A DNA stretch of 63,767 nucleotides, the filler included, from Octopus bimaculoides (Eukaryota): NCBI RefSeq assembly GCF_001194135.2. It is 8 parts of 8 records of this genome, joined end to end, with 100 filler letters (N's around TTAATTAATTAA, not from the genome) between each part and the next. Parts side by side here need not be neighbours in the genome. Positions count along the whole stretch, not along the records: positions 16,544 to 29,967 come from NC_068989.1; 7 more parts are not named here. One strand, written 5' to 3'. The notes beneath the pieces were generated by a model. The model saw nothing but the letters and a program-made list of their open reading frames with translations. It was not told the origin of the DNA and did no database searches. How positions within the stretch are numbered: position 1 is the stretch's first letter; the number at the start of each line of letters is the position of its first letter. Shown here piece by piece: positions 1 to 63,767 of this stretch. Made by a program: the position numbers and the translations under genes.

Positions 1-12790: not shown

Positions 12791-15425
12791 ACTGAGAAGT
12801 ACCAGATCCCCACCACCGCGGCGACAAGCTATATCGTGCGGCCCCTCCCACTCTTTATTAACGAGAAGACAAAATAGAATTCATATTCATATAATACGGC
12901 TTTCTTTATCGGTTAAAAAAAGAATGTTTAAAACCATCTTAATTTTATTAAACATGATAATTTGTTCGCCGCCCACCTCCTCTTTTGAATTCTCACAACC
13001 CCAATTCTTTCTGAGCAACATTGGTCTACTGAAGAGTGGTGCATCACAGACTAATTAACCTGTTAATGAGCTGTGTTTGATGTAGTCTTGTTTACATTTC
13101 TATAAAGAGCCTTCTGCTACCGTTCAGCATTTTAGTAGTAATAGTAGAGTAGTAGCAGCAGCAGCAGCAACAGTAGTAGTAGGAAGAGTAGTGGGGAGAG
13201 GTTAGAGAGCCTTGATGGTTCATTAACAAACAATAAAATCGAGGTGGTGATTTGGTAGAGTCATTAGAACGTCGGCGTTCATGCCAGCTCTCTTTGCTCC
13301 GAGTTCAAACTCCAGTGAGGTCAATTTTTGCCTTTCCTCTTTTCAGGGTCCGTAAATAAAGTAAAAGGTTATTTTTTTCCCCCCTCTCTCTTTTTCATTC
13401 ACTCTGGTTTTTAAAATACTCAAGACATACTGTATTTCTCGGCAGATCATTTACGATTATGTCAGGAAGGTTCAATCAAAAGCAAAATGAAAAAAAGCTG
13501 GGTTTCTAAAGAAAAAAAAACCCCAAAAACTGATTCATATTCTCAAAATACAATCGTATAAAATGTGCATTGAAAATTTTCTAGACATTTCAGGGATTCT
13601 CCATTTGAGGTTTCTGGACTGAAAATATGCACACAATATTGTTTAGCTATGGAATATATATACACACAAATAATAATGCTGAACACATGCATCTGTATAG
13701 TAACATGACGTGCACACCCATTACACGAGTGTAAGTTTATTCACACACACATACATGTATACACACATATCAACTTATACCTATAAGCATAACATCCAAG
13801 AATTGTTTTGACTTAAATAAAAGACCCTTGCCACATTGTTACTTTCTTGCTTTGAATTCTGTAAGGGATAAAACTTGAATGAATTCCAGAGGAAAATNNN
13901 NNNNNNNNNNNNNNNNNNNNNNNNNNNNNNNNNNNNNNNNNNNNNNNNNNNNNNNNNNNNNNNNNNNNNNNNNNNNNNNNNNNNNNNNNNNNNNNNNNNN
14001 NNNNNNNNNNNNNNNNNNNNNNNNNNNNNNNNNNNNNNNNNNNNNNNNNNNNNNNNNNNNNNNNNNNNNNNNNNNNNNNNNNNNNNNNNNNNNNNNNNNN
14101 NNNNNNNNNNNNNNNNNNNNNNNNNNNNNNNNNNNNNNNNNNNNNNNNNNNNNNNNNNNNNNNNNNNNNNNNNNNNNNNNNNNNNNNNNNNNNNNNNNNN
14201 NNNNNNNNNNNNNNNNNNNNNNNNNNNNNNNNNNNNNNNNNNNNNNNNNNNNNNNNNNNNNNNNNNNNNNNNNNNNNNNNNNNNNNNNNNNNNNNNNNNN
14301 NNNNNNNNNNNNNNNNNNNNNNNNNNNNNNNNNNNNNNNNNNNNNNNNNNNNNNNNNNNNNNNNNNNNNNNNNNNNNNNNNNNNNNNNNNNNNNNNNNNN
14401 NTCATATTTTATAATTAAAAATTGTTAGGAATTGTCCAAAAAAAGTGTGAAAATATTTTATGTATTGTAGAAGTAAAATTAATTTATTGTGCATAAACTT
14501 TAACAACAAAATCTCATATGGACCCCCAGGGTTGAGAACCTTTAATTAGGACAGATAAATGTTTTCTGGAATAAGAGTCGTTATGGGCATTTGTTGATGG
14601 GCGTGTGTGAGTGTCTGTGTGTGTGCTGAGAAATATGTGTATTCATGTGTGCATGTACTGTTGATGGTAAAAGTGGCACAGGGACGTGCATATTAGACGG
14701 ATCCCAATTTCAGCAGCGCAAATTCAAGTGGAGAAAAAAAAAAGTTTTAGTGCATTAAAATATGGAACATTTAAAGCAATCTAGCAGTACATTAGAAAAC
14801 ATTAGAAAAATACCTTAGCTACAGCAGAAAACGTTACGATGTATAAAAAGTATTTTAGCAATACAGCTGAACATAAAGCATAGAATCACGAAAGTGAAAA
14901 TATCCTATATGATTATAGTAATAAAACATACAAGATAAAAAAAGAGAAAAAAAAACAAGCTTATGGGTGGCCCCCCACTTTGTATATAGGTCCTGAGGTG
15001 ATGTTTTGAGACTTTTTTCAGGAGGGAAAAAAATACAACTTATATGCCATCAAATGCGGTTTATGTCTGCATGTATAGTTTGAGTTTTTGTCTGGATGTG
15101 AGCGTGTGTGATTTTGTTTGTACAGGCGTGTAAGTATATGCTTATATGTCTGTGTGCGGAAATATGTGTTTGTGTTCTTGTGTGAACATGTATGTGTATG
15201 TACGTGCATGCAACAATATGCATGTATGTGTGTACAAACATGTATGCGTGTGTTTTTGTGTAAATGCATGTGTATATATATGTGTGTGGGTATATTTACA
15301 TGGAAATGTTTATATGCGCTTTTGGATGTTTGTATATGTGTGTGTGTATATGTTTCTGTGTACATGCATGTGTTTGTATGTGTATATATGCCATATCTGC
15401 ATATATGCGCATTGGAATGTGTGTA

Positions 15426-15468
<43 letters not shown>

Positions 15469-16189
15469 ATACACACACTTGTGTGGAAGTATATGCATGT
15501 GTATCGTTAAGTATATGAGGTGTGTGAATGTTTTATTGTGCACATTTATTGTATGTATGTGTGTAAGCAATAGGGTGTAACGTGTTATTGTGTGTATGCA
15601 TATGTACTCGTATATAAATATATCCAAGTATATACATATGAGATTGTACATGTTTGCATGTATGTATGAGCAGTCACATACACACACACACACTGACAAT
15701 CCTGTTCACCATCCCTATTGTAATAGATATCATAGATGGTAATGCTGTTTGTTTAATGAGATAAATTAACCTTATTTATAACAAGAATGATGGGAAATGG
15801 ACAAACACACGCCCAGTCAATCAGTCAATCAATCTGTCTATCTATCACTCATCATATCTATCTATCTATCACTCATCATATCTATCATCAATTATAAATA
15901 AGAACACTTCGTTCTCTCTCTATCTCTCCCTATGTACACACACGTGCATAAACATGTATGCGTGTATACACACTCATACACTCACTCACCAGAAATTCTA
16001 ATACATACATATTTATAAGCTGAGCTGCAGTTCCACTATCTATTGTGACCTAAATTCGAAATCACAACAAACAGTAAATAAGAACAAAGATAATCAAAAG
16101 AAATTTCTAGAATAAAATTCCCAATGAATTCTTTCAGTTCAGGTATGGAAATTGGTGTAGATGTGTATGTATGCATAACATACATACAG

Positions 16190-16350
16190 GTGTGGCTGTG
16201 TGGTAAGAAGCTTGCATCCCAACGTCATGGTTCCAGATTCAGTCCCACTGTGTGGCATCTTGGGCAAGTGTCATCTACCATATCGCCTCGGGCCGACCAA
16301 AGCCTTGTAAGTGGATTTGGTAGACGGAAATTGAAAGAAGCCTGTCGTTC
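16190..16350 (+). mobile_element. tRNA-derived SINE with CORE-like TTGGGCAAGTG domain
   Basis: TGGCTGTGTGGTAAGAAGCTTG...CTTGGGCAAGTGTC...GGTAGACGGAAATTGAAAGAAGCC. Related copies lie at 25.32(+), 32.35(-) and 57.40(-) kb. Confidence 0.8.
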
Positions 16351-16487
16351 CTTTCCTGAGTGTCCAATAATACTTATTCCACGTCCTCGTGTTGTTGTTT
16401 TTTCATGTGTTTTGTTGCTTGTTCATATTTGGATTGACTATATNNNNNNNNNNNNNNNNNNNNNNNNNNNNNNNNNNNNNNNNNNNN

Positions 16488-16499
16488 TTAATTAATTAA
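16488..16499. other. Assembly gap pad (N44-TTAATTAATTAA-N44), not biological
   Basis: An identical 12-mer (stops in all six frames) sits between N runs at 16488, 30012, 39956, 45761, 55360, 60012 and 62400. I counted 44 N on each side at 16488 and 44 N upstream of 30012. Confidence 0.97.
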
Positions 16500-16749
16500 N
16501 NNNNNNNNNNNNNNNNNNNNNNNNNNNNNNNNNNNNNNNNNNNTATATATATATATATATATCAGCATCATGTAACGTCCACTTTCTATGTTGTTTAATG
16601 TAAAGCCACTTGTATAATAGATGTGCTGTTGTGATGGTAATCCATATTAGTGTGTTAGAGGGATGCATATAACTTTGTTGTGTACGTTGCTGGGAGCAGC
16701 ATATACTTATCAGAAGATATCTGTTTGTTGACATTTATACACACATAAC

Positions 16750-17100
16750 ATATACTTAATTTGACGGTCTATATAGTTGTCTTAAAGGCATACACATAGT
16801 TTTGTAGTCTAAATTGTTGGATTAGAAGTATACACATAGTTCGGTGGGCTATGCTGTGTTAGAGACATACAGGTAATTTTGGGGACTATATTGTTCTCAT
16901 AGACATACACAGGTAATTTGGTGGTTTATACTTTTGTGATATAGACACACAAGTAGTTTTGCAGTTGATATTATTATTAGAGACATACATGTAGTTTGGT
17001 GGTCTATATAGTCATGTTAGAGATTTATATATACACTAGTATTTTGATGGTCAATATTGTTGCAACAGAGGCATACAGATAGTTTGGGAAACTATGGTGT
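16750..17100. repeat. Degenerate minisatellite of about 38-40 bp, about 9 copies
   Basis: Recurrent unit TAGAGACATACAGGTAGTTTGGTGGTCTATATTGTTGT with substitutions. Confidence 0.75.
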
Positions 17101-17689
17101 TATAATCAAAGGAATTCTAATAGTGAACAATGTTATTTCAAAAAAGAGTAAACAGTACATCAGAAATTCAGAACTAAAATCCAAACTTCTGATTATATGA
17201 GGATGTTTACAGGATTTTCACATTTAAGAGCAAGTAAAACAGAGAGATTGTGTACAAAAAGAAACAGTGTAACAAGTATTTGGCAAAATAGATGTCTTTG
17301 TCTTTCAAGTAACAAACCAAGGAGCAGAAAAATAGAGGTTAAAGAAGCTATTGGCATATTGTGTTTGAAACAAAGAATAAAGCAAAGAAAACTTGGAACA
17401 AAACACTGAGTTTTACAATAATAGATCTGACGCCAATAGAAGAAAAAAATGTGATAAAAAAAAACAGGATTTAGCACAAGAAACAGACTCTTCTAAGACT
17501 ATGCCAACATAAAAATGAATGTAATATGATAATAGAAATACAAATATTCTAACTGTAAAATAAATGTTTAATGATTTTAATAGGAAAGTATAAGCGTGTT
17601 GGATAGAAACAATTTGAATTAGAACAGCCATAGTAAACATTATTGGCATTAACAATATCACTATCATTGTCACCATCATTACTATCAAT

Positions 17690-18232
17690 ATTATCAATGC
17701 CATCAAGGTAACGAGCTGGCAGAACTGCTAGCATGCTGGGTAAAATACTTAGCAGCATTTCATTTGTCTTTATGCTCTGAATTCAAATTCTGCCAAGGTC
17801 AACTTTTCTTTTAGGATCAATAAAATAAGTACCAGTTGAGTACTGGAGTCAGTGTAATCAACCTACCCCCTCCCCTGAAATCTTAGGTCTTGTGTCTACA
17901 GTAGAAAGGAATATTATCAATGCCATCATGAGGGTGTATGGCTCAGTGGTTAGGGTATTTGACTCAAGATTGTAAGGTCATGAGTTTGATTCCAGTCTAC
18001 AAGGCAGCAAGCTGGCAGAGTCATTAGCACACCAGGCTAAACGCTTCCCAGCATTTCATCCATATTTATATTCTGAGTTCAAATTCTGCCAAGGTTGACT
18101 TTACCTTTCATCATTTCAGGGTCAATAAAATAAATAACAGTTAAGTACTGAGGTCAATGTAATCAACTTATCCCTCCCCCAAACTTACTGGCCTTGTGCC
18201 AAAATTTGAAATCAGTATTATCAATGCCATCA
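17690..18232 (+). mobile_element. Tandem SINE cluster bounded by three identical 17-mers
   Basis: Structure: SINE (about 17706-17911), a tRNA-like head (about 17935-17997) and a second SINE (about 17998-18215). TATTATCAATGCCATCA occurs at 17689, 17912 and 18216. Confidence 0.85.
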
Positions 18233-19593
18233 TCATTTTAATGACAACACTTATACAAGCTCTATATCAGATGTTCTGTCAGACCCTAACTTATCACACT
18301 CCTCTGTCAGTCTGTTGGGCCATGCAACAGATATTTGACCTGATTACTAGTTACAGTCCTGCATCAAGGATCCTTCAGTTCACTTATTTCAGGTCTGTGT
18401 CAAAAGATCAGCCAAGTCCTGCAACAGAGCTCCCTTACTTATCCAAGTCTTACAGTCAGTCAGACCAAACAACAGTTTTCTTGCTCAGCTTCAGTCTTGT
18501 TTCAATTGGTGTGTCTGACCTTGAGACTGATATTTCACCCAATCATCTGTTCATACACTTGTACTAAAGTATTTTGTATTCAAAGAACATCTTCCCAAAC
18601 AACCACATTCCTACATTAACTGCCAAGATTTTCATGTAGCCATAGAAACTGGAGCATGATGCTGTCCTCTAGTTCACAAGGATCCTGTCAAGCCATCCAA
18701 TCCATACCATCTGAGATGGGCATTAAATGATGATGATGATGAGGAGGAGGAGAAGGAGGAGGAGGCTAAACATTATAAGCACCAAACTGAAATAGAAAGG
18801 ATTGGTGTGATAAATAGGGCAGACAGAAACTGTATATAACACCATGAGGTGGAACTATGGAACAATTCTGGGTTAGTAGCAGACGTAATCCTTCATCCAG
18901 TTTCAACACCTGGTCTTTTAGTACTTTCTAACAGAGTCCACTCTGTCGTAAACATTCTCACCAGTGACCAGATCACTTTGCTGAAGATATTCCAAGAGTC
19001 ATAGTTTCTTCTATTTGCACAAAAATCACAGAAACCCAGTCAAAAAGATATGGGGACACTGTCACTCTTCCTTTAAATTATACAAAACAAATGAGCCTTT
19101 TTTATGTTTTGGTCAAGAGGAAAGGTCAATGCCTAGGATCCTTCTTGATGCTTCTGGAACTGGTGAAAGGGAGGGATGTATCCTCAAATCATAGATCAAG
19201 CCCAAATACTTGTGAAAGAGTGAACTCTGTTAAAGGTAATTAAGGGACCAGGTTGTGGTGTTAAACCAGGTGACAGATTAAGTTTAGCACCAAAGTAGGC
19301 AGGATTTGAACATAGAAATCAAAGGGCTGGAACCTATACAAAGATTCCTATCAGACACTCTAACATATCCACCAATCTGCTGTCCTAGATTGATGTTTTA
19401 TAAATTGACCTCAGTGGGATTTGAACTCAGGATGCAAAGTGCTGGAATAAAACTGCAATGCATTTTGTCTGATGCTCTAACAACTCTCCTATTCATCGTA
19501 AACATTGTTTCTCAGAAGGCTGGAAACAAAGGATGCCACTTGCATGACAGTGGTGCTTATTTTTAACTATTTTGTGATGTCAAGACAAGAACA

Positions 19594-19628
<35 letters not shown>

Positions 19629-22538
19629 ATTATTTTTGTGGTGGTGGTGGTGGTGGTGGTGGTGGTGGTATTGGTGCTAGTGATGGCAAAGAAGAAGACG
19701 ATGATGATGATAGCAACAGTAATGATAATGAGGATAGCAATGGTGGGATCGATGTCATCAATACTGACAACAGCTGCATTAAAAAAGGAGCAATTTGAAA
19801 ATTGTCAACTAAATCAATGAAATCTTGACTTCTTTTAACGAAACCAATACACCTTGAACTTCATCAATAATGAATGACGCAATACTAATGGTAGTAGTGA
19901 TGATAATAGTGGTGATGGTGATAATAACGATGATGATGATAATGATGATGACAGTGGAGATAATGATGAGGATGACGACAGCAACAACAATTTCTATTAA
20001 CATTTTCACTAATTAGTGTACTACATATTTTTTCCAACTCAAAACATCAGAAAGTAATTCCTGCTAATACTTAACCATGAATATTGCTACCCCACCGACT
20101 GACACCCAGAAATTTCTTTAAAGAAATATATTTTAATTACTTTCTCTAGCTTTTTTTCATATATCAGTAATTGCTTCGGGTTTTTTTTTTTCTTTCTCTC
20201 TAAAGATGATAAAGAAACAGTGAAGTTATCAAAAGTTTCTAGCTTAAACATGAATTGTCAGTAGGTTTTGTTTAATGGTACATCATCATTTATTTATCAT
20301 CATTGTTTACTGTACACTTTACCATGAAATTTGTTAAGGTAGCATTTTTATGGCCAGATACTCTTCCTGTCACTAACACTCACCTGTTTCCGAGCAAGGT
20401 AATATTTCTGCATAGCCAGATATGGTTTTCACTGAAGACTGGAAATGAAATACCTCACTTATATGGTGATGTTCATTTATAACCATCACGCAATGTCAAA
20501 ACAATGGTATGAACAAATACACTCACACACACACACAAACATGTCTTTTATCTTTTACCCGTTTCAGTCCGTAGACTGTGACCATGCTGGGGTACAGCTT
20601 TGAAGAATTTTAAGTCAAATGCATTGACCCCAGTACTAATTTTTTTTTAAGTTTGGCACTTATTCTATCAGACACTTTTGCCAAACCACTAAGTTACAGG
20701 GATGTAAGCAAACCAGCACCGGCTGTCAAGCAGTGGGCAGTGGGACAAACACAGACACAAAGACACACACACATATATATGTGGTTGGGAAGCAAACTTC
20801 TTACCACACAGCCACATCTGTGCCTATATTTATTTAATTTTTTAATTAAATTTAATATTTGTTTAATTTACAGTGCACTGGACCACGGTGAGCTCTGGTT
20901 CAGAAAAACCAGTAGTCTGGAAAGGCTTTGCAAGCAAAAGTTCAGGAAAATCAATGTTGTACTTGTATAAGTTATAAAATAAAAACATTTTTAACAATTT
21001 TCAAATTGCTGTATTAAAGAAGCAACATAGTAATGTTATGAAATATTTATCTTATCAAAATTAATGGTGTATTATTTGGAAATTTTCCAAGTAGCAGAAA
21101 CAGTGTGATATGATCAGATGTGAAAGAATTTGAAGAAAATGTCTTGACAAATATCTCAGCTATCTAAAATAATTCAACTCCAGTCTCCACCTAAATAGTT
21201 GCTCAGCCTGCTGGAAAATAGCAACCAAATCTCCCTCAACCATCTTACAATAGGAACGTTTACAAGCTGGTATATATATAATGTTATATACAGTTAGAGC
21301 TTATTTGCCATTATTGTTATGTTTATTAATCCAAGATATACCGTTAATGAAAACAAAATCTGGTGGGCAAAGCTGGAATGTCTGTGATCTAAGATGACTT
21401 TGGACCAAACAACAACAATGAGAAGAATAAGTTGGTATCATGTGACAATTCTGACAAGACATGGTGAATAACAATTAGTAAATGATTTTAAATTTTGGCA
21501 CAAGGCCAGCAATTTTGGAGGAGGGCATAAACTGATTATATCGATCCCGCCATCCCCAGTACTCAACTGGTACTTATTTTATCAACCCCAAAAGGATGAA
21601 AAGTAAAGTCAACCTCAGCAGTCTTCAATTAGTCAGCAGTTAGTAAATGACAAAGCATTTCACAGAGAACCTTGATATATTGTTTACTACTACTACTACT
21701 ATCACCAATACCATCAGTGTCATCATCACTCCAACTACTGCCACCACACCATTACCATCACTACTACTACTACTACTACTCCCACCACTACCACTATCAC
21801 TATACTGTGGCCCCTACCACCTACTTTACCATCAATACTACCTCTGCCACCCCTCATACGACTACTACTACAATTATAACTACTACAACTACAAACTGAG
21901 GGAGGTGTTGGTGATGTTGTTTAGCCTGAAATCAGAGAGGTTCCAGTCATTAACATCCTACCTTTAGTGAGGTTGTGTATCTAGGACTACGTTATCCAAT
22001 GTGTCCTTTTGTAAGGTGAAATATTTTGCCAATATTCATAGCAGGTTTGAGTAATCACATAGAAACTCCTGCATTGGTTCAGACAATACACACTCACTCA
22101 CACATATATAAACACCCTGCCACACACACACACACACACACACAAAACATACACACACACACACACAAAACATACACACACACACACACACACATACATG
22201 CATATATACATACACAAAGATGCATTTTAAACACATATGTATACATACATCTGTACAAATACACACACAGATTAAAATATATACATACATACATACATAC
22301 ACATATGTACACTCACAAACATAGACACACTCACCCATATACATACACACACTCAAACATACATACGTACATACACACATACCTATTGCTGTTCTTGTTT
22401 GACAAGATTATTTCGCTCTAATAGAGCAGAACAAAAATATGCTTGTCAACAACGATATCAATAAATTTAATTTACTATAAATTATTATCAATTTCTATCA
22501 TTTAGTTTGCGGTTTGCCTCATTAGAACAGCCACAGTC

Positions 22539-22602
<64 letters not shown>

Positions 22603-22605
<3 letters not shown>

Positions 22606-23251
22606 TATTCAGTTTTATTTCAAGAATTCTTGCCAATAGAGAAAGAGCCAGTTTCTAACCTAGATCCAAGGCTCGTTCATTGGCATTTCAACAGCATCAA
22701 CAGGGTATTTTTGTACGTATGTAAATATGTATATGTGCGGATTTGTATGCTTTGTTTTATGTATGTATTCCCATGCATATAGCTGCATATCTAAACATGC
22801 TCATATATATTTAAATGATAAACTTCTCGAAAGTTTTACAGATTTTTACAGTTCCAGTGATGGATTGGATCTGTAGTCTTCAAATCAGCTTTCTCCTTTC
22901 TGGTTTTGAGGAGCCTAATTTTTCAAGATTGGTATTTAGGCAGTGGTTTCATATCTCAGCGCCGCAATAATTACAGGTATAAACCTGAACTTGTAATTTG
23001 GATAGAATAGCTGTAGATTACTCACAGCATAGGTATTCTCTTTTTCACTGATCTTTGGCTTTATGTTAACATCTGTCGGGCAGCTGATTTCCACAACTGT
23101 ACACAGTTTCTCTTCTCTATCCTAAATTACTATGTCAGGTCTATTGTTTAAATTTTATTGAGGTCTTCACTGGGATATTCCACTGGCACTCCTTTTTAAT
23201 ACCAGTGGCTACGGCTTCTACCATACTGTATGTTCTTATTTCTTTGGTCTC
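22603..23251 (-). mobile_element. 5'-truncated R4/Dong-type non-LTR retrotransposon (REL endonuclease C-terminus plus 3' UTR), pseudogenised
   Basis: The minus strand reads WNIPVKTSIKFK / NRPDIVI*DREEKLCTVVEISCPTDVNIKPKISEKENTYA / SNLQLFYPNYKFRFIPVIIAALRY, with frameshifts. RPD...E.SCP is the PD-(D/E)xK-type REL motif. It ends AATAAAACTGAATAAT next to (CA)n. Confidence 0.85.
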
Positions 23252-24334
23252 ATGTATGTACGTATGTATGTACATACATATGTATGAAAATACATATGTA
23301 TGTTCTTTTAGTTTAGAGTGAATTTTAATCAACCACCAACTTGCTAGCAAGGTTGTGAAGGAAAGCATCTTATTTTAATCATCGTGATCATTTGTAGCAT
23401 ATGAATTAAGGACTTGCATTCTATATAATATTTACTTATGAAGGCATGTGGCCAAGTTGTTAGGATGTTCAGCCCATGACAATAGAGTCAAGGGTTCAAT
23501 TCTTGGACTGGATGATGCGTTGTGCTCTTGAGACAAATGCTTCGTTTTCACATTGTGCCAAGTAAATCACTTGTAATGAAAACCTGCCAGGTGTTGACAC
23601 AACCCTCCTCTCTTTCCCCAGCTGTTACCTCCCGGATATTTTACTGGATCAAAGAGCAAAAGGGCCAAGAAGATGTTTGTGTATACTTATGCCAACATCA
23701 GGTACCTAAAACAAATAGCAAAAGTTTCATACATGCTACCAAACCATACTTGCCTGCATGTGACAGTTAGTTATACTACCAGTAGTTTACCAAGCAAAAT
23801 GTAGTACAGATATAAATATTGTAAATGTAATACAGACTCAAAAGATGGGGTTAATAGATGAGCCTAGAAAATTATAATCTTATAACAACCCATCTCAAAG
23901 ACATATAGATATTTAACACACATACACACACACACAGAGTAACACATCTGCAGACTAATCTCAGCAAAATGATATATCTTCATATCCATTCCACTTTACA
24001 ATTTTCTACTTTTAAAAATATTTATTTTTGTTTCAATCCAGCTGTATAAAACACAATTAGACAACATGCAAGTACAGTTTTAATCCATAACACATGTGAG
24101 TTTTCAAGTAGAATTACAAAATATTTTTTACTGCCAGTAAACTTTTTTTGAAGATAGTATTAGATAAACACAAAAGCATGTGGATGTGTATGTACTGTAT
24201 AAATTTTGTGTGCGTGTGTATGTGTGTGCATGCACGCACACACGTGTATATATAGTTACATACATATACATGCACATATATATATATACATGCATATATT
24301 TATGTGTGTGTACATATATATTATATATATACAT

Positions 24335-24382
<48 letters not shown>

Positions 24383-24483
24383 GTGTACATATATATATAT
24401 ATATATACACATACTCATACTTACATACACACATACACACACATGTATATTATAATCATACTAAATATAATATGTATATTATG

Positions 24484-24534
<51 letters not shown>

Positions 24535-25731
24535 TATATACATATACTGTTCCAAAATTTGCACTCTGGGTGGACTGTTAATCTACCTAGGGCTGTTGGA
24601 TCTTCAGCCTAATGTGCAATCATAAAGAGCCTATAAGAAAAGAAGATATGTGATAGCATCAATGATTTTTTTTTAGCATAAATAAATTTTATCACACAAA
24701 AATTCGTTGAGTCAAAACTCTGCCTAATCTTCAAGAACTATAGTACTACTAATTCTTAGAGATTTGTCCAGTATTAAACTTCACCCACTCATATCAAGTC
24801 AAAATTTCACTTAATTCAATCTAAAAGTTTGGCTATGTAACGAATAGTAAAACTAGTACAAAACTTATAAAGATTGTCTCTGACAGCTGTTTCTGGGACA
24901 TCCCAGCCATTGGAGCTTCGTATCAAGCAAAGACTCTATAAGTCGGGTATTCCATCACCAGAGAAATATAGGTTAGACAGTGGAAAGAATGCTCCACATC
25001 AATGATATTTGTCATGGTTCAATATGTCCAGGAGGGTAGGAGGGTCCAACTAAATCCAGTTTGGGTCAGGTCTTCTTTAGGTAAATCCATAAGAAAGAGT
25101 GGTTGCTAATCTTTACCCACCTTTTTGCAGATATTCACAGATTTTTTTTTACTATTCTGGCTTTTATTTATTTTTTATATTTTGTGTGTGTGTGTGGGTC
25201 TGTTTACAATATATCATCTCTCCTCACTTACTATCTAAGGATGCCATCTTGCCATTTTGATAACAATATTACAACATTTCTATTTTCTAACACTGCATCA
25301 AAGAATGTGTGTGTGTGTGCGTGTGTGCACACGCACAGGCATGGCTGAATGATAAGAAGCTTGTTTTCCAACTATATGGTTCTAGATTCAGTCCTATTGT
25401 GTGGTACCTTGGGCAAGTGCCTTCTGCTACAGCCTAGGGCCAACCAAAGCCGTGTGAGTGTATATGGTAGACTGAAAGTAAAAGAAGCCTGTCATGTGTG
25501 TGTGTGTGTGTGCCTTTGTGTCTGTATTTCTCTCCACCACCACCACCACCACCTCCTCTACATGACAACAGGTGCTGGTGTGTTTACATTAACATAACTT
25601 AGCAGTCCAGCAGAAGTGACTGACAGAATAAGTACCAGGTTTTAAAAAGTATTGGGGTTGATTCATTCAACTAAAAATTCTTCAAAGCATTGCCTCTCAT
25701 CGTCGCAAAAAGATATACATACATACATGCA

Positions 25732-25774
<43 letters not shown>

Positions 25775-26164
25775 ATATCAAAAAAACAAAAAAAAGCAAC
25801 ACAGATTTTAAAGGTTATTGCAGTACGCACATTTCATGCAACTCCATTTATTTAAGTAATGCGAGCATTACATTAAATGCAAAATGCAGAGCAATCTTCA
25901 GCTGCACAAGAANNNNNNNNNNNNNNNNNNNNNNNNNNNNNNNNNNNNNNNNNNNNNNNNNNNNNNNNNNNNNNNNNNNNNNNNNNNNNNNNNNNNNNNN
26001 NNNNNNNNNNNNNNNNNNNNNNNNNNNNNNNNNNNNNNNNNNNNNNNNNNNNNNNNNNNNNNNNNNNNNNNNNNNNNNNNNNNNNNNNNNNNNNNNNNNN
26101 NNNNNNNNNNNNNNNNNNNNNNNNNNNNNNNNNNNNNNNNNNNNNNNNNNNNNNNNNNNNNNNN

Positions 26165-26224
<60 letters not shown>

Positions 26225-27269
26225 CACACACATAATTTCTGCCAATTGTGAATTCTAATTTGACTTTTAAAAGCCATTTGAAAGAAAAATGAAATTGGCT
26301 CATGATACAAAAGAACTTTTGGAAAAAACTCAGAAAATAGATTCAATATGAAGAAACTGACTATTACTTCATGTTCCATGGATTTTATCTGCAAGGAAAG
26401 GATTTGATCAATAAGAAAATTGCTACTGAGAGGCCTCTTATCTCCAACCATAAAGAGTTCAAAAATAGTAATTATCTTCACTGCTTGTTATCCAATTTCC
26501 AAATCGGTTAAGTATAATTCTTCAACTAGTACCCAGTTTGTTTTCTCCATAAACTTCTACTTCAATTGTTATATGTCTCAGTTCGCATTTTGCAGTTCAT
26601 AAGAACTAAAGATTTTAAAAGGTAGTCAGAATTTGTACTGCAGGCTGGTGGATGAAAATAGCATAGAAACATAGACAAGATTTCAAAGTTACCCAGATTT
26701 TAAAAAAGATATCATTTGTTGGAGTAGACTTCAGGAGCCAGTTGTGACTTTCATATTCACAGCAGCAGCTATGGAAGCCAAGGTGATGATAGAAGCCACA
26801 ACAAGCATAGAAGCCACAGGTGTTAGCCCAGATGCTGACTATGAGTGCAGCTGACGGCAGGTACATGTCTCAGTGGTAGTAGCAACTACTTGAACAAGAT
26901 CTTTGAAGACCAAAGTGGAGAAAAGTTCTACGCCAACAGTGGTCAAGCATGTGTCGGTCAGTTCTAAGAAGCAGGCAAAAGCTTCCACATAAGGTACCAG
27001 ATCCATCGTTGTAATTGAGTATGCAGTCGAACAAGACACTGCACATGACCACAGCGGTCATTGCATTTAAGAGAAATAAGGTTAATATCCCAAAACTTGA
27101 ACTCAGAGATTGTCAGTCCAGCAATGGACACATGGCATGTCTTCACACATCTGTGATCGAAGCCATGCAGATGTAGGCACAAAAATTTGCATTCATTAGT
27201 AAAGACATATATGTACTGTAAGAATGCTATGATACTGTGATATTCATTCTGAGAAAGCATCTTGTACAG

Positions 27270-27480
27270 AAAGAGTAAAGACTCCCTTTGGTCAAGAACA
27301 ACCATGGGATTGCACCAAGAAAGTTCCCCTCTGAGGTACAAGACCAGGCCAGCAATTGCCAGACACCCCTCAGACACCCCAGGCCAGACACCCCTCTCCA
27401 TGCCACTGATGTTACCCAGTGCTGGTACAACTCATTTCTGCAGTTGAGTGAACTGGAGTAATGTAAAATAAAGTGTACAG
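27270..27480 (-). mobile_element. tRNA-derived SINE, 3' part
   Basis: CCATGGGATTGCACCAAGAAAGTT...CCCCTCTCCATGCCACTGATGTT...ACTCATTTCTGCAGTTGAGTGAACTGGAG matches the copy at 43450-43770. Confidence 0.75.
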
Positions 27481-27581
27481 AAATATACAGCAGTATTATG
27501 CTGTTCTTAAAGTACACGTTAAGTAGGATAATACAAGTACAGTTTGCTATTCAATATTAATACAACTTCTGTTGCTGATGA

Positions 27582-27628
<47 letters not shown>

Positions 27629-28778
27629 TTGATTTGTATAGATTTCTAATCTTTTTTCAAGTGTGTGTATATATATATATATTTATATATATATATATAT
27701 ATATAATATATACCATATTTTATCTTTTCCTTGTTTCAGTCATTTGAACGTGGCCATGCTGGGGCACCACCTTGAAGAATGTTTAGTCAAATGAATCAAC
27801 CCCAGTATTTTTATTTTCTTTCTAGAGACTGGTACATATTTTATTGGCCTCTTTTTGCTGAACCAGGGACATAAACAGGGACATAAACAAACCAACACTG
27901 GTTGTCAAGCAGTGTTGGGGGACAAACACATACCCAAAGACACATACACAAACATGCATAGATATATACATACATATATATATATATATATCAAGAGACC
28001 TGTATATATGTCAAAATACAGGTCTCTTGACATGTTCATCAAAATGGGACGTGTAAACCAAACACTAATCAACTGAAGTAATTTAGTAAAACCACACACT
28101 GACTGGTCAGAATACAGCTTGCAAAACTTAACATTCTGGAGCCTGTACAAATATATTTAAGGCAAACATTTTAGCCATCTCACTACAGTTGTAAATTGTA
28201 AAATATAACTGTCACCACTACTATATGAATCTGAAGGCATGTAGTAAGGCTGTCCAGAAAAGACATTGGTTAAAAGTGTTTATATTCTAAATTTACTTTT
28301 TAAATTTCAAAATTAATTAAAAGGGATTTTTCATAAATCAATTTTTTATTAATGGGATGTAGGTAATTTTAACTTGTGTATATCTGATATGCATTTATAA
28401 TTATTGTTGTATTGAATAATTATTGATAGATTTAGATTAGCAGCAGTCAGGGCTATTATCCCCAACTGAAAACCTAGGTTACTTAAGGTGAGCCTGGTAA
28501 CTGATGGTTTTCGGGTCTTGCTGTTTGTAACTTTTGGTGAGCCATGGTGCAACCAACAAGATGGTAAAATTCCCTGCCATTGATTGGATGTGGAGGGGTA
28601 ATATCAAATAATTCAAGTACAACATATATTTAAATTAAACACAAAAAAAATTGAAATATCATCATCACTTACATGGAAAGATTGAAATATTATCTTTCAG
28701 TATTTTATAAATTAAAATCTTAAGTTATTAATTGACACATTATTAATTAACAGCAATGCCTGGAAAAATTATGGATTA

Positions 28779-29261
28779 CATGGGAAAATGTGAGCATGGA
28801 AAGTAATATTCTTAAGATTATAAACTTTGAAAATTACAGGGCAAGTTATTACACCTGTAAAAGCATAGGACAAACTATTCTTCTAGTAAAGTAAAGAATA
28901 AGAAACTTTCTACTTAAAATATTGCAGCTAAAATTAAAATTTGAATATGAAAAATTATTTTATTATAGTTTACAAGTAACACTATACTTATTTAAGTAGA
29001 ATTTGGCTAATTTACTACCTGAAATACAGAAAAAAGTGAGTAATTAAACAAACTTACAAATTAGCTGAACAGTTTTGTACAATAAATTTAAAAGATGAGA
29101 ACTGTAAAGAGAGATAAATTAGAAGAACTGTCATTTCTTGCTGCAATATTTTAAGTAAAAAGTTTCTTATTCTTTATTTTACTAGAAGTAATAGCTTGTC
29201 CTATACTTTTCCAGGTTTATAATCTTAAGAATATTACTTTTCTTGCTCACATTTTTCTATG
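28779..29261. repeat. Long inverted repeat (arms 28779-28928 and 29140-29261), MITE-like
   Basis: The left arm GAAAATGTGAGCATGGAAAGTAATATTCTTAAGATTATAAAC...TTCTAGTAAAGTAAAGAATAAGAAACTTTCTACTTAAAATATTGCAGC matches the RC of the right arm closely. The left arm has about 30 bp extra. Confidence 0.85.
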
Positions 29262-29262
29262 T

Positions 29263-29302
<40 letters not shown>

Positions 29303-29305
<3 letters not shown>

Positions 29306-29436
29306 AGCCGTAGAAACTCTGCTAAATCAGATTGGAGCCTGGTGTAGCCATCTGGTTTCACCAGTCCTCAGTCAAATCGTCCAACCCATGCTAGCATGGA
29401 AAGCTGACGTTAAACGACGATGATGATGATGATGAT
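29303..29436 (+). mobile_element. Short RTE-type retroelement 3' tail with (GAT)n end, inserted in (TA)n
   Basis: CCAGCCGTAGAAAC...CGTCCAACCCATGCTAGCATGGAAAGCTGACGTTAAACGACGATGATGATG. An older related tail lies at about 18630-18740. The RTE assignment rests on the tail pattern only. Confidence 0.6.
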
Positions 29437-29574
29437 ATATATATACTTATATATGTATATATATATATATTTATATATGTGTATATATACTTATATACGT
29501 ATATATATACTTATATATGCTTATATATATATATATCTATACTATATATAAAACAGAGGTGTGTGTGTAATCGC

Positions 29575-29790
29575 TTTTCACGTGAAAACGGCTTCACTAT
29601 TTACTTCCATACTTGTGATACATGAATAATTTCACCTCGGATAAATCTTAGGCTCTTCATTTGATTTTTTTTTATCTCTAATTAAAAATAAATAATATTG
29701 CTTTATATTTAAGATTCACTTCTTTATAAAGGTTTCTCAATGTCAACTTCCGGTACGGACGTGAAAAAATGGCGACGTCTCTCACTCTCT
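29575..29790. promoter_or_regulatory. CpG-containing, TATA-less promoter candidate (ETS + YY1 + E-box)
   Basis: ACTTCCGG at 29746-29753 (ETS), AAAATGGCG at 29766-29774 (YY1) and the perfect palindrome TTTTCACGTGAAAA at 29575-29588. Local CpGs are intact next to a CpG-depleted domain. Confidence 0.55.
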
Positions 29791-30139
29791 ACTTTTAATA
29801 TTCGCTTTCTGTAAACAACTACGATGAATTACTGAAACACATATTTACGAAGTTCATAAATTTAAATATTCCGTACAAGATAGTTTTTAACGTGCTTTTA
29901 TTTATACGATTTTTGGGCGTTCCATGTTCATCTCATTCATTCTTTGCAATGTTCTCTCTCTCTCTCTNNNNNNNNNNNNNNNNNNNNNNNNNNNNNNNNN
30001 NNNNNNNNNNNTTAATTAATTAANNNNNNNNNNNNNNNNNNNNNNNNNNNNNNNNNNNNNNNNNNNNCGCGCGCGCGTGACTGTGTGTGTGTGCGTGTGT
30101 GTATGAGTATATATAAATGAATATGTCCATATTGACAGA

Positions 30140-30754
<615 letters not shown>

Positions 30755-33323
30755 GCAGAATCGTAAGTATGCCGGAGAAATTGTTCAGTGGCGTTTTGTC
30801 CGTCGTACATAGTACAAATTTTGCCGAGGTTGCCTTTGCCATTCATCCTTTCGGGTTCGATAAATTAAATTAGTCATGTATTGGGGGTCGTGGTAATCGA
30901 CTATTCCCATTTCAGGTCTTGTGCCAATGGCATTCCAAGCGAAATGCGTTGCAGTCTGGTGTAGGTTTTTACAGTCCGAGTTCAAATTCCACTGAGATTG
31001 TCCTTAGCTTTTTCCTTTCGAGGTCAATGAAATAAAATGTACCAGTGGTACACTGGAGACGATGTAACTAACTAGCTCACTCCCACAAAATTTCAGGACT
31101 TGCACCTATAGTTGAAGGGATTATTATTGTTGTTGTTGTTGTTGTTATTGTAAATATATAACCGACAGAAGTTTAGAATCGAAACTGCCCAACACTGGAG
31201 TTTCGGTATTTGTATATATAAATATGATTATAGATAAATGTATTAACTGATATGTGTGTGTGTGTGTGTGTATGTGTGTGTGTGTGTGTGTGCGTGTGTG
31301 TGCGCGTGCGTGTATATATATATATATTCATTTACTTGCTTCAGTCATTTGATTGTGGCTATACTTGAGAACCACATTAAGGAGTTTTAGTCGAACAATT
31401 CGAACCCAGGACTCATTCTTTGTAAGCCTAGTTCTTATTCTACCGGTCTTTTCTGCATAATCGCTAATTTACGGGGACGAGGACGTAAACACACCAACAT
31501 CGGCTGTCATGCGATTGTGACGGGAAGTAGGGACAAACTCAGACACAAACACACAAGCATANNNNNNNNNNNNNNNNNNNNNNNNNNNNNNNNNNNNNNN
31601 NNNNNNNNNNNNNNNNNNNNNNNNNNNNNNNNNNNNNNNNNNNNNNNNNNNNNNNNNNNNNNNNNNNNNNNNNNNNNNNNNNNNNNNNNNNNNNNNNNNN
31701 NNNNNNNNNNNNNNNNNNNNNNNNNNNNNNNNNNNNNNNNNNNNNNNNNNNNNNNNNNNNNNNNNNNNNNNNNNNNNNNNNNNNNNNNNNNNNNNNNNNN
31801 NNNNNNNNNNNNNNNNNNNNNNNNNNNNNNNNNNNNNNNNNNNNNNNNNNNNNNNNNNNNNNNNNNNNNNNNNNNNNNNNNNNNNNNNNNNNNNNNNNNN
31901 NNNNNNNNNNNNNNNNNNNNNNNNNNNNNNNNNNNNNNNNNNNNNNNNNNNNNNNNNNNNNNNNNNNNNNNNNNNNNNNNNNNNNNNNNNNNNNNNNNNN
32001 NNNNNNNNNNNNNNNNNNNNNNNNNNNNNNNNNNNNNNNNNNNNNNNNNNNNNNNNNNNNNNNNNNNNNNNNNNNNNNNNNNNNNNNNNNNNNNNNNNNN
32101 NNNNNNNNNNNNNNNNNNNNNNNNNNNNNNNNNNNNNNNNNNNNNNNNNNNNNNNNNNNNNNNNNNNNNNNNNNNNNNNNNNNNNNNNNNNNNNNNNNNN
32201 NNNNNNNNNNNNNNNNNNNNNNNNNNNNNNNNNNNNNNNNNNNNNNNNNNNNNNNNNNNNNNNNNNNNNNNNNNNNNNNNNNNNNNNNNNNNNNNNNNNN
32301 NNNNNNNNNNNNNNNNNNNNNNNNNNNNNNNNNNNTATATATATATATATATGCGACAAGCTTCTTTCAGTTTCCGTCTACCAAATCCCTTGACACGGCT
32401 TTGGTTGTCCCAAGGTTGTAGTAAAAGACACTTGCCCAAGTTGCCACGCAGTTCGACTGAATCCGGAACCATGTGGTTGAGGGGTATGTTTCTTACCACG
32501 CACCTACACCTGCGTCTATATGTATAAACCTAAACATATGCATATAGACACATATGCACGTGCTGATAACCTCACAGCACGCACTTATGTATATAGACGG
32601 ACATTCACCCACAGATAGTAAAAGTCATCTTTCCTGACTCCTCTGTGAGTTTACTTCAGTCCCATTGACTAGGTTATACACAAATATATGATTTATGCCT
32701 AATGTGACAAAGTTTCGATATTATTTTACAAACCTAAGAAGTTCGGCAGTCTAGTTAGAGATCCTTGGGATTTCCTTATACAAAAACGTTATATATGTAT
32801 ATATGTGTGGATATATATATGTATATATGTAGGTATATATGTATATATATATGTACGTATATATATGTGTNNNNNNNNNNNNNNNNNNNNNNNNNNNNNN
32901 NNNNNNNNNNNNNNNNNNNNNNNNNNNNNNNNNNNNNNNNNNNNNNNNNNNNNNNNNNNNNNNNNNNNNNNNNNNNNNNNNNNNNNNNNNNNNNNNNNNN
33001 NNNNNNNNNNNNNNNNNNNNNNNNNNNNNNNNNNNATATATATATATATATATAATCATATATACTTGTATATATGCAAATACATATATACATATGCATA
33101 TAAACAGCAGAGCACACGTATTGGTATTGTAGTCAGCCGCTCATCGTCAGGTTCACCTGATGATATTCCGAATTTGAAACGATTGATTTGCCACGTCTGC
33201 AAACAGCTAAGCAAGGAAATTTATGCCTTCAATTGGGTAGGAACGCTTTTGACCTCGACTGAACAAATTGCAATTAAGATTGTTAAGAGATACGTATTCA
33301 GAGATACGTATTCAGACCCCCCC

Positions 33324-33358
<35 letters not shown>

Positions 33359-35271
33359 TATATGCATATATGTAACCAATAGATATATGCTTTACACACA
33401 CCCACACACACACATATTCATTAAGTTGATAGATATACATTCTCATGCATATCTATTAATTACGTGTGTTTATAATAGCATATCTTTATTAAATTAAAGA
33501 GGAATAATATGCAAATTTTATTTTGAAACGAATGCACAAACTTTGAAATATTCGGAAGTGAAAAATAACACCTATGCATGAGAACAACGCGATCGAATGA
33601 ATATACTTCAGCGGATGTATCTTTCTTGATCCTTCCCGCAATAAACACTGAAAATTTTCGCAAATCTGTGGAAAATATATCTTTATATTGCATCTATTCA
33701 CATATACAAATACACACGTTCACATGTCTATAAATATACCAGAAAATGTCAAGATGGAATACACAAAACAAGACAAGAGCGAAAAGGAGACACGAAGAGC
33801 GAAAAGTCTCTGACGCGGTCACAGAATATGACGAAAGAACTCTAACAAATAAACTAGTAATAATGTTAATGATAATGTTAATACAGCGAACTGGCATTTT
33901 GTGTCTTTATGTTCTGAGTTCAAATTCCGCCGAGGTCAACTTTGTCTTTCATCCTTTTGGGGTCGATAAAATAAGTACCAGTTGAACACTGGGGTCGGTC
34001 TAATCGACTTACGCATCCCAGTCCTGGAATTGGTGGACCTGTACCAAAATCTTAAATCAATGATGCTAATAAAGCTGTAATGAAGTCCGGATAAGTAGTG
34101 GTTATGTTTATTGGGGAAAATGAACGTCCAGAAAAACAACAATACATATGTGTGTGTTTTTGTTGGTGTATATATAGATCTGCCAGCCTGTGTGCCTGCC
34201 TGGCCCAACACGTTGGGTCAAATGTCATTTTACATAACTTCGCTTCAAAAAATGTCTTTTGAGTAAAAATTGTTGAACGGAAGCTATGCGCAACCCGGTT
34301 AGACAGAAAGTGAGTGTAAATTAAAGGCTCAAACTTATGAAACGGTGTTACGCTGATGCAGTCTGACACGTGTTTCCAAAATACTCAGCCAGTTTCAAGA
34401 AAATTCAGATAGATAGATAGATAGATATAGATATTGCAAATTTTAGAGGTAAGATAGATAGTGCACATTTATTTTTGTGAGCTCGAGCACTAAGGATATA
34501 TTTATATCCCTGTCCATATGTATGTTCGTGTGACTCTGTGAGAGAATCGTGTGTAGATGTGTGTGTCAGNNNNNNNNNNNNNNNNNNNNNNNNNNNNNNN
34601 NNNNNNNNNNNNNNNNNNNNNNNNNNNNNNNNNNNNNNNNNNNNNNNNNNNNNNNNNNNNNNNNNNNNNNNNNNNNNNNNNNNNNNNNNNNNNNNNNNNN
34701 NNNNNNNNNNNNNNNNNNNNNNNNNNNNNNNNNNNNNNNNNNNNNNNNNNNNNNNNNNNNNNNNNNNNNNNNNNNNNNNNNNNNNNNNNNNNNNNNNNNN
34801 NNNNNNNNNNNNNNNNNNNNNNNNNNNNNNNNNNNNNNNNNNNNNNNNNNNNNNNNNNNNNNNNNNNNNNNNNNNNNNNNNNNNNNNNNNNNNNNNNNNN
34901 NNNNNNNNNNNNNNNNNNNNNNNNNNNNNNNNNNNNNNNNNNNNNNNNNNNNNNNNNNNNNNNNNNNNNNNNNNNNNNNNNNNNNNNNNNNNNNNNNNNN
35001 NNNNNNNNNNNNNNNNNNNNNNNNNNNNNNNNNNNNNNNNNNNNNNNNNNNNNNNNNNNNNNNNNNNNNNNNNNNNNNNNNNNNNNNNNNNNNNNNNNNN
35101 NNNNNNNNNNNNNNNNNNNNNNNNNNNNNNNNNNNNNNNNNNNNNNNNNNNNNNNNNNNNNNNNNNNNNNNNNNNNNNNNNNNNNNNNNNNNNNNNNNNN
35201 NNNNNNNNNNNNNNNNNNNNNNNNNNNNNNNNNNNNNNNNNNNNNNNNNNNNNNNNNNNNNNNNNNNNNNN

Positions 35272-35302
<31 letters not shown>

Positions 35303-36133
35303 TGTATGTATGGATGTATATACATGTATATATTTTGGGATGTATGCTTGTCTATGTGTGTGTGCGTGTGTTTGTTTATACATGTTTGTGCACACATCAA
35401 TTTTTTTTTGTTATGGAATAATATTCCGATAATACAAAGAATTTGGACAGTTAAAATGCAATATATAAACGTCAATCAAATTGTCTTCATTTATATTGTG
35501 ATCATATATATTTTACACAAAAACCTGCCAAAGATATTTCAAAATGAATATCTATGTATCTGTATGTGCGTGTGTTTGTGTGTGTTTGTGTGTGTACACA
35601 TATACATCGGCTATTATATGCATATGGGTGAGAATGAATAAGATTGCAACAATACACAATAGGAAGGTTCCGTCCTATTAAAATTCTCTATTAAATTCAA
35701 TAAACAATTTTTGTCTATTTTCGTATACTCAATAATATGAAACGTAAAACTCGGAGTATTTTGATGCAATCTTCATCAGTCTCTCACTTCCCACCACTCT
35801 TTCTCCTACTCTGTCTCACTTTCCTTCAAGCTCCCTTTTTCAATTCCTTTTTTGGTTCCCCTCCACACTTGTAAAATATACTTACATACATAAATACATA
35901 CATACATAGAAGCATGCATGCATACATACATACATACATAACATCAACAACACTCACACACATGTATACTGCGTAAACTTTTTCGACAGATTCTTTTTAC
36001 AAGTATTGAAATGTGTGTTTACCCAGCTATATTTATTATTTATTATATTTATGGACATATATAATATATACATGCTCATAAAAAATAGCATTGATATATA
36101 TACAACCGTGAATTATAAATAAATAATAGATTC

Positions 36134-36176
<43 letters not shown>

Positions 36177-36675
36177 NNNNNNNNNNNNNNNNNNNNNNNN
36201 NNNNNNNNNNNNNNNNNNNNNNNNNNNNNNNNNNNNNNNNNNNNNNNNNNNNNNNNNNNNNNNNNNNNNNNNNNNNNNNNNNNNNNNNNNNNNNNNNNNN
36301 NNNNNNNNNNNNNNNNNNNNNNNNNNNNNNNNNNNNNNNNNNNNNNNNNNNNNNNNNNNNNNNNNNNNNNNNNNNNNNNNNNNNNNNNNNNNNNNNNNNN
36401 NNNNNNNNNNNNNNNNNNNNNNNNNNNNNNNNNNNNNNNNNNNNNNNNNNNNNNNNNNNNNNNNNNNNNNNNNNNNNNNNNNNNNNNNNNNNNNNNNNNN
36501 NNNNNNNNNNNNNNNNNNNNNNNNNNNNNNNNNNNNNNNNNNNNNNNNNNNNNNNNNNNNNNNNNNNNNNNNNNNNNNNNNNNNNNNNNNNNNNNNNNNN
36601 NNNNNNNNNNNNNNNNNNNNNNNNNNNNNNNNNNNNNNNNNNNNNNNNNNNNNNNNNNNNNNNNNNNNNNNNNNN

Positions 36676-36730
<55 letters not shown>

Positions 36731-38033
36731 ATATAGATGTATATATATATATATTTAGCTCCAGGCAATTTATATACATACTTATTATTATGAAATATTA
36801 TATGTTGTGATATAATATATTATGATCACACAGAATATAGCTAAAACTAATACCCTTATACCTCGACTAAAACATAAGCACAATATTTTAGCGAAGGTCT
36901 TTCAATATATTCATATATGAGTGAACATTCTCGACAATTCCTGATCATAAACCCTAGTAAGTTGTGTTTATGCTGTTAGCAAGTGAAGACAATGATGTGG
37001 ATTCAGGACAGCAATGCATTTTCTGGTAATTTCCGTATTTTTTTGTAAGGATTGTAATGTATATATATGTAGATATGGACACCAGCTAATATACACATAT
37101 GTATGCGTATGTATGTGTGAGTTTCACTTAGAATGAATATATTAAAATAGTGTATGTATATATATGCATGAATTTATATATATATATATANNNNNNNNNN
37201 NNNNNNNNNNNNNNNNNNNNNNNNNNNNNNNNNNNNNNNNNNNNNNNNNNNNNNNNNNNNNNNNNNNNNNNNNNNNNNNNNNNNNNNNNNNNNNNNNNNN
37301 NNNNNNNNNNNNNNNNNNNNNNNNNNNNNNNNNNNNNNNNNNNNNNNNNNNNNNNNNNNNNNNNNNNNNNNNNNNNNNNNNNNNNNNNNNNNNNNNNNNN
37401 NNNNNNNNNNNNNNNNNNNNNNNNNNNNNNNNNNNNNNNNNNNNNNNNNNNNNNNNNNNNNNNNNNNNNNNNNNNNNNNNNNNNNNNNNNNNNNNNNNNN
37501 NNNNNNNNNNNNNNNNNNNNNNNNNNNNNNNNNNNNNNNNNNNNNNNNNNNTGTGTGTGTGAGTGTGTGTGTCTGTATGTGTTTGTAGTTATATACATAT
37601 ATAATACACTTACATATACATGTAAGTGTATTATATGTGTATATGTATTATGTATGTATATGTATGCATATATGTGCATGTATGTATGTATATATATTAA
37701 TATTCATACAGATGTGTACATCTATACATACATTAAAACGTGTAGGTATCTTCCATGTGCACGCGTATGCGCGCTGTGTGTGATGGTGTATGTATGTCGA
37801 AAACTACCGTTCTCGCATTTGCTTTATTGCAGTTTGTCTATATAAAATCTGAAGAATTGATATCGAATATATTTTGGGAATTTTGGAAATACATGCCGCA
37901 CTCCAATGATTGATAGTGTGTATGTATGCATGTATGTATGTATATATGGATGATTGTATGAATGTATGAATATATATATATGCATGTATGTATGAATGCA
38001 TGTATATATGTACATATGCACACACACACACAC

Positions 38034-38070
<37 letters not shown>

Positions 38071-38893
38071 NNNNNNNNNNNNNNNNNNNNNNNNNNNNNN
38101 NNNNNNNNNNNNNNNNNNNNNNNNNNNNNNNNNNNNNNNNNNNNNNNNNNNNNNNNNNNNNNNNNNNNNNNNNNNNNNNNNNNNNNNNNNNNNNNNNNNN
38201 NNNNNNNNNNNNNNNNNNNNNNNNNNNNNNNNNNNNNNNNNNNNNNNNNNNNNNNNNNNNNNNNNNNNNNNNNNNNNNNNNNNNNNNNNNNNNNNNNNNN
38301 NNNNNNNNNNNNNNNNNNNNNNNNNNNNNNNNNNNNNNNNNNNNNNNNNNNNNNNNNNNNNNNNNNNNNNNNNNNNNNNNNNNNNNNNNNNNNNNNNNNN
38401 NNNNNNNNNNNNNNNNNNNNNNNNNNNNNNNNNNNNNNNNNNNNNNNNNNNNNNNNNNNNNNNNNNNNNNNNNNNNNNNNNNNNNNNNNNNNNNNNNNNN
38501 NNNNNNNNNNNNNNNNNNNNNNNNNNNNNNNNNNNNNNNNNNNNNNNNNNNNNNNNNNNNNNNNNNNNNNNNNNNNNNNNNNNNNNNNNNNNNNNNNNNN
38601 NNNNNNNNNNNNNNNNNNNNNNNNNNNNNNNNNNNNNNNNNNNNNNNNNNNNNNNNNNNNNNNNNNNNNNNNNNNNNNNNNNNNNNNNNNNNNNNNNNNN
38701 NNNNNNNNNNNNNNNNNNNNNNNNNNNNNNNNNNNNNNNNNNNNNNNNNNNNNNNNNNNNNNNNNNNNNNNNNNNNNNNNNNNNNNNNNNNNNNNNNNNN
38801 NNNNNNNNNNNNNNNNNNNNNNNNNNNNNNNNNNNNNNNNNNNNNNNNNNNNNNNNNNNNNNNNNNNNNNNNNNNNNNNNNNNNNNNNNNNNN

Positions 38894-38950
<57 letters not shown>

Positions 38951-39589
38951 TTATGTGCATGTGTGTATATTCATATCCATACACACTCACTTCATATAGC
39001 GTCGATATATATGTATACCCAATTATGGATGTTCACGTATTCTTAGCCGTGTATCTGAAATGAAAGTGAAAATACAACTGTTATCTACACATTGCCTCTC
39101 CACTATGTAATCTGAACAGGCCCGGCTATATTTCACATTACCACGTAACAAATCGCCGAAGAAAATTACCCCAACCTTGTAACGGTACATCGACAAAATC
39201 CTCCCAAAAATGCCAGTGTCCATCCATTCCTGTATTGGCCTTCGGCCAATAACATCTTGCTTGGGTGGAGTATATCAGAGAAAATCATGGCCTTATAGGA
39301 CATAATACGTATATAACTCGGGGATTTCTTCTGGATACACTGTGAAACTCCAGATCTGACCTGGGCGAATTCATGCCACAAAACTTCTTCGGATTTCTTA
39401 TTATATTTAAATCTAAGTTATATAAGAGAGTATGTTTTTCGTAGAGGGTACGGAAATAAAAAGAATTTATTTTGCTTGCTTAAAAAAATAATTAGAAACG
39501 CCAAATTATAACTTCGAACTAACGGAGAGAAAGTACCTGTCTTATATATGTAAAAAACAAAAAAAAACAAAAAAACAGTATAGTATATT

Positions 39590-39628
<39 letters not shown>

Positions 39629-41462
39629 CATACACGCGTGCACACACTCATACAACTATGTTTATATGCATGAACAAAGTATGAAATATCGGGGCAATAT
39701 GGTTTGTAGATTACCTTGGTCAACTATAAAATATTTTATAGAAGACGAAAGAATGGAAGCCCAAGTCCATCTCGGTTGTATATATTTCTTTATAATAATG
39801 TATACGTATGTCTAAATCACCATTGTTATTATCACCATGGAAAATTCTGTCTCACCGCGTGTATGCAGGAATATATATATGTGTTTATATATATATATAT
39901 GTATGTGTTTCNNNNNNNNNNNNNNNNNNNNNNNNNNNNNNNNNNNNNNNNNNNNTTAATTAATTAANNNNNNNNNNNNNNNNNNNNNNNNNNNNNNNNN
40001 NNNNNNNNNNNAATGCATCTTACAACTGTGCCTGTCACCTGTATGGTGAGGAATCCTACTTTGGGGAGTAGTAACGACTAGGCTAGGGTAGCTGACTGAT
40101 TATCGTGATCATTCGTCTTTTGGTTTCCTGTAGCTTTGCTCTCTTTTACAAACCCGGTGAACATACATATATTTTCTATTTCAAAGAAATTCACACAATA
40201 CATATAAGACCCAAGTTAAAAAGATTCCCAACAATTCAACTTCTCTGGTTGACATTAACACACCCACCCCCAATAGGGGGCTTCATTCCCACATTTTAGA
40301 GCTCCATGACCTCCATTTTTCAGGAGCAAAATCCTTTTTACAGGTTCCAAAAGACTGAAATTTTGGAATATTCGCATAAAAATCGATAGTATGGTATACA
40401 TGTCTCATGATTAGAATTTTTTTAGGGTGTGTAAAGAGGGAATAATATATAATTTCATATGTTTCCCCATATAATATCATTATTTTATAATTGTTCAGAG
40501 AAAATGATGCATTTGTTTTAATTATTGGGGAACTGTGGAGAATAATTTTGAATATGTATATATTTGTGTTTGAGACGTCGTAGTTGAGTTGATTAGACAT
40601 GTGGTAAGGAGCTGTACGCAACAACTCCAATTAACAATTTCAATTTAGTAACTACTCATATACTCAATGACAATTTGTTTTTTACGTTCAACTATAGAAA
40701 AGGAATTGATCTGTCACATTACAACTCAGCATATATTTTTCACTGGTGACCTATTGATCGATATCAGCTTATGGGTCATTTTCAATCACTGACGGATCTT
40801 ATTGTTGTTCTTGATTCCCACCAATTTCTTAATTCCATTTATTTTTTAATACTAGAAAACATCAACCTGGAATAGAGAGGCACGGTGTACAGAAGCCGGT
40901 TTGCCAAATGTAAACTTCTCTAATGGAAAAAGGAGATACGTGTCAGTTATATATATATATATATATATCTATATATATATATATATATATATATNNNNNN
41001 NNNNNNNNNNNNNNNNNNNNNNNNNNNNNNNNNNNNNNNNNNNNNNNNNNNNNNNNNNNNNNNNNNNNNNNNNNNNNNNNNNNNNNNNNNNNNNNNNNNN
41101 NNNNNNNNNNNNNNNNNNNNNNNNNNNNNNNNNNNNNNNNNNNNNNNNNNNNNNNNNNNNNNNNNNNNNNNNNNNNNNNNNNNNNNNNNNNNNNNNNNNN
41201 NNNNNNNNNNNNNNNNNNNNNNNNNNNNNNNNNNNNNNNNNNNNNNNNNNNNNNNNNNNNNNNNNNNNNNNNNNNNNNNNNNNNNNNNNNNNNNNNNNNN
41301 NNNNNNNNNNNNNNNNNNNNNNNNNNNNNNNNNNNNNNTATATATATATATATCCATACATACATACATACATACATACATACATACATACATACATACA
41401 TACGTATATGATGATGCAAACAGGAAAAATAGAACTCAAAATCTGAGTGTATGTATATTTTT

Positions 41463-41590
41463 AGTGATATTTAGCAAAAGCAACAAAGTGACTCAAGGCT
41501 CGAGAGTTTCGTGTATTAGCACTTTGATAAGTGCTAACACACGAAACTCTCAGACCTTCCATCACACTGTTGCTTCTGCTAAATATCACT
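41463..41590. repeat. 128-nt near-perfect palindrome (62-bp arms, 4-nt loop TGAT)
   Basis: Base-by-base comparison gives 10 mismatches in 62 bp and only 1 in the inner 23 bp. Confidence 0.95.
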
Positions 41591-41811
41591 TTACACACAC
41601 ACACACACAACACATCTCTATGTGCAACCCTATAAACATTCTCAAATTTGACTGAGTTTAAAAGATTAATGCAACGCAGCTTGTCTAAGTTTAAACTCTT
41701 CTTAAAGTGGTCGAGTCCGAGTTTTGGCTCTGTTGCCCGTTTGTAAATCAAGACACTTTACTTTCGCTATAGGCGTTAATACGAAAAGAATGAACGTCAT
41801 ATCATCGTATA

Positions 41812-42145
41812 TTACCACTCATAAACTTGTGTTTTACTCATAGTAGCGTCCTTGTAAGCTGTTTAAAGCATGATACCTATTTTGGCCACCGTTTTCCCCA
41901 ACAGAAAACAGAATTTCACGGAAGCACGCTGTTCCTTCGTTTCAGCCATCGCAAAAATCGACAATCGGGGAGAACCAAGCCAAAACAAAGACGCACCACG
42001 TAGCAGTACGACCATATCCAACAACGCCGGTCGGCAGGATGATGCCTGAGGGTCGCATCAAGTGGCTTCTAGCGGCGGAAGCCCGAACTACAAAGGGGTT
42101 GTCAAACTGCAAACGTTTCTGGTTACTTTTGGGCACCTCCTCGTA
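41812..42145 (-). mobile_element. mariner transposon 5' end (TA + TIR, 5' UTR, transposase N-terminal HTH), pseudogenised
   Basis: The RC begins TA-CGAGGAGGTGCCCAAAAGTAACC. The ATG at 41949 gives MAETKEQRASVKFCFLLGKTVAKIGIML*TAYKDATMSKTQVYEW*, matching the mariner EQR..KFC..LGK...ML..AY....MS...VYEW pattern. Confidence 0.9.
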
Positions 42146-43273
42146 GGTGTGTATATATACGCACAGTGGTAGAGACACACACCTACTTACACAACCCTAC
42201 ACACACACAGACACACACACACCCACCCATATATACGCGCACGCCTACATACACGTACATACACAGCCACATACATATGTACACACACACACACAGGAGT
42301 GCACACACAAAATAACACACATACCTGGCACACATCCTTACGCTCTCACACACATACGCACGCACACACACATAAACACACACATACACATACACACACG
42401 CACACACACCTCTCACATACACAAACACACACATACACATNNNNNNNNNNNNNNNNNNNNNNNNNNNNNNNNNNNNNNNNNNNNNNNNNNNNNNNNNNNN
42501 NNNNNNNNNNNNNNNNNNNNNNNNNNNNNNNNNNNNNNNNNNNNNNNNNNNNNNNNNNNNNNNNNNNNNNNNNNNNNNNNNNNNNNNNNNNNNNNNNNNN
42601 NNNNNNNNNNNNNNNNNNNNNNNNNNNNNNNNNNNNNNNNNNNNNNNNNNNNNNNNNNNNNNNNNNNNNNNNNNNNNNNNNNNNNNNNNNNNNNNNNNNN
42701 NNNNNNNNNNNNNNNNNNNNNNNNNNNNNNNNNNNNNNNNNNNNNNNNNNNNNNNNNNNNNNNNNNNNNNNNNNNNNNNNNNNNNNNNNNNNNNNNNNNN
42801 NNNNNNNNNNNNNNNNNNNNNNNNNNNNNNNNNNNNNNNNNNNNNNNNNNNNNNNNNNNNNNNNNNNNNNNNNNNNNNNNNNNNNNNNNNNNNNNNNNNN
42901 NNNNNNNNNNNNNNNNNNNNNNNNNNNNNNNNNNNNNNNNNNNNNNNNNNNNNNNNNNNNNNNNNNNNNNNNNNNNNNNNNNNNNNNNNNNNNNNNNNNN
43001 NNNNNNNNNNNNNNNNNNNNNNNNNNNNNNNNNNNNNNNNNNNNNNNNNNNNNNNNNNNNNNNNNNNNNNNNNNNNNNNNNNNNNNNNNNNNNNNNNNNN
43101 NNNNNNNNNNNNNNNNNNNNNNNNNNNNNNNNNNNNNNNNNNNNNNNNNNNNNNNNNNNNNNNNNNNNNNNNNNNNNNNNNNNNNNNNNNNNNNNNNNNN
43201 NNNNNNNNNNNNNNNNNNNNNNNNNNNNNNNNNNNNNNNNNNNNNNNNNNNNNNNNNNNNNNNNNNNNNNNNN

Positions 43274-43319
<46 letters not shown>

Positions 43320-43449
43320 AGAGAGAGAGACATATACTTGCATATGTGCGCATACAAGTAGACTATGTATGTATGTATGTATGTATTGGATGGATGGATG
43401 GATGGATGGATGGATGGGTAGTGTATGTTTATAGAATACCCGCATGCCA

Positions 43450-43770
43450 AAACATGGTGAGCTGGAGCGAAAAAATGACCCCTGTGCAAGGCATGCGACT
43501 GCACCTAGAAAGTTATCTACCGAGGCACAAGTCCAGGCAAGGTTGCTTATGGAAGACTATCAATTACATACCAATCTCCCCTCTCCGTGTCACTGAGTTA
43601 TTCAAGAGAAAGGCAACTCATGGGAATCGCAACTCATTTCTACAGTTGAGTGAACTTAAGAAACATGAAATAAAGTGTCTTGCTCAAGAACACAACACAG
43701 CACAGTCCAGGAATCGAACTCATTACCACATGATTGTGAGCTCAACGCTCTAACCGCAGAGCCATGCGCC
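43450..43770 (-). mobile_element. Near full-length tRNA-derived SINE
   Basis: The RC head reads GGCGCATGGCTCTGCGGTTAGAGCG (A box) then GAGTTCGATTCC (B box), followed by TTGAGCAAGACACTTTATTTCA and the 3' tail shared with the 27.3 kb copy. Confidence 0.85.
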
Positions 43771-43779
43771 TTAACACTG

Positions 43780-44130
43780 GTAAATATATGGAGGAAGTTA
43801 ACCATCTCCCTCAGAAAGGTACGAAACAGCCTATTTCGTATGCTCAATGTGGTCACGTCTGCTTCTCAAAGGCAGGCCTATGCAGCCATAAGTTTTGTAA
43901 CGGAGGCGCCCTTGTCAACCAGTGTAATATCCAGCATGTTCTCGTGTGCACCTTGTGTAGCAGAAAGTGCGGTTCTGCCCAAGGACTCACTCGGGATTGT
44001 AAGTCCCAACATCCAGATGATCGGGCTACTGTTGTTGGGTGACTTGTGATCGGGGTGGAATGATTTCTAAGTCCCTTGCAGGCCTTGCGAGTTGTATGAG
44101 TCATCATCAACGATTGGGAGATCAAACTTT
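43780..44130 (+). mobile_element. Decayed RTE-clade LINE C-terminus with three degenerate C2H2-like fingers
   Basis: CGHVCFSKAGLCSH, CTLCSRKCGSAQGLTRDCKSQH and, after a frameshift at 44042, TCDRGGMISKSLAGLASCMSHH all fit the CxxCxxxCxSxxGLxSHxRxH pattern typical of RTE ORF ends. Confidence 0.65.
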
Positions 44131-45816
44131 AGATGTTTCTTAGAGTAAAATGAATTTAGGAAATGGTCTTGCTCGGCCTCGAGTCGATTTTAACACATGT
44201 ATGTATGTATGTATGTATGTATGTATGTATGCATGTGTATCTGTGTGTTGTGTGTGTATATATACGTATGCACACACACACACACACATATATATACATA
44301 TATACATNNNNNNNNNNNNNNNNNNNNNNNNNNNNNNNNNNNNNNNNNNNNNNNNNNNNNNNNNNNNNNNNNNNNNNNNNNNNNNNNNNNNNNNNNNNNN
44401 NNNNNNNNNNNNNNNNNNNNNNNNNNNNNNNNNNNNNNNNNNNNNNNNNNNNNNNNNNNNNNNNNNNNNNNNNNNNNNNNNNNNNNNNNNNNNNNNNNNN
44501 NNNNNNNNNNNNNNNNNNNNNNNNNNNNNNNNNNNNNNNNNNNNNNNNNNNNNNNNNNNNNNNNNNNNNNNNNNNNNNNNNNNNNNNNNNNNNNNNNNNN
44601 NNNNNNNNNNNNNNNNNNNNNNNNNNNNNNNNNNNNNNNNNNNNNNNNNNNNNNNNNNNNNNNNNNNNNNNNNNNNNNNNNNNNNNNNNNNNNNNNNNNN
44701 NNNNNNNNNNNNNNNNNNNNNNNNNNNNNNNNNNNNNNNNNNNNNNNNNNNNNNNNNNNNNNNNNNNNNNNNNNNNNNNNNNNNNNNNNNNNNNNNNNNN
44801 NNNNNNNNNNNNNNNNNNNNNNNNNNNNNNNNNNNNNNNNNNNNNNNNNNNNNNNNNNNNNNNNNNNNNNNNNNNNNNNNNNNNNNNNNNNNNNNNNNNN
44901 NNNNNNNNNNNNNNNNNNNNNNNNNNNNNNNNNNNNNNNNNNNNNNNNNNNNNNNNNNNNNNNNNNNNNNNNNNNNNNNNNNNNNNNNNNNNNNNNNNNN
45001 NNNNNNNNNNNNNNNNNNNNNNNNNNNNNNNNNNNNNNNNNNNNNNNNNNNNNNNNNNNNNNNNNNNNNNNNNNNNNNNNNNNNNNNNNNNNTATGTATG
45101 TATGTATGCATGTGTATCTGTGTGTTGTGTGTGTATATATACGTATATATTATATATGTTAACATACGTATATATAAATAGATACATATACACACACACA
45201 CGCACAAACAGATACATCCAGTTATGAAACTGCGAGTGATATTCAGTTAGACGCATTTGTGTGGAAGATCAGATAAATGTGGGGCAATTGCTCATTAAGA
45301 AGCGCTGGAATTACATACAATAACTCTATATATTTGGTCATTGCTTACATTTTGTAAAGCAACTGCAACTTGATGAAATGTTTAAACATACATACATAAT
45401 TTTTATGTATGCACACACACACATACACACACACACACATACACACACACACATATGTATATATATGACATCGAACCCGCAAGAGTTAACAAGTGAAACA
45501 GACACAGACAGAAACAAGAAAAATGCCCCTGCTATTTGAATACTTTACAAATATGTCTTTAAAAAGACTTTTCTTTTAAATTTAAAAAAAATTTATTATT
45601 CATATTTAATGTTGAAAAGATCTCAAGGATCAAAATCGGTTCTGTAATGTTTTTTATAAAAGTATATTAGCATTTTCTACCTTGTCTTTTTTCCTTATAT
45701 ATATATGTCTTTTTTCNNNNNNNNNNNNNNNNNNNNNNNNNNNNNNNNNNNNNNNNNNNNTTAATTAATTAANNNNNNNNNNNNNNNNNNNNNNNNNNNN
45801 NNNNNNNNNNNNNNNN

Positions 45817-45891
<75 letters not shown>

Positions 45892-46185
45892 AATTTAATG
45901 CCTCAATGCGTGTAAGCATTTGTGCGTCCATACGTAGATACTCATACATTTGCACACAGATTTGTTCACGCATACACACACGCACACACTACACATATAC
46001 ACACGCACACATATACAAACAAACACATACATAAACGCACAGAGACATACAGTCATTCGTACACGCACATACGCACACGTACGCATACGCAGTCATTCGC
46101 TCTCACACACACACATACATACACATGCACACAAGCACACCCACCCACACAAAATCATTCACACACACACGTATACATAGTTATT

Positions 46186-46227
<42 letters not shown>

Positions 46228-46947
46228 TCGGCAATTATTACANNNNNNNNNNATATATATATATATATATATACATATCTTCGTGTTTGTATGGTTGTGT
46301 GTATGTGTGCATAGTGCATATATATGTACATCGTGTTCCAATGATGTACTTTATATCTGTTTATTTGTTTAGTTTAGTTCTTTATCTCTTTTCTTTTTTT
46401 CTGGATGTGTTTTTGTTGTTGTTGTTGTTGTTGTTGACACATTGGTTGGTCGGTTGGACGGATGGATGTTTGGTGGGTTGTATTTGTTGGCTGGTCTGTC
46501 TGGCTGGTTTTCACTGAGTGGACAGCGTTTCGGTCTCAGCCAAAGTAATGTCGGCCGTGTAGTTTATTGATCTGCAAGACAAAATGGACGACAAAATTAT
46601 TATTGAAACAGAAACAAGCACCAAGCATTTTATATTCTGGTGCCACGAGGAGTGAAACGACGCGCGGCACACAGCATACTACTACTACTACTATTTAATG
46701 AAGATAATAGTACTTTCTACGATAGGCACAAGACATGGAATTTGTGCGAATGAGGATAGTTGATTATATTGACCCCCGCCCCCCAGGGGTTCAACTGGTG
46801 CTTATTTTATCGACCTCCGAAAGGATCAAAGGCAAAGTTGACCTCAGTGGAATTTGAACTCAGAACGACGACGGACGAAATGCCGTTAAGCATTTTTGCC
46901 CGGCGGGCTGAGAAAAAGTATCGCTATGGCAGCAACAGTAGCAGCAT

Positions 46948-47014
<67 letters not shown>

Positions 47015-48243
47015 GGGGGAGGGGGTTCTGGTTTCCAAAGATTCCTGATCTCCAAATGAAAAACTTCGTTAAATAAAGCGAAAGATTTTTTTTACCTCGA
47101 CATCCTCTCANNNNNNNNNNNNNNNNNNNNNNNNNNNNNNNNNNNNNNNNNNNNNNNNNNNNNNNNNNNNNNNNNNNNNNNNNNNNNNNNNNNNNNNNNN
47201 NNNNNNNNNNNNNNNNNNNNNNNNNNNNNNNNNNNNNNNNNNNNNNNNNNNNNNNNNNNNNNNNNNNNNNNNNNNNNNNNNNNNNNNNNNNNNNNNNNNN
47301 NNNNNNNNNNNNNNNNNNNNNNNNNNNNNNNNNNNNNNNNNNNNNNNNNNNNNNNNNNNNNNNNNNNNNNNNNNNNNNNNNNNNNNNNNNNNNNNNNNNN
47401 NNNNNNNNNNNNNNNNNNNNNNNNNNNNNNNNNNNNNNNNNNNNNNNNNNNNNNNNNNNNNNNNNNNNNNNNNNNNNNNNNNNNNNNNNNNNNNNNNNNN
47501 NNNNNNNNNNNNNNNNNNNNNNNNNNNNNNNNNNNNNNNNNNNNNNNNNNNNNNNNNNNNNNNNNNNNNNNNNNNNNNNNNNNNNNNNNNNNNNNNNNNN
47601 NNNNNNNNNNNNNNNNNNNNNNNNNNNNNNNNNNNNNNNNNNNNNNNNNNNNNNNNNNNNNNNNNNNNNNNNNNNNNNNNNNNNNNNNNNNNNNNNNNNN
47701 NNNNNNNNNNNNNNNNNNNNNNNNNNNNNNNNNNNNNNNNNNNNNNNNNNNNNNNNNNNNNNNNNNNNNNNNNNNNNNNNNNNNNNNNNNNNNNNNNNNN
47801 NNNNNNNNNNNNNNNNNNNNNNNNNNNNNNNNNNNNNNNNNNNNNNNNNNNNNNNNNNNNNNNNNNNNNNNNNNNNNNNNNNNNNNNNNNNNNNNNNNNN
47901 NNNNNNNNNNNNNNNNNNNNNNNNNNNNNNNNNNNNNNNNNNNNNNNNNNNNNNNNNNNNNNNNNNNNNNNNNNNNNNNNNNNNNNNNNNNNNNNNNNNN
48001 NNNNNNNNNNNNNNNNNNNNNNNNNNNNNNNNNNNNNNNNNNNNGTGTGTGTGTGTGTATGTATGTATGCGTGCATGCATGCATGTATGCATGTATGTAT
48101 GTATGTATGTACGTACGTTTGTATGTGTGTGTATATATATATGTGAGTGTGTGTATGTATATATATATATATATGTATGCATGCATGTATGTATATATGT
48201 ATGCATGTATGAATGTAAGCATGTGTGTGGGTAGATTGACAAT

Positions 48244-48287
<44 letters not shown>

Positions 48288-48308
48288 CAGATAGAGAGAT
48301 AAATAGAT

Positions 48309-48359
<51 letters not shown>

Positions 48360-50169
48360 AAGATAGACAGAGAGATAATTATGCATACATGTGATATATA
48401 CATATATATATATATATATATACGCATGCATGTTTGTGTGTATCTGTGTTTATATATACGCGTACATGGCCGTAAACATGCCGACGTGTACACTAGTGTG
48501 TGTGTGTGTGTGTGTGTGTGCGTGTGCGTCAGTCAGTGGTTGTGTGCGTAGGTGTACGTGTCTACGTATGTGTATGCGACTAGGTCCACCAAGGATAACG
48601 TACGCAAGTTCATGCCGCTGCCGCCACCATCTACCACCCGCCGCTTCTCCTCACCCTTTCTCCCTTTTTGCAATTAATGTCATTTAGATAAAGTAAATAA
48701 TTTAGATAAAATCTAATTAGTATTTTATTTAAATGTATACCGTATTTATGCATGCTCACGTGCATGTGCGCACATACGCACTTACGAACAAGCGAACACA
48801 CACGTATCTAGATGATGTGTGTGTATAGATATGGGTGTGCATATATATACACATTTGCATATATATGTATCTAAGTGTGTATGTATCTATATATCTATGT
48901 ATGGATGCATGTATATATATATGCATAAATATAAGCACACACACATATATGCCTGGATAATACATATGTAAATATATATATATATATATATATANNNNNN
49001 NNNNNNNNNNNNNNNNNNNNNNNNNNNNNNNNNNNNNNNNNNNNNNNNNNNNNNNNNNNNNNNNNNNNNNNNNNNNNNNNNNNNNNNNNNNNNNNNNNNN
49101 NNNNNNNNNNNNNNNNNNTTATTTAAATTTATTTATTTTTCGCTTAAATATCACCATATAAAATGAATTATCATCCCACATTATATCACATTCAATTATA
49201 TTATGTCGTATCATATTATGGTATATCATATCATATTATATTATTTATGGCTTAGTAAATGCTCATTATATATTTATGGAAATATACCTTCCTCCATTTT
49301 AATAGAGTGTTTTCTTTGTGGAACCTGTCTTTGAGATTTTGTTTTTAAAACTATCTTTGGTTCGTTAATTCATGTTTCTGTTGAGTAGGCAAAACATATA
49401 AGATGGTGTCAATAAATGGAAACAACGCGGAAAGGCATTGTATTACCTTTCGTGAGTTGTTTAATGATTTCATATTATTTCGGAAAAGATTCCCCTTTTC
49501 AAATACACGCGAATAGCCTTCTAGTAACAACACATTTCTCCAAAATCTTTGGATATTTTCTCTCTTCTATTTGAACATAAAGAGAAAAATTATTGAATTA
49601 CGTTTCATAGGTTGTTTATACATGCATGATCCTACAAATAATAACGTTATCTGGAACTATAAAAACCTGCAAGATCTTCTTAATGTATGAGAGACGATGA
49701 ACAAAACAAGATGCTTTCCTTCACAAACTTGCTACAAAGTGGGTGGCCAGTCAATATTTACTCTGAATTAAAAAGAGAAAGAGAACAAATACATACATAC
49801 ATACGTACGTACGTACACACCTACATACATGCATACATACATACATACGTACGTACGTACGTACGTACGTACGTGCGTGCGTGCGTGCGTGCGTGCATAC
49901 ATACATACATGTGAGTGTGTGCATGGGGGTGTGTAAACAGGTTGGGATCGTATCGATCATGTTCGTTAGTCCTGTAGCTTTGAGCATGTGAGTGGCTAGT
50001 AGAATACTCTGAGGGAACATTAACAGATTAATTAGTTAATTAATCAATTAAAAAAAATAATTACCTTGCAACCGAAACATGTGTTGCACGGATTGAACTG
50101 CCAATGTCCATTCTTTCAGCTTTATATGTAAATATATGTGTATGTCTGTGTATGTGTGTGTGTATAGAC

Positions 50170-50205
<36 letters not shown>

Positions 50206-50384
50206 ACGTAGGTACATATGGATGTATGTATATACATATACATATAAATACACACGTATATATAGATGCATACGCAGGTACGTGTAGACATCCGAGCACA
50301 CAAAATTTTATGCTTGGGGTTATCAACGCTAACAATAATACTCACGCTACCCTACACATACCTTTGCTTCAGTGTGTGTCTATA

Positions 50385-50454
50385 TATATCTATGTGATAA
50401 TATATCTATGTGATAATATATCTATGTGATAATATATCTATGTGATAATATATC
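50385..50454. repeat. 16-bp perfect tandem repeat (TATATCTATGTGATAA), 4 full copies plus a partial
   Basis: Units start at 50385, 50401, 50417 and 50433, with a partial at 50449. Confidence 0.97.
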
Positions 50455-50512
50455 GTGTGTGTGCTAGTACTTCTGTGCGAACGTATATATACGTGTTGTT
50501 GTACAGGCAAGA

Positions 50513-50543
<31 letters not shown>

Positions 50544-50711
50544 TGCATATATCTACACAAATATAATTACGGGTTTATGCACACAGATGCACACGGGCGC
50601 GCGTGCACCTACACACGTGCACACACACACACATACACACGCACGAACCTACGCATTCAAATACGGATTTATGCGTGTGTCTGTTCAGGAATGGGTTCAT
50701 GCATGTGTGTG

Positions 50712-50753
<42 letters not shown>

Positions 50754-51684
50754 CATAGATATGTATTTGTATGTGTATGCATATGTATATACATGTATGT
50801 GTATATATATATATATATNNNNNNNNNNNNNNNNNNNNNNNNNNNNNNNNNNNNNNNNNNNNNNNNNNNNNNNNNNNNNNNNNNNNNNNNNNNNNNNNNN
50901 NNNNNNNNNNNNNNNNNNNNNNNNNNNNNNNNNNNNNNNNNNNNNNNNNNNNNNNNNNNNNNNNNNNNNNNNNNNNNNNNNNNNNNNNNNNNNNNNNNNN
51001 NNNNNNNNNNNNNNNNNNNNNNNNNNNNNNNNNNNNNNNNNNNNNNNNNNNNNNNNNNNNNNNNNNNNNNNNNNNNNNNNNNNNNNNNNNNNNNNNNNNN
51101 NNNNNNNNNNNNNNNNNNNNNNNNNNNNNNNNNNNNNNNNNNNNNNNNNNNNNNNNNNNNNNNNNNNNNNNNNNNNNNNNNNNNNNNNNNNNNNNNNNNN
51201 NNNNNNNNNNNNNNNNNNNNNNNNNNNNNNNNNNNNNNNNNNNNNNNNNNNNNNNNNNNNNNNNNNNNNNNNNNNNNNNNNNNNNNNNNNNNNNNNNNNN
51301 NNNNNNNNNNNNNNNNNNNNNNNNNNNNNNNNNNNNNNNNNNNNNNNNNNNNNNNNNNNNNNNNNNNNNNNNNNNNNNNNNNNNNNNNNNNNNNNNNNNN
51401 NNNNNNNNNNNNNNNNNNNNNNNNNNNNNNNNNNNNNNNNNNNNNNNNNNNNNNNNNNNNNNNNNNNNNNNNNNNNNNNNNNNNNNNNNNNNNNNNNNNN
51501 NNNNNNNNNNNNNNNNNNNNNNNNNNNNNNNNNNNNNNNNNNNNNNNNNNNNNNNNNNNNNNNNNNNNNNNNNCTGTAAAGGTTATTTTTAAATGTCAGA
51601 AACCAAACGAAAACCTGCTATGTTGAAAAAAAAAATTATAAAATGATGCAAATCTCAAAAGAAACGAATAAATAATAACCGTAA

Positions 51685-51715
<31 letters not shown>

Positions 51716-52563
51716 GGATGATGATGATAATAATAATAATAATAATTAATGCTCTGATGCAGTACAAGGCATTGGCTCTCATGGCTTCTGATCTTCACTG
51801 ATTGGAAGTGTTAACATTGACATTGTTTTGTCTTGGTATAAAAAGATGGACTACAGTAAATATTCTACTTAATACCACAGATTTACTCGTCACTTGCTTG
51901 ACCTTAACTAGTTGAGCGTGTCCCTTGGTGGCAGACGATATGTGCATCCCTGAACGACTACGTAGAAACTTCCTCGCTAACACCAGAGTCGCCATTTTGT
52001 GTGTCGTCTGCTACTACTAGCATTTCGTTATTTCTCTGAAAGATATCAATCGGGACTGAAATGGCTGTGGTTATTGATGTTTAACACCAGGTCAGACCTG
52101 ATTTAATTGGCCTATGATCAAAAGTATTCCAGTCGCGACCACCCCGTCTTATTTTCCCTATTTGCAAGACCAAGATTATCCCACAAATCCATTTCTAAGA
52201 CGATAGCGACATGATTTGAGGAAGATTTGTCTCTTATTTCTAAGACACCGTGTGACCACCTATAGGCCTCCACGCTGACTTCTCCCATCACAAAGTCACG
52301 TGGTCACGTATCGATACATTAGAGTTCACCATTTTGTGTGTCGTCGTCTGCTGGCATTTCGTTATTTCTGTAAAAGATACAAATCGAGACGGAGATGTTT
52401 AATTCAACTCACTTCCCATCTGATTTCCATTTTTTATGAATTATTTATTCAAAAAACAACCAAGTAAACGAAAGAGAAGAGAAGAGGCCAGTAGGAATTA
52501 TTCCTACAGTTTTATCTGGTAGAATCATCTGTTTTGTTGGTGCAGGGGCTTAAAAGAGAAGGA

Positions 52564-52616
<53 letters not shown>

Positions 52617-53984
52617 CCTGTTGATGTTGATGATATGATCGAGAAGAGGAGGAAGAGGAGAAAGGAAAAGTGAATGATAACGATGGTGGTGGTGGTGGAG
52701 ATGATGGTGGTGGTGGTGGGAGTGGTTGTGGGAGTGGTGATGGTTGTGGATGTGGTGGTGGTGGTGGTAGTGGTGGTGGTGATGGTGATAGTGATGATGG
52801 TGGTTTTGGTGGTGGTGGTGGTGGTGGGGATGACTATTTCTATCATTAAATGAAGGCAATACAAAATGTTAGTAGGGGTGGGGGAAACACTCGGTCATTC
52901 GGTAGTGACAACAACAACAACAACAACGACAACAATAACAACAACATCAACAATATCAACACTAAGCACGGCAACAGCAAAAAACAAACAAAACTTTAGG
53001 TCCGTGTGAAGGATTAGTCAATTACAATATCGACTCCAATTCTTGATCGAGAGTATATATTTATCGACCCTGAAAAAGATGAAATTTGAACCCAAAACGT
53101 CACTAACGCCAGGAGTCAGAGAAAATACTACGAAGAATTCTGCCCGACTCCCTTAAGGCGAGGTGTAAGCATGTATATGTGTTAGCCAGATGAGGAAGTA
53201 CAGTACCCACCCATAATCATTTCCCGGGTTTCCTCCCTAACAGTTCAGAAAAACACAAACGGACACTTCTCTCTCCTCCGATTGAAAACCTAACCCGAAT
53301 TCTCACAAACAAAAACCAGTCTCCACTAAACTCCGCTCTGTGCCACAACTATGGTGTTTCAAAACACAAACATCGCAACAATGGAGATATGCGACGAACA
53401 TGAAAACATTCCGCCATTAAACTTCGTACTTCTTATCGCTTCACAGAAATAACTCCCGTCTTTGTTTCCCAATCGCACATCCTCTTCACAGTCGTCTTCC
53501 TTAGATCCTCGGCTATCTCTAACCGTTTCTAAACATCCTATTATCCAAGGATGAAGAATCTTCTTGTGAAAGGCCTGATTTTTATAAGAATCGATCCATG
53601 CCGTTGTCAGATGTTTGTGGCACTTACTGCCATCCGTCTTAATCTTTCGAGAAGCGTTCGTTAAGCCTTCAAAGCCATCAGCGATGGCTCTTTCTTGTAT
53701 GCCTTTTAATGTTCAGTGAAGTTATTCTTTTCAGCTCTAGCGGCCATGTTTGTGTATGTGTGTGTGTGTGTGTGTGTGTGAGGGTTGGTTCTGAGGCATG
53801 CATATATATATATATATATACACATACGCGCGCATACATACAAATATACGTATATTTATAACATATACATACGCGTATAAATAGATACATACTTACATAT
53901 ATATAATATACATGGATATTTATACACACGTACACACACATACGTACAAATAAGTATATATATATATATATATATATATTTGAC

Positions 53985-63767: not shown

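Follow-up and report, generated by a model that had tools for sequence, protein, structure and literature searches.

A CpG observed/expected (o/e) ratio of 0.2–0.25 is the norm in vertebrates, and in ageing SINE copies such as primate Alu the CpG sites decay faster than other sites by about an order of magnitude, which leaves old copies CpG-free wherever they are located. In invertebrates such as Ciona, honeybee and oyster, germ-line methylation has been gauged indirectly through the CpG o/e ratio (PMC4378273, PMC3840415). In Octopus bimaculoides, the published methylome shows a mosaic pattern with its focus in gene bodies (PMC9476566), and 8972 genes in this species have a methylated body and an unmethylated start site, an arrangement named 'methylation pattern 2' (Macchi et al. 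2022, PMC9476566). SINEs make up 11.6% of the genome of the related Octopus vulgaris, the majority of them annotated as 'unclassified', and a burst of SINE/LINE insertion in that species has been placed at a Jukes-Cantor distance of 0.065, ~18 million years ago (PMC13282606).

The window examined here is a stretch of 63767 nucleotides of O. bimaculoides DNA in which eight parts of the genome are joined end to end, and the sequence of interest lies in the part at positions 16544 to 29967 (RefSeq accession number NC_068989.1), referred to below as the piece. A first-pass annotation had proposed that ~16.6–29.2 kb forms a sharp domain of CpG erasure, recorded in SINE copies that act as internal controls, and that this domain is the footprint of a hidden gene body methylated in the germ line.

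CpG depletion between positions 16544 and 29300

The CpG loss proposed for ~16.6–29.2 kb was found to be real. The stretch from 16544 to 29300 (12.5 kb without Ns, its left end being the edge of the piece) contains 76 CpGs, giving an o/e of 0.21, and every 1-kb window across it was low (0.05–0.37). The whole piece carries 98 CpGs (o/e 0.26) versus 381 ± 17 in mononucleotide shuffles, with TpG (1.31) and CpA (1.44) in excess and GpC at 1.00. Depletion of CpG with a matching gain of TpG and CpA is the classic footprint of germ-line cytosine methylation, an assignment supported by these ratios, and methylation is most probably the cause of the CpG loss seen here.

The description of the domain as sharp holds for its right edge near 29.25 kb, which is inside the piece. 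On the left, the proposed edge at 16.6 kb merely reflects where the piece begins (16544), an artefact of concatenation, and sharpness therefore has no meaning on that side; where unrelated pieces are joined, false boundaries can result. An assembly gap of 252 N (25913 to 26164) lies within the stretch but splits no repeat copy or reading frame. Its flanks have only (AT)n in common, the right one opening with (TA)30, and as CpG is equally depleted on either side (o/e 0.22 and 0.16), no conclusion hinges on the gap.

For comparison, 61 kb of O. vulgaris DNA from three loci, reached via gene models made from repeat sequence, was used as control DNA. Outside SINEs, these loci had CpG o/e values of 0.448, 0.296 and 0.288; one of them, L004, a 20-kb locus without a credible gene, was at 0.29. 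The annotated RabGAP-TBC gene body of O. vulgaris has an o/e of 0.226, and the DNA adjoining that gene is at 0.37–0.43. The non-repeat sequence of the depleted piece, at 0.222, is the lowest sample (0.22 vs 0.29 for the next; p ~0.08 in a hand calculation from counts). The piece is at most mildly unusual, matching the genic value but barely separable from non-genic DNA. With the non-genic octopus sample itself at 0.29–0.45, there is little contrast, and a low o/e alone picks out no gene. A genome-wide CpG o/e of ~0.5–0.6 can be estimated from the 80.66 million CpGs reported for both strands (PMC9476566) together with approximate values for genome size and G+C content and, if this estimate holds, the piece is less ordinary than the 61-kb sample suggests. 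On balance, we favour the view that 16544–29300 is ordinary CpG-poor octopus DNA, in which CpG loss is near normal for the genome and for repeats of this age.

Searches for a gene in the stretch gave no match. The 77 reading frames of at least 40 aa had no counterpart at E <= 0.001 among 5.8 billion proteins, octopus proteins included, in a search blind to non-coding transcripts, untranslated regions and short exons, and a contig-index look-up with the longest frame (145 aa, 26964–27401, minus strand) was empty. Pfam scans of all frames of the two most gene-like regions, 18200–19320 (minus strand only) and 26480–27580, returned only noise, although 18200–19320 had the look of a decayed reverse transcriptase. 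Candidate microRNA families from Rfam were likewise discarded, as all fell in TA/CA microsatellites with scores far below the gathering thresholds. Asymmetry of TG versus CA between strands was set aside as a guide to the direction of transcription, since it took either sign at control loci and was absent from the one real gene sampled.

Repeat copies and their ages

Three families of dispersed repeats were defined, with consensus sequences made solely from O. vulgaris copies in the 61 kb of control DNA: family A (221 nt, 12 copies), family B (392 nt, 19 copies) and family D (151 nt, 10 copies). In each, a single short consensus is represented by many copies scattered through Octopus DNA. A head derived from a tRNA or other small RNA, with an internal promoter, was not found in these families: ARAGORN detected no tRNA in the piece, and young copies in control loci L003 and L002 gave no Rfam tRNA match at E <= 0.1. 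They are called SINE-like here. Pattern scans of viral contigs with SINE motifs produced no match, and a lone metagenome-contig match to such a pattern (L001) was attributed to chance, not to the repeat. Six-frame translations of the SINEs, concatenated, found nothing at E <= 0.001 in a large protein search, probably because exact 5-residue words in common between decayed and intact copies are too scarce. A subsequent exhaustive representative search matched a reading frame within a family B copy to a protein of O. vulgaris, CAI9733340.1 (65% identity, E = 3.5e-9), which has its relatives in O. vulgaris and O. bimaculoides. A vertebrate source, for which so low a CpG o/e would be usual, was discarded on finding that these repeats belong to Octopus families.

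Six copies in the depleted stretch could be scored against these consensuses, with K denoting non-CpG divergence. Family A is represented by two old copies on the plus strand, at 17704–17929 (K = 0.142; 1 of 15 CpGs kept, with 6 now TG and 7 CA) and 18000–18233 (K = 0.127; 0/15 kept), and by a partial copy on the minus strand at 21483–21621 (K = 0.155; 1/7). The family B copies are at 20546–20815 (minus strand, middle missing; K = 0.192; 1/11), 25342–25776 (plus strand, near full length; K = 0.159; 0/15) and 27718–27972 (minus strand, partial; K = 0.160; 0/11). At 19255–19560 (minus strand) lies a relative of the head of family A, recognised by visual comparison with the reverse-complemented A consensus; it has diverged so strongly that it escaped the consensus search and could not be scored. 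Together, the scored copies keep 3 of 74 consensus CpGs, and nearly all the others are TG or CA. The three decayed strings cited in the first-pass annotation are exact, at 17.79, 18.09 and 20.68 kb, and the strings it gave as consensus recur in the consensuses built independently from O. vulgaris. The copy it listed at 19.4 kb is the one too diverged to score, and the copies it cited from outside the domain lie in other pieces of the window.

The six scored copies are 12.7–19.2% diverged at non-CpG sites (K = 0.127–0.192), and no young copy (K < 0.1) lies in the stretch. Among control copies of comparable age (K >= 0.12), 10 of 99 CpGs survive versus the 3 of 74 in the piece (Fisher p = 0.16), whereas 78 of 149 survive in young control copies (K < 0.07). 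Per unit K, CpGs were lost at a rate of 20.8 in the piece and 15.7 among the control copies (p = 0.135 by likelihood-ratio test); L004 taken alone gave 21.5. The excess of CpG decay over same-age copies outside, by which a methylated gene body would be recognised, was thus not seen. The use of SINE copies as internal controls fails, as erasure is just as complete in same-age copies from three O. vulgaris loci unrelated to the piece, and the proposed domain-specific decay largely reduces to older insertions (13–19% non-CpG divergence; p = 0.16), the outcome that the first-pass annotation had itself named as a refutation. Since the copies lose CpGs at about the same rate as same-age copies elsewhere, they mark no special domain. 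Repeats born in a burst and compared for CpG survival without matching for age can give rise to false "domains".

By the published octopus repeat clock, the SINE-like copies would have inserted roughly 35–55 million years ago, and their CpGs would have been lost by deamination of 5-methylcytosine to thymine.

At all four octopus loci sampled, including those without a credible gene, the CpGs of SINE-like copies have been lost ~13–21 times faster than other sites change, a hypermutability of vertebrate-like degree. If decay is this fast genome-wide, germ-line methylation of octopus repeats may be, or may once have been, much more widespread than published somatic methylomes indicate, in which methylation is described as 'absent from transposons', though we regard this as rather unlikely.

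The right boundary and the CpG-replete island

The right boundary, near 29.25 kb and within the piece, is real. A maximum-likelihood change point was located at 29374 (support interval 29274–29404), where CpG o/e rises from 0.21 to 1.71 (likelihood-ratio statistic 47; Poisson P = 8e-13). From 28513 to 29308 there are no CpGs, compared with 12.9 expected at an o/e of 1. A family D repeat lies on the boundary (29302–29428, minus strand; K = 0.108) and largely retains its CpGs, keeping 4 of 6 versus the 18% expected at its age (binomial P = 0.012); six more family D copies are found in control locus L002.

To the right of this repeat, 540 nt of a CpG-replete, promoter-like island (29430–29967) are visible before it is truncated by the end of the piece. 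Positions 29560–29967 include 16 CpGs in 408 nt (o/e 1.63, G+C 32%), and 400-nt windows in the island reach 1.67–1.86, whereas 1199 background windows peak at 1.13. Several hundred bases surrounded by depleted DNA thus have as many CpGs as expected or more, as in a promoter or CpG island. No repeat match to 29540–29967 was found in the piece or in the 61-kb background. An E-box (CACGTG) is present at 29579–29584, and an ETS-like CTTCCGG motif is paired with a YY1-like AAAATGGCG motif at 29747–29774 on the plus strand. The pattern for this pair was chosen after the sequence was read; it matches once in the window, in 0 of 100 dinucleotide-preserving shuffles and nowhere in the fetched O. vulgaris loci. 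We take the ETS-like, YY1-like and E-box motifs at 29579–29774 to be candidate core-promoter motifs, and the usual orientation of the YY1 motif would aim transcription rightwards, away from the depleted stretch. Judged from its composition and these post hoc motifs, the island is probably an unmethylated promoter or 5'-end.

The proposal of a distinct, sharply bounded erasure domain, representing the body of an unannotated, broadly expressed gene methylated in the germ line, with the SINEs as internal controls, retains some support. The o/e of the non-repeat sequence (0.22) is close to the 0.23 of the annotated gene body and below that of the flanks of that gene, the right end is abrupt and promoter-like, the loss rate of the copies is numerically above that of the controls, and methylation of gene bodies is the published octopus pattern (PMC9476566). 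However, the similar erasure of same-age copies elsewhere (p = 0.14–0.16) removes the SINE argument, the left boundary is no more than the edge of the piece, the 20-kb locus without a credible gene is at 0.29, and no exon was found, neither the reading frames nor the two most gene-like regions having a match. A gene domain of this kind is consequently somewhat doubtful. It is less likely still that age and history explain everything, with the depletion a relic of past low-level methylation across the genome that needs no gene or present methylation, and with the CpG-rich right end being younger DNA. All six measured copies are indeed old, CpG decay is ~16 times that of other sites at every locus sampled, including loci without real genes, and transposons are little methylated in octopus somatic methylomes (PMC9476566). 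Youth accounts poorly for the right end, however: the boundary family D copy is not young yet has kept most of its CpGs, the sequence beyond it has no repeat match, and the o/e of the island (1.6–1.9) exceeds that of the youngest repeat-rich background windows (maximum 1.13).

Alternatively, the boundary could be a false join, at the (AT)19 or the (GAT)n/(TA)n microsatellites that lie from 29266 to 29550, between two octopus fragments that do not belong together. Microsatellites do lie at the change point, and the same scaffold has a gap at a (TA)n tract, but such microsatellites occur everywhere in the piece, neither Ns nor any further trace of a join are seen there, and the family D copy at 29302–29428 forms one unbroken alignment, making an assembly artefact very improbable. 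The reading we consider the most probable, although with some reserve, is that DNA of the methylated type abuts a promoter-like island free of methylation, an arrangement already known in octopus. The stretch from 16544 to 29300 would have long been cytosine-methylated in the germ line, either as an intron or other part of a gene body or merely as methylated flank. At 29.3–29.4 kb it would give way, within ~130 bases, to a segment that keeps its CpGs at or above random expectation, and the island at 29.43–29.97 kb would be a constitutively unmethylated promoter or 5'-end. An unmethylated start with methylated neighbouring DNA would place the locus with the O. bimaculoides genes of 'methylation pattern 2'.

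Comparison with known methylation patterns

The positive result is a modest one, namely a single sharp CpG boundary that probably separates an unmethylated promoter from methylated DNA, in a pattern already known from thousands of octopus genes. Rapid CpG decay in repeats, if confirmed genome-wide, would bear on germ-line methylation of transposons in octopus. If repeats are broadly methylated in the octopus germ line, CpG-replete islands such as that at 29.43–29.97 kb would become informative landmarks, as they are in vertebrates.

In its decay, the SINE-like sequence resembles ageing Alu copies, with a CpG loss of ~16 per unit of non-CpG divergence. However, the repeat families and the host are different, and octopus transposons are weakly methylated in somatic tissue (PMC9476566). 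The island resembles the CpG islands of vertebrate promoters in being a short CpG-replete segment in CpG-poor DNA, with ETS-like, YY1-like and E-box motifs, but its G+C content of only 31–32% falls short of the value usually required of such islands. The low CpG o/e beside a normal GpC ratio is as found in o/e studies of other invertebrates, though those studies separate classes at ~0.3–0.6 and ~1, whereas non-genic octopus DNA is already at 0.29–0.45. The closest parallels are within octopus itself. The depletion in the piece is at the level of an annotated O. vulgaris gene body and, as in 'methylation pattern 2' of O. bimaculoides, CpG-depleted, TpG/CpA-rich DNA adjoins a CpG-replete segment with a length of a few hundred bases. 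Unlike the genes of that class, the gene here is putative, and the depleted DNA may just as well lie upstream of it or be part of a neighbouring gene.

CpG depletion and its boundaries

The piece of the window derived from NC_068989.1 (13,424 bases at positions 16544–29967, including a 252-N gap) was found to contain 98 CpGs, compared with 381 ± 17 in mononucleotide shuffles. At 34% G+C, CpG observed/expected (o/e) was 0.26 for the whole piece, with TpG at 1.31, CpA at 1.44 and GpC at 1.00. The o/e was 0.05–0.37 in every 1-kb window up to 29.5 kb, and positions 16544–29300, hereafter the stretch, carry 76 CpGs (o/e 0.21). Within it, depletion was strongest at 16544–19494 (0.11 versus 0.25 for the remainder; likelihood-ratio statistic only 7.5), a part that includes 18240–19260, which has 39% G+C, only 2–3 CpGs per kb and no identifiable content.

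The first-pass annotation had described a sharp CpG-erasure domain at 16600–29250, marking a hidden methylated gene body. Sliding-window o/e bore out the depletion but not the left boundary at 16.6 kb, which practically coincides with the piece edge and is an artefact of the assembly of the window. The sharp right boundary near 29.25 kb is real and lies inside the piece; a likelihood scan placed a change point at 29374 (support 29274–29404), where the CpG rate goes from 0.21 to 1.71 (likelihood-ratio statistic 47, Poisson P = 8e-13). Positions 28513–29308 contain zero CpGs (12.9 expected at o/e = 1), whereas the last 668 bases contain 22 of the 98, with an o/e of 1.38 in 29300–29967 and 1.63 in 29560–29967. 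An inverted repeat just left of the boundary (28778–28928 and 29140–29262; arms of ~120–150 nt, 74–79% match, spacer ~210 nt) is a candidate for a small element of the foldback or MITE-like type.

Comparison with Octopus vulgaris loci

Scans of viral and metagenome contigs for the SINE patterns produced nothing of use, and concatenated reading frames had no match in two protein searches. In an exhaustive search, a reading frame at 20614–20829, inside a repeat copy, matched the Octopus vulgaris hypothetical protein CAI9733340.1 at 65% identity (E = 3.5e-9), as well as two unnamed relatives, and a follow-up protein search matched more O. vulgaris and O. bimaculoides proteins. Through three matched proteins, 20-kb stretches of three O. 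vulgaris chromosome records (GCA_951406725.2) were reached, and these loci (L002, L003 and L004; together 61 kb) served as background. Dozens of copies of three SINE-like families, A, B and D, occur across them. As the three repeat families of the piece are abundant there, its genome is, judging by sequence, that of an octopus; host identity is decisive because an o/e of 0.2–0.25 is normal in vertebrates. Consensuses built from O. vulgaris copies only were 221 nt with 15 CpGs (A), 392 nt with 18 (B) and 151 nt with 8 (D). They contain the strings that the first-pass annotation had taken as consensus, and its three decayed SINE strings were located exactly where it had placed them.

At L002 10790–12050, five or six copies of family A follow one another head to tail, all in a single orientation, which suggests that this unit also occurs as short tandem arrays. 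Between two family A copies of the piece, 17935–18000 looks like a tRNA-like repeat head (GGCTCAGTGGTTAGG...GGTCATGAGTTTGATTCC), where ARAGORN called no tRNA, and 16748–17112 is a degenerate tandem array (7–9 copies of a ~40-nt unit, 60–77% identity). A MIR8562 precursor match below threshold at L003 1937–2164 on the minus strand (68.8 bits versus a gathering score of 211) adjoins a young family B copy and is probably another repeat.

Each copy was scored for divergence at non-CpG positions (K) and for the state of every consensus CpG. Six copies inside the stretch (K 0.127–0.192, mean 0.156) kept 3 of 74 CpGs, almost all lost ones being TG or CA, compared with 10 of 99 in 13 background copies with K ≥ 0.12 (Fisher p = 0.16) and 78 of 149 in 12 background copies with K < 0.07. 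Modelling retention as exp(-lambda x K) gave a lambda of 20.8 in the piece versus 15.7 in the background (p = 0.135 by likelihood-ratio test), with 21.5 for L004 alone; at the measured decay rate, half of the CpGs are lost by ~4–5% non-CpG divergence. The copies in the stretch are thus CpG-erased because they are old, as at any sampled locus, and the main argument for the domain, in which SINE copies acted as internal controls, fails this age-matched comparison; that they are simply older insertions, the refutation the first-pass annotation had itself named, largely holds. Its outside control copies belong to other, unrelated pieces, and the CpG-rich ones are most likely members of a young burst. 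On the published O. vulgaris repeat clock, where a Jukes-Cantor distance of 0.065 corresponds to ~18 million years, the date of the SINE/LINE burst (PMC13282606), the copies in the piece are roughly 35–55 million years old.

CpGs in the SINE-like copies decayed at 13–21 times the rate of non-CpG change at all four loci (window 17704–27972, L002, L003 and L004), including L002 and L004, which are without a credible gene. Such a rate implies that these repeats were methylated in the germ line over the long term, which sits uneasily with the lack of methylation reported for octopus transposons in somatic tissue (PMC9476566), and it may merit a genome-wide check. Decay was also asymmetric between strands, with + strand TG:CA ratios of 20:42 in the piece (17704–27972; p = 0.007), 27:59 in L002 and 50:32 in L004, and no asymmetry (10:9) in the RabGAP-TBC gene body of L003. 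The asymmetry is locus-specific and varies in sign, with replication or transcription as candidate causes.

With families A, B and D masked, o/e was 0.222 for 16544–29300, 0.448 for L002, 0.296 for L003 and 0.288 for L004. Within L003, it was 0.226 in part of an annotated RabGAP-TBC gene, 0.256 in a second gene model, 0.43 between the two and 0.37 beyond the second. The non-repeat o/e of the piece thus equals that of a real gene body, and is only marginally below that of L004, a locus without credible annotation (p ~0.08, hand calculation from counts). The 80.66 million CpGs counted on both strands by Macchi et al. (2022; PMC9476566), combined with general values of genome size and G+C, suggest a genome-wide o/e near 0.5–0.6, on which basis CpG-richer DNA may be under-represented in the background. 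Overall, the stretch falls in the lower part of the normal range, as methylated genic DNA could, and is no stark island of erasure.

The CpG-rich right end

The right end of the piece, a CpG-replete island at 29430–29967, is the exceptional feature. In 400-nt windows from 29401 onward o/e was 1.67–1.86, against a maximum of 1.13 among 1,199 background windows, and 29540–29967 had no repeat match in the piece or background. The family D copy lying on the change point (29302–29428) is not young (K = 0.108), yet kept 4 of 6 CpGs where 18% were expected for its age (binomial P = 0.012), and is the sole repeat-based observation supporting a local difference in CpG decay. At 29747–29774, the ETS-like CTTCCGG is followed 14 bases on by the YY1-like AAAATGGCG, a pair unique in the window and absent from 100 shuffles and from the fetched loci, and an E-box, CACGTG, is present at 29579. 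Broadly expressed genes typically have ETS, YY1 and E-box sites in their start regions; the pattern, chosen post hoc from the sequence itself, is a lead rather than a test. As o/e rises merely from 0.23 to ~0.43 at the 3' end of the RabGAP-TBC gene, the jump to 1.7 resembles a protected start region more closely than it does a simple gene end.

Gene content and origin of the depletion

Searches of the piece found no tRNA and no Rfam family above its threshold, its two most gene-like regions had no Pfam domain, and 77 non-repetitive reading frames of at least 40 aa had no match among 5.8 billion proteins, a database that demonstrably includes octopus proteomes. The stretch may include short exons (under ~120 nt), exons that are untranslated or transcripts that are non-coding, and a 12.7-kb intron would be unremarkable in octopus. 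The region of highest G+C (26600–27550; 41%) contains a minus-strand reading frame of 155 aa, the longest one, and a weak eukaryotic large-subunit rRNA match (26875–27293) whose 36.6 bits fall short of the gathering score (50), with no Pfam or protein match; it is at least partly repeat, as 27279–27414 is similar to L002 17585–17726 (71%). Dozens of sub-threshold Rfam matches at 22236–29319 (mir-297, mir-466, mir-3149 etc.) all fell in TA/CA microsatellites, densest at 24189–24547, and were rejected as composition artefacts.

In O. bimaculoides, < 10% of CpGs are methylated, transposon methylation is low, and methylation is concentrated in ~14,000 gene bodies; in 8,972 genes the body is methylated but the start site is free of it (Macchi et al. 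2022; PMC9476566). The favoured reading here is that methylated-type CpG-poor DNA with old repeat copies adjoins a constitutively unmethylated, promoter-like island, of which the piece covers only 540 bases. Should the island act as promoter of a leftward gene, the stretch would be the first intron and body of that gene, and the first-pass inference would in substance be correct; with a rightward gene, the stretch would be upstream DNA or a neighbouring gene. The usual YY1 site orientation would point transcription rightwards.

The sharp right edge and genic-level o/e give the methylated gene-body interpretation partial support, even as its SINE argument falls away. A pure age-and-relic origin of the depletion, consistent with the old repeat copies, is less likely, given the CpGs kept by the family D copy on the boundary despite its age, the lack of repeat matches at 29540–29967 and an o/e there above that of any background window. 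A false join at the microsatellites near the boundary is also less likely: that place has no N, the family D copy aligns unbroken over 29302–29428, and microsatellites abound throughout the sequence. The 400-base flanks of the assembly gap (25913–26164) have only (AT)n in common, and the right one starts with (TA)30, a (TA)n tract being a typical stopping point for an assembler; the gap splits neither a repeat copy nor a reading frame. Depletion is equal on its two sides (o/e 0.22 and 0.16), and the conclusions are therefore independent of continuity across it.

The original observation stands for the depletion, the strings and the right boundary, and not for the left boundary or the stark contrast. 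An unmethylated start region adjoining methylated-type DNA, whichever the direction of the putative gene, is a pattern known from thousands of octopus genes, and is nothing new in kind.
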